A stretch of DNA of 64,000 bases from an uncultured Thermoprotei archaeon (GTDB taxonomy: Archaea; Thermoproteota; Thermoprotei; Thermofilales; B15-G2), in the NCBI GenBank assembly GCA_965367815.1, contig CBDUKN010000001.1, forward strand, positions 1-64,000, read 5' to 3'. Each line of letters starts with the position of its first letter. The stretch's first letter is position 1. Below, in pieces: positions 1 to 64,000 of this stretch. The position numbers and the translations under genes were made by a program. The notes under the pieces are model-generated. The model searched no databases and was not told where the DNA came from. It was given only the letters and a program-made list of their open reading frames with translations.

Positions 1-26
1 ATAAGTGCCCAAAAAATGTAAATAAC

Positions 27-78
27 GGTGATGAAGTTTAGCCCCTTCTGAGCGATGAAGACTTCGGCAGGAGCTGAT
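27..78 (+). ncRNA. Box C/D methylation-guide sRNA
   Basis: Box C GTGATGA (28-34), 13-nt guide, box D' CTGA (48-51), box C' GCGATGA (52-58), 15-nt guide, box D CTGA (74-77). Canonical archaeal spacing, in intergenic DNA. Confidence 0.85.
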
Positions 79-431
79 TGCATCTATTAATGTTAATAAA
101 AAATTTTAAGTTAAAGAAAAGCGAGTGCAATAAGTAAATAGTAAACAATTGTTAAGCTAAAATAGTTTTTGTAGAATTCAGCGCTTTGCGGTATATTTTC
201 GTTAAAGATCCCATTGTAGTTCTTCTGCTGAAAATCCTTTGAGACGAGAGATCAATGAAATAGAAATTATTGCTTTAGATTACTGCTAGTTGAATAAATA
301 AATTCACTGCTATGAAATATTTTAATACTTTCGACAAAATATTAATTAATTATAATAAAGATTATAGAATAATGAATAAAAGGAGTGGCTAGAATATGAA
401 AAATAGTTAAAAAATAAGCTATAAGGTATTT

Positions 432-3400
432 TTAAAGAGTTTCTTCGCACACTAGTATTTTTGCTTTCTTGAAACCAAATGGCTTTAGCATGTATTTATC
501 TGTCCAGGATGTTTCGTCAGCGAATGAGCTTACACTGATAAACGTTGGGTCTCCTTCTTTATGATGTAGTGGCCCCATGGCGTTTCTCAGCGTACCTACT
601 AGAACTATTTTGATTTTATTGTAGCCATTTTTGATATAGACGCTTATGTCGAGTTTGAATGGTCTTAAGAATACTTCTCCAGCTTTCTTGCCGTTGAGAT
701 ATACGATAGCTAGTGCTGCTTTGAGGTCTTCTAGCTCTATGTATATTTTCTTTTTCTCTGGTAACTTTAAGTAGAATTCTTTTTCTAACACTATTTCGCC
801 TGCATAGAACGGGTAGCCTTCTTTGCACAAGTCTTCTGTACTGCTTACTGCTTCTTTTTCGTCTGTTATAATATACTTTCCGTTCTTTTCTTTAACTGCA
901 AAGTCTCCTAGAATATATATGTTTTCTAGCTCGGGCTCTAGTCCTATTTCTCCTTCGAGTTCTACTGTGTTGAGACCTTTTCCTACTAGCTTTGATATGT
1001 CCGTTAATCCAAAGTTCCAGTCTAGCCATGTTCCGTCTTTACCCAACTCTATTTCTGTTCCATTGACTTTTGCTTTAAATGCCTTCGGATTTTCTACTGC
1101 TAAGAATACTTTTCTGTCTGCTAGATCTATTTCTGACTCAAATTCGAAGCGCAACGCAAACTTTGTTCCTACTCCTTTAGAAACTAGTTCTTTATGAGCT
1201 TTAGGTACTGGTATTAATGGGCTCCATGCTCCTTTTACTCTGTATCTGCAATAGTCTAGTACTAGTATGTTTTTGTCTACTCTTTTTATCTTCCAGTCCT
1301 TGTCTAGTTCTACTACCTTGACTGATACTTCTCTTTTTTCAATAGCATAGCTTGGTGTACCTTCTCTGAAGACGAGTAGCTTTGAGTTAACTGGGTATAG
1401 TGTTAGGTCGACCCATGTTCTGTTTTCCTCTAGTCTACATATCTTCTCGGAGATTTTTCCTGTGAATAGATCCCAGTCTTCTGCTTTCCATGAACCCGCT
1501 ACTCCTACTTTTATGCTGTATGTTTTTTCTCTACTTATGTTAGTTAAGAAGAGTACAAGTGTATTGTCCTCTAGTCTTCTCAGCTGATATAATACTTCGC
1601 CGTTTTCGTCTCCTTCGATGACTATTGGTTTCTCAATGTTCTTGAGTGCTTCGCTTAACTTCTCTAAGTTTTCAACGACCTTGATTTTAGTGAGTAGTTC
1701 TTCTAGCTCTTTACTAGGTTCACCTGAAACTAGTTTAGGTAGTGGAGGTAAGGCTATTACTGTTCCTCCTTTCTCAATGAACTCTTTGACTAGATTAAGT
1801 GTGGATTTAGAAATATTTATTGAAGGCGGTATTATTAGGACGCTGTATTTCGCTTCACCTACTTTTAGTTTGCCGTCTTCTACTTTGCCGTATTTCTCTA
1901 GAATCATTTCGTCGCCTAAATCGAAGTCGATATGTAGTTTTAGCATGTGCTTTAGGAGCTTCTTGAATTCGTTATCTAGCTCTACTACTTTAGATGAGTT
2001 TAATGGACTGTAAAGTATCCATGCGCTACTTATTGGGTGCAGTATTAGTACGTTTACTTCTCTTTTTCCTTGTGATAGTATGTAACATAGTCTGGCAAAG
2101 TATAGCTCGATTATTTTGTTATACTTCCACCAGGGCTGACTCCAGTGGAATATGAGTCCGTAGTCTTTCTTTCTTCTTCCTCTGAGAGAGTATGGGACTA
2201 AGTGGTGATTCAGCAGAGTTACTCCTTGGACTACGAGCCAGTCTCCTATCCATTTTCTATCCTCGAAGCTGGGGCCGAAGCCTGTGCAGCCGTAAGTTTC
2301 ACATAGTATTCTTTTTCTTCCAAGCTGGTTAGCTACGCTCGCAACTTGTCTTACTGTGAGAAAAGTATGCCATATTTCCATGCCTAGGTGGTCTATACCG
2401 GGTATGTGTTGATATTCATAGTGAGGCATTAGGGCGCCGTTGCAAATCATCTGTGATAGTAAAGTGTCTTCCGCCAAGTAGTGTCCAGTAAACTTTAAGT
2501 TATGTTTATCGCACCACTCGTAAAGCTGCTTTGAGAATGCCTCAAGGAACATTATGGTTACTGTTTTCCAGTAATCGTACCTTGTTTTAGTGTAGTCTCC
2601 TATGTCGAAGAATAATTCAGGTAGTTTTTCTAGTAGGTCATAGCCATTTAGCTCTTTGAATTTTTCTGGAAGAGTATCTGTCCATGGTAGAGAGTATACA
2701 GGGAATCGTGGGCCTCGCGGAGGTATCTGTGTTGGTGCACGTGGACGGCTAGCCGTAATATTGGGTTCGTCTGTAAAGACTCCCGGTACTGTTTTTCCGA
2801 ATTCTTCTTTAAACTGTTTGTAGGGCTCGTAAGCTGCTTTAATAAACTCTGCTACGGTTTCTTTGTCAAGCAAATCTACGTAGCAGAATCCAGAGAACCA
2901 TGTTTCTCCTATTGGTGCTACATATCTAACGAAATTTAAGTAAAGATATTCTCGGCTGGCTTCACCTGGCGACGCCTTCTCATAGGTTACTGGATATTCT
3001 TTTTCATTTACTTTACACTTGAAGACTGCTATAATGTCGTCACCTTCATGTGCCCTGTTGTCTATTATAAGCACAAGTGCTTTTGCTCTATACTTTGAAC
3101 TCTTGGCTGGAACAAGTCCTCCAGCAAAGCCTGAAGGCCACCAGAGTTCATCGTATATCCAGATATACATTCCTCTTTTCTTAGCTTCCTCAACTGCCGC
3201 GCTAAATGCCTCAAACCACTCTTTGCTCAAGAAAGGAGTCACTAGTCCTTCTCTTGCATGAAAGAACGCTCCGCCATAACCGCCTTCGTCGAGCAAAGCT
3301 ACTTGTCTCTTCACTTCTTCACTTGTCAGAATATCGTTTATGGACCAGAAGGGGGCTCCTCTGTACTCTTTTGGAGGATTAACGAATTTTTCTCTATCTA

Positions 3401-3446
3401 TCAAACGGGGTCCCCAAATGTACCTTATGGCGACAATATAATACAC
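432..3446 (-). CDS. Large glycoside hydrolase, GH106/GH2-like (alpha-L-rhamnosidase-like)
   Basis: Motifs PFWSIN, WIYDExxWPSGFAGG, FTDEP, PGIDHL, SVANQLGRKRILCETYG; C-terminal sugar-binding GYPFYAG. Likely start is TTG at 3404. Confidence 0.8.
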   Translation of the reverse strand: MYYIVAIRYIWGPRLIDREKFVNPPKEYRGAPFWSINDILTSEEVKRQVALLDEGGYGGAFFHAREGLVTPFLSKEWFEAFSAAVEEAKKRGMYIWIYDELWWPSGFAGGLVPAKSSKYRAKALVLIIDNRAHEGDDIIAVFKCKVNEKEYPVTYEKASPGEASREYLYLNFVRYVAPIGETWFSGFCYVDLLDKETVAEFIKAAYEPYKQFKEEFGKTVPGVFTDEPNITASRPRAPTQIPPRGPRFPVYSLPWTDTLPEKFKELNGYDLLEKLPELFFDIGDYTKTRYDYWKTVTIMFLEAFSKQLYEWCDKHNLKFTGHYLAEDTLLSQMICNGALMPHYEYQHIPGIDHLGMEIWHTFLTVRQVASVANQLGRKRILCETYGCTGFGPSFEDRKWIGDWLVVQGVTLLNHHLVPYSLRGRRKKDYGLIFHWSQPWWKYNKIIELYFARLCYILSQGKREVNVLILHPISSAWILYSPLNSSKVVELDNEFKKLLKHMLKLHIDFDLGDEMILEKYGKVEDGKLKVGEAKYSVLIIPPSINISKSTLNLVKEFIEKGGTVIALPPLPKLVSGEPSKELEELLTKIKVVENLEKLSEALKNIEKPIVIEGDENGEVLYQLRRLEDNTLVLFLTNISREKTYSIKVGVAGSWKAEDWDLFTGKISEKICRLEENRTWVDLTLYPVNSKLLVFREGTPSYAIEKREVSVKVVELDKDWKIKRVDKNILVLDYCRYRVKGAWSPLIPVPKAHKELVSKGVGTKFALRFEFESEIDLADRKVFLAVENPKAFKAKVNGTEIELGKDGTWLDWNFGLTDISKLVGKGLNTVELEGEIGLEPELENIYILGDFAVKEKNGKYIITDEKEAVSSTEDLCKEGYPFYAGEIVLEKEFYLKLPEKKKIYIELEDLKAALAIVYLNGKKAGEVFLRPFKLDISVYIKNGYNKIKIVLVGTLRNAMGPLHHKEGDPTFISVSSFADETSWTDKYMLKPFGFKKAKILVCEETL

Positions 3447-3560
3447 TTTCTTTTCTTCTCTCGAGATTAAGATAATTTGAATTATGTAAAGTTAGGATAG
3501 TTCCGAACATTACGTAGACTTTTTATTTAACCGCTTATTAAGTAAACGTAAGGTGTATGT

Positions 3561-3926
3561 GTGATTTTACATAGGATTAAGGAAACTCTTGAATCATTCG
3601 GATATGAAGTAGAAGTAAATGGTAAAATAAAAGGCTTAAGCGGCGTTGTTCACGATTTTGATGTTCTTGCACGTAAGGGCGAAACTACTATCGGAGTAAT
3701 TATTGGAAATGATGATTTTCATTTAAGCTACGTTGTAGGCATAGTTAAAGCAATAGATGTTAAAGATACTTGTGTAATACTTTTAGTCGAAAAGAAATAT
3801 GCTGAACTTGATGTCAAGTCTTCTAAAAACTTTCACCTACTAGTATATGAGTCTCCCGTAGATCTTGAAGGAAAGCTAAAAGAATTAATTGGTGTTTGCG
3901 AAAATAGCTCAGAGAAACATGAGTGA
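3561..3926 (+). CDS. Small PD-(D/E)XK restriction-endonuclease-fold protein (Mrr-like, possibly degenerate)
   Basis: LESFGYEVEVN..IKGLSGVVHDFDVLA pattern typical of archaeal Mrr-like domains; the E-x-K motif is not evident. Confidence 0.55.
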   Translation: MILHRIKETLESFGYEVEVNGKIKGLSGVVHDFDVLARKGETTIGVIIGNDDFHLSYVVGIVKAIDVKDTCVILLVEKKYAELDVKSSKNFHLLVYESPVDLEGKLKELIGVCENSSEKHE

Positions 3927-4650
3927 ATACGAAATTTTAGTGACTGAAAAGCTTAAACACAGAAGTATTAGAAGTCTCTTTAGAGTAATTGATGCATTCC
4001 AGTCATATGAGGGCGACTGGAGTATAATTTTAATGCCGAAAGAAGTAGCCGAAGGCGATGTAGACGAGAGTAACTTAGATAAGGCTACACCTATTCCAGC
4101 CACACACGGCGCTATACTTTTTCCTGACTTCATTGTAAATGAAGATAAGTTAGCTGAAATAGTTAATCTACCTGTAGGAGAACGTAAGATCATTGAATCT
4201 GGTACACCTCTGTGGCTTGTCTTAAGGGAAAGCAAACTCGAATATCTTTTCGAACGATATCCTGAGCTAATTGAAGAAACGTCGTTCGAAGTATTTCTTC
4301 CACTTAAAGAAAATTGTGAAGTAGATATTTCTAAAGAGTCTTTTCCTTACCTTGACCGAGTAGAGATATTTGAAACAGAGGTACAGCTGCTAGATCCAGA
4401 AATTGTTTTAAAAATACTTAATGAAGTAAATTACGTTGACGAGTATTTGGAGAAAATCGAAGAAGCTTTTAGTGAAAAAGCTGTAGAAGAAAAAACCAAA
4501 GTGCTAGCTATTAGAGGTATCTGTCCTGCATCTATTACTTTAAGTAGGCTTGAAAATTACGTGAAGAAGCTTGTAGAAGAAAATGATTGCTTTAAAGAAG
4601 GAACGATGATGTTTACTCGAATATATCTTCGTGAAGCTTGGTCTCCTTAA
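3919..4650 (+). CDS. Hypothetical acidic protein
   Basis: Long ORF with native codon usage; ATG at 3919 overlaps the end of the upstream gene. Confidence 0.6.
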   Translation: MSEYEILVTEKLKHRSIRSLFRVIDAFQSYEGDWSIILMPKEVAEGDVDESNLDKATPIPATHGAILFPDFIVNEDKLAEIVNLPVGERKIIESGTPLWLVLRESKLEYLFERYPELIEETSFEVFLPLKENCEVDISKESFPYLDRVEIFETEVQLLDPEIVLKILNEVNYVDEYLEKIEEAFSEKAVEEKTKVLAIRGICPASITLSRLENYVKKLVEENDCFKEGTMMFTRIYLREAWSP

Positions 4651-5155
4651 TCAAGTAAAGCAACAGTGTAGCCAGAGTTTTAGAGTCTTTTATTTTCCCT
4701 TCTTTTACCATAGTAATGAGGTCTTTTAAAGAAACCTCCACGACGCTTATCTCTTCATCGACTTCAAGCTTCTGTTTCTCAGCTGAAGAAACTCTAGCTA
4801 CATAAGAGTAGACTATTTCAGTCGATGTTCCAGGTGAGGCATAAAATGAGCCCAGATATTCGAGTTCGTCAGCTATATATCCTGTTTCCTCGGCAAGTTC
4901 TCTTTTAGCGCAGTCTTCAGGCGACTCTCCTTCTTGAAGTGTTCCTGCAGGAATCTCGAAAAGACTCTCTCCTACAATGTACCTGTACTGCTTTACTAAA
5001 ACTATCTTACCGTCACTTTTAACAGGAAAAATAGCTGCCACGCCGGGGTGCTTGACAGCTTCAGCTATAAATTCTCCTCTTTCTGTACGGTAAAATTGTC
5101 TCGAAACAGCTATTTTAGCTCCTTTGTATAGATATTTCTCGCCTATTTTAATCAT
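4613..5155 (-). CDS. NUDIX hydrolase (ADP-ribose pyrophosphatase-like)
   Basis: Nudix box GTLQEGESPEDCAKRELAEETG, plus KQYRY and SPG motifs. True start is ATG 5155; the upstream extension overlaps nfeD. Confidence 0.9.
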   Translation of the reverse strand: MIKIGEKYLYKGAKIAVSRQFYRTERGEFIAEAVKHPGVAAIFPVKSDGKIVLVKQYRYIVGESLFEIPAGTLQEGESPEDCAKRELAEETGYIADELEYLGSFYASPGTSTEIVYSYVARVSSAEKQKLEVDEEISVVEVSLKDLITMVKEGKIKDSKTLATLLLYLIKETKLHEDIFE

Positions 5156-5228
5156 ACTTAACGATAGTATTGAGTACAAATAAGTATTGTCGCAAAAGAT
5201 ATTATCTCGGCGCGTGTAATAAATATAG

Positions 5229-6506
5229 ATGAAAAACGGGCTTCTAGTCCTTTTATTAGCTCTCTGTATTCTAGCTGGAAGTGCCCCTATTTTGTTGAAC
5301 AAGCCTGAAAAAGTAGTTGTAGTAGTTGAAGTAAAGCAGCCTATTAACGAGGGCGCACATCTTCTTGTAGCAAGAGCTGTCGCTGAAGCAAACAGTCTCT
5401 CGGCATCATGTTTAATCATAGTGTTAGATACTTACGGAGGATACCTATACTCAATGGACGCTATTGTGAGTGAGCTCTCTAAGTGCCAGTGCATAAAAAT
5501 AGCCTGGATTCCTCCAGGCGCTAAGGCTGTTTCGGCGGGCGCGATCATCGCCTTGAGCGCCGACGAAATATACATGGGGAGCGGGGCTGTAATAGGTGCC
5601 TGCAAGCCCTACCCATATGAGACTAAAGTAGTAGAATATGTTAAAGCTAGAATAAGAAGTCTTGCCGAAAAACGAGGCTTAAGTAATGGAACTATACGCA
5701 CTTTAGAAAAAATGGTGTATGAAAGTAAAGCATTTACAACTGAAGAAGCATTAAAACTAGGGCTCGCTTCAGGTCGCGCAGACTCACTGTCTGAAGTTTT
5801 AGTCAAACTTGGGTTAAAGGGTGCACGTCTAGTAGTAATTAGACCAGACCTAACTGTAGAAATAGCTGCCCTTATCTTCGATCCAGCTGTCGCCTTGATA
5901 ATGCTTATAACAGGTATTTTACTAATTCTTCTCGAAATTAAGGCGACAGGTTTTCAAGGATGGGGTCTTCTAGGAGGTTTTCTAATAGCTCTGTCTCTGT
6001 ATGTAATGGGTATTATAGGATGGAGAATTCTCTCACTAGTTTTAGTAGCCTTAGGAATATTTTCAATAATACTTGAGCTAAAAAAGCCAGGAATACAGAT
6101 TTTCGGAGTCATCGGAGTTACTTTACTTATTCTTGCAGTCATACTAGAGGCTTTCAGTCAACCCTACATGAATCCGTGGACCTATATTCCGCCGCTAGCT
6201 TTCTTTACGGCAGTAGTTTCTTCCATAATACTGCTAATAATACTAAAGGCTTCTAAAATGCTCAAAATGCCTATTCCGACATTAGAAGAAAAGCTTTCAG
6301 GAAAAATAGGCTATGCTAAAACAGAAATATCTCCCAATAAACCAGGTGTTGTAATCGTTGAAAACGAAGAATGGAGCGCTATTTCTAGCGAAAAGATAGA
6401 AAAAGGTGAAAGAATTGTTGTAGAAAAAGTAGAGGGCTTAACTTTAATTATCAGAAAAGCTACGAAAGAAAACACGTCCAAGGATACAGGAAGTCAGAAG
6501 AAATAA
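5229..6506 (+). CDS. nfeD: NfeD family membrane-bound serine protease
   Basis: Signal peptide, LDTYGG, AVSAG, GAVIGA, TM region, C-terminal OB domain (GVVIVENEEWSA); adjacent to stomatin. Confidence 0.9.
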   Translation: MKNGLLVLLLALCILAGSAPILLNKPEKVVVVVEVKQPINEGAHLLVARAVAEANSLSASCLIIVLDTYGGYLYSMDAIVSELSKCQCIKIAWIPPGAKAVSAGAIIALSADEIYMGSGAVIGACKPYPYETKVVEYVKARIRSLAEKRGLSNGTIRTLEKMVYESKAFTTEEALKLGLASGRADSLSEVLVKLGLKGARLVVIRPDLTVEIAALIFDPAVALIMLITGILLILLEIKATGFQGWGLLGGFLIALSLYVMGIIGWRILSLVLVALGIFSIILELKKPGIQIFGVIGVTLLILAVILEAFSQPYMNPWTYIPPLAFFTAVVSSIILLIILKASKMLKMPIPTLEEKLSGKIGYAKTEISPNKPGVVIVENEEWSAISSEKIEKGERIVVEKVEGLTLIIRKATKENTSKDTGSQKK

Positions 6507-6528
6507 ATAATTCAGTGAAAATAGTAAA

Positions 6529-7497
6529 GTGATGCCATATTACCTCCTATTTCTTCTCCAAGAATTTCTCCCATCACTGAGTATTTCAGTAGAGTTTCTA
6601 ATAATGCTCCTCGCCTTCATTATACTAGCTGCTATTATAGCTTCAGGAATAAGGATAGTCCCCGAATTTCAGCGGGTTGTTGTCTTTCGTCTAGGCAGAG
6701 TAGTTGCAGTAAAAGGACCAGGACTCATATTCCTGATACCATTTATTGATCGAGGAGTTGTTGTGGATTTGAGAGAACAGTATATTGAAGTAACTAGACA
6801 GACCTGTATTACGAAAGATAACGCGCCGGTAGACATTGACTTCCTTATATACTTCAAGGTAGTAGATCCTAAGCTCAGTGTTCTTGAAGTAAGCGACTTC
6901 AGAGGCGCCGCAATAGGAATCGCTACTACAACACTGAGAGCCGTAGTAGGCGACATTGATTTAGATCAAGTTCTCGCTAGAAGAGAGTACATAAACGAAG
7001 TTCTTCGAACAAAACTAGACGAAGTTACAGCAAGGTGGGGTGTTAAAGTCACTGCAGTAGAAATACGCGAAATTCTACCACCTAGAGCCGTCCAAGAAGC
7101 CATGATTAAGCAGATGAGCGCGGAGAGAAACAGAAGAGCAATGGTGACTGAAGCCGAAGGAAAGAAGGAGGCAGCTATTAGAGTCGCTGAAGGAGAAAAA
7201 GAGGCAGCTATACTTAAGGCAGAGGGAGAAAAACAGGCAAGAATACTGAAAGCTGAAGGAGATAAGCAGGCAGCTATTTTGAGAGCCGAAGGAGCAGCTA
7301 CTGCTCTTAAGATGATAAACGATACTGCTAAGCTGCTAGACCACAGAACACTGCTACTACAGTACCTCGAGGCTCTAAAGGATATTGCTTCAGCACCGTC
7401 GTCTAAGATAATCCTACCGATGGAGCTGTTTAAACTAATTACACCTCTAGAGAAAATTTCGAGAGTAGTTAGCGGAGAAAAAGAGGAGTCTAAGTAA
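6529..7497 (+). CDS. SPFH/stomatin (band 7) protein
   Basis: VVFRLGR, GPGLIFLIPFID, ITKDNA, WGVKVTAVEI, and AEG-repeat coiled coil. Confidence 0.95.
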   Translation: MMPYYLLFLLQEFLPSLSISVEFLIMLLAFIILAAIIASGIRIVPEFQRVVVFRLGRVVAVKGPGLIFLIPFIDRGVVVDLREQYIEVTRQTCITKDNAPVDIDFLIYFKVVDPKLSVLEVSDFRGAAIGIATTTLRAVVGDIDLDQVLARREYINEVLRTKLDEVTARWGVKVTAVEIREILPPRAVQEAMIKQMSAERNRRAMVTEAEGKKEAAIRVAEGEKEAAILKAEGEKQARILKAEGDKQAAILRAEGAATALKMINDTAKLLDHRTLLLQYLEALKDIASAPSSKIILPMELFKLITPLEKISRVVSGEKEESK

Positions 7498-8317
7498 TCG
7501 ATAGCACTATTTCTTCTCCCTTCTTTACTCCTAGTTTTTCTGCCGCACTTCCCTTAAATACTCCTAGCTCAGCTAAACCAAAGCTGTTTTCGTAAAACGC
7601 TAGCTCGCCTTCGTTTACTTCAGCAAAGGTCTTCGCTACTGTAGCCTTGCCTTTAAATGACTTCGTTTCTACGGTAACAGGCTTAGAGTAGCTTAAGCCT
7701 AGTGCTCTAAAAACTGTCGAAAATCTCGCCGATAAAGCGACATTGCCGAATTTATCTATGTAAACTACCTTTAGTTTAATGGTCTCTCCCTCAATAGACT
7801 CTAGTATTCTTATACCGGGCTTAATCAACTTGTCCGCAGATACTCGAGGACCTAGCTCGCTTAATTTTATGCCTTTACTTATCCATGCTGCTACAGGCGA
7901 GAAAATGTCTCTTCCATGAAAAGTGTGGGAGACAGGGTGAAGGAAGAATTTTTCGTTCTCTAAGTAGACTATTTCTTCGAAGCCGTCTTCTTCAGCTGCT
8001 AAGTACATTAAACCGTTGTCGGGCCCTACAAAGTAGTAGTTTTCAGAGGCAATAGCTATGCTTTTTCTAGCAGACCCCACGCCAGGATCTACTACACAGA
8101 CAAAAACTGTTCCGGGAGGAAAATACTTGTAAGACGCCCACAGCACTAAAGCGCCTCTGTCAATATCAAAGCTAGGTACTTCATGAGAGATGTCAATAAT
8201 GACTGCTTCGGGATTTATTCTCAGAATTACAGCTTTCATTATGGCTACATAAGGGTCTTTTAAGCCAAAATCTGTAAGCAATGCTACTATCCCCGAGGGC
8301 TTACGCATAGTTATCAA
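7490..8317 (-). CDS. SAM hydroxide adenosyltransferase / SAM-dependent halogenase family (DUF62)
   Basis: LLTDFG..DPYV, VVDPGVG, GPDNG, TFHGRDIF, IDKFGN motifs. Confidence 0.93.
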   Translation of the reverse strand: MITMRKPSGIVALLTDFGLKDPYVAIMKAVILRINPEAVIIDISHEVPSFDIDRGALVLWASYKYFPPGTVFVCVVDPGVGSARKSIAIASENYYFVGPDNGLMYLAAEEDGFEEIVYLENEKFFLHPVSHTFHGRDIFSPVAAWISKGIKLSELGPRVSADKLIKPGIRILESIEGETIKLKVVYIDKFGNVALSARFSTVFRALGLSYSKPVTVETKSFKGKATVAKTFAEVNEGELAFYENSFGLAELGVFKGSAAEKLGVKKGEEIVLSIT

Positions 8318-8329
8318 ATTTGCTACCTT

Positions 8330-9001
8330 CTACTTCAATTTTCTCACAACAATGATGAAAGCGGCCATATCTAAAGGAATTATGAGTAGGGCTAAGCCGA
8401 ACTTTATTAGAGCATTGTGGAGACTGTGGAGAAAACAGGCTACAAGGAAGCCCTCTAAGCTACTCCATTTTCTTTTATAGAAAACCGATACGGCGTAGAA
8501 GTATCCGAAGACAGCTGAAGAGGCAGCATGCACTAATGTAGAAGAGATTGCTCGAAGCAGCCCTATGAATACAAACGGTTCTTGAAACGCATAGATTATT
8601 GCTTCGAGCGTAGCAAACCCCAGTCCTGATGCTGCTCCATAGACTATTCCGTCGTCAAGTTCATTAAACACTGTTCTCCGCATGCTGACTAAGTATACTC
8701 CAATAAATTTAGCTAGCTCCTCTACTACTGGAATTGTCATTACAGGCTCTGCTAGTTCACCTAAAGAAGTCTCGGCTATCAGCGAAACCAATGTTGATAC
8801 AATGAAACCGTATGAGAAAACAGCGAAAACCATAAAAAGCGGCTCTCTTTCTATGCGGTCTTTTCTCCAAACATAGATTAAGTACGCCAATCCCGGTATA
8901 GCAGTGACTGCAAAGAAGATAGGTGAGAAGAAAATTGATGCAATGAACGCTAGTACAGTTACCGTGGATACAATAGCCTCCATTAGCTTAAGTGTCTCCA
9001 T
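8330..9001 (-). CDS. PrsW family intramembrane metalloprotease
   Basis: EREP, PVVEELAK, DGIVYGAASGLGFATLE, HxxxS and LHSLHN motifs. Confidence 0.9.
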   Translation of the reverse strand: METLKLMEAIVSTVTVLAFIASIFFSPIFFAVTAIPGLAYLIYVWRKDRIEREPLFMVFAVFSYGFIVSTLVSLIAETSLGELAEPVMTIPVVEELAKFIGVYLVSMRRTVFNELDDGIVYGAASGLGFATLEAIIYAFQEPFVFIGLLRAISSTLVHAASSAVFGYFYAVSVFYKRKWSSLEGFLVACFLHSLHNALIKFGLALLIIPLDMAAFIIVVRKLK

Positions 9002-9098
9002 AAAATTCCTTAATCTAACTCACTTAAGTATTTCACCTTGAAAATTCTAGGAAATTATATAAAGGCCTATAGGAAAGCTCTCTAGTCAAGGTGATGCT

Positions 9099-10300
9099 AT
9101 GGAACAACACTATTAACTAGAAAAACATTCTTTAAGACCATTAGCTCGCTGTGGCAGTCAATATTAGGTCTATTAGCAGATATAGGAGGCTTGCTAGCAG
9201 GTTTCTTTTTAGCTTACTACACTTCTATACTTTTTAAGGTAAAATGGGCTCTTGCAGCATATCCCGGTGTGCTCAGTCTTAGAGGAGTTGTTAATGGGGT
9301 CTTCTGCGGAAGGCTAAGCACGGGATTACATCTAGGTACTATTAAAGCGGGTTTCCGAAAAAATACTAGAGAGTTTTATGCTTTAGAAGCGGCTGTCTTC
9401 ACTTTAAATATGTTGTGTGCGATTTCTATGTCAGCTGTTTTTACACTATTTGGTGTCAGTCTTTGGGGTGTGAGGCGAGAAGACCTTTTCCCTATGTGGG
9501 TTGGATTGATTTCCTCAATGGCGCTGTCTTTTATATTAATAAATCCCGCCACTCTGGCTTTTGCTGCTCTTTCATATAAGAAGGGATATGATCCCGACTA
9601 CTTAGCCTATCCCGTTATGTCTACTGCTGGAGACGTAATAGTGACTCTATGCTATATATTTGTAGTAACTTTTATTAACTTGGGAGGCCTTTATTTAATG
9701 GCTCTACTATCTATTTCTTCACTATTTTTTACAGGATTACTTATAGTAAAGTATATGAAGCGAAGTGAATATTTATCTATACTCAAAGAAACTATAATGA
9801 CTTTGACTATTGTTGTCAGTATTGTAGGATTTACAGGTACTGCCTTAACTGAAATAAGCCGTATTATAGGACAGTACCCGGCTGTTTACATGATATATCC
9901 TGCTGTACTAGATACTGTCGGCGATGTAGGGTCTATTATAGGCTCTACGTTAACTACAAAATTGGCTCTAGGAGAAGCCTCGACAGACACGAAAGTTTTT
10001 CTTGAACATTTACCTGAAGTGATTGGAAGCTGGCTTGCTAGCATAATTATGTTTTTAACATATACTCTTTTTGCATCAGTTTGCTTCGGATACCAGCTAG
10101 TAGACTTTGTTTCATTGTCCGCTCTTGTGCTCAAAGCAAATATAATTGCTGTAAGCACAATATCGTTGCTCGCTGTATCGGTAGCAGTAGCTGCATACAG
10201 ATATGGACTGGACCCAGACAACTTCGTTAATCCAATAGTAAGCGCTATTGCTGACGCGTTAACAAGCTTTTCTATTCTAGTCTCTCTAGCAGTGATTTAA
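9099..10300 (+). CDS. mgtE: MgtE/SLC41 family magnesium transporter (apparent 5' frameshift)
   Basis: Duplicated MgtE domain (GRLSTGLHLG, DPDYLAYP..STAGD; GSTLTTKLALG, DPDNFVNP..ADAL). The RBS-preceded ATG at 9099 is out of frame with the main ORF (ORF track start 9191). Confidence 0.85.
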
Positions 10301-10353
10301 TAGCATAAGATGCGATAACTTTTAAAGCTCTTTTACTAAAATAGTACGGATAT

Positions 10354-11577
10354 ATGGGCGCTGATGACACGAGTAATGAATTTGAATACAAGCCCCGTCC
10401 TGTTAAAGCCATATTGAAAGAAATGAAAAATCTATCTGAGCTAATGATTGATTTAGCTTACTACTCCGCTCTTTACGGAGACGTTCAGTTAGCAGAAGAA
10501 GTATTTAAGCTCGAAAAACGGATAGACTTTCTTCAAATGCTACTGAGCATGCAGGCAGCTTTAGCTACTAGAAGTAGGTCCGCCGCAGAGAAAATAGTCA
10601 GCATTTACGCCATAGCTACTGCCGCGAACAGGGTCTCGGACGCCGCCGCAGATATTGCCCGAATGACTGTTAAGAAAATAAAAATTCCACGGGACTTCGC
10701 TTTAACAGTCTACGGAGAAGAAGACTTTGTGGCAACCATTAAAGTACCGAAAGAACTTAATGGAAAAAGTCTCGCAGAACTGTTCTCCGAAACAGGTGTA
10801 GTAGTCGACGTGCTTATTGCTAGAAGAGGCACTAAAATATATTTAGAGCCTCCAGAGAACTTCAGGCTACGTAGCGGAGATATCCTCGTAGTCAGAGGCA
10901 CTTTTAGCAATGTTAGACAATTCTCTAAATACTTCGGAGTAAATATTACAGACCGTGAAGAAGTTTTAGAAAAGAAGTATAAGCCCATAGTAAACATGCT
11001 GCTTTCATTCAAAAGAATTTCGAGAGTATGTGTAGACTTAGCCTATGTAGCTGTACTTACTAGAAGTGAAGACATAGCTAAAAAAGTTCAGGAACTAGAG
11101 GAATACACAGACCTTCTTTTAGACCAAGTGAGTGAAGAAATTTTCAGAGAAAAAGATCTCACGCTAAAAGAGCGACTAGGTGGATTATGGATAGCTATAG
11201 CGAGTGAAGACATAGCTGACGCCGCAGCCGAAATGGTGGAACCGCTTCTCAAAGGACTTGAACCACACCCCCTACTTACAGACATAATAGGCAAGGCTGA
11301 TGAAAGAATAAGCGTAATTGAAATAGATGAAAAGGATCACGGTAGGACTTTAAATCAGCTAAAGTATTCTGAAAAAGGTATTAAAATTCTAGCTGTCAAA
11401 AGAAGGGACGAGTGGTACGTTTTGCCCCGCGAAGACTTTGAAGTATGTAAAGGAGATATACTTATCATAAAATATTCGGCAGAACTCGAGCCTTTAGTAG
11501 AGCAACTTGAGCATGAAGAAGATAGAGAAGAAATAATAGAGGAAATACAAGAAGCAGAGTGGGAGGAAGAAGAGTAA
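10354..11577 (+). CDS. PhoU/TrkA-C domain protein (potassium channel family, tandem duplication)
   Basis: EMKNLSELMIDLAY repeated, AAADIA, and TrkA-C GDILVVRG motifs; next to mgtE. Confidence 0.85.
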   Translation: MGADDTSNEFEYKPRPVKAILKEMKNLSELMIDLAYYSALYGDVQLAEEVFKLEKRIDFLQMLLSMQAALATRSRSAAEKIVSIYAIATAANRVSDAAADIARMTVKKIKIPRDFALTVYGEEDFVATIKVPKELNGKSLAELFSETGVVVDVLIARRGTKIYLEPPENFRLRSGDILVVRGTFSNVRQFSKYFGVNITDREEVLEKKYKPIVNMLLSFKRISRVCVDLAYVAVLTRSEDIAKKVQELEEYTDLLLDQVSEEIFREKDLTLKERLGGLWIAIASEDIADAAAEMVEPLLKGLEPHPLLTDIIGKADERISVIEIDEKDHGRTLNQLKYSEKGIKILAVKRRDEWYVLPREDFEVCKGDILIIKYSAELEPLVEQLEHEEDREEIIEEIQEAEWEEEE

Positions 11578-11578
11578 A

Positions 11579-14419
11579 TTAGGCTTCAACAAATATTCCT
11601 GGTTTTAGCGGAGCAGCTACTTTAGCTTTAGGATGATCACTTTCTTCTGCCTTAGTTATCTTTACTTCGCATTTATATTCTTTTTCAAGAAAATCTTTAG
11701 CCTCACTGAGAGCTAGAAGTTCTTTATCTCTGGAGTCTATGAGAGTAGGCTCGGGCTTCGCTTTAATAAGTGATGTAGCGTACTTAACTGCTTCTCTACC
11801 GTGCTTTCTTACTTCAGGTATTTGCATGATTCGCTTAACTAAGTCTTTAGTATCTTTTATTGCTTCTCTTAAAATAATGTATTTCCATTCAGGTGCTACG
11901 AAAAGTGTTATTCTTGAAGGTTTCTCTATTTTAGTTACTTTAAGTATTTCTGAAATATCCTCGTGAAGCGACATGATGTACTCTTCTATTTCTTCGCTAA
12001 GCTTATCGACTTTAGATTTATCGGGTTTAGGCCAGGGCGCTGTAGAGATAAACGGTTTTCTACCCCACTTCTCCCAGATTTCTTCAGCTAAGTGAGGTAT
12101 GAAGGGAGCTACTAACTTCACTATAGTTTCTAGTGCTTCGCGGTAAGCTGGACCAGGTTTTCCACGTCTCCTTAAGTACCATCTGATATCATTTAAGGGG
12201 TTGAAGAAAGCTTGTTGAAGAGCTGTTCTAGTTCTGAGTTCTTCTATAGCTTTAGTTGATTCCTCAATATAGTGCTGCATCCGGCTAGCAAGCCACCTGT
12301 CTATTTCTTTCCACTCCTCATCGATATTCTGCTCTGGGAGCTTTACAGCCATGTCATAGAACACCGCGAGTTTGTCTCTTATTGCCTCAACTTCTTCTGA
12401 TCTCCAGTCAGGGTCTTCTAGTCCTTCTCCGCAGTAAGCAAGAGCAAAGCGAGAGACATCAGCGCCGTACTTTTCTAGAACTTGCTCCATTGTTATGAAG
12501 TTGCCATAGCGCTTGCTCATTTTGCGGCCCTCGACCATAATCATTCCGTTTGCTCCTACAGCTCTAGGCCAGTGTTCAGGACGGAAAATCGCTATATGAT
12601 GAAATATGAAGAAAGTTAAGTGGTTGTATATGAGCTCTTTAGCGCTGTTTCTGAGGTCTACTGGATACCAGTACTCGAATTCTCTGCGCATATCTTCAAT
12701 AAGCTTAGGGTCTAGGCCAGACCTTTTTGCAATTTCCTCTAAATTACCTTTACCTAGGAAAATGTAATCGAAAACTTCGTCGGTAAGTTTTTCGGCAGGT
12801 ATCTTGTACTGGTTAATGTACTTTGCTATAGTGTAGTATGCCATATAGATTACACTGTCAGAGAGCGTCTCAACAATCCACTCTGGGTCCCATGGTAGAG
12901 GAGTACCTAGTCCTGTTTTACGTGCACATGGCTTATCGTTAAGCCAGTCTATAGTCGCCTCAAATGCCTGCCTAGCTTCCTCCGGGTAAATCTTCATTTT
13001 AGCTAAGTGCTCTTTGACTCTCCTCTTCCACTCAGGGTCACCATACTTGAGGAACCACTGGTTCTCAAGAATCTTTACGTGACATCTAGTTGTACATCTG
13101 CATATAACGACGTCAGCTGGATCCCACATAGTGTCAGCAAAACCTTTTTCGCGTAGATCTTTCGCTATTTTCTCTTTAGCTTCAGAAACCTTCATTCCCG
13201 CGTACTCTCCACAGTTCTCTTTCATTACTCCTAAGTGGAACTCTTTTTTGTAAACTTCCTTAGTCGCGTCTTCGGCCTTGGGATCATTCTGGTCTTTAAC
13301 TCCGAGTCTTTCTACAACTTCGATAGCTGGATGCTCTCCATAGCCTTCCACTTTAATAATCGAAATAGGCTCAATACTATCTAGTATTGAGGAATCTACA
13401 CCGTACTTCTTGAGTTCTCCAGGATTTCTCTTGAGGTCTCTTAAAGCTAAGTAATCGTAAGGAGCATGACTAGGCACACTCATTACAATACCTGTTCCTG
13501 TTTCAGGATCCACAAAAGACGCTGGAAGAATATATACTTCATCTCCTCTTACGGGATTAATGCACTTCTTTCCTATTAGCTCGCTTCCCTTAAATTCTCT
13601 TATAACGTTTACTTTTCTCAGCTGGTCTTTCAGCTTAACTACAGTTTTCTTACTTATGTACCATATTTCGCCGTCAATGCTCGCTTCAACATAGGTGGCG
13701 TCAGGATTTATCCAGATGTTAGTTACGCCGAAGATTGTTTCGGGTCTAAAAGTAGCTACTACTATGAAGCCATTTTCATACTTGAATTTAATTAAAGTGA
13801 CTTCAACTGGTGAAACTCCTTCGCCTTCAAGTCTATCGTGGTCACCTGTAGGGCTCTGACAGTGAGGACACCATATTACTGGATGTGTTCCTTGGTAAAC
13901 ATATCCTTTCTTCCTGAGCGTATTGTACTGCCATTCAATAAAACGGCTGTATGGAGGACAAAGTGTAGTCGTTACAAATTCTCTGCGCCAATCGATAGAA
14001 AAGCCCATTCTCTTCATGTCTCTTTTAGCCTTTCTAATATAAAACTCGACAATGTGCTTAGGGTCTGTAAACTTCTTTATTTCCTCGGGAGGAACTCCGC
14101 TTTCTGCTAGAATCTTTATTTGAACAGGATCTCCCTTTTTAACTCGCTCAGCTACACCTTGAATAGGTTCTCCTGTAGCATGCCATCCTTGAGGAAAAAG
14201 AACATTATAGCCCTGCATGCGCTTAAATCGCGCATAGACATCTACTTTCATGCACGTATAGGCATGCCCTAAGTGAAGAGGTCCGTTCATGTAGGGATAC
14301 GGGAACGTTACGAAACATTTAGGACGAGAATAGTCCGGATCTGCTTCAAAGAGTCTAGCTTCCTCCCAGCGCTTCTGCCACTTTTCCTCTATCTTCTTGA
14401 AGTCAACAATAGGACACAC
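11579..14419 (-). CDS. leuS: Leucine--tRNA ligase (archaeal type)
   Basis: FPYPYMNGPLHLGH, CP1 editing motif GTGIVMSVPSHAPYD, KMSKR, C-terminal PLKPGIFVE. Confidence 0.97.
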   Translation of the reverse strand: MCPIVDFKKIEEKWQKRWEEARLFEADPDYSRPKCFVTFPYPYMNGPLHLGHAYTCMKVDVYARFKRMQGYNVLFPQGWHATGEPIQGVAERVKKGDPVQIKILAESGVPPEEIKKFTDPKHIVEFYIRKAKRDMKRMGFSIDWRREFVTTTLCPPYSRFIEWQYNTLRKKGYVYQGTHPVIWCPHCQSPTGDHDRLEGEGVSPVEVTLIKFKYENGFIVVATFRPETIFGVTNIWINPDATYVEASIDGEIWYISKKTVVKLKDQLRKVNVIREFKGSELIGKKCINPVRGDEVYILPASFVDPETGTGIVMSVPSHAPYDYLALRDLKRNPGELKKYGVDSSILDSIEPISIIKVEGYGEHPAIEVVERLGVKDQNDPKAEDATKEVYKKEFHLGVMKENCGEYAGMKVSEAKEKIAKDLREKGFADTMWDPADVVICRCTTRCHVKILENQWFLKYGDPEWKRRVKEHLAKMKIYPEEARQAFEATIDWLNDKPCARKTGLGTPLPWDPEWIVETLSDSVIYMAYYTIAKYINQYKIPAEKLTDEVFDYIFLGKGNLEEIAKRSGLDPKLIEDMRREFEYWYPVDLRNSAKELIYNHLTFFIFHHIAIFRPEHWPRAVGANGMIMVEGRKMSKRYGNFITMEQVLEKYGADVSRFALAYCGEGLEDPDWRSEEVEAIRDKLAVFYDMAVKLPEQNIDEEWKEIDRWLASRMQHYIEESTKAIEELRTRTALQQAFFNPLNDIRWYLRRRGKPGPAYREALETIVKLVAPFIPHLAEEIWEKWGRKPFISTAPWPKPDKSKVDKLSEEIEEYIMSLHEDISEILKVTKIEKPSRITLFVAPEWKYIILREAIKDTKDLVKRIMQIPEVRKHGREAVKYATSLIKAKPEPTLIDSRDKELLALSEAKDFLEKEYKCEVKITKAEESDHPKAKVAAPLKPGIFVEA

Positions 14420-14521
14420 CCTTAATGGTGTAGCACTGTTCGTATTTAAGATTAACTATACTATTTACGTAGAGAAAATTATTGAAATAAGTGTTATATT
14501 TCCTCCTAACAGTATCCTACA

Positions 14522-17056
14522 GTGACAAAGGGCAAATGTTATCTCGTTGGAAACTCGCACATCGATGCAGCATGGCTATGGAGAATAGATGAAACAATAC
14601 ATGTAGTATGCAAAGAGACATTTTCTAGAGTTCTCGAATTAATGGATAAGTACCCTGACTTTAAGTTCAGTCAAAGTAGCGCTCAGTACTACGAGTGGAT
14701 GGAGAAATACTACCCTGAAATTTTCAATAAAATTAAAGAGAAAGTCAAGAAAGGTCAATGGGAAATTGTTGGAGGAATGTGGGTAGAATCCGACCTAAAT
14801 ATACCTTCAGGAGAATCTCTTGTAAGACAGTTCCTTTACGGCAAGAGATATTTCTTAGAGAAATTCGGTGTAGAAGTTGAAGTAGCTTGGCTAGTTGACA
14901 GCTTTGGTTTTTGCTGGACTTTGCCTCAAATAATGGCTAAAAGTGGAATAAAGTACTTCATAACACAGAAGCTCAGATGGAACGACATGACGATATTCCC
15001 CTACAATATTTTCTGGTGGGTAGCACCAGACGGCTCTAAAGTACTAGCTCATCAGACAGTAGGAAGCTATGTTGCCTTAACTAGAGGAGAAAACATAAAG
15101 AAGGAAATAGAAACTCTGGAAAAAAGACACGGAGTACGAGAACTAGCAATACTCTATGGCTTCGGAGACCATGGCGGAGGACCGACAGAAGAAATGATAG
15201 AGAAAATACTAAAGCTAATGAAGAGAAAAGACTATCCCGAAATAAAGTTCTCCTTTATAATAGACTACTTCAAGAGACTTGAAGAACTCTCTAAGACAAT
15301 AAAATTCCCTGAACTATGCGATGAACTATATCTACAGTACCATAGAGGAACATACACTACTATAGCTAAAGTAAAGTGGAATAATAGGAAGAGTGAAGTA
15401 GCCTTAGAGAACTCAGAGAAACTAGCATCTATAGCTAAACTATTTGGAGCAAAGTATCCTCATGAAGAACTCACAAAAGCATGGAAAAAGGTCCTATTAA
15501 ACCAGTTCCATGACATTATATGCGGCTCATCAATACCTGAAGTTTACGAAGACTCTGAGAAAGATTTTCAAGAAGTATTTAACATAGTTAACAAAACTAT
15601 TAAAGACTCTTTGAACACAATAGCAAGTCAAGTAAAAACAGACTCTAAATCAGTAGTAGTCTTCAATACTCTCTCGTGGAGGAGAACAGATCTCGTAGAA
15701 ATAGATGTTCCTGAAGAAAACATAATAGTAGAAGACCATGCCGGAAACGAGGTACCATCGCAGAAAACAGCTGAAGGCAAGCTACTGTTCTTAGCTAAAG
15801 ACGTTCCGCCTTTAGGCTATAAGGCGTATCGTTTGAAATCAGTAGATAAAGTACCTGAGTATAAGACTGACCTTGAGGTACTAGAGAAGGATAATAAAAT
15901 AGTTCTTGAGAACAAGTACTTGAGCGTAGTTATAGACAAGAAAACTGGAGTAATTAAGAGCATTTTCGACAAAAAGCATGGAGTAGAAGTAGTTGATGAA
16001 AGAAAAGGAGCTAATGTCATACAGATTTTCGAAGACTGTCCTACTGAGGGAAGAGCAGGCATACTAGGTGGAGGAGACGCCGTAGTCTACGACGCCTGGG
16101 AAATATACATATTCCAGCAGCGCGGCGGAGTAAAGTACGTTGAGCTAAAAGAACCTCTAGAAATAAAAGTAGTAGAAAAGGGCCCTGTGAGAGCAACAGT
16201 CGAAGTGAAGTACAAGTACTCTCAAGAAGGAAGACCAGACTCCTTCTTCACTATTAAAATAATGCTAGCTACAGAAACACCGCGAGTAGACTTCGAGCTC
16301 CATGCAGACTGGCATGCTGCACACAGACTAGCCAAAGTCGCCTTTAACTTAGCTCTAGAAAGCGACTTCGCTACATATGAAATACCGTACGGCTTTATAG
16401 TGCGTAGACATCCGACTTCACCTTACGCTACATTAGAGGAAAGAGCTAAATGGGAAGCTCCTGGACAGAAGTGGCTAGACTACACTGACGAAGAGAAAGA
16501 CTATGGTGTAAGCCTATTAAACGACTGTAAGTACGGCTTCGATACATCTATGGGTCTACTGAGAATGACGCTATTCCGCAGCCCTAGACACCCGCCTCGC
16601 TATGGAGAACCCTGGGATATAGCTAAAGGAGAATTTATGGATCAAGGACACCACGTAGTAAAGTACTCACTTTACATGCATAAAGGAAGTTGGAAAGAAG
16701 CAGGAACTGTGAATAAAGCCTACGAGTTCAACTACCCGCTTTTAGCAGAGATTACTGGAGCACATGACGGAAAACTGCCACCAGAATACTCATTTATACA
16801 AATAGAGCCAGAAACAGTAATATTAACCGTAGTCAAGAAAGCTGAAGACTCAGACGACGTAGTGTTGAGATTCTACGAGACATGCGGCAAGGAAACAAAC
16901 TACACAATAAAGCTGTCAAAAGAAATCAAAGTATCGGGAGTCTATGAAACAGATCTACTCGAAAGACCTTTAAATAAACTAGAAGTAAAAGACAATGCTA
17001 TTAAAGGAAAAATAGGGAAGTGTGAAATAAAGACGTTATTACTCAAGACTCCTTAA
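14522..17056 (+). CDS. Alpha-mannosidase, GH38
   Basis: SHIDAAWLW, GESLVRQ, DSFG, GDHGGG, HRGTYT, NQFHDI, LLNDCKYG motifs. Confidence 0.95.
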   Translation: MTKGKCYLVGNSHIDAAWLWRIDETIHVVCKETFSRVLELMDKYPDFKFSQSSAQYYEWMEKYYPEIFNKIKEKVKKGQWEIVGGMWVESDLNIPSGESLVRQFLYGKRYFLEKFGVEVEVAWLVDSFGFCWTLPQIMAKSGIKYFITQKLRWNDMTIFPYNIFWWVAPDGSKVLAHQTVGSYVALTRGENIKKEIETLEKRHGVRELAILYGFGDHGGGPTEEMIEKILKLMKRKDYPEIKFSFIIDYFKRLEELSKTIKFPELCDELYLQYHRGTYTTIAKVKWNNRKSEVALENSEKLASIAKLFGAKYPHEELTKAWKKVLLNQFHDIICGSSIPEVYEDSEKDFQEVFNIVNKTIKDSLNTIASQVKTDSKSVVVFNTLSWRRTDLVEIDVPEENIIVEDHAGNEVPSQKTAEGKLLFLAKDVPPLGYKAYRLKSVDKVPEYKTDLEVLEKDNKIVLENKYLSVVIDKKTGVIKSIFDKKHGVEVVDERKGANVIQIFEDCPTEGRAGILGGGDAVVYDAWEIYIFQQRGGVKYVELKEPLEIKVVEKGPVRATVEVKYKYSQEGRPDSFFTIKIMLATETPRVDFELHADWHAAHRLAKVAFNLALESDFATYEIPYGFIVRRHPTSPYATLEERAKWEAPGQKWLDYTDEEKDYGVSLLNDCKYGFDTSMGLLRMTLFRSPRHPPRYGEPWDIAKGEFMDQGHHVVKYSLYMHKGSWKEAGTVNKAYEFNYPLLAEITGAHDGKLPPEYSFIQIEPETVILTVVKKAEDSDDVVLRFYETCGKETNYTIKLSKEIKVSGVYETDLLERPLNKLEVKDNAIKGKIGKCEIKTLLLKTP

Positions 17057-18016
17057 TCTTTTAAGTCTTTTTATAATATCTATTTTATCATTAACCACTT
17101 TACTTTCAAAAAACTCTTTCGGCAATTCTCTTGTAGTAGATAATATTACTTTAAATTCTTTTATTTCCTGAATCCACCGTTTAGCTAAGTCTCTAAAGTC
17201 GTCTCTCTTAATTTTCTGTCTAAGAATTTCGGGAAAAAGGCCAGTCATCAAGATAGCTGTAGGGATTTTGTCGACTAATTTCTTTAAAACCTTAGTGTAG
17301 CTAATATATTCTTCAAAAGACGACAACTGTCTTAAAGTAAGAGGATGAATTCCTCGATAAACTGTCATTAGTCTAGTCAAGTCGCTTAAAAGAAGAATGT
17401 TTCCCGGGCTATGGAAAACAGGTATTTTATCGGCTTTCCTTGCGATAATAGCTAGCTCAGTGAGCTGTGGAACAAAATACTTAGCAATAAAGGCGCCTCT
17501 ATAACGTAGCGTCTTGAAGCCCACAAGATTTTCTAATACCATAATTCCATCTATTTCCTCAACTTCACAGACAGCCTCTATACACTCTTCAAGAAACTCA
17601 TTTATTCTCTTAATCAACTTTGAGGCCTCTTTCTCATTATATTTAATTAACTCATTGAAATTATTCGAAGTCAGGTACTCGGCCAAAAAACTGTAGCCCT
17701 CTACTTTAACTAAAGTAAACTTTTTCTTAAACCAGCTTACCTCTCTCTTTATATTCCTAACAGTTTCTTCGCAGAGGCCCTCTGCAAAGATCTCATATTC
17801 ATCAATATCTAGCTCGCTCGCCCATTCCTCTAAACTCTTTTTAGGCGTTAGAAGTCCTTTTGTAACATATTTGCTTAGAGAAAGAGTTAAAGGTCTTGTA
17901 TCGAGAATATCGCTATTCTCATACTGAAAACTCAGTGGACGCACCTCTAAGTATATCGGATATTCCTTTAATTCTCCGCTGTGAAAGTACTCGATTAAAT
18001 CATCTTTACTCAGCAT
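17039..18016 (-). CDS. Divergent uroporphyrinogen decarboxylase / MtaA-like TIM-barrel protein
   Basis: Residual pattern DGIMVLEN, KYFVPQL, PVFHSPGN, GIHPL, ILST. Confidence 0.5.
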   Translation of the reverse strand: MLSKDDLIEYFHSGELKEYPIYLEVRPLSFQYENSDILDTRPLTLSLSKYVTKGLLTPKKSLEEWASELDIDEYEIFAEGLCEETVRNIKREVSWFKKKFTLVKVEGYSFLAEYLTSNNFNELIKYNEKEASKLIKRINEFLEECIEAVCEVEEIDGIMVLENLVGFKTLRYRGAFIAKYFVPQLTELAIIARKADKIPVFHSPGNILLLSDLTRLMTVYRGIHPLTLRQLSSFEEYISYTKVLKKLVDKIPTAILMTGLFPEILRQKIKRDDFRDLAKRWIQEIKEFKVILSTTRELPKEFFESKVVNDKIDIIKRLKRLRSLE

Positions 18017-18043
18017 TCTCCCGATAAACTATACTAATAACAC

Positions 18044-18871
18044 CTATGTTTTTATTACTTCAAGTCCCCTTTCTTGAGCGACCTTTAAGACTAGTTTTCG
18101 ATGAGCACTTCTGAGCCCCTTCCAGTCTATAAGAATAGTATTTACTTTTTCCAGAGTTCTATCAATAGCCATAGAGACTTCTTTCTCGGTAATCTGGTCG
18201 AAGACGTATTTTGGTACAATATGTCCTAAAGCAATATCAGTTTCAAGTATATCTTTGACAAAATGAGTATAGTGTGGTCCACCGAAGCCAGCAGCTATTT
18301 TCTGATACTTTTTCTTAGAAAAGGCTGCTCTATAAATAGCATGAGCTACAGCTTCTCCAGCAATATCTATTCCCCACTCCTTTTCACTGCTTCCAAGCTC
18401 CACGAAGATAGCCGGAAGTTTTTCAAAATAGGGTCCGTGGTGGGTTACTTCTAAACCGACATACCAGTTATCTAAGCCCTTTTCTTTCTGTGCCTCAATT
18501 AGTCCTAGTAGGGCCTCGCGAAGTAGGCTGGCTGGAGCAATACACACAGCTTTCGGTTTTCCACCGTAAAGTGTTTCTTTAGTCCAGTTTCCTGGAACAT
18601 GCGCTAAGAGAGAAGGAATAGCTTTCTCGGACTTGTGTTTAGATGCAAAAATAACTGCTTCAGCCTTAATGTGGTTTTCTAAGTAATCTGAGTAGATAGA
18701 CTCACTGTTAATAACTACTATTTTGACATCATCTAGCTCGTATACAGGATTATTTTCAAATACTTCGCTTGTTTTTCTAAAACCATAGCAGTTCACTAGT
18801 TTATCTAAAATATTCATTCCAGCTTTATCAAGCTTCGAAGCAATTATAACTATACGCGCTTCTACAGCCAC
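18044..18871 (-). CDS. dtdA: D-aminoacyl-tRNA deacylase (DTD2)
   Basis: SKLDKAGMNI, FASKH, HVPGN, EVTHHGP, FVELGS, GFGGPHY, IDWK motifs. Confidence 0.93.
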   Translation of the reverse strand: MAVEARIVIIASKLDKAGMNILDKLVNCYGFRKTSEVFENNPVYELDDVKIVVINSESIYSDYLENHIKAEAVIFASKHKSEKAIPSLLAHVPGNWTKETLYGGKPKAVCIAPASLLREALLGLIEAQKEKGLDNWYVGLEVTHHGPYFEKLPAIFVELGSSEKEWGIDIAGEAVAHAIYRAAFSKKKYQKIAAGFGGPHYTHFVKDILETDIALGHIVPKYVFDQITEKEVSMAIDRTLEKVNTILIDWKGLRSAHRKLVLKVAQERGLEVIKT

Positions 18872-18876
18872 ACATG

Positions 18877-19860
18877 CTAGATAGGTGGCGCTACTTTAGC
18901 TTTTTCTTCTTTAGGCAGGTTAATCCACTTCATGAACTCTTCGCTTGGAGGATTTTCTTCGAAAAGTTTCTTTCTATTTGCTTCGAGAAATCTGTTCTCC
19001 TCGCCTAGAAACTCTGCAGCAGTAAATATTTTTCTTCGATGCTTTTCTGCTTTTTTAAATAAGTCTTCCAAGTACCTTTTCCATTCACAGTCACGTAGCA
19101 TATGATGACTAACCACAGTAATTCGAGAAAGAAGCGCTAACCTAGACAAATTATCTAGAGCTTTAGCTAAATTATCTTCACTAAGCTTTCTTCCTCTAAG
19201 ATAAGTGGGAGGCCCACCTAGAATAAGTAAGTCGGGTACTTCTGAGGCAATATAGCTGTAACTTTTGTCCGATATAGGTCCCTGAACATCGGGGGCGAAA
19301 ACAAGTTTCTCTACACCATCGTATTCAACTGAAATAACTAAAACATACCCTAACTTAGTGTCATCAGGGCCATGAGGCAAGGGAGGAGAAAACTTTACAA
19401 CAGTTTTTCCGAACTCCATTTGAACTCCGTCAGCTACTTTAAGTTCGGAGACGATATCTTTAACTAGCTTAGTAAAAACATGAGCTCTCTTCTTTTGATT
19501 AAAGTTAATATTATTTACAGGATCTTTTATTAAAAGAATTTTATTAGAGTATATTTCAACGTAAGTATCCTCACTAGTCCACTCATAGTGGCTTGCAAAC
19601 CCGGGAGTAAAGTGGTCAAAATGATAGTGAGAAACAGTAATTACATCAGCTTTTCTAGCATACCCAATTATCTTTTTACGAGCGTCACGTACAGCTTTAA
19701 ACTCCTCTACATGAGGAGGAAGACCTTCACGCCTAGGGCACAGAGAAACACCAGCATCCAGGAGAATTTTGACATCAGGTGTCTCAACATACGTACACAT
19801 AGACCTTACTCCAAGGCTCTCGTCAGCCAAAGGAATGACTCTGATGTGCTGTAGCACCAC
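18877..19860 (-). CDS. UPF0282 family metallo-beta-lactamase-fold hydrolase
   Basis: ESLGVRSM, SHYHFDH, PHG, DVQGP, HHMLRD motifs. Confidence 0.88.
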   Translation of the reverse strand: MVLQHIRVIPLADESLGVRSMCTYVETPDVKILLDAGVSLCPRREGLPPHVEEFKAVRDARKKIIGYARKADVITVSHYHFDHFTPGFASHYEWTSEDTYVEIYSNKILLIKDPVNNINFNQKKRAHVFTKLVKDIVSELKVADGVQMEFGKTVVKFSPPLPHGPDDTKLGYVLVISVEYDGVEKLVFAPDVQGPISDKSYSYIASEVPDLLILGGPPTYLRGRKLSEDNLAKALDNLSRLALLSRITVVSHHMLRDCEWKRYLEDLFKKAEKHRRKIFTAAEFLGEENRFLEANRKKLFEENPPSEEFMKWINLPKEEKAKVAPPI

Positions 19861-20042
19861 TAGAATACTAGCACAAAAGAACTATCTATTCATTTCGTTT
19901 AAACAGTTCACAGCGAATTACCAGTTTTTTATGTTCTCGTATAGTAAAGGATTATTGGAACAACGCTAGAGTTAAAGCTTACTGTAGCTTATAAGATAAA
20001 AATTAAAAAGAGCAAATTTACTTGTTTATTTATTCTTGATTT

Positions 20043-21062
20043 CTAAAGTACATATAATATTCTTTCAGGAAACTCTTGATATATAACAATCCATTCTTTT
20101 TTAATGGAATATACCTTAGAAACAGCTATTTTAGGAATGATGACTTCGAAGCATGGGCTTACCTCATGTTCAGTAATTATTTTTTCAGCGCTATCTGTTA
20201 AGTAAATGTAAGTGTTTATTTCGAGGGGATGTGCATTTAGTGTTTTTAGAATATCTAAATATTTTTCGTGGCCTATTATTTGAATCCAATGTGCTTTAGT
20301 TGATTTTTCAAAGCTTTTAAGTAATAGGTTTAATGTTTTTCTAATGTTATATTTTTCGTTTAGCCATATTCCTGTAACTACTCTTTTAATGAAATTAAAG
20401 TGCGCCTGTTTTTTGGAAGTTGTAAGAATTAAGGGAGTTTCCTGGTTTGTAGCTAAGCCCGTTATTACACCTAATATAGTTTCTTTTTTATGTAAAGCTA
20501 TTAAACTATGTCTAATATATTTTATAGTTTTTGTTTTATTGTCTTTATTTAAGAAAATTTTATACAAGTATATGGTGCCGTGCTCTAACTTGTTTATCTG
20601 TTCGGCAACAAAGTTAACTATTTTCTTATAGATTTCCGGCTTCTTTTCTTGTAAATCAATATATTTTGTTTGAAATAGCCTAATTAAATAATCTCTAAAT
20701 ATATCTAAGTAACTGCCTTTAAGAAAGCATGTCTCTACTTCATGCTCATCGAAATTCTCTCCCAAAGATACTTCCGTATTTTCTACTTCATTTAAGGCGT
20801 CTGATACCGCCTCGCCTTGCCTTGTTAACCTGTATCCTTCACTAGTTTTCTCTAATATTCCTGCTTTACATAGCTGTTTTAAGTGATAATCAAGAAGCCC
20901 GCACTGTGTTAATGGATTTAGATTAAGAGCTTCTAGAAGATCTGTGAAGCTTGCATGTTTTCTTTTCCTAATAGTTTTCGCTATTGTGAGTCTTGCTGGA
21001 TGTGATAGCGCTTTAAATATTAATGCTATCTCTTTCATATCTATCAGTAGTATTACTTGCAT
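20043..21062 (-). CDS. ArsR-family winged-helix regulator with large C-terminal (GNAT-like?) domain
   Basis: IFKALSHPARLTI...LDYHLKQL...YRLTRQG. C-terminal fold is uncertain. Alternative start ATG 21038. Confidence 0.7.
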   Translation of the reverse strand: MQVILLIDMKEIALIFKALSHPARLTIAKTIRKRKHASFTDLLEALNLNPLTQCGLLDYHLKQLCKAGILEKTSEGYRLTRQGEAVSDALNEVENTEVSLGENFDEHEVETCFLKGSYLDIFRDYLIRLFQTKYIDLQEKKPEIYKKIVNFVAEQINKLEHGTIYLYKIFLNKDNKTKTIKYIRHSLIALHKKETILGVITGLATNQETPLILTTSKKQAHFNFIKRVVTGIWLNEKYNIRKTLNLLLKSFEKSTKAHWIQIIGHEKYLDILKTLNAHPLEINTYIYLTDSAEKIITEHEVSPCFEVIIPKIAVSKVYSIKKEWIVIYQEFPERILYVL

Positions 21063-21255
21063 TAAAACTTATATTCTTTTTTAACAAGAAATTTTGTTAT
21101 AATAATTTATATCTAACTCTTATAAAACATTTAGCAAGATATTATTCAATCTAATTAACTAAACTAAGTATTCACTCAAAACTATCAGCTTTGATTCCGA
21201 CTGTTTTACTGCAAGCTTTACAGTATTCAGAAACAAGGTCTCTGTGAGCTAGCCA

Positions 21256-21301
21256 TTTGCATATGTTCCATATATTAGGGTATTGTAGGAACAAATGCAA
21301 A
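21256..21301. promoter_or_regulatory. 14-bp inverted repeat (putative operator) abutting the BRE/TATA of the peptide gene
   Basis: TTTGCATATGTTCC (21256-21269), 18-bp spacer, GGAACAAATGCAAA (21288-21301); 13/14 complementary. TATA-like TTTTATTA at 21303-21310. Confidence 0.65.
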
Positions 21302-21333
21302 ATTTTATTAGAGTGAGTGGGAAAGAACTAAAC

Positions 21334-21504
21334 ATGAGCTGGATAAAACTCTATCTCAAAAACCTATTCTCAAACAAAAAATTCCTCTTCCTAATGTTAC
21401 TACTTGTAATAGTTCTGATAAATGCAGGACATGTGTTAGCCTTAAGTGACGAGCCTCAACCTCCACCTCATTCGGATCCTTCGCCTGAACCAGATCCAGC
21501 TTAG
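21334..21504 (+). CDS. Small secreted propeptide (signal peptide plus Pro/Asp-rich tail)
   Basis: MSWIKLYLKNLFSNKK (basic n-region), FLFLMLLLVIVLINAG (h-region), HVLA cleavage site, then LSDEPQPPPHSDPSPEPDPA. TATA about 24-31 nt upstream of the ATG (leaderless). Confidence 0.75.
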   Translation: MSWIKLYLKNLFSNKKFLFLMLLLVIVLINAGHVLALSDEPQPPPHSDPSPEPDPA

Positions 21505-21515
21505 GGTGTTAAGGA

Positions 21516-22514
21516 ATGATCTTAAAAAAGCTAAATCAGCGTACATGGCAAGTGATTAAATCTTTGTCGGATTCACTAAGCATTAGTGAAATTTCGAGAA
21601 AAACTGGCATACCTAAAACTACTGTATGGAGAATAATAAATGAAATACTTTCGTTAACTAGAGTGAGGTTTGTGGTCTCTAGCAGAGCATTAAGACTTAG
21701 ACCGTTAGTAGCTATTTTCGATAAAGGGCCCACACTTTTACCTGATTACACAATATCGTACAGGGAAATATTGGTTAGCGGAAGAAAAATGCATATGACA
21801 ATAGGTTTTGTTCCAGACGAATATATTTCAGAATATATCAATCTCTTTGACGAGGAACCATTATATGTATTTGAAAATGAAGAGAAATTCATATGGAAGC
21901 CAAATGTTGCTGAAAGAATGAAAGTATTATCATTTGAAAACGGAGAAATAAAAATAAATTACGATATATTAGAAAGAATTAAATCAAAAGCAGAAAAGAA
22001 AACTTCTTCAGGTATAGACCTTTATGACTTGTACATTATCAGATGGAAGGAGCACTTTGCTTTCACTTCTTTAACTGAGATTCAAGAAAAAATGTACAAA
22101 GAGAAAATAATAGCCTCAAGACAACTTCTATCATATCATTTCAGAAAACATGTACTACCTCTTTGGATTGGAAACACTGTTAAACTATATAGGCCTATGA
22201 GAGAATATCCGATACGAATGTTTGTATATGAATGCGACAATGCCGAAGAAGTAGCTTTTAAATTATCTCTTTTACCTTATGTATATACAATATATTTCTC
22301 GAGCAAAACAATATTCTTTACAGGACAACCCAGTTCTAAGGAAGTTTTCAATCTTTACGATAAAATATTGTCAGAATATAATCCAACTCCGCTATTATGC
22401 GAAGCTTATATTAAGCCTTCATTTTATAAATTCGTAATAAGATACAACGAGCTTTGGAATAAAAGTTGGAAGAAGCCTACAATAGCTTACAAGATAAAAG
22501 TGAAAGGTAAGTAA
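21516..22514 (+). CDS. Tandem HTH (Lrp/AsnC-like duplicated) transcriptional regulator
   Basis: HTH1 SISEISRKTGIPKTTVWRII; second unit IDLYDLYII...SLTEI...SRQLLSYHFRKHV; each followed by a RAM-like alpha/beta segment. Starts 11 bp after the peptide stop. Confidence 0.75.
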   Translation: MILKKLNQRTWQVIKSLSDSLSISEISRKTGIPKTTVWRIINEILSLTRVRFVVSSRALRLRPLVAIFDKGPTLLPDYTISYREILVSGRKMHMTIGFVPDEYISEYINLFDEEPLYVFENEEKFIWKPNVAERMKVLSFENGEIKINYDILERIKSKAEKKTSSGIDLYDLYIIRWKEHFAFTSLTEIQEKMYKEKIIASRQLLSYHFRKHVLPLWIGNTVKLYRPMREYPIRMFVYECDNAEEVAFKLSLLPYVYTIYFSSKTIFFTGQPSSKEVFNLYDKILSEYNPTPLLCEAYIKPSFYKFVIRYNELWNKSWKKPTIAYKIKVKGK

Positions 22515-22684
22515 TTTATTAACAATTTTATATAATTTTATTTTATAGTAAATTTTGAAGTATTTTTATATATTTTTAATAATATTGCATGTATTGAAAA
22601 TTATACTTTTAATAAAAAGTATTCTAATTAACAGCTATTAAAATACGATAAAAATGTCAATTAAATTTTCTTATTTAATTAGAA

Positions 22685-23743
22685 TTAGATAGTGTGTTTT
22701 ATTTCTTTTGGAGACTTTAGTTTTTCTACGGTTTTTGTTACTAGTCTTATTGTATTTTCTACGTCTTCTAGGTTTAGTAGGCAGCAGGGTGTGTGTATGT
22801 ATCTCACTGGAACTGATATAACGACTGAGGGTATTCCTTTTCTCGTTAAGTGAATTCTACCTGCATCAGTGCCACCAGCGTATGAAATCTGTATTTGATA
22901 CGGTATTTTTTCTTCTTCAGCTACCTTAACTATGAACTCGAAGAGTTTTCTTTGAGCTATCATTGTGGGGTCTATTAGTCTTATGGCAGGTCCCTTTCCT
23001 ACTCGTGTTATTACGTCGCTTTGAGGTACTTCGGGTGTATCTGCGGCTACTGTTCCTTCGAGAACTATTGCCAGTGAAGGGTTTATCGCGTATGCTGCTA
23101 CTCCTGCTCCACGTAGACCTACTTCTTCTTGAACAGTAAATACAGCGTAGATTGTTGGTACAGTTTCTTTAAGTCTTTTCAGTGTTTCTATTAGAACAAA
23201 GCACCCTACTCTGTCGTCGAAAGCTTTTCCTGTTACAATTTTAGGTGAAAATATTTGAAAATCTCTGTCAAAAACAGCTACGCAGCCTTCGCGTACACCC
23301 ATTTCTTTAGCTTCTTCAGCACTTCTCGCTCCAAAGTCTATATAGAGGTCTTTTATGGGAATAGCTTTACTTCTCTCTTCAGAACTTGTTATATGCGGGG
23401 GCTTAAAGCCTATTACTCCCCGTACAGGTTCTTTTTCAGTCAAAATTACTACTCTTTGGCCAGGCAGTATGCGAGGATCTATTCCTCCTAAGGCCATAAA
23501 TTTAGCGAACCCATTGTTGTCTATGAACCTTATAAGTAAACCTACTTCATCCATGTGTGCGGCTATCATTACTTTGAAGTCTTTTTCTTTACCATATTTT
23601 ACTGCTATAAGGTTTCCCAAATTATCTACGCTCAGCTCATCTACATAGTCTTTGATATATTTGGCTATTAGTTCTCTAACTTTATCCTCGAAGCCTGGCG
23701 GCCCAGGGACATTGCTTAACTCTTTAAGTATTTCTATATCCAC
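22685..23743 (-). CDS. M42 family aminopeptidase (TET-like)
   Basis: PGPPGFE, AAHMDEVG, KAFDDRVG, QEEVGLRGA, GGTDAG, RYIHT. Start GTG 23743. Confidence 0.95.
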   Translation of the reverse strand: MDIEILKELSNVPGPPGFEDKVRELIAKYIKDYVDELSVDNLGNLIAVKYGKEKDFKVMIAAHMDEVGLLIRFIDNNGFAKFMALGGIDPRILPGQRVVILTEKEPVRGVIGFKPPHITSSEERSKAIPIKDLYIDFGARSAEEAKEMGVREGCVAVFDRDFQIFSPKIVTGKAFDDRVGCFVLIETLKRLKETVPTIYAVFTVQEEVGLRGAGVAAYAINPSLAIVLEGTVAADTPEVPQSDVITRVGKGPAIRLIDPTMIAQRKLFEFIVKVAEEEKIPYQIQISYAGGTDAGRIHLTRKGIPSVVISVPVRYIHTPCCLLNLEDVENTIRLVTKTVEKLKSPKEIKHTI

Positions 23744-23838
23744 AGAAACTACTGTACTTATGTCAGAAATAAATAAATTGAGTTTCTTTAAGGAGACATA
23801 CACGTAATTATTATATATAGGATATTTGTCCTATTTAA

Positions 23839-24381
23839 GTGGTGAAGAAAAGTCTCAGAGTTTCGCTGATAGCAGTTCTTACAGCGCTAGGCATAGCATT
23901 CAGAGTATCTAAGAATGCTATTACACAAATTCAGTTCATAAATATTCCTCTAGCATTTACTATGGTTGGAGGCTATTTAGGAGGCCCGCTAGTTGGAGGC
24001 ACTGTAGGCCTATTTACTTTCATAATATCAGATTTCATTATTTTACCAGGTCCCTGGACAGTAGTCGACTCTCTATTAGCATTTATTATCGGCGTTTTCT
24101 GGGGAACTATACGTAAATTCATTTCAAGCAAACTACAAGTGTTCATTACAGCATTTTTCTCAGAGCTACTGTATGACATTGCTTCATCAATAGTTCTATA
24201 CATTGCTATAGGAATGGATGTGATGAAAGCTCTTGTTGTAGGTATTGTAGGACTATTTCTTCCTGTATGTGGAGGCTTTATTTTTGGTGTAGGGCCGATG
24301 ACTGAATTATCTACGGCTTTTCTTTCCTCACTAATAATTGTGCATTTAGAAAAGATAGGGGTGATACCTTATGAAAAGTAG
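23839..24381 (+). CDS. ECF transporter S component (CbrT-like)
   Basis: About 180 aa with 5-6 TM helices, SLIAVLTALGIAFR N-terminus and GPWT motif. Confidence 0.75.
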   Translation: MVKKSLRVSLIAVLTALGIAFRVSKNAITQIQFINIPLAFTMVGGYLGGPLVGGTVGLFTFIISDFIILPGPWTVVDSLLAFIIGVFWGTIRKFISSKLQVFITAFFSELLYDIASSIVLYIAIGMDVMKALVVGIVGLFLPVCGGFIFGVGPMTELSTAFLSSLIIVHLEKIGVIPYEK

Positions 24382-24832
24382 GTTCTTTAGTATTATTGTA
24401 GTAGTGCTACTAGTATGGGCACTAGCGGCATCTAGCCTGGCTGCCTACTATTGGCTAGAGTATTCTAAATACAAGAAGCTTTATGAGAGACTTAGCGTTA
24501 AAGTGATAGTCGTAAACGTAGGTATTGACTATGGCAACGGAACTGTAATATGGTATAACAACACAGTACTACCTGCAGGCAGCACTGTTCTATCTGCTTT
24601 AGTTCAAGTAGCAAAAGTAGAGTACAAGGTATTTCCTTTCGGAGCCTATATTATTTCAGTGAATGGAGTTTCAGAAAAAATACTTTCAAAGAAAGAGGGT
24701 TACTCGTGGATGTGGTACATATACGACAAGAAAAAAGGCAAAATGGTTCTAGGTCCTACTGCAGCAGACAAATACGAGTTGGCTAACGGCGATACTATCC
24801 TATGGAAATACGAACACTGGAGTTTCCCTTAA
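24371..24832 (+). CDS. DUF4430 (transcobalamin-like) membrane-anchored protein
   Basis: N-terminal TM, IDYGNGT, TVLSAL, GAYIISVNG, WMWY, AADKY..NGDTI. Confidence 0.85.
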   Translation: MKSRFFSIIVVVLLVWALAASSLAAYYWLEYSKYKKLYERLSVKVIVVNVGIDYGNGTVIWYNNTVLPAGSTVLSALVQVAKVEYKVFPFGAYIISVNGVSEKILSKKEGYSWMWYIYDKKKGKMVLGPTAADKYELANGDTILWKYEHWSFP

Positions 24833-24921
24833 CAGCACTTAAGTTTAGTTTATTTTTCTACCAATTTCTTTATTTAATGAAATTAAGTAGAAAGCCTTAA
24901 ATTCTACTTCGTTTAGATAAG

Positions 24922-25491
24922 TTGTTGAATCGAGAAGAGCTACTTCCAGTACTATTTACAATAAAATATTATGGAAGAGCAGGACGATACCAGCTATCAC
25001 GAATGCTGAATTTAGGAGAAGGAAAAGTCAGGAATATTCTAAGGCGATTAAGAGAACAAGGATTTATTGAAGTCAAACGAGGGGGGTCGAAGTTGACGAA
25101 AAAAGGTGAAGAATACCTAGATAATATTTTCAAGGGTCTCGGAATTAAGAAAATTGCTGTTTTGTATAACAAGGAAGAATACTTCAAGGATATGATAATA
25201 GTTTGTGCACACTTAAAGGCATATGAAGTAAAGAACGTAATTGATCTTAGAGATGAAGCCGTGAGAAATGGTGCCGAAGGAGCATTGATAGGTATAATTG
25301 TGGATGACAGTATTTTTCTTCCCCCTGATATAGGTTATCTTAAAGACTATTTTCCTCTTCTTGAAAAAAAGGTAAAAGAAGTTTTTGAAATTAAAGAGGG
25401 AGAAGTAGTTATAATAACTTTTTCAAAAAAATATAATAAAGCTTTAATTGGATGCTTAGCTGTTATTAAGAAGTTTTCAGAATTATCCTGA
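24922..25491 (+). CDS. Winged-helix regulator, DUF4443-like
   Basis: GRYQLSRMLNLGEGKVRNIL..GSKLTKKG; LRDEAVRNGAEGA. Confidence 0.75.
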   Translation: MLNREELLPVLFTIKYYGRAGRYQLSRMLNLGEGKVRNILRRLREQGFIEVKRGGSKLTKKGEEYLDNIFKGLGIKKIAVLYNKEEYFKDMIIVCAHLKAYEVKNVIDLRDEAVRNGAEGALIGIIVDDSIFLPPDIGYLKDYFPLLEKKVKEVFEIKEGEVVIITFSKKYNKALIGCLAVIKKFSELS

Positions 25492-26820
25492 AATATTTAG
25501 TTCTACTAGTAGGCGCCCTGTAATCAAGCTACCCTTCTTAGTTTTTTCTTTTGATGCTGCAACTATATTGCTGAAGACTTCTGCGAAGTTTCCTGAAACC
25601 ATTGCCTGCTTAACTGCAGGACCTAGTTCGCCTTTCTCTATTAAGTAGGCCTCGCCTAAAGCTACACTAAAGTCTCCTGTAACCATATTTGCCGTATGTG
25701 CACCAATAACTATTCTTACGTAAATGCCTTTAGTGACTTCAGCTAGGAGCTCGTCTAGCTTCTTTTCTTCAGTGAGCTGCACTATTATATTCGAGGGAGA
25801 TATTCCAGGTTCTCCTCTGAGTCCGCGGCTAGCGTGTCCAGTAGACTCTCTTCCTTCTCTCTGAGCTGTGTACAGATTATATAAGTATGTTTTTAGGACA
25901 CCGTTTTCAATTAGGGCGAGTTTTCTTGAGGCTACTCCTTCGCCATCAAATTTCCTAGAGGCATTTCCTTCGGGCAGCAGTGGATCGTCTATGATGGTGA
26001 GTTTCTCGTCAAATACTTTTTCTCCTATTTTGCCGGCTAGGAATGATCTTTTTTCTTGAACATTGTTAGCCGAAATTGCGTAGAATAGTATGAAGAAAAG
26101 TGATCCTATAGCTAAGGGGTCTAGGATTACGGGAAGCTTTTCTGTTTCTGCTTTGACTCCTTTAGCTTGCCGCAGAGCAAATTCTACAGCATTTTTGACT
26201 ACTTCGCTCATGTTTATTTTCTTGTAATCTCTCTCTACTTGATAGTCGTATGACGAGAACATTATACCCTTTTCTTCACATATGGCTTCTGCAGCGAAGT
26301 AGGCTGAAGTACTTTTTCCGTGGGCCTCGACACCTAGGCTGTTGACTATATAGGTTTCTCTCACTGATACAGACGAGTAAAAGTCTAGAGACGATAAGCG
26401 AGGGTCGTATTTAATGTACATGTCTCTTACTCCGATTAAGTCTTTCAGCATATCGTCTACTGTGACTTCAGCAGTATTCTTAGAGAAGAGGCCTTCTACT
26501 TCAGGGTATTTTTGGGGTGATGCGAATGATTTAAAGTAGGGGTCTTTTCCTCTTACTTTAGCTATTGAAATGGCTTTCTCTATGGTTTTCTCAATAGACT
26601 CCTCGTCTAGTCTAAGTGTGTAAGCTGAGCCTATTCCGCCACCGTAAATAACTCTAATGTTGACTCCCTGCTCGCGGGAAAGCACAGAGTACTTCGGCTC
26701 ATTTTTCTCAATATTTGCTGATTTTCTAGTGGAACTGACAGCAAATACTTCTGCTTGAGAAGCACCCTTCTTTTCAGCTAGCTTAACTATCTTATGTAAT
26801 AGGTCTAACATAATCATCAC
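25483..26820 (-). CDS. TldE/PmbA family protein
   Basis: AEVF, IVNSLG, FDGEG, STGHASR, GDFS; lacks HExxxH. Confidence 0.92.
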   Translation of the reverse strand: MMIMLDLLHKIVKLAEKKGASQAEVFAVSSTRKSANIEKNEPKYSVLSREQGVNIRVIYGGGIGSAYTLRLDEESIEKTIEKAISIAKVRGKDPYFKSFASPQKYPEVEGLFSKNTAEVTVDDMLKDLIGVRDMYIKYDPRLSSLDFYSSVSVRETYIVNSLGVEAHGKSTSAYFAAEAICEEKGIMFSSYDYQVERDYKKINMSEVVKNAVEFALRQAKGVKAETEKLPVILDPLAIGSLFFILFYAISANNVQEKRSFLAGKIGEKVFDEKLTIIDDPLLPEGNASRKFDGEGVASRKLALIENGVLKTYLYNLYTAQREGRESTGHASRGLRGEPGISPSNIIVQLTEEKKLDELLAEVTKGIYVRIVIGAHTANMVTGDFSVALGEAYLIEKGELGPAVKQAMVSGNFAEVFSNIVAASKEKTKKGSLITGRLLVELNISG

Positions 26821-28214
26821 CTCTTTCTACCTCCTACAACAATATCATGTATCCTTAAATAGGGTCCACCTGTTCCCGCCGGAACTCCTTGTCCTCCCTT
26901 GCCACATGTTCCAGGTCTTATGGAGAAGTCTTTACTTACAGCGTCTACTTTGCTTAGAACTTCGAGAGTAAATCCTGAAAGCGACACGTCTCTGAGAGGC
27001 TTCGTTATCTCACCTTTCTCTATCAAATACGCTTCTTGGGCATTAAACTGAAAAGTACCTTTAGCTGTGTCGACTTGTCCTCCTCTACTACCGCAGAGAA
27101 GAACTCCGTACTTTACTTCACTGACCATTTCTTCGAAACTCCAGTCTCCGGGAGCAATGTAAGTATTACTCATACGGACAATGGGCGGATGCATATAGTC
27201 TTGTGCTCTAGCACCGCCATTTGGCTCGAGGCCTAGTTTAGCTGCAGCTTCTCTGTTAGTAATGAATGATACTAAAACGCCTTTGTCTACTAAAATTTTC
27301 TTTTTAGCTTTTACTCCCTCGTCATCATACTCAAAGAATCCCCAGGAATCTTTTAAAGTAGGGTCATCGTATACAGTTACTAGCTCTGAGCCAACTTTTT
27401 CTCCAAGTTTGTCTTTAAGAATAGAGCCTCCTGCTAAAACAGTGTCTCCTTCACATGCATGGCCAAAGGCCTCATGTATGAATACTCCAGTGAGATCAGG
27501 ATCCGTAATTACTGTAAATCTGCCCAAGGGCGCTGGTTTAGCAGAGAGCATTGTTACGGCTTTTTCGACAACCATTTTAGTAAAGTTCTCTAGATCTAAC
27601 CTGTCTATGTACTCATAGCCGAGAGAAGCTCCTTCTCCTCTACGGTAAGACCCCAGCTTTCCTGCTTCAAATGCTACTGCTGAAAGCGATAAAACTGCTC
27701 TAGGGACTAAAGTCTTGACTAAAACTCCGTCAGAAGTGCAGGTAATGCGAAAGTCCAAGTAATCTCTTAGAGCTACAGTAGCATTAACTATTCTCTTATC
27801 TAGCTTCCGCATCATTTTACATGTCTTCATACACAGGTCTCGCTTATACTCTAGTTCTACGTCTATAGGACTTTTTGAAGGCTTTTTAAAAGCCTCAACT
27901 TTAACGCTCTCTACTTCAGCTAACTTAACTTTATCTTTCTTATATTCGCCGATAACTTTGGCGCTTCTAATACTTTCTTCAAGCATATTTTTAATATTAT
28001 CCCATTCTAAAGTAGCGCTAGAAAAGAAAGCGAAAGCACCGTTCGCTAGAACTCTTACCCCAATACCTTCTTCCTTTCTAATAACAATAGATTCTATTCT
28101 CTCGTTGGACACTGTAATAGAAGTAGAATACAAGTCTTGGTACCTCGCTTCTACGAACTCTGCTCCTAGCTTTAATCCTTCTTCAACAATTCTTTCCAAA
28201 AGATCCTCTACCAC
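26817..28214 (-). CDS. tldD: TldD metalloprotease
   Basis: HEAFGHACEGD, YDDEG, PIVRMSNTYI, GGQV, CGKGGQ motifs. Confidence 0.95.
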   Translation of the reverse strand: MVEDLLERIVEEGLKLGAEFVEARYQDLYSTSITVSNERIESIVIRKEEGIGVRVLANGAFAFFSSATLEWDNIKNMLEESIRSAKVIGEYKKDKVKLAEVESVKVEAFKKPSKSPIDVELEYKRDLCMKTCKMMRKLDKRIVNATVALRDYLDFRITCTSDGVLVKTLVPRAVLSLSAVAFEAGKLGSYRRGEGASLGYEYIDRLDLENFTKMVVEKAVTMLSAKPAPLGRFTVITDPDLTGVFIHEAFGHACEGDTVLAGGSILKDKLGEKVGSELVTVYDDPTLKDSWGFFEYDDEGVKAKKKILVDKGVLVSFITNREAAAKLGLEPNGGARAQDYMHPPIVRMSNTYIAPGDWSFEEMVSEVKYGVLLCGSRGGQVDTAKGTFQFNAQEAYLIEKGEITKPLRDVSLSGFTLEVLSKVDAVSKDFSIRPGTCGKGGQGVPAGTGGPYLRIHDIVVGGRKR

Positions 28215-28428
28215 GTAATTAACTAGTCTTAGTAAAACTATTAAACTCTAATTAAACTTAAGTCGCTAAACAAAGTAATGCTTTCTACAAGCTGTAAACT
28301 TTTAGGTTTGTCTTAGAGAATTTTGCTATTTACTTTATCTAGTTTCAATACTGGAAGTACTTTAGTCAAAAGAGTTTTTGAGTAATACAGTTTTATAAGA
28401 GTTTAACAGTATTTATTTTGGTGGAAAA

Positions 28429-28866
28429 GTGAGCGAAATAATAAAAATGATTAAAGAGGCTATAGGGAAGCTCGAAAAGAAAAAAGAAGAACTTACTGTT
28501 GTAGAAGAAGAGAAATTAAAGAGATTAAGTAAAGAGCTGGAAGAACTAAAGTCTATTCCTATGGAAAATACCCTTCAATCTAGAATAGCACCTACTGGTC
28601 GAGGAGCGGTATTTCAACTAAGAAAAGTTTTCTACGCGACCCTTAGCGACAAAGGCTACGATAGAGACTTAAGTGTAGCAGAATGGAAGAAAACCGTATC
28701 AAAGTTAATAGACTTTATGAACGAGAAAGGATTGTCCGAGATCCCCACGAAAATAATTATAGAATATGATGAAGTAGAAGAGAACGGTAAAAAATATATG
28801 AAGTTCAAGAGAGCCAGGATATTCTACTTTGAGCTAGCAGGATCTCATGTACTTGAATTCAAGTAG
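28429..28866 (+). CDS. Hypothetical protein, possible ThermoDBP/DUF2258-like nucleic-acid-binding protein with N-terminal coiled coil
   Basis: Glu/Lys heptad N-terminus; LRKVFYATL and KIIIEYDEVEENGK resemble DUF2258 segments (by eye). Confidence 0.4.
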   Translation: MSEIIKMIKEAIGKLEKKKEELTVVEEEKLKRLSKELEELKSIPMENTLQSRIAPTGRGAVFQLRKVFYATLSDKGYDRDLSVAEWKKTVSKLIDFMNEKGLSEIPTKIIIEYDEVEENGKKYMKFKRARIFYFELAGSHVLEFK

Positions 28867-28877
28867 ACTTCAAACAA

Positions 28878-29771
28878 TTATGTAGGAGTAAGCTTACCTT
28901 CTCTGATACTCAGTCTCTTTACTATACGTGTGTCTTTGTCGCCTTCAGGTATAGTTACTGCAACAATATCCACGTGCTTTTCCAAAGGTCCACGTGAAAT
29001 CTTGGGTACAAGTGTTTCCTGTACTTGAAAGACTCCGGCACTGTTATTCATTTCTATTCTCACTTCTATAGCTTTGTTTTCTCCTTCAACTATTTCAACG
29101 TTTTCAATAGAAAGCGCAGAAACTGTGTGTATGTTTATGTTACCTGTATCGAAAGCTAGTCTTCCTCTACCTTTAGTCATGTCTGTTCCGTCAGCTATAC
29201 CAACTAAAGCTGCCTCAATAGTTAAGTCTGGTATTTCTGCTCCGTGAGCGTAGATAGTGTGTAAGATATGTCCTCTAACCTCGTACATTACTTCGTGGTC
29301 ATTATATATTAGCGGAAGAAGTCTGTTAAGTATGGAGATAGCTAAGTAAACTGAGTGAAGAGGATGATCCTTGCGGTGCACTTGATTCCCTATATCATGT
29401 AGCAGTCCACCAGCCATCACTACTAAATGCGCATCGTCTTCGTCGCCTGCTTTTTCCTTCATAATATCGGGAAGAATTCCTGCTGAGAGGAGAAGGTCTA
29501 GCATCTTTAGAGCGTTAGCGGCAACTATTTTGGCGTGAACTTCGCCATGATCGTTATAGCCCAACTTCGCTACAGCAATATAGTCGGCCATATCCCAGCA
29601 CGCGTTTACTTCAGCGTCTTCTTTAAGCAGACACCATAGTTTATATGCCTTAGGGTACTTTTTAAGAGATATCTCTATTTCTCTTTCAGCTTTTCTCTGT
29701 AAGTCACTATATGAAGTCGGGACTTCGAGTTCGAAGCCCGAGCCAGTAGCAATTCTTTTAGTCGTCATCAA
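28878..29771 (-). CDS. HD-domain phosphohydrolase (COG3294-like)
   Basis: LGYNDHGEVH, LLHDIGN, HR..H, IADGTDMTKGRGR, NIHTVSA, SAGVFQV. Confidence 0.9.
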   Translation of the reverse strand: MMTTKRIATGSGFELEVPTSYSDLQRKAEREIEISLKKYPKAYKLWCLLKEDAEVNACWDMADYIAVAKLGYNDHGEVHAKIVAANALKMLDLLLSAGILPDIMKEKAGDEDDAHLVVMAGGLLHDIGNQVHRKDHPLHSVYLAISILNRLLPLIYNDHEVMYEVRGHILHTIYAHGAEIPDLTIEAALVGIADGTDMTKGRGRLAFDTGNINIHTVSALSIENVEIVEGENKAIEVRIEMNNSAGVFQVQETLVPKISRGPLEKHVDIVAVTIPEGDKDTRIVKRLSIREGKLTPT

Positions 29772-30393
29772 AATCTACCTCAAAATCAAAGTCAGCGTCA
29801 TAGTCTACTTCTCTCTTCTTCTCCATTGAGCTTAAGGCCGACTTAGCGTCGCTGACCATTGCATGATAAAGTCTAGGCCTCTGCATTCTATACAGATCAA
29901 GTATTCGCCTCAAAGAATATGCTTCAGGCTGAAGGTTTCTCACAGCTTGACAGTATACTCTGCCGCCTGGTGCAGCAACACTTCCTCTTATATCGTAGCT
30001 ATATATCTGACCCAAAATATAGCGATTAGGGTCATCTACTTCAACACGATCAGCAACTAGATGCCTTAGCTCCGCTGCAGCACCTTGACGCATACCAATT
30101 AGCCGCCTAGTCAAATAGCCCTGGCGACCAGCATAGGGATTAGTTTTAATTACTAGTGTATAGTCCTGCTTAAATATCAGTCCTTTCCGCGTTAAGCTGA
30201 GTGCGACTAAGCCCGCTTTATTCAAGTACATGTACGTAGTTATTATCGCTGATACTGCTAGCTCGTCGTGCTTTACTTTATTTCCCCCGCAGAGAGGCCT
30301 AAATCCACCTATACTTGCTCTTCGAGAGAAGAGCTCAGGATATAGGTAGACAAGACCTGCGGGCGATATAGATAGTCTTCTCATGTACCTCAA
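29758..30393 (-). CDS. Hypothetical protein (basic body, acidic/aromatic tail)
   Basis: 211-aa ORF with RBS and upstream TATA; overlaps the start of the HD gene. Confidence 0.65.
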   Translation of the reverse strand: MRYMRRLSISPAGLVYLYPELFSRRASIGGFRPLCGGNKVKHDELAVSAIITTYMYLNKAGLVALSLTRKGLIFKQDYTLVIKTNPYAGRQGYLTRRLIGMRQGAAAELRHLVADRVEVDDPNRYILGQIYSYDIRGSVAAPGGRVYCQAVRNLQPEAYSLRRILDLYRMQRPRLYHAMVSDAKSALSSMEKKREVDYDADFDFEVDFDDD

Positions 30394-30452
30394 TTACCAC
30401 GAGTAAAACTAGCCTAAGTATATAAACGTATGCTATGGCAAAAAAGTATTAA

Positions 30453-30511
30453 GCCGCTGGAAGGGAGGGAGAGGCGGGCGCGAGTCCCCTCAACTCCCTG
30501 ACAGTGAGCGC
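30453..30511. ncRNA. Candidate structured small RNA (GC-rich long hairpin)
   Basis: CGCTG/CAGTG, tandem GA/GA, AGGGAG/CTCCCT, GAGG/CCTC, GGGC-GCGA-GTCC (GNRA loop). GC-rich island in AT-rich intergenic DNA, with TATA-like boxes on both sides. Confidence 0.55.
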
Positions 30512-30566
30512 AATATTATTTATCCAAACTTACGCTTATATATTTTATGGAAAGAAAATCTATACA

Positions 30567-31850
30567 TTATTTATATAGTTTGACTATGAAGAAACCCTGG
30601 GTTCCATGTTTATGTGGATACAGTCTTAGAGCACTTGGCAGATCAATTCCTGAATCTCCTATTTTATGTTCAAGCTCCATGAAATCCATGTCGTACTTCT
30701 CGGCAATAGCTTTAACATTTTGCTCATTTTCTTCAAGAGTAAGAGTACAGGTAGAATAAACTATCTCTCCATTTTTCTTAACTAGTTTAGCTGCTTCTTC
30801 AAGAATTGCCCTTTGCAGTAAAGAATATTTTTCGACGTGTTCCTGCTTTATCCAAAGCCTTATTTCCGGACTATGTCCTAGTTTGCCCAAAGCAGAGCAA
30901 TCCGGATCTACTAGTACTTTGTCTGCTTTCCTCAGCGGAGGAATTTTTGCGTCGGAAATACATAAATCTAAAAAATGATAAGCAGATAGATTTTTAGATA
31001 ATTTTTTCTCTGAGAAAATTCTTCTAAAAGATATATCTAATCCTACAACATAGGCTTTTGATAACTGCACTATATGAGTAGCTTTTCCTCCTGGAGCAGA
31101 ACATAAGTCCACAACTACTTCTCCTTTCCTTGCTTTAATTTCGTGAGCTACCAGTGCTGAGGCTTTATCCTGAATATAGAATAATCCTTGATAATACTCT
31201 GGAATATTGGGTAGTCTATTTGATCCCTTGATAACCTTCAATATATCATTTAAATCATTATCTTCTTCCAGAATAACTCCTCTTTTCATTAATTTATTTT
31301 TTAGTTCTTTTACATTAATTTTAAGTGTATTAACTCTAATCCAAAGAACTGAAGGCTTATTAAATATATCGAGAAGCTCTACCAGTTCTTCCTCTTTAAG
31401 TATTTTACTCAAGTATTCTACAACCCATGTTGGCTGAGAATATTTTACGGCGAGTTTCTCTAAAGGAGGTAAAGTCTTTAAGTACTCACTTAAATCAGCG
31501 CTTCTAAGTTTTCTTACTTCACTAAGAGATACTTCTATTCCAGCTCTCCTTAATCCTCTAGCAATCTTTCTCAACGATATATCTCGGTACCTAGCTTCAT
31601 AAGTAAATGCCCGTATAAGATTTCTATCATAAGCACTGATTTCTTCAGGCGAAACACTCAATTCGTACTCGGCTATTAAGTCAAGTTCCCTGTACCTTCG
31701 TAAAACTGCTAAAGAGAATGCTGTAACAACACTCCTTAGCTGAGCTAAGTTAGGGTATTTTCTAAAGAAGTCGTCGATAACCCCTCTTAGCGAGAGCTGA
31801 AAATCTTCTACTCTAGCTAAAACTGATGCCACTATTTCTTCAATTAACAT
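30567..31850 (-). CDS. RsmB/NOP (Fmu) family RNA m5C methyltransferase
   Basis: IRVNTLK, YIQDKAS, DLCSAPGGKATH, DPDCS, YSTCT..EENE, GFFI. Confidence 0.92.
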   Translation of the reverse strand: MLIEEIVASVLARVEDFQLSLRGVIDDFFRKYPNLAQLRSVVTAFSLAVLRRYRELDLIAEYELSVSPEEISAYDRNLIRAFTYEARYRDISLRKIARGLRRAGIEVSLSEVRKLRSADLSEYLKTLPPLEKLAVKYSQPTWVVEYLSKILKEEELVELLDIFNKPSVLWIRVNTLKINVKELKNKLMKRGVILEEDNDLNDILKVIKGSNRLPNIPEYYQGLFYIQDKASALVAHEIKARKGEVVVDLCSAPGGKATHIVQLSKAYVVGLDISFRRIFSEKKLSKNLSAYHFLDLCISDAKIPPLRKADKVLVDPDCSALGKLGHSPEIRLWIKQEHVEKYSLLQRAILEEAAKLVKKNGEIVYSTCTLTLEENEQNVKAIAEKYDMDFMELEHKIGDSGIDLPSALRLYPHKHGTQGFFIVKLYK

Positions 31851-31937
31851 AGCTACAATATTACTATTTTTCGTACATTTAATTTTCTTCATAAGTCCAA
31901 TAAAGCTAAGTTTATACAGACAAGATACTTCGCGTAA

Positions 31938-32429
31938 GTGAAATTTAGAGTAGTCATTTTCGACTTAGACAGTACAATATGGGACCATGAGGTATTTCCG
32001 CCTTATCTCCACCGTTCAGAGTAATTTCAAAAGATATTATTGAAGACTCTAAGGCATTCGAGTAAAATTATATCCTTATGTTAGAGACGCCCTAAAGGAA
32101 CTTAAGTCTTTAGGCCTTATTCTAGCAATAGCTAGCTGGAACAAAGAAAATATCACACTAGAAGCTCTTGAAGCCTTTAACTTAATTGATTTTCTTTGAT
32201 TACTACTGTATCGAATACCGCTCTGTGAAGAGAAAATAAATAAGAAAATCTTAGGAAAAATGAATATTGAAATATAAAATATCTTCTATTCAAATAATAT
32301 ATATTGATGGCAGAAATATTCACTTTTCAGAATATTGTTAGAGAAATTGGTAATGTGTATTTTATACATATGTTGAAGAATGTGAAAAATTATAAAGAGC
32401 TACTGAAACTAATAATGACAATAATTTAA
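31938..32429 (+). pseudogene. Magnesium-dependent phosphatase-1 (HAD) pseudogene
   Basis: Fragments in shifting frames: VKFRVVIFDLDSTIWDH / ISALSPPFRVISKDIIEDSK / IRVKLYPYVRDALKELKSLGLILAIASWN / ..IDGRNIH; several frameshifts and stops. Confidence 0.8.
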
Positions 32430-32726
32430 GTATCTTTAAGTAAAATCTATATGCTGCAGCTATTTCAATTAAACGACTATAGTATACTTATTTAATGCAT
32501 TTATCTCATACTGATACTATTTATTTTAGGCAAAATTGCTGTGAAACTTATTTATCAACTAAAATTAGTATATTAAATAATATGAGATATATTCTAATAC
32601 TTTACATTAGATAGAATCAATAAATCTATTTTTATTTTATTCTTTAAATTTTTATCCTATATTTAAATAAATGATGATAGAAAAAGTTAAATACTCGACT
32701 TACTACGGCATACGGCTGCGAGTTGT

Positions 32727-34286
32727 ATGAAGAAGAATATTTTAATAAAGAAAAGCAAAAGATTCAAGCCTAGGAAAAAGTTTTACTTCTTTCTACTAGG
32801 GCTGAGTCTAATATACACTACCAGCTTACTGACTTTATACAATGCTCTTCACATTAATTACGTTCTGTCTCTATCGCATCTCTTTCTTTTCGTTCACATA
32901 ATATGGTTCATCATAGTACTCAACATAGCAGTCAATATGATAAGATTATACAGATATAAACCCCTTAATTGCAAAAACTCTACTTTAAAAGAATATCCTA
33001 CAGTCTCCTTAGTGACTATAGCCTATAATGAGCCTGAAGAAGTATCAGATTTATTTGTAGAAGCCGTCGCTAAAATAGACTATCCTAGAGACAAGTTAGA
33101 AGTAATAATTGTGGAAGACTTAAAGGATAGCGCTCCATCAAATGCTAATTCTTTTAATCGATTAAAAGAAAAGAATTTCGATGTAACCTATATAACGAGA
33201 AATAATAGAGACGGATTCAGAGGCGGGGCCCTTAACACTGCTTTGAAGAATATAAAATCAAAGTATGTTATTGTCTTAGACATAGACCACTTGCCCCTGC
33301 CTAATTTAATTAAAAAGCTTGTAGGCTATGTTGAAGCGAACCCTAAGTACGATGTAATAATGTTTCCTCAAAAATTCCGCAATAAGGGAGACAATGCTAT
33401 AACTTTAGCAGCTAACTTAGGCTATGAGCTAGACTACGGTGTCTTGAGAAAAGGATCCAGCACTCTTAATTCAGCTTTCTGTGTGGGGTCAAACTGGATT
33501 GGACGTACTGAAAAAATAGTTGAAGCTGGAGGATTCGATGAAACAACAATAGTCGAAGATTTAGCTACTAGTCTGAAAAAGTGGCATCCTAAAGGGCTTA
33601 AAATAGCAATGGTAGAAGATACTCTTGCTTACGGCTTAGTGCCAGATAAGTTAGAGTCGCTTAGAAAGCAGCAGCACCGCTGGGCTAAGGGCTCATTTGA
33701 TTTATTTAAAGACTTCATAAAAATGTTTGATAAACTCACTTGGACTCAAAGATTCAGTTACTTCTTCTCGATTATATGGTATCTTGTAGGTTTTGCTTCT
33801 ATTATTTCACAGCTCTTTCCGCTAGCCACACTTCTGGGATTCAATTTCTTAGTTGTAACTGATGTCATTGAGTATCTCGTCATAGTAGTTAACTTAACGT
33901 TTCTTCAGGTATTACTATTTGCTTTTCCACTTACTTTGCTAGGCTACGACATATTTTCGGCTTTCAAAGGACAGGCTATAGGGCTTCTTGTAGCTGAAAG
34001 TTATACTAACGCCCTCTTCTCTTCTATTTTAGGGAGAAAAATATCATTTGAAGTGACTAGTAAGATAAGAGAGAAAGAAAAGTTTCACAAGCTACTGTGG
34101 GAAAGTAAGCTACCGCTTTTTCTTGCCTTAATAAACTCGTTTGTTCTTGTCTATGGTTTGTTCAAATGGACCCCGCTTTTAATAATTACAGCCTTTTGGG
34201 CAGCTTACAATCTTGCATGGACTCTTACAGCGCTTTACTGTGCCGGAACAGTGGTTTTGACAGAAAGCAGCAAAGAAGCATTTTAG
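32727..34286 (+). CDS. Processive GT2 glycosyltransferase, cellulose-synthase (BcsA)-like
   Basis: AYNE, D, GFRGGALN, DID, PQ, IVED, QQHRW motifs; 2 N-terminal and several C-terminal TM helices; FEVTSK. Confidence 0.88.
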   Translation: MKKNILIKKSKRFKPRKKFYFFLLGLSLIYTTSLLTLYNALHINYVLSLSHLFLFVHIIWFIIVLNIAVNMIRLYRYKPLNCKNSTLKEYPTVSLVTIAYNEPEEVSDLFVEAVAKIDYPRDKLEVIIVEDLKDSAPSNANSFNRLKEKNFDVTYITRNNRDGFRGGALNTALKNIKSKYVIVLDIDHLPLPNLIKKLVGYVEANPKYDVIMFPQKFRNKGDNAITLAANLGYELDYGVLRKGSSTLNSAFCVGSNWIGRTEKIVEAGGFDETTIVEDLATSLKKWHPKGLKIAMVEDTLAYGLVPDKLESLRKQQHRWAKGSFDLFKDFIKMFDKLTWTQRFSYFFSIIWYLVGFASIISQLFPLATLLGFNFLVVTDVIEYLVIVVNLTFLQVLLFAFPLTLLGYDIFSAFKGQAIGLLVAESYTNALFSSILGRKISFEVTSKIREKEKFHKLLWESKLPLFLALINSFVLVYGLFKWTPLLIITAFWAAYNLAWTLTALYCAGTVVLTESSKEAF

Positions 34287-34333
34287 CGTATCGAAAAACT
34301 TAATCATATATTTTATTTATTTTAAAATATTTT

Positions 34334-36526
34334 GTGAATAGAGTGGTTGACAAAAAGTATGATATTATTGTTGTAGGAGGAGGACTTGCAGGTGTATGCG
34401 CGGCAATTGCGGCATCAAGGCTGGGTGCTAAAACAGCACTAATACAAGATAGACCTGTTCTCGGAGGTAATTCTAGTTCTGAAATAAGAGTTCCTGTAGG
34501 CGGCGCAGACTATGGTGGAGCTTATAGGTATTCGCGAGAAACAGGCATTATAGACGAGCTACTTACAGAAAATGCTAAACGAAATCCGACAAACTGTAGG
34601 TCTATATGGGATCATATTCTCTGGGAAGCGTGTAAACGCGAACCAAACTTAGACCTCTACTTGAACACAGTAGGCAAAAGTCCTTACGTAGAAAACGGCT
34701 TCATTAAGTGGATTATCGGAGAGCAAATAACGACAGAGAAGATTTTCCGCTTTCATGCCTTCATCTTTATTGACGCAAGCGGAGATGGAAGAGTAGCGTA
34801 TGAAGCTGGTGCAGAGTACCGTAAAGGCCGTGAAGGAAGAAATGAGTTTAATGAGTCAATGGCTCCACCGAAACCAGACAACTATACTATGGGAAACACA
34901 ATAACATTTCTTCTAAAAGACGTAGGCAAACCTGTTCCTTTTGAAGCACCCGGCTGGGCTTACAAATTTCTCTCAGACAAAGACTTACTCTATAGACCTC
35001 ATGTACACTTCTATCGAAACGAAACTTTCTGGTGGATTGAATATGGTGGAACTAAAGACACTATAGCAGACGCCGAAGAAATACGCGACGAGCTAATCAA
35101 GATAGTTTACGGTGTAATAGACCATATTAAAAACAGAGGAGATCACGGAGCCGAAACATATGCAGTCGACTGGATAGGCGTAATACCAGGGAAAAGAGAA
35201 TCTAGAAGGTTTATAGGAGATTATATTCTGACGCAAAATGACGTTGTCTCACTTAAGCGTTTTCCGGATGCTATAGCTTATACAGGGTGGCCGATAGATA
35301 TTCACCCGCCAGAAGGCATTTGGAGTAAAGACCCGCCTGCCTTAATACTGCACTTAATGGGGCGGCCTACAGTACCCTTCCGGTGTATCTACTCAAAGAA
35401 CATTAAGAACCTGCTATTTGCTGGGAGGAACATTAGTGTAACACATGTAGCTTTAGGGACAACTAGACTCATGGCTACGTGTGCTATCATAGGGCAGGCT
35501 GCTGGAACTGCAGCTTATCTCTGCGTAAAATACAGAATTACGCCGAGAGAACTTTACCGGAAATATATCAAGGAGCTTCAACAACTTCTCCTGAAACAAG
35601 ACTGCTATATCCCTGGAGTCAAAAACGAAGATGAAAAAGATCTAGCTCTGAAAGCTAAAGTAAGAGCTTCCTCTCAAGCAACATTGTCTCCTCCCGAGAA
35701 GCTAGAAGAATACAAGCCGCTTGATAGAATTAGAGCGCAGTCATTTGTATTCTCAGAGAACTTCCTCGAAGTAGTCTACGTGCTCTTAAAGAATAACGCC
35801 TCTACGCCTAAGTTCATAGCGGCGCACTTAAGGAAAGGAGAATTTATAGATGATTTTAGAAGCAAGGAAGACATAAAATTGGTTAAAGTAGAAGTGCCTC
35901 CCGGCGAAAACTGGATTGAACTACCTTTTGAAGCAGAATTAGAGGCAAATAATCCTTATTGGATAATGCTCGAGCCATGTGAGTTAGTAAGCTGGGCTTT
36001 TAGCAGCGAAGAACCTTTAGGAACTCAGGCTGGAGCATGGGACAGATTAAACAACTTTGATCCCCCTATCTACGCTATAAAGCGGCACCGAGGAACATAC
36101 TTGTTTAAATTGAAGCCAGAGAGCCGTCCTTATGGACCAGAGCAAGTTATTTCAGGTCAAACTAGACCCGAAAAAGCGACAAATATATGGATAAGCGATC
36201 CCTCCAAGGGCTTTCCTCAGTGGATAGAGCTCTCATGGAGCCAGCTAGTAGAGTTTAACACAGTGTACTTGACTTTTGACAATAATCTCGATAGGCCGCT
36301 GTGGGGCTACTACGGTATTGCTCCTGAGCTAGTCAAAGACTACAGAATTCTCATTAGAGATAAGAGTGGAGGTTGGAGAGAAGTAATCCATGTAAAAAAC
36401 AATTATAAGAGAAGAAGAGTGCACAGATTTAGTAAAGTAAAAGCAACGGCTCTTCGTCTTGAAGTTCTTTCAACTAACGGCGATAAATCAGCCAGAGTAT
36501 ATGAGATACGAATATACAACGAATAA
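34334..36526 (+). CDS. FAD-dependent oxidoreductase with C-terminal discoidin/carbohydrate-binding-like domain
   Basis: VVGGGLAG, DRPVLGGNSSSE, DASGDG, GKRESRR, AGRNISVTHVALGTTR; C-terminal PQWIEL...ARVYEIRIY. Confidence 0.88.
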   Translation: MNRVVDKKYDIIVVGGGLAGVCAAIAASRLGAKTALIQDRPVLGGNSSSEIRVPVGGADYGGAYRYSRETGIIDELLTENAKRNPTNCRSIWDHILWEACKREPNLDLYLNTVGKSPYVENGFIKWIIGEQITTEKIFRFHAFIFIDASGDGRVAYEAGAEYRKGREGRNEFNESMAPPKPDNYTMGNTITFLLKDVGKPVPFEAPGWAYKFLSDKDLLYRPHVHFYRNETFWWIEYGGTKDTIADAEEIRDELIKIVYGVIDHIKNRGDHGAETYAVDWIGVIPGKRESRRFIGDYILTQNDVVSLKRFPDAIAYTGWPIDIHPPEGIWSKDPPALILHLMGRPTVPFRCIYSKNIKNLLFAGRNISVTHVALGTTRLMATCAIIGQAAGTAAYLCVKYRITPRELYRKYIKELQQLLLKQDCYIPGVKNEDEKDLALKAKVRASSQATLSPPEKLEEYKPLDRIRAQSFVFSENFLEVVYVLLKNNASTPKFIAAHLRKGEFIDDFRSKEDIKLVKVEVPPGENWIELPFEAELEANNPYWIMLEPCELVSWAFSSEEPLGTQAGAWDRLNNFDPPIYAIKRHRGTYLFKLKPESRPYGPEQVISGQTRPEKATNIWISDPSKGFPQWIELSWSQLVEFNTVYLTFDNNLDRPLWGYYGIAPELVKDYRILIRDKSGGWREVIHVKNNYKRRRVHRFSKVKATALRLEVLSTNGDKSARVYEIRIYNE

Positions 36527-36808
36527 TAAAGTTTTCAATAAAATGAAAGTTTTATAAAACTCTCGTAGCTTAAAATTCTACAAACAATGTCTTTCTAAAT
36601 CGACTTTACTAGAAAATAAAAATAGTAAAAGTAATTATTTAAATCGCTTCATTAAAGTTTCTGAAAACAATGTCTAAAGAACGATATTTTTACATTTTAC
36701 TAGACAATTAACTTATTATTATTGATTTACTTTAATTACTGGAAAAGCTGAAGATGGTCTATTTCTTGCTCAGGTAAGAGAGAGTTTATTTTTAACTAGT
36801 ATTTTACT

Positions 36809-37993
36809 ATGTCAAGGAGGGTAAAGTTGAGTCTGAGGAAATATTGTCCTCTGGTTAGAATTGGGGGTGAAGCTGAGCTGGTAGTGGAGCATGATGGAGA
36901 GAAGCCTATTAAAGCATATTTTGTGACTCACGCGCCTGTCAGAGGATTCGAGAAAATGCTTGAAGGAAAGAACCCTCTTTTTGTTGTCGAGGCTGCGATG
37001 AGGATTTGTGGTATATGTCATGCTGCTCACGCTATAGCTGCGTGTGAGGCAATAGAGCATGCTGTTGGAATAATGCCCCCGCGAGACGGCCTTTTATTGA
37101 GAGAAGCTATAGGGCTTGTTAATAGAGCTCAAAGTCATATACTTCAAGAAGTAATGGTGCTTCCCGATATGCTTAAAAAACCTGTAAGAGAGAAGATTTA
37201 TCAAAAACTAGTTAGGCTCTTTAATGATGTATGTTCTCTCTTGCTCAAAATAGGCGGTTCTTCTACACATCCTTCTTTTCTAACTATTGGAGGTATTCTT
37301 AAAAAGCCTGCCGAAGCATCCTTTAACGAAGCAAGGAACTTAATTAAATGTATCATTAAAGATTATTTTGAAGTAAAAGAGATCCTATTAGATGAGTCTA
37401 ACTGGACCAAATTGTTTACTAGTTTAAATGAAATCGATGTAAACGTAGATAAGCTTGCTTCACACTTCTTCTATGGAGACCGATATAATATAGATGTAAA
37501 AGGTATAACTACTGTAAGACAAGCTGGAAGCGATGTTTATAGAGAATCCACATCAAATATAGCTTTCTATAAAGGGAAAGTTGTAGAAGTAGGTCCTAGA
37601 GCAAGATTAGAGACATACTTCCTAAAGAAGATGAAGGGATTAGCTGGCATACAAAAAGCTAGAATTATCGAAACAGATCTTGTTTTAAAGAGAGTAGAGG
37701 AGATATTAAGTGAAGTGGATATTTCGGCTCCCTTAAGAGCTAGAGAGCTTGTTTTTGGTAAAGGATTAGGTATAGGAGTATATGAGGCTCCTCGAGGCGT
37801 GCTTGTGCATAAAGTCGAGCTTAATGAAGAGGGCAGGGTGAGGAAGTACGAAATAGTTACTCCGACTATGTTTAATATCCCGGTTATGGAGAAAGCAGCT
37901 ACTCTGATCTCTCTAGATGCTGTTGAAATTATTCCACGTATTTTTGATCCATGTATACCTTGTTCAACGCACCTGGTTAAGGTGAGAAAATGA
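36809..37993 (+). CDS. Group 3 [NiFe]-hydrogenase large subunit (FrhA-like)
   Basis: RGFE, RICGICH (L1), EAPRG, DPCIPCSTH (L2). Confidence 0.9.
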   Translation: MSRRVKLSLRKYCPLVRIGGEAELVVEHDGEKPIKAYFVTHAPVRGFEKMLEGKNPLFVVEAAMRICGICHAAHAIAACEAIEHAVGIMPPRDGLLLREAIGLVNRAQSHILQEVMVLPDMLKKPVREKIYQKLVRLFNDVCSLLLKIGGSSTHPSFLTIGGILKKPAEASFNEARNLIKCIIKDYFEVKEILLDESNWTKLFTSLNEIDVNVDKLASHFFYGDRYNIDVKGITTVRQAGSDVYRESTSNIAFYKGKVVEVGPRARLETYFLKKMKGLAGIQKARIIETDLVLKRVEEILSEVDISAPLRARELVFGKGLGIGVYEAPRGVLVHKVELNEEGRVRKYEIVTPTMFNIPVMEKAATLISLDAVEIIPRIFDPCIPCSTHLVKVRK

Positions 37994-38679
37994 TAGTGCT
38001 TCATGTCGATATTGGGGGCTGCGAAGGATGTTCAATAAGCATTTTTAGAGCTTCATCCATGCTTAAAGACGTAGAGATAATTAATAAATGTACAGCAGAA
38101 AGGGAAGTAGACTTAAGCAGAAACTATGAAATAGTATTTGTAACAGGGTCTGTTTGTATCAATGATGAGGACGTAGTGGAAAAGCTGAAGTTAGTTAGGA
38201 AGAACTGTAAAGTGTTAATAGCTTTTGGGTCCTGTGCGAGCGTCGGAGGTATAACGAGGTTCTGTAGAGGTGGGCAGGAGCCGAAGCCAGAGCACAGGAC
38301 ATTTCTTCCCTTAAACACAGTAGTAAAAGTAGATTACGCTATTCCAGGATGTCCTCCTCCGCCACAACTAGTTAGAATGTTTTTGACGCTTTATAAAAGA
38401 AACATGTTGCAGCAGCTAGCCGTATTCAAGGCCTTGAGTACTATAAAGAAGTTGAGCGGGTTCGATTTATTAGACGATGTAGTGCTCACAGGGCTTTGTA
38501 TAGGGTGTGGCGTCTGTGAACTTTCGTGTCCGACGGGAGCAATAGAGCTGCTGGGAGGTAGACCAGACTTAATTGTAGAAAAGTGCATTAGATGCGGTAC
38601 ATGCTATGTGCGTTGCCCGCAGGGGTCTAAATTACTGTTTAGGTCTCTAGAAGCTAATGTAAATAAGCATAAAGTTTAA
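37990..38679 (+). CDS. [NiFe]-hydrogenase small subunit with 2[4Fe-4S] ferredoxin domain (FrhG-like)
   Basis: CEGC, GSCA, PGCPP, CIGCGVC..CP, CIRCGTC..CP. Confidence 0.9.
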   Translation: MIVLHVDIGGCEGCSISIFRASSMLKDVEIINKCTAEREVDLSRNYEIVFVTGSVCINDEDVVEKLKLVRKNCKVLIAFGSCASVGGITRFCRGGQEPKPEHRTFLPLNTVVKVDYAIPGCPPPPQLVRMFLTLYKRNMLQQLAVFKALSTIKKLSGFDLLDDVVLTGLCIGCGVCELSCPTGAIELLGGRPDLIVEKCIRCGTCYVRCPQGSKLLFRSLEANVNKHKV

Positions 38680-38696
38680 TTTAAAGTGGTGAGCAC

Positions 38697-39536
38697 GTGA
38701 GCTTTATACCAATTACACCTGAAAACCCTATTGGAAATGTGCGTAAAGTCTACTTAGCTCAGTCTATAGACGAACGTATAAGAAAAATGCGAGCAGGAAG
38801 CGGTGGTGCAGTAACCTCTATTCTATGCTATTTGGTTGAAAAGGGTCTAAGCGATGGAGTAGTAGTCGCTAAAAGAACTAAGGGCTTTGAAGGAGAAGCT
38901 ATAGTAGCTCATACTAGAGAAGAAATACTGAAGGCTGCGGGAAGCCGATGGAATATAGTTCCTTTCACAACTAGATTGAAAAGGACTATAGAAGAGAAGG
39001 GATTGAAGAGAGTAGCTATAGTAGGGCTTCCTTGCCAAGCACAGTTCTTGGGTCAAATGCGGTACCTTCCTCTCCTCGAAACAGATTTCGGGGAAAGAAT
39101 TTTTCTTATAGTAAGTCTATTCTGTATAGGAACTTTCGCTCACGAAGTATTCTTAAGTTTTCTTTACAGTAGATACGGAGTTAAAGCTAGTCAAATAAAG
39201 GACCTCAAACTAGTAGACAGCAAGTTTATAGTAGTTTTAGAGGAAGGAGAACTTGAAGTAGAGCTAAGAGAGGCTTTAGCATACTTACAGTCAGGCTGTT
39301 TGCTCTGTACAGATTACACAGGAGTACTTGCAGATATTTCAGCAGGGTCTGCGTCACAGTTTCCCGGATTTACTCTACTTTTAGTAAGAAGTGCTATTGG
39401 AGAGAAAGTTGTAGAAGAAGCTGTAAGCGAGAACTATATAATGGTGAGAGAGGAACCAGAAGTTCTGGCAGAGGTCAAGAAAAAGGCACTAGAAAAAATT
39501 ATGAGAGCAAGCAAGTACGCTACGCAACTACTTTAA
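38697..39536 (+). CDS. Coenzyme F420 hydrogenase beta subunit family (FrhB-like)
   Basis: SGGAVT, AAGS, VGLPCQ, LFC, GCLLCTD, ADISAG. Confidence 0.9.
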   Translation: MSFIPITPENPIGNVRKVYLAQSIDERIRKMRAGSGGAVTSILCYLVEKGLSDGVVVAKRTKGFEGEAIVAHTREEILKAAGSRWNIVPFTTRLKRTIEEKGLKRVAIVGLPCQAQFLGQMRYLPLLETDFGERIFLIVSLFCIGTFAHEVFLSFLYSRYGVKASQIKDLKLVDSKFIVVLEEGELEVELREALAYLQSGCLLCTDYTGVLADISAGSASQFPGFTLLLVRSAIGEKVVEEAVSENYIMVREEPEVLAEVKKKALEKIMRASKYATQLL

Positions 39537-41081
39537 GGCGGTAACAAGCTCTACTAACGCTTTGAGACTAGGCGTAGTGAATTTTACTAAGGACAGCACT
39601 ATCCATGGAGCGAAGCCTATTAGCACTATGAACACTGCTAAGCCGAGCATACCAGCTAGCATCCACTTATTTGCTTCTTTTGCTTCAACTTCGATTTTCT
39701 CTTTGTACCAGAACACTTGCCAGAAGTATCTAAGTGAGTATGCTGCACTGATTAGAGTTGCTATAGCCATGAATACTGCTATGTAAAGAAAGCTCGGGTT
39801 TACTGAAGCTATTGATGCAATACCTGCTATGATCATGAACTCCGATATGAAACATGGAAGTGGAGGAGCTCCAGCTATACTGAATATCGAGATTATTCCA
39901 GCGATTCCGGTATACGGCATTTTGTCCATTAACCCGCTCATTTTAGTTATGTCTCTCATATGAGTCTGGTGCATTACTGAGCCGCCGACAAGGAAGAAGA
40001 GTCCTTTGCTCCAAGCATGTGCTACTAAGTGGAATGCTACACCAAAGAGAGCTAGAGGATTAGCTCCAGCTAGTAGCGCATATGTGCCTGCTGCTTCGCC
40101 TGCGAGAATGTAGCCCATGTGTGATATACTTGAGTAGGCGATAATTCTCTTGACATCTACTTCTTTAAGTGCCATGAATCCTCCGTAAAACGCAGTAATT
40201 ACGCCCAGTAGAGCCAGCGGTACCAGTATACTGGATGCCTCAGCCAAAGTGAGCGCAGGATTCTGCGCCAGTATAGTTAAGAAAGATATTCTTAGAATGG
40301 CATAAGCACCGGCCTCAATTATTATTCCGCTTAAGAGAGAAGACATAGGTGCAGGCGCCTCGCCGTGAGCATCTGGTAGCCATGTGTGCACGGGGAAGAT
40401 AGCCATTTTTACAGCAAAGCCGAACGTTAGGAAGGCGAAGATGTAGATCCAGAAGGCAGCTATTTTGTCGTATAGCTGTTTTATCATGAATAGCTCTAAT
40501 CCTTGGCCGCCGGTGAGCATCGCGAGCAGACCTAGGGCGACAATTATGAAGACTGCGCCCGCATGAGTGAATATGAAGAACTTAAACGCTACTTTAGCTG
40601 GATCTCGGTAGCCCCAGCGAGCTATGATGAAGTATGATGGTACTAGCATAAATTCCCAGAAAATGTAAAATGCAAGGAGGTTTGCTGAAATGAATACTCC
40701 GAGCAAGCCTGTGTATAGCAGTGACAGTAGCGCGTAGAAGACTGGTTTTTCTCTTGTGATATATCCGCAGGAGTACAGTGCGGAGAACAGGAAGAGTATT
40801 GAAGTTGTTACCACTAGAACATAGCTTAATCCATCGATAAACAGTGTGAATTTAATGTTTGCTGCCTGCGGAGTGATTAAGTTTATCCATGCGTAAGACT
40901 CAGTGTAGATATTTGAATATCCTAGGTTAAAGAAAGCGTAGCTGTATAGAATTACTTCGAATACACTTATTAGCAGTAGTAGCGCTAAGCCTATTTTTTC
41001 GGCTTTTTTCTCGGCTAAGTATATTATTGGAGCCGATACTACTGGAATTAAGAGACTTAACAAGAGGATCATATTATACAC
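39528..41081 (-). CDS. Antiporter-like membrane subunit (NuoM/MrpD-like) of membrane-bound hydrogenase
   Basis: FYIFWEFMLVP, AVKMAIFPVHTWLPDAH, IAYSSISHMG, FISEF. Confidence 0.9.
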   Translation of the reverse strand: MYNMILLLSLLIPVVSAPIIYLAEKKAEKIGLALLLLISVFEVILYSYAFFNLGYSNIYTESYAWINLITPQAANIKFTLFIDGLSYVLVVTTSILFLFSALYSCGYITREKPVFYALLSLLYTGLLGVFISANLLAFYIFWEFMLVPSYFIIARWGYRDPAKVAFKFFIFTHAGAVFIIVALGLLAMLTGGQGLELFMIKQLYDKIAAFWIYIFAFLTFGFAVKMAIFPVHTWLPDAHGEAPAPMSSLLSGIIIEAGAYAILRISFLTILAQNPALTLAEASSILVPLALLGVITAFYGGFMALKEVDVKRIIAYSSISHMGYILAGEAAGTYALLAGANPLALFGVAFHLVAHAWSKGLFFLVGGSVMHQTHMRDITKMSGLMDKMPYTGIAGIISIFSIAGAPPLPCFISEFMIIAGIASIASVNPSFLYIAVFMAIATLISAAYSLRYFWQVFWYKEKIEVEAKEANKWMLAGMLGLAVFIVLIGFAPWIVLSLVKFTTPSLKALVELVTALK

Positions 41082-43110
41082 CCCATAGGACGAGAATTAC
41101 TACAGCTAGAAGAATTACTAAACCTAAAAACGTGTAGGTGAGGAAGGATGAGAGTCTTCCAGTGTGTGCTTTCCTAATGAATCCTCCTAATTTAACTGCT
41201 CCATCGGCTATGATGTAATTAAGAGCGTCGAGAGCTCTGTCTACCAAGTAAGTTAGCGATGAAATAGCTTTTGCTAAAAGAACACTTCCAGTGACCTGTA
41301 CAGCATTGAGTGCTCTTTCTACATACCAGCTGGCGGTACTACATACTTTAACGAAACCTCTTGCCAATATTTGTTCGTAAAGGTAATCGAAGTAGTATCC
41401 GTTGACGAGTACAGTATTAAGTTTTCTAACAAATCCATATTTGTAGAATAGTTCTGGCGGATATTTTCTAGCTCCGTACACTGAATGCACTATTCCTATT
41501 GCTATCAAGGCTAAGAGAGTAGACATTACTGGGGTTATTATGTTTTCTTCGCTATGAGCATGTTCAATTAAGTAGACTGTTATGAGAGATTTTTTGAGTG
41601 GTCCAAAGAAGTGTTCAAAGAGTCCTGAAATTATAGCACCTGCAGCTAATATTAAAAGGGGTATAAGCATTACTGGAGGCGACTCGTGTGGATGATGCTT
41701 TTTCACGTGTTCGCTTTCAGGTACGAGAAATGTTAGATAAATCATTCTGAAAGTGTAGAATGCTGTAAGGAAGGCTGTTATAGTTAAGAGTAGCGATATT
41801 ATGTATTGCCCCGATATGTTAGCTACTTCTAAGATAAGATCCTTGCTCCAGAATCCGTTAAATGGAGGTATTCCGGCTAAACCGAGGGCTCCGATAAGCA
41901 TTGTTGCGAAAGTTATCGGCATATATTTCCTAAGTCCACCCATCAGTCTCATGTCTCTGCTTTCAACTGCATGTATTACGCTAGCGGCAGATAGGAAGAG
42001 GAGGGCTTTAAATATTGCGTGGTTCTCTAAGTGGAAGATTCCAGCGTACCATCCTTCCCATTCCTCTGCAATGAATCCGGCTAAGCCCAGCGCTGAGAAC
42101 ATGTAACCTAGCTGCGAAATAGTGGAGTAAGCTAATACTCTCTTTATGTCATTAGCTACAACGGCCATAGTGGCTGAAAGGAATGCTGTAAGTGAGCCTA
42201 TCAGTGCTACGGCGAGGAAGAATTCGTGTATGGCGTGTGCTTCAATGGGGGTTGCGTAGAGAACTTTAGGGTAGAAAAGTGTCAGTGTTTCGAGCCTGGC
42301 TACTAAGTATACTCCGGCTTTGACCATTGTTGCTGCGTGAATTAGTGCCGAGACTGTAGTTGGGCCCTCCATGGCATCGGGGAGCCATACATGCAATGGA
42401 AGCTGAGCCGATTTTCCTATAGCGCCGCCCAGCGCTAAGAGTAGTATTAGAGGTAGAATATACTTTAATGCGTGCACGTGTTCCGAGAACACTAAATAGT
42501 CTAGTGAGCCTACATGGAGCATTATCAAGGCAATTCCAGCCAGTAGAAGAACGTCACCTAGCCTGGTGGTAATAAATGCTTTTATTCCGGCTTTAGATGC
42601 TTCTTTCCTTTCGTACCAGTGTCCTATAAGTATACAGGAGCATATTCCAACAATTTCCCAGCCGATGTAAAGTAGGAAGAAGTTTGCGCCAAGCACTAGT
42701 ATGAGCATACCTCCTACAAATAGCAGCAAGAAAACGTAGTAGCGAATGAGTCTTTTATCACCGTGCATGTAGCCCTTGGAGAACAAGAAGACCATGGATG
42801 ATATTAGTGAGACAACGAACACCATTACTATGCTCAATGGATCTAGTAAGAATTTCAACTCAAATAGTTCTGTCTTGAAAGGCGCGTATGTCAATGAACT
42901 TAAGTCTACCACTATGTATGCTCCTTTTTCGGCTACTTCAGTGAAGTACGTGTAGACTAAGGAGAGCGAGAACGCTAATACTATAAAGGAGACGGCTATC
43001 GCAAAAATCTCAGCGATTTTTCTTGAAGCGCGTGAAAGTAGTATTACCAGCGGTATAGCTGCAAACGGTATTATCAGTATTGATGCGGTCTCTAGACTCA
43101 ACGATAGCAT
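41074..43110 (-). CDS. Antiporter-like membrane subunit (NuoL/MrpA-like)
   Basis: GKSAQLPLHVWLPDAMEGPTTVSALIHAATMV, AYSTISQLG, HAIFKA, GFWSKD; lateral-helix region present. Confidence 0.93.
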   Translation of the reverse strand: MLSLSLETASILIIPFAAIPLVILLSRASRKIAEIFAIAVSFIVLAFSLSLVYTYFTEVAEKGAYIVVDLSSLTYAPFKTELFELKFLLDPLSIVMVFVVSLISSMVFLFSKGYMHGDKRLIRYYVFLLLFVGGMLILVLGANFFLLYIGWEIVGICSCILIGHWYERKEASKAGIKAFITTRLGDVLLLAGIALIMLHVGSLDYLVFSEHVHALKYILPLILLLALGGAIGKSAQLPLHVWLPDAMEGPTTVSALIHAATMVKAGVYLVARLETLTLFYPKVLYATPIEAHAIHEFFLAVALIGSLTAFLSATMAVVANDIKRVLAYSTISQLGYMFSALGLAGFIAEEWEGWYAGIFHLENHAIFKALLFLSAASVIHAVESRDMRLMGGLRKYMPITFATMLIGALGLAGIPPFNGFWSKDLILEVANISGQYIISLLLTITAFLTAFYTFRMIYLTFLVPESEHVKKHHPHESPPVMLIPLLILAAGAIISGLFEHFFGPLKKSLITVYLIEHAHSEENIITPVMSTLLALIAIGIVHSVYGARKYPPELFYKYGFVRKLNTVLVNGYYFDYLYEQILARGFVKVCSTASWYVERALNAVQVTGSVLLAKAISSLTYLVDRALDALNYIIADGAVKLGGFIRKAHTGRLSSFLTYTFLGLVILLAVVILVLWGV

Positions 43111-43242
43111 GTAGTCACCCCTTTAGCACTCACAGTATCTTTCAATTATTTAAAAATCTAGCTATAGAGTAAGTATAATCTGATAAGGATCGCGCTCTCT
43201 AGTGTAAAGAGATCTATTAAACAAAAGTAAAGAATCGCTTAT

Positions 43243-44766
43243 TTATGTAAAGAAGCAGGCGAAGAGGTTCGGATACATTCCTGCAAGAACTAAAAGCGCT
43301 ACGAGTAGTATTAGTGGAGCCACTAGCTTAAGGTCGGTTTTTCCAAAGCTGGTTCCGGGGCTTTCGTAGACGCAGAAGTACTGTATTATACGTAGTCCAT
43401 AGGCAGCTGAAACCACGAATAGAAGCGCCGCTATAACAGCTACGTAGACTAGAATAGTGTTCGCAGTCGAAGCTACTGAGGATATCACGAAGAATTTCGC
43501 TACAAAGCCTGCAAGTGGCGGGACTCCAAAAACTGACATTATGCTTATCGCAGTCAACATAGTGATCAAGGGAGCTTTCTTAACTAAGCCCTTGGCTTCA
43601 TCTAAAGTATACACTCCTTTTTCTTCGACTAAGCCTATTAAGGCTACAGCTGTAGCTAGAGAAATATTGCTCACTGCAATAAAATAGGCTAATGGAAGAG
43701 CATAACTGGCCGTAGCGCCTACAGGTGGAGTTTTGGATGCAACGAAGAAGAGAGACAGCAGAACAACGTAGCCGGCGTCGGCTACAGCGCTGTAGCCGAG
43801 AATTCTTCGAAGCCTTCTTTGAGCCAGAGCGGAGGCTTCGCCTACGAGGATTGATAAAATAGAGAACACAATGAGTATTATCATCGGTAAGGTGAGTACC
43901 CCTAGTGAAACTGGAAGAAGACTGTATACTCCGATTATTCTTGCTACAGCATATGCGCCAGCAGTTTCCAGTGTTAAAACCATTAGCGGAACCGCGTACG
44001 GCTTAGAGCCTGTGTAAACGTCGGGTAGCCACATATAAAATGGTGGAAGACCTATTTCTATGCCTAATCCAGCTAAAATTAAAGCGAATGATAGAAGAAC
44101 TAAAGCTAGGCCTGTACCTTTAACTTTACTGATCAAGTTTACTACAGTATCGAAGTTAAGTATTTCAATAGACGGCCTAGCTAAAGAAGCTACAGCCATG
44201 TATACTAGTACTACCGCTACTAGCATGAATATTGACGAAACTACAGCCATGAAAATCATTTTTATCAAAGCTTCACCGCTTTCTTCACTAGTCTTATACG
44301 ACAGTACTCCTATTACGCTAGCTGTAGCAGCTTCCCACATGATCAAGAATATGAGGAAGTTATTAGATACCGTAACTAAGATAGACGTCGCTATAAGTGA
44401 CATAGCTAAAGCCACGAAATCTCCGCTTTCTTTTTTCTCGAGGTCTATTCTTTGTACTACATGGATTAGCATAAGGAAAGCTGCAGTGAGTATGATGAAG
44501 TTTATGAAGAGTGAGAGTGAGTCTACAGCAACGGCTGTGAAAATTCCTGCTCCGAAGTAAACTACTTTAGATGCACTTGAGGCGTATTGACTAAAAGCCT
44601 GATAGAAGAAAATTAGAGCCACAATGTATGTGGCAATAATCCATAAAGTGGAAAGCAGCTTTCTTCTGGCCTCAGTAAGCTTAGATGCTAACGCATATAT
44701 TATTGAAGAGGCGTATATGGAAGCTATTTCCAGGATTATACATGAAGGTATATTCATGTATATCAC
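43243..44766 (-). CDS. Antiporter-like membrane subunit (NuoN-like)
   Basis: EALIK, PFYMWLPDVY, LRRILGYS, GVPPLAGFVAKF. Confidence 0.88.
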   Translation of the reverse strand: MIYMNIPSCIILEIASIYASSIIYALASKLTEARRKLLSTLWIIATYIVALIFFYQAFSQYASSASKVVYFGAGIFTAVAVDSLSLFINFIILTAAFLMLIHVVQRIDLEKKESGDFVALAMSLIATSILVTVSNNFLIFLIMWEAATASVIGVLSYKTSEESGEALIKMIFMAVVSSIFMLVAVVLVYMAVASLARPSIEILNFDTVVNLISKVKGTGLALVLLSFALILAGLGIEIGLPPFYMWLPDVYTGSKPYAVPLMVLTLETAGAYAVARIIGVYSLLPVSLGVLTLPMIILIVFSILSILVGEASALAQRRLRRILGYSAVADAGYVVLLSLFFVASKTPPVGATASYALPLAYFIAVSNISLATAVALIGLVEEKGVYTLDEAKGLVKKAPLITMLTAISIMSVFGVPPLAGFVAKFFVISSVASTANTILVYVAVIAALLFVVSAAYGLRIIQYFCVYESPGTSFGKTDLKLVAPLILLVALLVLAGMYPNLFACFFT

Positions 44767-45074
44767 CCTTTAAGCTTACTCATTTCATCAGGAGATTTCA
44801 CCTTAAACTTCCTGTAAATAAGCATTATACATGCTAAAAGTATTCCAGTTATACTTGAGTCAAGGAATACCAGAAGCACGATGAATGTTTGACCTACTAC
44901 TATACCTAGATAGCTACTAGAGAAAAGCAATATTCCTAGTAAAACCATCGCTGAAAGCACTATAATTTCAAGTGAGATTAGTATTTTTGCCCAGTTTCTC
45001 TTGGATAGTAGTCCATAGATTCCTACGGCCATCAGTATTACGCTAAAGTATAGATACGTGTTTAAGTAATTCAT
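44763..45074 (-). CDS. NuoK-like subunit
   Basis: 3 TM helices, GIYGLL..RN, ISLEII, C-terminal SKLKG. Confidence 0.85.
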   Translation of the reverse strand: MNYLNTYLYFSVILMAVGIYGLLSKRNWAKILISLEIIVLSAMVLLGILLFSSSYLGIVVGQTFIVLLVFLDSSITGILLACIMLIYRKFKVKSPDEMSKLKG

Positions 45075-45520
45075 TTCTTCTCACCCTCTTTAATGATTAC
45101 TCTAAGGCTTAAAGCTAAAGCTAAAATAAAGACTCCGTGAGCTAAGATAAGAGGAAGAGCGCTTTTATGTAAACCAAGTATCATTTCGGGAACTTCTCCT
45201 CTTAATTCAACTCTACTAAACACTGCTAGAAGTGTTAAAGCAAAGATAGAGGCTACTGTTAATCCTAGAGATTTTTTCTCTCTTTTTTCTTCTCTGGCAA
45301 GAGAGTATAGTGTAGCAATAAATGCGAAAGAGCCTAAGCTGAGAGCTAGAGCCATTAATGCTAATGCTAGAAGCTGAACATGAATCATGAATCCGGCTAA
45401 TGATATGCTGAAAACTACGAAATATAGTAGAGATCTAGGAGGTCTTTTCTCTTCAATTGCCATTACTGCTGAAAATAAGGCTGTTATTCCTAATATTATA
45501 GATACCGCGACATTTATCAT
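45071..45520 (-). CDS. NuoJ-like subunit
   Basis: Hydrophobic protein with about 5 TM helices, located between the NuoI-like and NuoK-like genes. Confidence 0.65.
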   Translation of the reverse strand: MINVAVSIILGITALFSAVMAIEEKRPPRSLLYFVVFSISLAGFMIHVQLLALALMALALSLGSFAFIATLYSLAREEKREKKSLGLTVASIFALTLLAVFSRVELRGEVPEMILGLHKSALPLILAHGVFILALALSLRVIIKEGEKK

Positions 45521-45909
45521 CGTCTAACACCTCTTTTTAAAGGCTTGACCTTTTCTTTAGGAGTAACTATCTTTAGGGTATCTTTATTATATGTAGCTAG
45601 CTCAAATTCTCCTGAAGGCTTTATTGCACCGAACCTGCATGCTTCGATGCATTGGTGACAGAAAATGCAACGGTCTAAGTAGAATATGGGAATTCTTCTC
45701 TTTACTTCTTGAATTGTTATCATTTCAATTGCGCCGCTAGGACAGTAAATTGCACAGAGTCCGCAGCCTACACATTTATCTACATCGTAGACTATTTTCC
45801 CTCTTATATTATGTGAAGGCTTCGGAGGCTCGAATGGGTACTGCTCTGTTACAGGCTTCTTAAAAACTGATTTAATTACAGCCGGAATTAGTTTCGGGAC
45901 GACTCTCAT
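45517..45909 (-). CDS. NuoI-like 2[4Fe-4S] subunit
   Basis: TEQYP, RG, CVGCGLCAIYCP, CIFCHQCIEAC. Confidence 0.92.
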   Translation of the reverse strand: MRVVPKLIPAVIKSVFKKPVTEQYPFEPPKPSHNIRGKIVYDVDKCVGCGLCAIYCPSGAIEMITIQEVKRRIPIFYLDRCIFCHQCIEACRFGAIKPSGEFELATYNKDTLKIVTPKEKVKPLKRGVRR

Positions 45910-46895
45910 AGTATTACACCCGGTAGAGCTTTAATAATAAATAAAATAGATAGAGAAAGGAATGATAGCGGTATTATGTATTTCCAGAAAATATCTAGCA
46001 GATTATATATTCTGATTCTAGTAGAGGCTGCTTCTATAGCGAAAAGCATAAAGAGAACGAGCATTGCTTTAATGAGCATTTCGATAGTGCTAAGCGGCAC
46101 AAATATAGCTGAAATCGGGGGTATGAGAACGCCGAAGAATAATGAAGCTGTGAAAAATGATACATAAACCATCTGAATATCTCTGAAAAGATCTAGGAAG
46201 GCTAGTTTTCTTCCCGAAATCTCTGTAATATAACCTGCTACTAGTTCTGTTTCAGCGTGAGGGATATCGAAGGGATCTTCTTCTAAGTCTGCCTGCTGAG
46301 AAAGCAAGAACAAGATGAATGCGAGTATATGAGGTGCTAGTAGAAGGGGATTTTTGAGAATTGTTGAGGGAAGTTTTTGAGCTATCGTCGCTATGCATAG
46401 ACTTTCTGCCTCAAATGCCGGTACAAGCGCTAATGTTATGGCAGCTATATCGAAGCCCACTATTTGTAATAAGAGTCTCACTGCGCCAGCTTTAGTGAAG
46501 GAGCTTCTGAAAGTCCATCCAACGAGATATAAGAGAAGAGAAGCCATGGATGATAAGAAGAGTACTAGTAGTAGGTCTCCTTCAAACGAGAAGATAGGTG
46601 TACCCATTACTGGGACGAAGAACAGGCTGAAAATGAAGAGCGTAGGTGCCACAAGTAGAACTACTGTAAGAAGTCTCTGGTCGCCTGTAGTGACTTCGAT
46701 GTCTTCCTTAAAGAGGAGCTTGAGGAAATCGGCTAAAGGCTGAAGAATTCCTCTAAAGCCAGTGTATGTAGGACCAAGCCTACTTTGCATTCTTGCTACT
46801 AGTTTTCTTTTGTACCATTCAAAAAATATTGCGAGCGCCACTAAGTAAGCGAGTCCGGGAAAAACTATTACCTGAATTAATTTAAAGTACTCCAT
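45906..46895 (-). CDS. NuoH/HycD-like membrane subunit
   Basis: RKLVARMQSRLGP, LQPLADFLKLLFKE, PFDIPHAETELVAGY. Confidence 0.92.
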   Translation of the reverse strand: MEYFKLIQVIVFPGLAYLVALAIFFEWYKRKLVARMQSRLGPTYTGFRGILQPLADFLKLLFKEDIEVTTGDQRLLTVVLLVAPTLFIFSLFFVPVMGTPIFSFEGDLLLVLFLSSMASLLLYLVGWTFRSSFTKAGAVRLLLQIVGFDIAAITLALVPAFEAESLCIATIAQKLPSTILKNPLLLAPHILAFILFLLSQQADLEEDPFDIPHAETELVAGYITEISGRKLAFLDLFRDIQMVYVSFFTASLFFGVLIPPISAIFVPLSTIEMLIKAMLVLFMLFAIEAASTRIRIYNLLDIFWKYIIPLSFLSLSILFIIKALPGVIL

Positions 46896-46899
46896 TTTC

Positions 46900-48063
46900 T
46901 CACCTTCTCCAATATTTCTTCTTTATCTCCTCAAGAGATAGTTTCATTACTTTACCGGAAGAAACATCTATGAAAGTAAGTCTATCTGTACACGAGAAAC
47001 AGGGATCTATGGACACGAGTATAGCGGGGACATCCGCTATTGTATGGCCGATGAAGGTTGGAGCTATAGCCAGTATATTTGCGAAAGTAGGTGTCCTGAC
47101 TTTGAGCCTATAGGGCTTGACATCTCCTTTACAGAACACGTGGTGTAGGAGCTCTCCTCGAGGTGCCTCTACTCTACTTACTCCTTCTCCTGCAGGAAGT
47201 CTCGCTGGAACTCTAACTCTGATATCTCCTTGAGGAAGATGTTTTAGAGCATAGCGTATTATGTTAATAGACTCAAGGGTTTCATCAACTCTTACCATCA
47301 TGCGCGCCCATGAGTCACACTCCTTGTAAGTTATCACGTTGAATGGTATTTCATCAAAAGCTGCATAAGGATCATGTGCTCTCACATCGTAGTCTACACC
47401 CGATCCTCTTGCAGTAGGCCCGACGGCGCATCTTTCAATAGCGTCTCTCGGCTTCAGAATACCTATATCGACCATTCTTTCTCTGTAGAGAGGATCTTCC
47501 TCGAGCACTTTCTTATGGAACTTTGTGTCCTTCTCTACCTTATCCAGAATCTTCAATATTTTTTCTTTCTGAGTATCATTTATATCACGTCTAACTCCTC
47601 CAATCGTATTAAACGCGGAAGTCACTCTGTTTCCTGTGACATCTTCTATTATATCCATTATTGCTTCACGGTCTCTCCAAAGATACATGAACTCTGTCTC
47701 CCAGCCGAGAAGCTCTGCTGCGACTCCGAGAATTAAGAGGTGGCTGTGAATACGGTTTAGTTCATGCACTATTACTCTTAGGTACTTGGCTCTCTCGGGA
47801 ACTTCTATTCCGGCCATGTCTTCTACTGCCTGTACGTAGCATAGGGTATGTGCTACATTACAGATACCGCATATTCTTTCGGTTAAGTAAATATTCTGAA
47901 TAAAGTTCTTGGTTTCTGCAAGCTTCTCTATACCGCGGTGAATATAACCTATCTTAACGTCAACGTCTACAATTATTTCGCCGTCTACTTTAAATCTAAA
48001 TCTCTCAGGCTCGTGTAGAGCTGGGTGCTGAGGTCCGAAGAGCAAGTCTACAGCATACGACAT
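46900..48063 (-). CDS. Group 4 [NiFe]-hydrogenase large subunit (NuoD homolog)
   Basis: GPQHPALHEP, HRGIE, ERICGIC (L1), EAPRGE, DPCFSCTDR (L2) plus a C-terminal extension. Confidence 0.95.
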   Translation of the reverse strand: MSYAVDLLFGPQHPALHEPERFRFKVDGEIIVDVDVKIGYIHRGIEKLAETKNFIQNIYLTERICGICNVAHTLCYVQAVEDMAGIEVPERAKYLRVIVHELNRIHSHLLILGVAAELLGWETEFMYLWRDREAIMDIIEDVTGNRVTSAFNTIGGVRRDINDTQKEKILKILDKVEKDTKFHKKVLEEDPLYRERMVDIGILKPRDAIERCAVGPTARGSGVDYDVRAHDPYAAFDEIPFNVITYKECDSWARMMVRVDETLESINIIRYALKHLPQGDIRVRVPARLPAGEGVSRVEAPRGELLHHVFCKGDVKPYRLKVRTPTFANILAIAPTFIGHTIADVPAILVSIDPCFSCTDRLTFIDVSSGKVMKLSLEEIKKKYWRR

Positions 48064-48067
48064 GCCA

Positions 48068-48508
48068 TCACCTCTTCTTCCTTAAAGGGAAGTAGTCTTT
48101 CGGAAAATGTTCGGGCAAAATAAATGATTTTTTCAGCTTATCATTTCCTTTAAACACTATTCCAAATAGATCGTATACTTCACACTCATTGAAAAGTGCT
48201 CCTGGAATAACTCCGACTATTGAAGGCAGCTCGGGTTTACTTGGATTCACTTTGGCTTTAAGCACTAGTGCTACCTTTGGGCTGTACAGCCATAAATCGT
48301 AGAATACTTCAAGATAATCTATGTAATCAACAGCTGAAATCGTGGTTACATGTATATCTCCAAAAGAATCTTTAAGAGCCTTAACTGCCTTGTCCACCAC
48401 TTCAGCTTTAACTTCGACTATGTAAAGTCTATCTCTTTTCTTCTTTATGTCTACCAGGTACTCTCTTAGGCAGCCTTGCAGTTTTTCAAGGAAACTGTTT
48501 CTGCTCAT
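48068..48508 (-). CDS. NuoC-like subunit
   Basis: TISAVD, PSI, ECEVYDLFGIVF.G, FPLRK. Confidence 0.9.
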   Translation of the reverse strand: MSRNSFLEKLQGCLREYLVDIKKKRDRLYIVEVKAEVVDKAVKALKDSFGDIHVTTISAVDYIDYLEVFYDLWLYSPKVALVLKAKVNPSKPELPSIVGVIPGALFNECEVYDLFGIVFKGNDKLKKSFILPEHFPKDYFPLRKKR

Positions 48509-48942
48509 TTAGCTTCACCCTTAAGCTTCTGAAGAAGTAAAACGACACCTTTTATAATAGCTTCAGGGCGTGGAGGGCATCCTGGCACGTAAACATCTAC
48601 AGGAATCACCGTGTCTACTCCTCCTTTAATGGTGTAGCCTCCTCTAAAGACTCCTCCGCTGCATGCGCATGTTCCAACAGCTATTACGAATTTGGGCTGT
48701 GGAACTTGCTCATATATTCTCTTGACTCTCTCGGCCATTTGCTCTGTTACAGGTCCTGTCACTAAGAGTACGTCTGCGTGACGCGGGGATCCGACGAGCT
48801 TTATTCCAAATCTCTCTACGTCAAATCGCGGAGTTAGCGCAGCCAGTATTTCTATGTCGCAGGCATTACAGCTACCTGTATTTATGTGATAGATCCAGGG
48901 GGACTTTATTCTAGACCATAGAGCTAGTCGATAGAGAGACAT
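48505..48942 (-). CDS. Group 4 hydrogenase small subunit (NuoB homolog)
   Basis: GSCNACDIE, SPRHAD, GTCA, PVDVYVPGCPPRP. Confidence 0.95.
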   Translation of the reverse strand: MSLYRLALWSRIKSPWIYHINTGSCNACDIEILAALTPRFDVERFGIKLVGSPRHADVLLVTGPVTEQMAERVKRIYEQVPQPKFVIAVGTCACSGGVFRGGYTIKGGVDTVIPVDVYVPGCPPRPEAIIKGVVLLLQKLKGEAK

Positions 48943-48946
48943 AGCT

Positions 48947-49276
48947 TCACCTCAATATAATCAAGCATGCAATAAGCACAATCATCAAGTACAAAGATAG
49001 AATAGGGTAAAAGATAGGAGATGATCTCAAGAATATTAGAAGAAGGCCTGTTATTACAGGAACAGAATCAAAAATAGCGAAAACGAGAATATACTTAAAG
49101 TAGGTTATGGAGAAGTTATCTAAAGTAAACATTTCCCTCTCGCCGCAGGCGAAAATTCTTCTCTTGTCTCCTTCCTTAGGGTTCTTAGGAGCAAGTTTAC
49201 CTGCGGTAATATAAGTGAGAGCGAGCAGAACAAAGGTCAGTATCAAGGATATAACCATAATTAATCCTTCCTCCAT
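48947..49276 (-). CDS. NuoA-like subunit
   Basis: 3 TM helices, FACGE loop, YILVFAIFD. Confidence 0.85.
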   Translation of the reverse strand: MEEGLIMVISLILTFVLLALTYITAGKLAPKNPKEGDKRRIFACGEREMFTLDNFSITYFKYILVFAIFDSVPVITGLLLIFLRSSPIFYPILSLYLMIVLIACLIILR

Positions 49277-49415
49277 AGTCTTCCTCCACGGGGAAGAAGA
49301 GCTTAGAATACTAATAGTTAACGGTGGGTTATCTCAATAAAAGCTAAAGAATATTTACCTATAGTAAAATCTCAGCAAATATTTTGTCCAACGGTCCGCT
49401 GAATACTGTAAAACT

Positions 49416-50663
49416 CTACTTTAGCTCGATACCTTTTGTCTCTGGGAATAGCCAGATGAGAGCCGAGGCGATGTAAGCTGAAAGTGCCGCCCCCCAACTC
49501 CAGTGGAGCGAGAGCCAAGCCACTAGCACTGGACTAATGAAGTTTATTCCCCTGCCAGTGTTGAAGATAAAACCGAGAGCAGTACTTCTAACTTTTGTCG
49601 GGAAGAGTTCTGAAAGAACAGCGCCGAATCCGCTCCAGAAACCAGTGAAGAATCCTAAAAAGAGTCCTGCGGCTAGCATTAGTAAGGGGTCTTTTATTAA
49701 GAGGACGTATGCTAGGATCATAGTGGCTTCAGAGGCAGTAAATATTGTCTATGTTATTCTTCTGCCGAGCTTGTCTTGCAAATATCCGTAGGAGATGTAT
49801 CCGAGCCAAGCTCCTACTTGAGTTACTATCAACCACTCGGCGCTCCTTACTACGGTAAATCCTCTTTCTTTAGCTAAAAACACTGGAACCCAGCTCCAGA
49901 ACATCCAGTAAGAAAACATGGCTAAGACGTCTATCGCTAAACCAATCAGTGTTCTGAAGACAAGCTTCCTTGAAAAGAGATAGAGCAGGCTTATTCTATG
50001 CTTTTCTTTATCTTTACTCTGTAGCCATAGCGTAGACTCAGGCACCTTAGATCGAACATATATGACTAACAGTACAGGAATACTTGCCGCAGCAAAAGCA
50101 GCTCTCCAGCCGAATATTGGGTATATGAGAATAGTGTCTGCGATAGCTATGAGTACTCCGAGGGGCCAACCAGACTGCACTAAGCCCACTGCGAAGCCTC
50201 TTTTTTCAGCTGGGACAATTTCTGCTACTAAAGTCATGCCAGTGCTCCATTCTGCTCCCAGCCCTAATCCTACAATAAAGCGGAAGAGTATTAGCTCGTA
50301 AAAGGTTCTTGAGAGAGCTATCCCTATAGTTGCAGCACCATAAATAAGCAGTGATGTCATTAGCACTTTAACTCTGCCGAATTTATCAGCGAGTATGCCA
50401 GATCCTATTCCTCCTATAACTGTTCCTATTAGTCCCACCGATATAGCTAGCCCAAAGGCTATTCTGTCGATATTGAGCGTGGTCATTACTGGTATAGCTA
50501 ACATGGAAAATAGCATGAAGTCGAAGGCCTCAAAAGCCCACCCTAACATTACTGCTACTATAGTATGTAGTGCCTCGCCTTTTAGACTAGTTTCCTCACC
50601 GTATATCTGTGTGTCTTCTTCTCCAGAGTATAATGCATCGCCCTTAAGGCTACTTGAAAACAT
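49416..50663 (-). pseudogene. MFS transporter (aromatic acid/sialate type) interrupted by one in-frame TAG
   Basis: ADKFGRV, GLGAEW, VPES, DKLGRRIT*TIFT, SELFPTKVRSTA, PETKG. TAG at 49749-49751 is in frame with the downstream segment. Confidence 0.85.
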
Positions 50664-50768
50664 GGAACTAGTTTAGCTAAAGAAGTATAAATTCTCATTT
50701 TAAAAGTACTGTGAAAAAGAAGTTTACTGTAAGTATGCTTAAAGTATACTTTTGCCAAAAAATAGCTT

Positions 50769-52043
50769 TTACTTCTCAATTATTTGGAATATTCTTTTGA
50801 GTAACATCCAGCCATGGTCAATTAGCCCTAAACTTCCTTTGCAGAAACATTCTTTCTCTGAAAACAGAGATAATCCATCAGGAGTTATGTTAGGAGAGTA
50901 CACTATAAATGGTACTGGGTCGTCTGTATGTGCTTTTACGCTATAGGGAGTAGCGTGGTCTGAAGTTACTAGAATGGCTACTTTACTCAAGTCTATCTTC
51001 TCTATGAGAGGCTTAATGAAGCACTCGTCAATTAGTTCTATGGATTCTACTTTTCTCTCGAATTCTCCGTCATGTCCAGGTTCATCGGGTCCCTTGAGGT
51101 GTACATAGACTACATCATTTTCTCTCAGCAGGATTAGAGTTTTATCTAGCATGATGCTGTATTCTTTCCTCTTGTCCGGTAAGAGGTCTACTTCAGCTAC
51201 GCTCATTTGAGTTAGTCTTGCTATTCCTTTCTCTACAGGCATCTCAGCTATAGCGGAGAACTTTTTCCCTGAATATAGCTCAGAGATTGGAGGTACTTTA
51301 GGCAGCTTGTTTCCGGCGTCGCGAAGTAGTATCATGTTTGCGGGAAGAAGCCCTCTCTTTTTTCTCTCTATGTTTACTCTGTGATCTTTGAGCGCTTCAA
51401 ATACTTTCTTCGTGAAGATATTTGCTAGCTCAGCAGTTCTTTTGGCTTCAGGACTGTCGTCTAGTGGAGCACAGGGAGCAACTACTGGCTCATAGCTCTT
51501 GACGGCAACTGAAATAGGACCTTCTTTCCTATATGCAGGGTCGGTGTTACTCACGTTTCCAGAGAGCTTATATTTGTCGCTTCCTATGACAACGACTGCC
51601 CTATGACCCACCGTAGCTACGACTTTAGCGTATGCATCGTATTTTCCCAAGTTGATGTATTCTACCGACTTAGCCAGTTCCTTTGCTTCTTCTGATGTTA
51701 AAGTTCGTCCGCATCTTCTATTAATAATTCTTCTGCCGCTGTCATCAACTGTAGCAAAATTAGCCCTAAAAGCCACTTCGTACTCCTCCCTAATTCTTAT
51801 GCCCGCTCCTAGAGCCTCAATGGGTCCTCTTCCTGTATACTGCTTGTGCGGGTCGTAGCCTAGAATAGAAAGCACAGCTGCGTCGCTTTCAGGGGCTATT
51901 CCTCTAGCTATGGTGAAAACCATGCCTCCTTTCGATTTCTTGGCAAGAGAGTCTAGTGAAGGTTTTTTAGCTACTTCATAGGATGTAGGCTTGTCTACGA
52001 GTCTGTCAGCTGCCCCGTCCAATACTAGATATAGTAGTTTCAT
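50769..52043 (-). CDS. apgM: 2,3-bisphosphoglycerate-independent phosphoglycerate mutase (archaeal)
   Basis: LDGAAD, PESD, GRGPIEA, HLKGPDEPGHDG, TSDHATP, HTDDPVP. Confidence 0.93.
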   Translation of the reverse strand: MKLLYLVLDGAADRLVDKPTSYEVAKKPSLDSLAKKSKGGMVFTIARGIAPESDAAVLSILGYDPHKQYTGRGPIEALGAGIRIREEYEVAFRANFATVDDSGRRIINRRCGRTLTSEEAKELAKSVEYINLGKYDAYAKVVATVGHRAVVVIGSDKYKLSGNVSNTDPAYRKEGPISVAVKSYEPVVAPCAPLDDSPEAKRTAELANIFTKKVFEALKDHRVNIERKKRGLLPANMILLRDAGNKLPKVPPISELYSGKKFSAIAEMPVEKGIARLTQMSVAEVDLLPDKRKEYSIMLDKTLILLRENDVVYVHLKGPDEPGHDGEFERKVESIELIDECFIKPLIEKIDLSKVAILVTSDHATPYSVKAHTDDPVPFIVYSPNITPDGLSLFSEKECFCKGSLGLIDHGWMLLKRIFQIIEK

Positions 52044-52180
52044 TGAGAAGAAAATAGGGAATTAGTAATTAAACTTAGTGTTTTCGATAAGGCATGTTTT
52101 AGACGGTTTACCCTAGTCCTATTGAAAGGTATTGTTTATTAAGCGGTATTTTTCTAAAAAATGGAGTAAGGTGGACTTAA

Positions 52181-53983
52181 ATGAGTGTTGAACGCCGAGG
52201 AGTCATAAGAAAGGTTAGCGGGCCTGTAGTTGTTGCTGAAGGTATTCCCGATATCAAGTTAGGAGAAGTAGTCGATGTTGGTAGAGAAAGACTTATCGGT
52301 GAAGTCGTTAGAATTTCTGAAAACTTCTTCACAATACAAGTCTACGAGTCCACCAGTGGAATTAAGCCTGGAGAGCCAGTTTATGCCACCGGTAAGTTAC
52401 TTGTAGCCGAGCTTGGCCCTGGCTTAATGAGCACTATTTTCGATGGAGTCCAGAGACCCTTAGAGGAAATACTCAGAAGGGCTGGAAGCTTTATCAAAAG
52501 AGGAATAAAGGTAAATGCGCTTCCAAGAAATAAAAAGTGGTATTTCAAGCCTACTGTCTCTAAGGGAGAGAAAGTGGAAGGAGGAGATGTTCTAGGTATA
52601 GTAAAGGAAACACCGTTAATAGAGCACAAAGTAATGGTTCCTCCAGGTATTAGTGGAGAAGTAACGAAAATTGAGGAAGGAGAATTTACTATAGAAGAGC
52701 CTGTAGCGGTGCTTGAGAAAAACGGCAGAGAAATAGAAGTTAAAATGTATCACGAGTGGCCTGTGAGAGTTCCTAGACCCTATAAGAGGAGATTGCCTTT
52801 AATAGTGCCACTCGTTACAGGCCAAAGAGTACTAGACACGTTCTTCCCAATAGCTAAAGGTGGCGCAGCTTGTATACCAGGAGGCTTCGGCACCGGAAAA
52901 ACTGTCACTTTACATAAAGTAAGCATGTATAGTGACGCTGATATAGTTGTCTACATTGGATGTGGAGAAAGAGGTAATGAGATGTGTGAGCTGTTAACAG
53001 AGTTTCCGAAGCTAATAGACCATAGAAGCAAGCGTCCGCTAATCGAAAAGAGTATAATGATAGCCAATACATCTAACATGCCTGTCTCGGCCCGTGAGGC
53101 GAGCATCTACATGGGAGTAACTATGGCTGAGTACTACAGAGACATGGGCTACGACGTCGCCTTAATAGCCGACTCTACTTCCAGATGGGCTGAAGCTCTC
53201 AGAGAGATATCGGGTAGACTTGGAGAAATGCCTGTAGAAAGAGGATTTCCTGCCTACCTGCCTGACAGAATAGCCGAATTCTATGAGCGAGCCGGCCGAG
53301 TAGAGTGCTTAGGCAGACCAGATAGAGTAGGCTCGCTTACAATAATGGGTGCAGTTTCTCCTCCAGGCGGCGACTTCAATGAGCCTGTTACAATACATAC
53401 TCTGAGGTTCGTTGGAGCAATGTGGGCTCTGTCGACAGATCTAGCTTACAGAAGACACTTCCCTGCAGTAGACTGGCTCAAGAGCTTCAGTCAGTACGCT
53501 GATATAGTTGAAGAGTGGTGGAGAAAAGAAGTAGCAGAAGACTTCGCGCAATACAGACGCAGAGCGCTTAACCTGCTCACAGTGGCTTCTGAAATAGAAG
53601 CTATAGCCTCTATAGTCGGTGAAGGAGCCTTACCAGACGACCAGAGGCTAATTCTCCTCGCAGCAGAAATAATTAGGGAAGGTTTCCTTGTACAGACAGC
53701 GCTCGAAGGAGTAGACGTCAGGTGCTCGCCGGTAAAACAGTACTGGATGCTGAAAATGATGATGGATTTCTATGATAAAGCCTATGTATTGATCAAGAAC
53801 AGAGTACCTATCGACGAAATAGCCGAGCTGCCCGAAGTCTTCGAGATGATGAGAGTCAAAGATGATGAAAGAGATCTAGAGGCAGTAAAAGACCTCTACG
53901 AAAGAGTTATGAAGGCTCTAGAAAATATTGCTAAGAAGTATAATATTTCACTAGAAGCTTTCAAAGAGGTGGGTTTAAGGTGA
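52181..53983 (+). CDS. atpA: A/V-type ATP synthase subunit A
   Basis: [51 protein letters not shown]; no intein. Confidence 0.97.
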
Positions 53984-55389
53984 GTGAGGAGTTTAGGTAT
54001 ATTAAAGAATATCAAGGTAAGTGGTATAAAGGAGCACGAGAGATCAGAGGCTCATTGATGTTTGTAGAAAAAGTGGGAAATGTAGGATACGATGAAGAAG
54101 TTAAAATAATAGGAACAGATGGCAGAGAAAGAGTAGGAAGGGTTCTTGAAACCAGTCAAGACGAAGTAGTAATCCAGATACTAGGCGATAGGGCTGGTCT
54201 GACAACAGACTGTCTTATTCACTTCACAGGAACTACGTTCAAAATAAGGGTTTCTGAAGAAGTTCTTGGAAGGATGTTTAATGGACGCTTTGAGCCAATA
54301 GACGGCTTGCCTCCAGTAATGTTTGGTGAGAAAAGAGAGATAACAGGAGAGCCGATAAACCCTGTCGCAAGAGAGTATCCACATGATTTTATTCAGACAG
54401 GAATATCTGCCATAGACGGAAGCCTAAGTCTCGTAAGAGGACAAAAGCTGCCAATATTCAGTGTATCTGGTCTTCCTCACAATATGCTTGCAGCACAAAT
54501 AGCTAGACAGGCTACTGTAAGAGGAAAAGAGGAAGAATTCGCAGTAGTCTTCGCGGGAATCGGTCTAAGAAGCGCTGAAGCAGAGTTCTTCGTAAAAGAG
54601 TTCACAGAATCCGGCGCCATCGAGAGATCAGTAGTAATCCTAAATCTGGCAGAAGATCCTGCAGTAGAAAGACTCATGACTCCAAGAATAGCTCTTACAG
54701 TAGCCGAGTACCTTGCTTTCGAGTTAGAAATGCATGTACTAGTCATATTGACTGATATGACAAACTACTGTGAAGCTCTACGCGAAATGAGCGCAGCAAG
54801 AGGAGAAATTCCAGGCAGAATGGGCTACCCAGGATACATGTATTCTGACCTAGCCACAATATACGAGAGAGCAGGAATAATTAAAGGCAAGAAAGGCAGC
54901 ATAACGTTGCTCCCGATTCTTACAATGCCCGGCGGAGATTTAAGACATCCAATACCAGACCTTACAGGATATATTACTGAGGGACAGATAATACTTAGCC
55001 AGGAGCTTCATGCTCGCGGAATATATCCACCTATAAACGTTCTGCCGAGCCTAAGCAGATTAATGAAAGCTGGCATAGGTCCTGACAAAACAAGAGAAGA
55101 CCACAAGTATGTTGCAGAGCAGCTCTACGATGCTTATTCCAGAGGAGTAAAAGCAAGAGATTTGGCAAGAATCGTAGGAGAAGTTGGACTAAGCCCGAGA
55201 ATGAGAAGATTCCTCAAATTTGCTGATGAGTTCGAAAACAGGTACGTTAAACAAGGAGTAAGAGAAAATAGAAGTATTGAAGAGACCTTAGATATCGCCT
55301 GGGAAGTCCTATCACTACTACCCGAAGAAGAGCTAGTAAGAATACCGAAACACATCATATCAAAGTACCATCCTGCACATAGTGGATAG
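53980..55389 (+). CDS. atpB: A/V-type ATP synthase subunit B
   Basis: [46 protein letters not shown]. Confidence 0.97.
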
Positions 55390-55391
55390 CC

Positions 55392-56000
55392 ATGAGTACT
55401 ACTTCTTTAAGATACTTACCTGCATCAAGGGGAACGCTCCTTAGACTGCGCCAGCAGCTAGAGCTAGCGAGAAGAGGGAAAAGTGTTCTCGAGATGAGGA
55501 GAGATCAGCTCATTAAGGAGATATTTGCTATGCTAGATAAGCTGAAGATGAGAGCTAAAGTAGAGGAAAAGTACATTAAGGCCTTAGAGGAAGTTAATCA
55601 TCTCAGGTTAAACAGAAGAGAACCCGAGTTTTCTTCGATAGCTTCGCTTGTGAAGCCTCCAATTATAGACGCGCTTATGGTCAGCGTGCAGGGCGTACCT
55701 GTACCTCAGGTGAGAATATTAAAAGAACCTGATTTTTCTCAAGTAAGGGATCCTGAGTACCGTTCAGCGCTTGTAGCGCTATGGGAAGCTATTAAAAATC
55801 TTATTGAGATAACAAATATAGAGATGGCTGTAGAAAGGCTCTGTGCCCAATTAAGCTACATTAATAGAGTAGTAAATAGTCTTGAAGAAAACTTCATACC
55901 TACTCTAGAAGAAACTATAAGGTACATTGAGGAAAAAATTGAAGAAGAAATGCTCGAAGAATTTGTTAGACTAAAGAGGTATAGTAGGGTGGGAGTATAG
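55392..56000 (+). CDS. atpD: A/V-type ATP synthase subunit D
   Basis: LARRGKSVLEMRRDQL, RVVNSLE..IP, EEFVRLK. Confidence 0.9.
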   Translation: MSTTSLRYLPASRGTLLRLRQQLELARRGKSVLEMRRDQLIKEIFAMLDKLKMRAKVEEKYIKALEEVNHLRLNRREPEFSSIASLVKPPIIDALMVSVQGVPVPQVRILKEPDFSQVRDPEYRSALVALWEAIKNLIEITNIEMAVERLCAQLSYINRVVNSLEENFIPTLEETIRYIEEKIEEEMLEEFVRLKRYSRVGV

Positions 56001-56938
56001 AGGATTATTTAGCTATTCGGGCTCATGGCCTTAAATTGCATCTTCTTAGAGAAAGAGACTACGAAGACCTAGCTTATGGTAGAAGAAGCTTAAGAGATAT
56101 AGGTTACTTGGAAGCTCCAGAGGAACAGTATGAAATAAGCGAAATTTTAGGTAAAATTGCCTTAAAGTATATTGAACGCATAAATTTCTTGTCAAAAATA
56201 CCTAGTATATACTCTACTTTCTTTAAAGCCTTCTTAGAGGAACTTGAAGTGGAGAACATTAAGGCTAAAATAAGATTCATTTACGGCGAAGAAAAGGAAA
56301 TAGAATTCTTTTACCCATACTACAATTTCGTATCGGCTGAGAAGTTAACTAAAGTTAAATCTCTAAAGGAAATAGAGAATCTTCTCAAGAAAACTCCTCT
56401 TCAATTGCCCTTAACCAAAATAAGCAGACACGGGCTTGATGCTGTTCTCATGTCTCTTGAGTCAAAGTACTTCTCATATTTAAGAAAAGAAATTAAAGCG
56501 AATTTTCTAAAGAAAATGAAGATAGTAGATTTAATAGACTATGAAGGTCTATCAAGACTACTCTATTGGCTAATGATACTCGGCGAGAATGCTGTTAAAA
56601 ACCTTGACAAACTATTTATTCAAGGCTTCTATTCAAAAGATGTAACTTACTTTCTCTCACTAGAGCGTTTATCTAAAAAACTCGGACTAAAGTATGAAGA
56701 AGTAGTCGAGTGCAAAAAATCTGGAAGAATATCAAAAGTGCTAGCTAGCTTAGATAAGATGCTTTTAGCCAGAGCCAGAACAAAAGCTCTATTTAACCCG
56801 ATATCGATACTCTATGTCTACTACTATATGCTGCTCTGTAGAAACGAGCGTAAAAATCTCGAAAAAATAGTTATTGGCCGCGAGCTTAAGCTTCCGCCAC
56901 AGATAGTACTATCTTCGCTTACCCTGTTTTCGCTTTAG
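55997..56938 (+). CDS. atpC: A/V-type ATP synthase subunit C (divergent)
   Basis: YLAIRAHGLKLHLL N-terminus, EVENIK, C-terminal YYYM..NERKNLEKI..G. Probable ATA start at 55997 (ORF track start 56036). Confidence 0.75.
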   Translation: MEDYLAIRAHGLKLHLLRERDYEDLAYGRRSLRDIGYLEAPEEQYEISEILGKIALKYIERINFLSKIPSIYSTFFKAFLEELEVENIKAKIRFIYGEEKEIEFFYPYYNFVSAEKLTKVKSLKEIENLLKKTPLQLPLTKISRHGLDAVLMSLESKYFSYLRKEIKANFLKKMKIVDLIDYEGLSRLLYWLMILGENAVKNLDKLFIQGFYSKDVTYFLSLERLSKKLGLKYEEVVECKKSGRISKVLASLDKMLLARARTKALFNPISILYVYYYMLLCRNERKNLEKIVIGRELKLPPQIVLSSLTLFSL

Positions 56939-57303
56939 ATTTTTCCTAGTATCATTATAGCTACTAGTAGCCCGTATATCGCTATACCCTCGGCTAGACC
57001 TCCTAGAATCAAAATGTATGTTTTTAGTTCAGGACGTTCAGCTGAAGCAGCGAAACCGGCTTTAGCTACAGCTGCTAAAGCTATTCCTGAGGCTAAACAG
57101 CTCATCGAGACAGCTACTGCCGCTGCAAGGAAGGGGAATGTTTCGGCTGTAATTATTGCTGACTTAGCAGTAGTCTTTACTGGCGCTGGAGGAGGGGTTT
57201 TGCTCGCATACGCGTGAAGGGTTACTACTGCTAGTGTTGCTATTAGGTTTATGATGATTAGTAGCTTGACTACTGTTTTCTCGGAAATTTTCATATCAAT
57301 CAC
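56935..57303 (-). CDS. atpK: A/V-type ATP synthase proteolipid (subunit K/c)
   Basis: AERPE, GLAEGIAIYGLL; single hairpin plus a signal-like N-terminus. Confidence 0.93.
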   Translation of the reverse strand: MIDMKISEKTVVKLLIIINLIATLAVVTLHAYASKTPPPAPVKTTAKSAIITAETFPFLAAAVAVSMSCLASGIALAAVAKAGFAASAERPELKTYILILGGLAEGIAIYGLLVAIMILGKI

Positions 57304-57437
57304 GCAGAAGACTAGCTCTTTTCATTTATAAACATTGCCTTGTAGTTCTAAACATCTAGTCAAGAGGAAATAATACTAGAGTAATAAAAGAGAAAAGAAT
57401 TATTTAACTAACGGAAATTGCCTTAAGAAAACTATAG

Positions 57438-59954
57438 TTACTTAGTTTTAATTTCAGGTGCTATTTCTAGTGGCTCGTAGAGCATACCTCCTCCTTCAAA
57501 GAATTTCGTTGAGAATTCATAGTATACTAGTCTTAGTGCTTGTATTCCCACAGCGAAGCCTTCTATTCCCAATACTATTACGTTTGCGAAGAGAAAGCTT
57601 GCAAGCGGGTTTATCATATGCGCCATTGTTTCTGCTAGTACTCCGAATATTTCGTGTGCTATAGCAAAGGCAGCTAACCTAATATAAGATAGAGAGTTAG
57701 CTGGATAAGCTATAATCATTTCCATTAGCTCTACTATACTATGCATTAAACCTTCTTCTTTCTTTTCAATTATCTTCTCTAAGAAACCTGAAGCAAGTAC
57801 TAGGAATATTGATAGCACTGCTACAATTGTTGCTGGCAGAACTTCGGGCAGCAGAGCTGCTGATAAATCGAATCCATGTTCAATTATATTGTAGGCTATA
57901 TATACTCCAGCCGAGTAGTACATTATCCCAGCGACTCCTGTTCCTCCAAGTAAAGCGCCAATATAGTCATGTGATAGAATCTTATTTACTACACTCAAGG
58001 CCATTGCTAGCAAAAGCTGTATTACTCCGAATATCAGCGCAGTAGCTATTATACCTTCTAGGTCGTGAATAGGGCTCAGAAAGATGGGCTCCCAGACCTC
58101 CTTTAAGAATGCTACTCCGTAAAGAACTCCAAAGAATACTGCTGACAGACCGCAAAACATCATTAAAACCCCTAGAACCGCTACTTGCTCCTTATTCATA
58201 CCTAGGACTTCTTTACGTGTAATGTAAAGATAGGCTCCAAGACCAGCTATTATTGCTCCTAAGCCTACGTCGCCGAACATCAGTCCATACATTAGCGTGA
58301 AAAGTATAGTAAAGAAGAGCGTTGGGTCTATCTCCCAGTAACTCGGTATTCCTCTAGCCAAGGTTAGTGCAGCGAAGTACTTTAATGGACCTTTATGTCT
58401 CAAGTATACTGGAGGCTTGTCTTCAACGCGAGGTTTTCTTGTCTTTAAGTAAATTATTCGAGGAACTCTGCTTTTAATAGTAGTTTCGAGCATAGAGGCA
58501 TATTTCTTTGGGATCCAGCCGATTGCATAGATAACTCTTTTTTGTCTAAATATTCTAAGCTCACCTACGAGGCTTTCTGCCTTAATACAGGCTTCTAGGA
58601 AGGATTCTCTCGAAATCAATTCTTCTGCTAGCTCAGTGAAGTTTGCTAAAACTTCTTTAGCTTCCACAATAATCTTTGGGAGATCCTTTTCTTCAACTAA
58701 CTTAGCAAAATCTACTTTTGATGAAATTTCGGCTAATTTCTTTAAACATTCTTCAGCTTCTTCGGTCACTTCACTTAACTCCATTAATTCTTCTCTAAGT
58801 GAGATTTTCTTCGCCGGAATTTCTCTTTTTTCAATAGCGGATATTTTTTGAGTAATTTTACCGTAATTTAAGGCCTCGGCTACTTCAAGGTATCTGTTGT
58901 CCACTTCTCTCTTAATAATCGTAGCTAATGAGAGAATTTTAAGAAGATCATAGCGATCTTTTAACCTTTCTTTAAGTTCCTCTTCTTTGAGCAGCTCTAC
59001 ATCGCCTATAAACTGGCTTAAGAAAATAGTACGTTCTTTTTCTTCGAGTGCTATAAGACCTTTTTCTATAATTTCTCTTACTTTGTCGACAGTACTTTGA
59101 GGGAAATTCAGTTTAGCAAGTAAGTCTATATTCTTACTAGAGGATAGTCTCATAACTAAATCCAAGGACATTACTGTTGTTAACAAGTTTCGGGCTGTGT
59201 TCAACTCTTCGTGGAGTCGGCGACATACATTATAGGCTTTTTCGAGAATTTCTAGTCTAGTGGCATATTCGAGTTCTATTGAAGACTTAATTAAACTCGC
59301 TATTTCTTTAAGTACATCGAAGGCCCTAGCCTTTATTTTCACTAGCTCTTTTTCAATATTTTCTAGGGCATTTTCAGAAGTAGTATAGCAGTACTCAGGT
59401 AACTTATATACGCTGAAGCCTTGCTTACTCAACTCGTTTTCAACTTCCTTTTCTAAGGCTCTCCTATAGGCTACAATGAGTAGAGTAGAAGTGTTTACCT
59501 TAACAGCATTAATTACGGCCTTAAGTTTTTTAAGAGATTCTATATCCTCTAGCTCTTTTTCACCTATGTAGAGTTTTAACACTACAGGTTTCTCTTTAAT
59601 AGAAAATACCCTGGGTTCTATTTTTAGAGTTTTCAGTACTTCTACTACTTTTTTCAAAAATAGTTTATCAGAGTACTCTTTGCACAACTTAGCTAACTCG
59701 ACTACGAGAGGATCGTCTCTAGGCAAGTATCTTCTTGCTTCTTCCAATGCTTTTTCTATGTTTATTTCATCTATGCTAACTCTTTTCTTAAGTATATCTG
59801 AGAAAAGCTTGGGCATTGATAGTTCGAGTCTATAGGCATGAGGGTCTAAGTGCACTGCTCCAACGCTTATTAAGGCATCGATAAGTTTATCTTTGTATTC
59901 TGATGGTACTAATACTCTGAAATGAACCATTTCCTCGGGTCTGATAACTGTCAT
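57438..59954 (-). CDS. atpI: A/V-type ATP synthase subunit I (a)
   Basis: RPEEM, GWIP, PPV, EIDPT, MFGDVG, SYIRLAAF..AH, QALRLVYYEF. Confidence 0.93.
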   Translation of the reverse strand: MTVIRPEEMVHFRVLVPSEYKDKLIDALISVGAVHLDPHAYRLELSMPKLFSDILKKRVSIDEINIEKALEEARRYLPRDDPLVVELAKLCKEYSDKLFLKKVVEVLKTLKIEPRVFSIKEKPVVLKLYIGEKELEDIESLKKLKAVINAVKVNTSTLLIVAYRRALEKEVENELSKQGFSVYKLPEYCYTTSENALENIEKELVKIKARAFDVLKEIASLIKSSIELEYATRLEILEKAYNVCRRLHEELNTARNLLTTVMSLDLVMRLSSSKNIDLLAKLNFPQSTVDKVREIIEKGLIALEEKERTIFLSQFIGDVELLKEEELKERLKDRYDLLKILSLATIIKREVDNRYLEVAEALNYGKITQKISAIEKREIPAKKISLREELMELSEVTEEAEECLKKLAEISSKVDFAKLVEEKDLPKIIVEAKEVLANFTELAEELISRESFLEACIKAESLVGELRIFRQKRVIYAIGWIPKKYASMLETTIKSRVPRIIYLKTRKPRVEDKPPVYLRHKGPLKYFAALTLARGIPSYWEIDPTLFFTILFTLMYGLMFGDVGLGAIIAGLGAYLYITRKEVLGMNKEQVAVLGVLMMFCGLSAVFFGVLYGVAFLKEVWEPIFLSPIHDLEGIIATALIFGVIQLLLAMALSVVNKILSHDYIGALLGGTGVAGIMYYSAGVYIAYNIIEHGFDLSAALLPEVLPATIVAVLSIFLVLASGFLEKIIEKKEEGLMHSIVELMEMIIAYPANSLSYIRLAAFAIAHEIFGVLAETMAHMINPLASFLFANVIVLGIEGFAVGIQALRLVYYEFSTKFFEGGGMLYEPLEIAPEIKTK

Positions 59955-60078
59955 TAATGATCACATTAAAGTAAAGAGGGAGCTTTATAAGTTTTAACTA
60001 TGTTCTCCTACATATAAAAGTCTCAGCTAATTACTAAAATTTAAATTTAGGTAGTTAATCCATTAAAGGGGATAAAAT

Positions 60079-60399
60079 TTGAATATTATCGCTGTCGGTA
60101 AAGGACATGCTGTTGAGAGCTTGAAGTTACTTGGCTTTGATGTATGTAAGGTTAGGGAGCTAAGTGAAGAAGAAGCCATGAAGGTATGTGAAAAAGCATT
60201 AGAAGCAAAAGCAATAGTTATAGAAGAAGAAGTATACAAAGCCTTTAAACATAAAATAAATCCCGTGACATCTGGGATGAAAAATCCTCCAGTGCTTATT
60301 GTGGTGCCAAGTATTGAAATCAGGGAGACTAGCAGATTAAAAGAACTTTATTCACTTTTATCGCAAGCTGTAGGGGTGAAGTTGAGATGGGTGAAGTAG
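60079..60399 (+). CDS. atpF: A/V-type ATP synthase subunit F
   Basis: IIAVG..LKLLG, PVLIVVP, AVGV. Confidence 0.8.
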   Translation: MNIIAVGKGHAVESLKLLGFDVCKVRELSEEEAMKVCEKALEAKAIVIEEEVYKAFKHKINPVTSGMKNPPVLIVVPSIEIRETSRLKELYSLLSQAVGVKLRWVK

Positions 60400-60698
60400 G
60401 CTTTATATCAATTCTAATTGAAGAAGAGAGAAAGGCTGAACTTATCATTGAAAACGCTAAAAAGAAAGCCGAGGAAATAATTGAAGAGGCTAAAAGAAAG
60501 GCTAAAGCATTAATAGAGGAAAGAACTAAAATAAACGAAGATGAAATAATAGAGAAAGAATTAAAGTATATTGAAAAGGAAGTAGAGGAACTAAAAAAGA
60601 AGCTAGATACTGATATAAGCAATCTACGTGAGCAAATAAATAAAAAGAAAGCTGATATAGTAAACATGCTTTTGCAACATATTCTTTTCTTAGGGTGA
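60387..60698 (+). CDS. A-type ATP synthase subunit H/G (peripheral stalk)
   Basis: KAEEIIEEA coiled-coil repeats; lies between atpF and atpE. Confidence 0.75.
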   Translation: MGEVGFISILIEEERKAELIIENAKKKAEEIIEEAKRKAKALIEERTKINEDEIIEKELKYIEKEVEELKKKLDTDISNLREQINKKKADIVNMLLQHILFLG

Positions 60699-60704
60699 AA
60701 AAAT

Positions 60705-61355
60705 ATGAGTGAGCAAGTTAGTATAGAAGAAAAAGAAATAGTTGAAGCTCTTTTAAAAGAAGTACGCGAGTCTGCTCAAAAAGAAGCTGAGAAAATACTT
60801 AAGGAAGCAGAAGAAAAAGCTAAAGAAATATTAAAAGAAGCTGAGGCTAGAGCTGAAGAAGAGCTTAAAAAGAAAATAGAGAGAATAAAGAAGAGGGTGC
60901 GCAGCGAAGTTTCCAGTAAAATCGCTTTAGAAAAAATGAGAATTAGAAGAGAGTATCTAATGGAAAAAGAACGCATAATAGAAGACTTACTTAGTGAAGT
61001 ATCGGAGAAAATAAGAAGACTTATTGAAAAAGATCGTGAGAAGTACAAGTTATGCCTACTGAATCTGATAATTGAAGCTACTCTAAATATGCAAAATGAA
61101 AAACTATTCGTAGTTACTACAAAAAGAGACACCAAATTAGTGGAGGAAATACTTCCTGAGGCAGAAAAGCTTCTTTTAAAGAAATACTCTCGTAAAGTTA
61201 GGCTCAGACTAGCTGAAGAGAAGATAGAGGCTTTAGGTGGAGTAATCCTCAGAGACAAGGATAGTAAAGAAATATACAATAACACGATTGAAGCACGAAT
61301 TAATAGAGTAAAAACGGAAGTACTGCCTAAAATACTTTCAGAAATAGTTAAGTAG
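60705..61355 (+). CDS. atpE: A/V-type ATP synthase subunit E
   Basis: N-terminal EAEKIL coiled coil; C-terminal LGGVIL..YNNTIEARI. Confidence 0.9.
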   Translation: MSEQVSIEEKEIVEALLKEVRESAQKEAEKILKEAEEKAKEILKEAEARAEEELKKKIERIKKRVRSEVSSKIALEKMRIRREYLMEKERIIEDLLSEVSEKIRRLIEKDREKYKLCLLNLIIEATLNMQNEKLFVVTTKRDTKLVEEILPEAEKLLLKKYSRKVRLRLAEEKIEALGGVILRDKDSKEIYNNTIEARINRVKTEVLPKILSEIVK

Positions 61356-61466
61356 TTCCCCCTCACCTTAAAGTTTCACAACTATTTCTCTGAAATAATT
61401 TAAGTAAAATAAAGCTTTATTCAAGCCTCTAGCACTAAACTATAATAGCTAAGTAATTTAATTAAA

Positions 61467-62489
61467 GTGTGTAGTATGACGCTAAAGGTTGCTCTATCAT
61501 TGGTACTTAATGCTCATTACAGAGGATATATTTACGAAAAGATAGATGAGTTAATTGAAGTTTATAAAAGTGTATTAAGACTTATTGATAAGTATGGATT
61601 TAAGGCTACTCTCTTTATTAGTGGTGCTACTGCTGAAGCTATTGGAGGAGACGAAGAGCTGTTGAAGATAATCAAAGATGGTCTTAAGAAAGGACATATT
61701 GAAGTCTGCAATACTACTTTTAGTTATGCTATTTTAGCGAAGCTCCCGTTGAAAGAAGCTAGAGAACAAGTAAAATTGGCTAATGAGACCTTAGCTCAAG
61801 TCTTTGAAGAAGTTTCTAAGGGATTCTATCCACCTGAGTCTTTTTTCGATCCTCTTCTTCCAATGATCTTGAGAGAGCTAGATTTCTCATGGATTCTGTT
61901 AGACCCCGAAAAGTGTAGACATGAATATGGTGAGGTAATTCCTCATGTTCCTTTAGAATTCAGAGGTGTAAATGAAAGTAAGATACGTGGAGTCTTTTTA
62001 TGCAATAAATGGAGCGACTTAAAGCATTTAATGATGCTAGACGAGCTTCCTCCTCCCCCACGCTTAGTAACCGTTATGTTTTCTGAAAAAGATATATTTA
62101 CTCTAGGAGAAGCCGAGAAGAAACTTGTTTTGCTTAAAGCATTATCTGAGCGAATTGAAGCAGAGTTCGTACTTGTGTCAGAATATATTGAGGAGGTTCC
62201 TCCAGCAGAAGAGGCTGTTGTAGGAAGTCTGAATCCTCTATGGAGGCTTGAGGAACTGTGGAATGAAGCGAGGGAAAGTATTAGAATTCTAGAAAGCTTA
62301 GCTAGAACTAAGCAGAGTGTAGATGCATTTACACTACTTAATAAAGCTATTAGAAGTCTCTACTTATCTGAGACTTCGAGTACTTACTACGAGTCGAGAA
62401 ATAAAACAGGATTGCTGGAGCTATACTCATGTGAAAAAGCTTTGGAAGCAATTAGCTTGGCTAGACAAGCTCTGAAAATACTATCATAA
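61467..62489 (+). CDS. GH57/polysaccharide-deacetylase-fold protein (degenerate)
   Basis: ATLFISG, IEV, AILAKLP, GFYPPE, ETS. The usual HxHQP and YxHP motifs are altered. Confidence 0.65.
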   Translation: MCSMTLKVALSLVLNAHYRGYIYEKIDELIEVYKSVLRLIDKYGFKATLFISGATAEAIGGDEELLKIIKDGLKKGHIEVCNTTFSYAILAKLPLKEAREQVKLANETLAQVFEEVSKGFYPPESFFDPLLPMILRELDFSWILLDPEKCRHEYGEVIPHVPLEFRGVNESKIRGVFLCNKWSDLKHLMMLDELPPPPRLVTVMFSEKDIFTLGEAEKKLVLLKALSERIEAEFVLVSEYIEEVPPAEEAVVGSLNPLWRLEELWNEARESIRILESLARTKQSVDAFTLLNKAIRSLYLSETSSTYYESRNKTGLLELYSCEKALEAISLARQALKILS

Positions 62490-62554
62490 TACTCGAAAAC
62501 AATAATAGAAATGTATATATACTCCCTTTGAGAGAGGCTGTGGCGATAGACAGC

Positions 62555-62956
62555 ATGAGTGAGGGATCAGACAGTAACAGTAGTAGTATAAAGTTTAAGA
62601 AAACTCTTACACATACACAAGTAACTCCAGTATTCTTAGGAACAATTCTTCTATTGCTCACTGCAGCAATACTCTACACATCAGAGCCATTTAAAACACT
62701 CTCAGCTTTTTTCGCAACATTCATTCTAGCGGCTTTATTCTCACTTACGGGAAAAGAGAGCTATATTGCTAGAAGAGGAGGGCTCAGGAAGTACTTGATC
62801 TGGCCATGGACAATAACAATGGTAGCTGCATTGAGTTACAGAAGTTTAGCCATGTTCTTCATTCCAGCTGAAATCTATATAAAGGAATTTCTATCAGCTT
62901 TACTAGCTGGAATAGTTGCTTTAGGACTTTTAAAAACATATAAACAGCAGAGATAA
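62555..62956 (+). CDS. Hypothetical membrane protein (4 TM)
   Basis: Hydrophobic ORF; ATG at 62555. Confidence 0.6.
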   Translation: MSEGSDSNSSSIKFKKTLTHTQVTPVFLGTILLLLTAAILYTSEPFKTLSAFFATFILAALFSLTGKESYIARRGGLRKYLIWPWTITMVAALSYRSLAMFFIPAEIYIKEFLSALLAGIVALGLLKTYKQQR

Positions 62957-63009
62957 AATTAATTTATTTGCTTTTAAACTATTTCTGATTCTGATATTTT
63001 AAGATAGTG

Positions 63010-63960
63010 TTATAGTATTGGCAATAGATCCTCTATATCTAGTACCTTATTGTAAAGCATTTTTATAAGTGACCCTATTTCCATTAAATCTAGTGCATTT
63101 TCTTTAGTGCATTCACTCATGATTGAATTTAACTGTTCCCTAATATTCATTAAGTTTTTGCGGAAGCTCTTTGGCTGAGGCTTATTAGACAAGACACTGT
63201 TGACTATTTTTTCCTGTACATCTGATAATTTTTTAGCTACAGATTCAAGCTTTAAACATATTGTTTCACTGTAGCTCTTATCTAGAAGTTTAAGAGAAGT
63301 TTTAGCTATTTCCTCTGAAATATCGGCTATTTCCTCTAAGTCTCGTGCAAGTAGCCTCATGTCCATTAACAGGAGTCTCTCTTTGCTCGAAAGAGATCCC
63401 TTAAGGAGAGAAGTTCTTATGACTCTTACTGTCAGAAAGTACAGCCTGTCTACTCTATTATCTCTCTCGATAACAGATTCTGCTAGCTTACTATCTTTTT
63501 CAAGTAAAGACTTCAGTGCATCAAGGTACATTCCTCGAGAGAGCTTGTCCATGAGTTTGAGCAGCTGAACTACACTGTAATTACTTCTAATAAAGCACTG
63601 AAGCGATATCTTGTTGCTATCTTCTTCAACTACTTCAAGACCTGTGAGAATAGAAAGCAGGGGTTTTATTTTTCCCAGTACCTCGTTTAAAGGACACATT
63701 CCTAAGGCTACTTCAATTACATCGTAGCCGTGTAGATACGCCGAAACGATCTTTCTGTTCAAGTCTTCTTTGCAGTCGACAACAAGTTTTCGAGGGACAT
63801 CACTTGTTGAAAGAGGTAAAATTTCTAGAACTCCGTCTTCTCGCAAAGAAACATCGACCAGCTCTCCGTCGCTAATGCCCCATCTGCGAATCCAGCTCTT
63901 AGGCAAAGACACGTAGTAGGAGTTTCCTATCTTAATTACCTTTCTTAAATTCTTTTCCAC
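63010..63960 (-). CDS. phoU: Phosphate uptake regulator PhoU with N-terminal AbrB domain
   Basis: RKVIKIGNSYYVSLPKSW, AYLHGYD, GLEVVEE, DNRVDRLYFL, LEEIAD. Confidence 0.9.
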   Translation of the reverse strand: MEKNLRKVIKIGNSYYVSLPKSWIRRWGISDGELVDVSLREDGVLEILPLSTSDVPRKLVVDCKEDLNRKIVSAYLHGYDVIEVALGMCPLNEVLGKIKPLLSILTGLEVVEEDSNKISLQCFIRSNYSVVQLLKLMDKLSRGMYLDALKSLLEKDSKLAESVIERDNRVDRLYFLTVRVIRTSLLKGSLSSKERLLLMDMRLLARDLEEIADISEEIAKTSLKLLDKSYSETICLKLESVAKKLSDVQEKIVNSVLSNKPQPKSFRKNLMNIREQLNSIMSECTKENALDLMEIGSLIKMLYNKVLDIEDLLPIL

Positions 63961-64000
63961 AAATTAAACTACTTTTATACAAGTTAAACTTAAACTTTAT

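Follow-up and report, generated by a model that had tools for sequence, protein, structure and literature searches.

What does the gene for a tiny, apparently exported peptide do directly in front of the gene for a helix-turn-helix protein in an archaeon? The locus that raises this question lies within a 64,000-nt stretch of DNA (the window) from an uncultured Thermoprotei archaeon. A first-pass annotation had read it as a signalling cassette in which a secreted propeptide and its receptor stand behind one operator. Cell-to-cell communication in archaea is little known; a carboxylated acyl-homoserine lactone of a methanogen is an example described in the available text of PMC12240190 (2025). 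No description of an archaeal propeptide-receptor pair, or of this cassette, was found in the literature, searched as open-access text without supplements.

Two closely spaced genes in a mildly AT-rich region

Both open reading frames (ORFs) proposed earlier were recovered, together with the short gap between them. The peptide gene (21334..21504, + strand) runs from ATG 21334 to TAG 21504 and comprises 56 codons plus the TAG; its protein is MSWIKLYLKNLFSNKKFLFLMLLLVIVLINAGHVLALSDEPQPPPHSDPSPEPDPA. An alternative in-frame ATG lies further upstream at 21295 and would give 69 aa instead of 56. The gene for the 332-aa regulator, a predicted tandem Lrp/AsnC-like protein, occupies 21516..22514 (+ strand). 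Its ATG at 21516 is located 11 nt past the peptide stop, and the intergenic gap holds a Shine-Dalgarno-like GGTG (21505-21508, + strand), 7 nt before this ATG. Because W11 is invariant in the family, the start at ATG 21516 is preferred over the recorded 320-aa form. The surroundings had been described as an AT-rich islet, which proved real but mild (GC content 0.302 over 19861-22684 vs 0.386 for the genome). In a metagenome scan the sole relative locus was that of strain L035, which is 99% identical and whose peptide ORF differs by one synonymous change, too few changes to weigh selection. Rfam gave zero matches at E ≤ 1 over 20000-23000, and a sigma-70/terminator scan stayed at shuffle level with models that are not meaningful for an archaeon.

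The small gene belongs to a family of putative exported Asp-Pro-rich peptides

The product of the small gene consists of a basic n-region (residues 1-16, net charge +4), an apolar core (residues 17-29, placed by family alignment and anatomy) and a polar c-region (residues 30-36) that ends in VLA. Cleavage after VLA is predicted by the -3/-1 rule and would release a mature tail of 20 aa, LSDEPQPPPHSDPSPEPDPA (residues 37-56, encoded by 21442-21501 on the + strand). The same plan characterizes the family: in these proteins of 44-75 aa a basic n-region leads into a short apolar core and a small-x-small site, and the tail is rich in Asp-Pro. Among 25 peptides the n-region has a net charge between +1 and +7 and the apolar core a median length of 14 aa; 24 of them have the small-x-small site, which is preceded by charged residues. 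The tails (10-38 aa) are acidic and about one third proline. The anatomy suggests a real exported product, built like a Sec signal peptide plus a tail. Four such ORFs were counted in the whole 2.45-Mb genome, three of them family members. Two other types of export signal were rejected by eye: the class III (pilin-type) signal, as there is no G/A before the apolar core, and the twin-arginine signal, as KK, RK or PR stands in place of RR.

In 8 pairs of peptide genes pN/pS was 0.24-0.65, with a third-position excess and in-frame indels. By these sequence measures the peptide gene is coding and purifying selection acts on it. Together with the uniform length of the family, this argues against the small ORF being the 5' remnant of a longer surface protein, an objection that the first-pass annotation had raised itself; longer relatives were looked for and did not turn up, which lends the point little weight. 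Every member carries the annotation "hypothetical".

In three of five ortholog groups conservation of the peptide is highest in its last 8 residues (0.95, 0.79 and 0.62), and the preceding linker is variable both in sequence and in length, so that the layout is propeptide-like. The n-region is amphipathic (median hydrophobic moment 0.66) and is conserved to the same degree as the tail, which is more than an export signal alone explains. A PDP-like core is common to all peptide types, across paralogs. The tails contain 60 DP dipeptides vs 24.5 ± 3.9 in within-tail shuffles, an excess that indicates a feature inherent in the tail. Asp-Pro bonds are heat- and acid-labile.

Could the peptide instead stay in the membrane? 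It might be a small N-in membrane protein, un- or slowly cleaved, whose origin was the N-terminal transmembrane segment of a permease of the OppC/DppC type and which modulates a peptide transporter, the regulator sensing the imported solute. The Pfam family OppC_N (PF12911) was indeed recorded below its cut-off in 3 of the 25 peptides (best E 0.0024, 18.1 bits vs 23.9), and when the peptide alignment was compared with 28 local OppC N-termini, hhalign gave E 4.9e-5 (probability 68%, 33 columns) vs 0.065 for the reversed control. In addition, a true OppC N-terminus (G039:C45) appeared as a weak match of the peptide profile, and the conserved, amphipathic n-region would suit such a protein. We nevertheless consider this explanation improbable. 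The similarity is weak and falls on a transmembrane stretch, a kind of sequence that often looks alike by chance, the apolar core is in most peptides not long enough to anchor the protein stably, charged residues stand before the small-x-small site, and Opp genes adjoin none of the 24 scanned cassettes. No peptide shows an above-cut-off OppC domain followed by a permease domain; the scores are sub-cut-off and the ORFs stop after 44-75 aa. The OppC likeness is kept as a lead on the origin of the peptide.

A conserved operator-like repeat precedes the putative promoter

A TATA-like element, TTTTATTA, is located at 21303..21310 (+ strand) and ends 23 nt before ATG 21334, marking the presumed promoter. 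Upstream of it lies an inverted repeat, the distal arm of which (TTTGCATATGTTCC, 21256..21269) is complementary at 13 of 14 positions to the proximal arm (GGAACAAATGCAAA, 21288..21301) across an 18-nt spacer. The proximal arm directly adjoins the TATA box and extends over the place where a BRE would be expected. The earlier description of a TATA box flanked by an inverted repeat was therefore right about the repeat and wrong about the flanking, both arms being upstream of the TATA box. A second A/T run, ATATATTA, is found inside the repeat loop at 21270-21277; comparison of the window with 24 related cassettes identified the element after the proximal arm as the conserved TATA box. In nearly all of the 25 cassettes a TATA-like A/T element lies within 40 nt 5' of the peptide ATG. 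As read by eye, the element ends ~19-32 nt from this ATG, which fits a leaderless or short-leader mRNA. The conserved TATA position and the aligned peptide N-termini together favour the start at 21334 and a leaderless or near-leaderless mRNA.

Repeats of equal geometry and position were observed in related cassettes, and the repeat of the window is identical in strain L035. Each regulator clade has its own proximal-arm sequence, placed 0-3 nt from the TATA-like element. Proximal arm plus TATA box are kept across taxonomic families, whereas the loops are not. A repeat with at least 10 matches was present in 9 of 25 cassettes vs 1.8% of 500 shuffles. These comparisons mark the inverted repeat as operator-like and conserved, constant in position and clade-specific in sequence. 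The centres of its two arms are separated by 32 bp; one Lrp-type dimer spans less than this. A genome-wide scan revealed just one other pair with the geometry of the window repeat (C15:18323/18355), before a 107-aa gene, and a half-site with 1 mismatch before an orphan peptide gene/operon (C1:235497). The 107-aa gene and the orphan peptide operon thus form a candidate regulon in this genome.

The regulator is predicted to be a fused pair of Lrp/AsnC-like units

Two helix-turn-helix (HTH) plus ligand-binding-like units had been proposed for the 332-aa protein. Pfam and NCBIfam did not support this: the N-terminus matched HTH_Tnp_ISL3, HTH_23, HTH_24 and HTH_IclR, each below cut-off, and neither the query nor any of 33 members gave a Pfam match to the RAM domain (PF01037), which six canonical Lrp genes of the same genome do match. 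Support came instead from Pfam matches of distant homologs, profile-profile comparison, an AlphaFold model and a structure search. HTH_24 matches 11 of the 33 members (best E 3.3e-7), and an AsnC-type HTH or HTH_24 is found at the matching position (~183-243) in 13 of 24 distant homologs. Aligned with local Lrp proteins by hhalign, the N-terminal half gave E 2e-9 (probability 96%) and the C-terminal half E 5.9e-4; the two halves matched each other weakly (E 0.035). The orthologs P0002-P0004 stand at 57-62%.

AlphaFold2 modelled the protein from 33 sequences with a mean pLDDT of 92.8 and a pTM of 0.89. In the model, unit 1 (~residues 8-154) starts with three helices (8-45) and continues into an extended, strand-rich domain, while unit 2 (~residues 169-326) has three helices (169-216) followed by a strand-helix-strand-strand-helix-strand domain (233-305). 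The first helix-turn-helix (~residues 11-45; 21546..21650, + strand) is the part with HTH_24 in relatives and the Lrp profile match. The second (~residues 168-220; 22017..22175, + strand) is modelled as helices 169-180, 186-195 and 202-216 and carries D168, D171, H208, H212, W217 and N220, which are invariant in the family, as are W11, P100, W127 and P232. A Pfam TPR family was matched neither by the query (E ≤ 1) nor by any of the 33 members (E ≤ 0.01), and the model, which shows two HTH together with alpha/beta domains, lacks an array of helical repeats; the idea of an Lrp-like rather than TPR regulator was thus sustained. On profiles and model we confidently assign the 332-aa protein as two fused Lrp/AsnC-like units.

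The structure search used 40% representatives of solved structures, so that closer solved relatives may exist. Unit 2 matched Lrp/AsnC chains with Z 5.4-6.6 (2dbb_B, Z 6.6 over 136/148 residues; AsnC 2cg4_B, 6.1; LrpA 1i1g_B, 5.7) and unit 1 matched 3i4p_A with Z 5.5. The best match of all was the fused siroheme decarboxylase NirDL (4czc_A; Z 12.8, rmsd 4.8, 257 residues, 13% identity), the next having Z 8.6. A PDB sequence search with the family profile gave a weak match to FL11/PH1519 (E 0.009), the same search with the C-terminal half gave none, and an Atlas search with residues 216-332 produced leads only.

In NirDL and AhbA-AhbB two Lrp-like units form one cavity between their C-terminal domains, and an HxYxR motif that is conserved in AhbA/B and homologues lines this cavity (available text of PMC4145669). 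The match to 4czc_A suggests a comparable two-unit architecture with one cavity for the regulator. One might therefore suspect a NirDL/AhbAB-like enzyme or ligand carrier, with the small gene as an unrelated neighbour or a substrate-related factor, and the radical-SAM neighbours of 4 of the 24 scanned cassettes would agree with this. We regard it as highly improbable. Of 87 members a single one contains the string H.Y.R, which does not fall on a conserved column (residues 79-83 of the query read TISYR), the identity to 4czc is low, and PF17805 (AhbA/NirD-type, AsnC_trans_reg2) was not matched once across the genome at E ≤ 0.01, while a control search detected it in 3 archaeal genomes that have the pathway. 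Unlike NirDL and AhbA-AhbB, the family moreover has many paralogs, 1-8 diverged copies per genome, each with its own putative operator, clade-specific and at the member's own promoter. The NirDL-like fused Lrp fold thus appears to exist outside tetrapyrrole metabolism.

Peptide and regulator genes form a conserved pair

Across the order, one of heat-loving archaea, 38 of 40 assessable copies of the peptide gene lie directly before a regulator-family gene on the same strand. Conversely, 26 of 91 assessable regulator-family members have a same-strand upstream peptide ORF by a strict rule (apolar stretch plus short D/P/E-rich tail), or 30 of 91 once four more read by eye are added. From the genome-wide density, 0.03 such ORFs would be expected by chance in the 91 upstream windows. 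By these counts peptide and regulator are a conserved gene pair and not a chance ORF beside a gene, and the neighbouring small ORF with signal peptide and variable tail for which the first-pass annotation proposed to look beside regulator homologs is present in part of the family. In 25 cassettes the distance from peptide stop to regulator start varies between -32 and 121 nt. GGTG- or GGAGG-like motifs are present in several of these gaps, and we infer that the two genes are co-transcribed. In genome G036 a recent duplication covers exactly promoter, peptide and regulator. With the heterogeneous genes that flank the 24 scanned cassettes, this indicates that the module behaves as a unit. Some cassettes have a TATA-like element between the two genes, and in these the regulator may own a separate promoter.

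The regulator family, 255 clusters in a set of 1.84 billion representatives, is almost confined to one order. A peptide is absent from 61 of the 91 members, and three genomes that are 95-99% complete (G033, G035 and G038) have 2-3 regulator-family genes each and zero peptide matches. Close regulator orthologs differ in peptide presence, and decayed peptide remnants are visible. As orthologs without a peptide exist, the regulator can work without one encoded in cis, and the many peptide-less members and genomes weigh against an obligate ligand-receptor pair, as do the differences between close orthologs and the strong conservation of the peptide's n-region relative to its tail. In genome G292 a peptide-like ORF is followed by an ORF that reads like V-type ATPase subunit D, with no regulator-family gene. 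The invariant residues of the regulator are kept with or without a linked peptide. R83 is kept in 93% of 29 peptide-linked vs 31% of 58 peptide-less members, R39 in 83% vs 31% and R234 in 69% vs 30%, not corrected for kinship.

These distributions also suit the main rival view, which we take to be a real possibility. The exported Asp-Pro-rich peptide would be nothing but the regulated product, and the double-Lrp protein a dedicated, autoregulated transcription factor that, like other Lrp-type regulators, senses an ordinary small molecule. The peptide could then act outside the cell, in surface, metal or mineral binding, in adhesion, or as a short-lived heat- and acid-labile factor. Peptide-less members and whole genomes are readily accommodated, and so are invariant regulator residues that are indifferent to the peptide, a PDP core shared across paralogs, the excess of DP dipeptides and a possible promoter of the regulator's own in some cassettes. 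However, linkage in 38 of 40 copies and duplication of the pair as one unit exceed the needs of a payload. The propeptide-like layout, the Arg contrasts between peptide-linked and peptide-less regulators and the lack of any other conserved output gene near the 24 scanned cassettes likewise speak against a mere product.

Neighbouring genes

Rhomboid genes adjoin three peptide loci, the orphan locus included, radical-SAM or SPASM genes adjoin 4 of the 24 scanned cassettes (two of these four are orthologous), and genes of the MBL fold stand next to 2 scanned cassettes and in the vicinity of two other loci. Since several of these loci are mutually orthologous, none of the three was counted as a conserved partner. 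A divergent 339-aa wHTH gene was dropped as a partner, being without linkage at other cassettes. A small precursor-like ORF with a conserved core, next to radical-SAM/SPASM genes in places, might belong to a RiPP or archaeocin-type locus, in which a modified or antimicrobial precursor is accompanied by an HTH protein for leader recognition or immunity. We give this very little credence. The 24 scanned cassettes show no constant association with a modifying enzyme, a protease or an exporter, the leader resembles a Sec signal peptide and not a RiPP leader, the acidic, proline-rich tail is unlike most membrane-active peptides, and the HTH units match DNA-binding Lrp/AsnC proteins.

A possible feedback module

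Tentatively, we favour a self-contained, autoregulated two-gene operon that works as a feedback or signalling module. The double-Lrp protein would bind the inverted repeat and control the leaderless peptide-regulator mRNA. The peptide would be exported and then cut after the small-x-small site, and the product of the peptide gene would feed back on the regulator. In this way the module could report its own exported product, and with it cell density, confinement or export status. In a less likely variant the amphipathic n-region would be retained in the membrane after cleavage and contact the regulator. In favour of the feedback module we count the linkage of 38 of 40 copies and the 26 ORFs found where 0.03 were expected, the propeptide-like layout with conserved last 8 residues and variable linker, the repeats in 9 of 25 cassettes vs 1.8% of shuffles with the clade-wise proximal arm plus TATA box, and the R83/R39/R234 contrasts; the fused Lrp-pair fold makes a receptor plausible. 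Several points count against it. A PDP core common to all peptide types makes the peptides less private than the pheromones of known systems, the known effectors of Lrp/AsnC proteins are amino acids, the regulator may have a separate promoter in some cassettes, and the repeat arms lie further apart (32 bp) than one Lrp-type dimer reaches.

A stronger form of the feedback module, which we think doubtful, would be the first archaeal peptide-based cell-to-cell signalling, with Sec-exported, signal-peptidase-processed Asp-Pro-rich peptides sensed by a cytoplasmic double-Lrp receptor. The receptor would bind the peptide in its inter-domain cavity and autoregulate the operon. Diverged cassettes would be separate channels, peptide-less regulators eavesdroppers and regulator-less peptides broadcasters, and the labile Asp-Pro bonds, under selection, would set the lifetime of the signal at 80-90 °C.

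Comparison with known systems

Enterococcus sex pheromones are cut from lipoprotein signal peptides by an intramembrane protease and act outside the cell. They offer a parallel for the minority reading in which the active part is the conserved n-region of a cleaved signal peptide, and the rhomboid genes at three peptide loci belong to this parallel. The lipoprotein origin and the extracellular action are features of the Enterococcus system, whereas intramembrane cleavage is hypothetical for the cassette.

With Lrp/AsnC (feast/famine) proteins the regulator shares the predicted order of an AsnC-type HTH and a ferredoxin-like effector domain, as well as a putative operator, presumably bound by the protein, upstream of its own promoter. 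It differs in that two units are fused in one 332-aa chain, whereas Lrp/AsnC proteins are single dimerising units of ~150 aa. Further differences are the undetected PF01037, although unit 2 keeps the typical strand-helix-strand-strand-helix-strand order, the extended, strand-rich domain of unit 1, the wide spacing of the repeat arms and the linked peptide gene.

RRNPP systems also place a small propeptide gene beside the gene of a cytoplasmic HTH regulator (available text of PMC10075063 and 10.1101/2021.08.18.456871). The cassette resembles those of Firmicutes and their phages (Rap-Phr, PlcR-PapR, NprR-NprX, AimR-AimP) in this adjacency, in the secretion signal of the propeptide, here predicted, in a conserved C-terminal core behind a variable linker, and in several diverged copies per genome with 'solo' regulators and orphan peptides. 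In RRNPP systems the mature peptide is taken up again and alters the activity of the receptor that it binds, a step that is hypothetical for the cassette. Unlike in RRNPP systems, the candidate receptor has a fused double Lrp/AsnC-like build instead of TPR, and within the operon the peptide gene precedes that of the regulator. Further differences are the acidic tails, about one third proline and with a common PDP core, the conservation of the n-region, and hosts that belong to a single archaeal order.

The cassette can thus be put to the test as a candidate circuit of regulation or signalling that is linked to a peptide, a type so far undescribed in archaea, and it offers defined peptides of 10-38 residues, a soluble receptor candidate that folds confidently in the model and a defined putative operator. 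Even if the peptide were a mere regulated product, a family of fused double Lrp-type regulators, an unannotated family of predicted exported Asp-Pro-rich micro-proteins and a clear Thermoproteota case of an operator sequence that changes with the regulator clade would be new. Identical peptide sequences are on record from named Infirmifilum species, in records of up to 1.88 Mb.

Organization of the peptide-regulator cassette

All elements named in the first-pass annotation are present in the sequence and follow each other on the + strand as repeat, TATA element, peptide ORF, gap and regulator ORF. The arms of the inverted repeat (21256-21269 and 21288-21301) are complementary at 13/14 positions and are separated by an 18-nt spacer. 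A TATA-like TTTTATTA (21303-21310, + strand) lies 23 nt before the ATG of the peptide ORF, which comprises 56 codons (+ strand, ATG 21334 to TAG 21504). After an intergenic gap of 11 nt, containing GGTG, the regulator ORF of 332 codons follows on the same strand (ATG 21516 to 22514). Upstream, a divergent gene (20043-21062, - strand) encodes a 339-aa protein with an ArsR-like winged helix (DUF7347, E 3.6e-11); downstream, the regulator gene faces a convergent M42 aminopeptidase gene. The GC content is 0.302 in 19861-22684 compared to 0.386 genome-wide, and Rfam gave no match in the cassette region. Within the region, GC content reaches its minimum of 0.118 in the 170 nt (22515-22684) that separate the regulator gene from the convergent M42 peptidase gene. 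The 339-aa protein has a long C-terminal part of unknown family, and within its gene a 9-nt insertion is present at 20099 in L035, a 99%-identical strain of the window locus. This gene showed no linkage to other cassettes.

The small ORF is a gene tied to the regulator family

The regulator family is multi-copy in the order Thermofilales, being found in 39 of 41 genomes with 1-8 matches per genome (5 in the window's genome). A family profile built from an alignment of 33 regulator sequences (A1) gave 98 matches, of which 91 were assessable; 7 were excluded because the N-terminus was missing or the upstream sequence was shorter than 300 nt. The first-pass annotation had proposed examining regulator homologs for an adjacent small exported-type ORF. 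Such an ORF was sought by a fixed rule (an apolar 15-residue stretch, then a tail 8-45 residues long that contains 20% or more Pro and two or more D/E-P or P-D/E pairs) and was present upstream on the same strand in 26/91 assessable members. Visual inspection of a relaxed listing added four further peptide-bearing loci (L009, L025, L063 and L069). Because L001 and L035 represent two strains, one locus is counted twice among the peptide-linked members. Applied to both strands of the whole 2.45-Mb genome, the rule returned 4 ORFs, 3 of them true family members. From this density 0.03 ORFs are expected by chance in 91 windows; the rule was formulated after the first examples were known, and observed and expected numbers are still three orders of magnitude apart.

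A second profile, built from 25 aligned peptides (A2), matched 31/41 genomes of the order at E <= 0.01 (29 at E <= 0.001) and none of 79 genomes from other orders of the class at E <= 0.001. By comparison of coordinates by eye, 35 of 41 peptide matches (E <= 3e-4) lie directly upstream of a regulator-family match. Of the remaining six, three accompany a diverged family gene detected by the profile only, one is at a contig end and two are true orphans. The small ORF is a real gene, tied to the regulator gene. The neighbour genes of the cassettes vary, the gaps between peptide and regulator genes are mostly short, and the peptide-regulator module is self-contained. In genome G036, a recent intragenomic duplication (L060 and L063, C1 at ~27.5 kb and 414 kb) comprises exactly promoter, peptide and regulator. 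Between these duplicates, divergence of the peptide is greatest in its apolar core, and the tail differs as well. The intergenic spacer is highly conserved and contains a TATA-like TTTTAAATA, hence the regulator may have its own promoter at these two loci.

Coding signal and anatomy of the peptides

The peptide ORFs evolve in a coding-like manner, with third-position excess, in-frame indels and pN/pS ratios of 0.24-0.65 (8 pairs), which are only rough because pS is near saturation. The n-region of the 25 peptides has 14-23 residues and a net charge of +1 to +7 (median +5), with a recurring W/K/F/L pattern that ends in N-(K/R)-(K/R)-F. An uninterrupted apolar core follows (median 14 residues, range 6-19), then often a polar stretch containing charged residues, and a small-x-small site (VLA, ALA, VIA, GIA etc.) in 24/25 peptides. 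Since the core is short and the c-region charged, a cleavable Sec signal probably fits better than a membrane anchor. The N-terminal part also carries a weak likeness to transport permeases. Pfam OppC_N matches 3/25 peptides below the cut-off, and hhalign of n-region plus apolar core (e.g. window 21334-21441) against the N-terminal transmembrane domain of OppC/DppC permeases gave E 4.9e-5 (reversed control 0.065), a weak resemblance. The peptide family may thus derive from the 5' portion of a permease gene, and the likeness speaks for a minor alternative in which the peptide is a transporter-modulating membrane micro-protein descended from the OppC N-terminus.

The tails (10-38 residues) contain 33% Pro, 19% Asp and 10% Gly and are mostly net negative. 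Asp-Pro dipeptides occur 60 times compared to 24.5 +/- 3.9 in within-tail shuffles (maximum 36 in 1000), a 2.5-fold excess which points to selection on the pair itself, beyond composition. Of all peptide bonds, Asp-Pro is broken most readily by heat and acid, and for a hyperthermophile such lability could set the lifetime of the peptide or release fragments. Within ortholog groups the n-region and the core of the tail are conserved, and apolar core and linker are variable. Conservation of the last eight residues versus the middle was 0.95 vs 0.57 in group B1, 0.79 vs 0.38 in B2 and 0.62 vs 0.41 in C; in groups F and D the conserved tail core directly follows the cut site. This layout is that of a putative propeptide with a C-terminal active part. 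Export alone does not explain the conserved n-region.

Family and predicted fold of the regulator

Pfam and NCBIfam searches with the 332-aa protein gave a sub-threshold N-terminal HTH and nothing else. This is a small family, with 255 clusters found at E <= 0.001 in a set of 1.84 billion representatives. Among 24 distant representatives, Pfam found an AsnC-type HTH or HTH_24 at ~183-243 in 13, an N-terminal HTH in 12 and no HTH in 5. Compared to an alignment of 30 canonical Lrp proteins of the order, the N-half matched over HTH and first strand (E 2e-9, probability 96%) and the C-half from HTH through the second strand (E 5.9e-4). AlphaFold2 on A1 (mean pLDDT 92.8, pTM 0.89) predicted two units in which three helices lead into an alpha/beta domain; unit 2 shows the RAM/ACT-type order strand-helix-strand-strand-helix-strand. 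Taken as a pair, the alpha/beta domains look like ferredoxin-like repeat proteins. For about a dozen Lrp/AsnC regulators nearly the whole chain aligned with unit 2 (Z 5.4-6.6), and one such regulator aligned with unit 1 (3i4p_A, Z 5.5); these modest values carry weight because whole chains are covered and they agree with the Lrp profile comparison. The earlier description as tandem HTH plus ligand-binding-like units is borne out by profiles, model and structure search, and on the predicted structure the protein is best viewed as an Lrp-like pseudo-dimer, fused into one chain and having a single inter-domain cavity.

The best match of the model among 48,161 solved chains was NirDL, a fused siroheme decarboxylase (4czc_A, Z 12.8, rmsd 4.8, 257 residues, 13% identity; runner-up Z 8.6). 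An HxYxR motif is reported for the siroheme decarboxylase family in PMC4145669. It occurs in 1/87 regulator-family members, and PF17805 had no match anywhere in the window's genome, control genomes being detected; the protein is therefore not a siroheme decarboxylase. As a minor alternative, the NirDL-like fold could serve as an enzyme or a carrier. Family-invariant residues (D168, D171, H208, H212, W217 and N220) cluster in the second HTH (residues 168-220, window 22017-22175), with H208 and H212 one helical turn apart in its third helix, which may still bind DNA or instead provide a metal or ligand site.

Upstream repeats and candidate targets

When the 130 nt preceding the peptide ATG are compared, a repeat recurs at a constant position (~-78 to -46) in many cassettes; its arms measure 10-16 nt and its loop 11-22 nt. 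Under uniform scoring (at most 1 mismatch, loop 10-26), 9/25 cassettes reached at least 10 repeat matches compared to 1.8% of 500 shuffles. The same score was reached by 5/61 peptide-less members, mostly with A/T-only arms. The arm sequence goes with the regulator clade: GGAACAAATGCAAA in the window and L006, TGCAAAAATGGCA in an eight-member clade, GAAACAAAAACT in another and ATCAAAGTCAAA in a third. Within a clade, proximal arm and TATA are conserved between taxonomic families, in contrast to loop and flanks. In every case the proximal arm directly adjoins a TATA-like element, which lies within 40 nt before the ATG and ends ~19-32 nt from it (read by eye), a spacing that would fit leaderless or short-leader transcripts. 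The repeat thus provides footprint-type evidence for a functional site probably read by the cognate regulator, compatible with activation or repression.

A scan of the window's genome for the half-site gave 221 matches at up to 3 mismatches and only two correctly spaced pairs, the window's own and C15:18323/18355, the latter before a 107-aa gene. A 1-mismatch copy of the proximal half-site plus TATA precedes an orphan peptide gene at C1:235 kb (G000:C1:235275-235490, L096:2773-2967, - strand, 64 aa), the third peptide-family gene of the genome. No family regulator adjoins it; a rhomboid protease gene lies upstream of it, and 51-aa and 81-aa ORFs come after it. At this locus the regulator was apparently lost, because the syntenic locus of sister genome G001 has rhomboid, peptide, family regulator and an 81-aa homolog. 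The 107-aa and 81-aa genes (G000:C15:17965-18368 and G000:C1:234859-235101) belong to a genus-restricted family of ~80-107 aa found in 2/41 genomes of the order; the 81-aa member matched nothing in Pfam. One of the two genes comes after the orphan peptide; in front of the other lies the genome's only further copy of the window's repeat in which the 18-nt spacing is kept. The two genes are candidate targets of the window's regulator.

History of the pair

In a maximum-likelihood tree of 87 family members (excluding L035 and three rows with fewer than 250 matched residues), the 29 peptide-linked ones are scattered over many clades. Peptide presence requires 12 state changes compared to a shuffled mean of 24.5 (0/500 shuffles as low); therefore, the pair is old and the peptide was lost repeatedly. 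Peptide remnants are found beside L002, whose ortholog L036 retains the peptide. Most family members, and three nearly complete genomes, are without any peptide. Over the phylum, the family profile matched 42/401 sampled genomes at E <= 1e-6, mostly the order itself. Among the diverged loci read outside the order, two of family f10 have upstream ORFs of the same build that end in ADPDPS or DDPL (peptide-profile E 0.16 and 0.4 only). Two of family f26, L209 (G131) and L226 (G452), encode distant relatives of the regulator and have unrelated upstream ORFs of 65-75 aa with an N-terminal signal-like segment. These are leads not entered in the counts; beyond the order, too, small exported ORFs may be paired with double-HTH proteins.

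Possible role of the pair

The first-pass annotation had proposed an autoinducing peptide with an Lrp-like receptor. We consider it possible, short of probable, that the operon is autoregulated and that its exported product feeds back on its own regulator. The regulator would control the operon for peptide and regulator, the peptide would be exported, and, in the favoured form, the acidic tail core would be re-imported and bound in the inter-domain cavity. Known Lrp effectors are amino acids, which counts against feedback, as do the peptide-less members and genomes and the PDP core common to all tails. The main rival, which we rate only slightly lower, is that the peptide is a regulated product only; a RiPP-like locus is a minor rival. 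Some residues give a hint of tail binding in the cavity: R83 is retained in 93% of 29 peptide-linked and 31% of 58 peptide-less members, R39 in 83% and 31%, and R234 in 69% and 30%, respectively (raw counts, kinship ignored). In AhbA/B, the inter-domain cavity holds an anionic tetrapyrrole (PMC4145669).

The cassette is like RRNPP-type cassettes in layout and differs in that the defining receptor feature of RRNPP is absent. If feedback holds, it would be a variant of this layout with a different receptor; otherwise, a new regulator family with a new family of exported micro-proteins. The named protein-collection records looked up for regulator and peptides are all 'hypothetical protein', the window's own peptide ORF is absent from the collection with either start, and no description of the cassette was found in searches of open-access literature. 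Further downstream, window 23839-24832 (+ strand) encodes a weak ECF-type S-component-like membrane protein (180 aa) overlapping the start of a DUF4430 protein (153 aa, apolar segment at the N-terminus). A similar ECF-like gene lies downstream of cassette L051.
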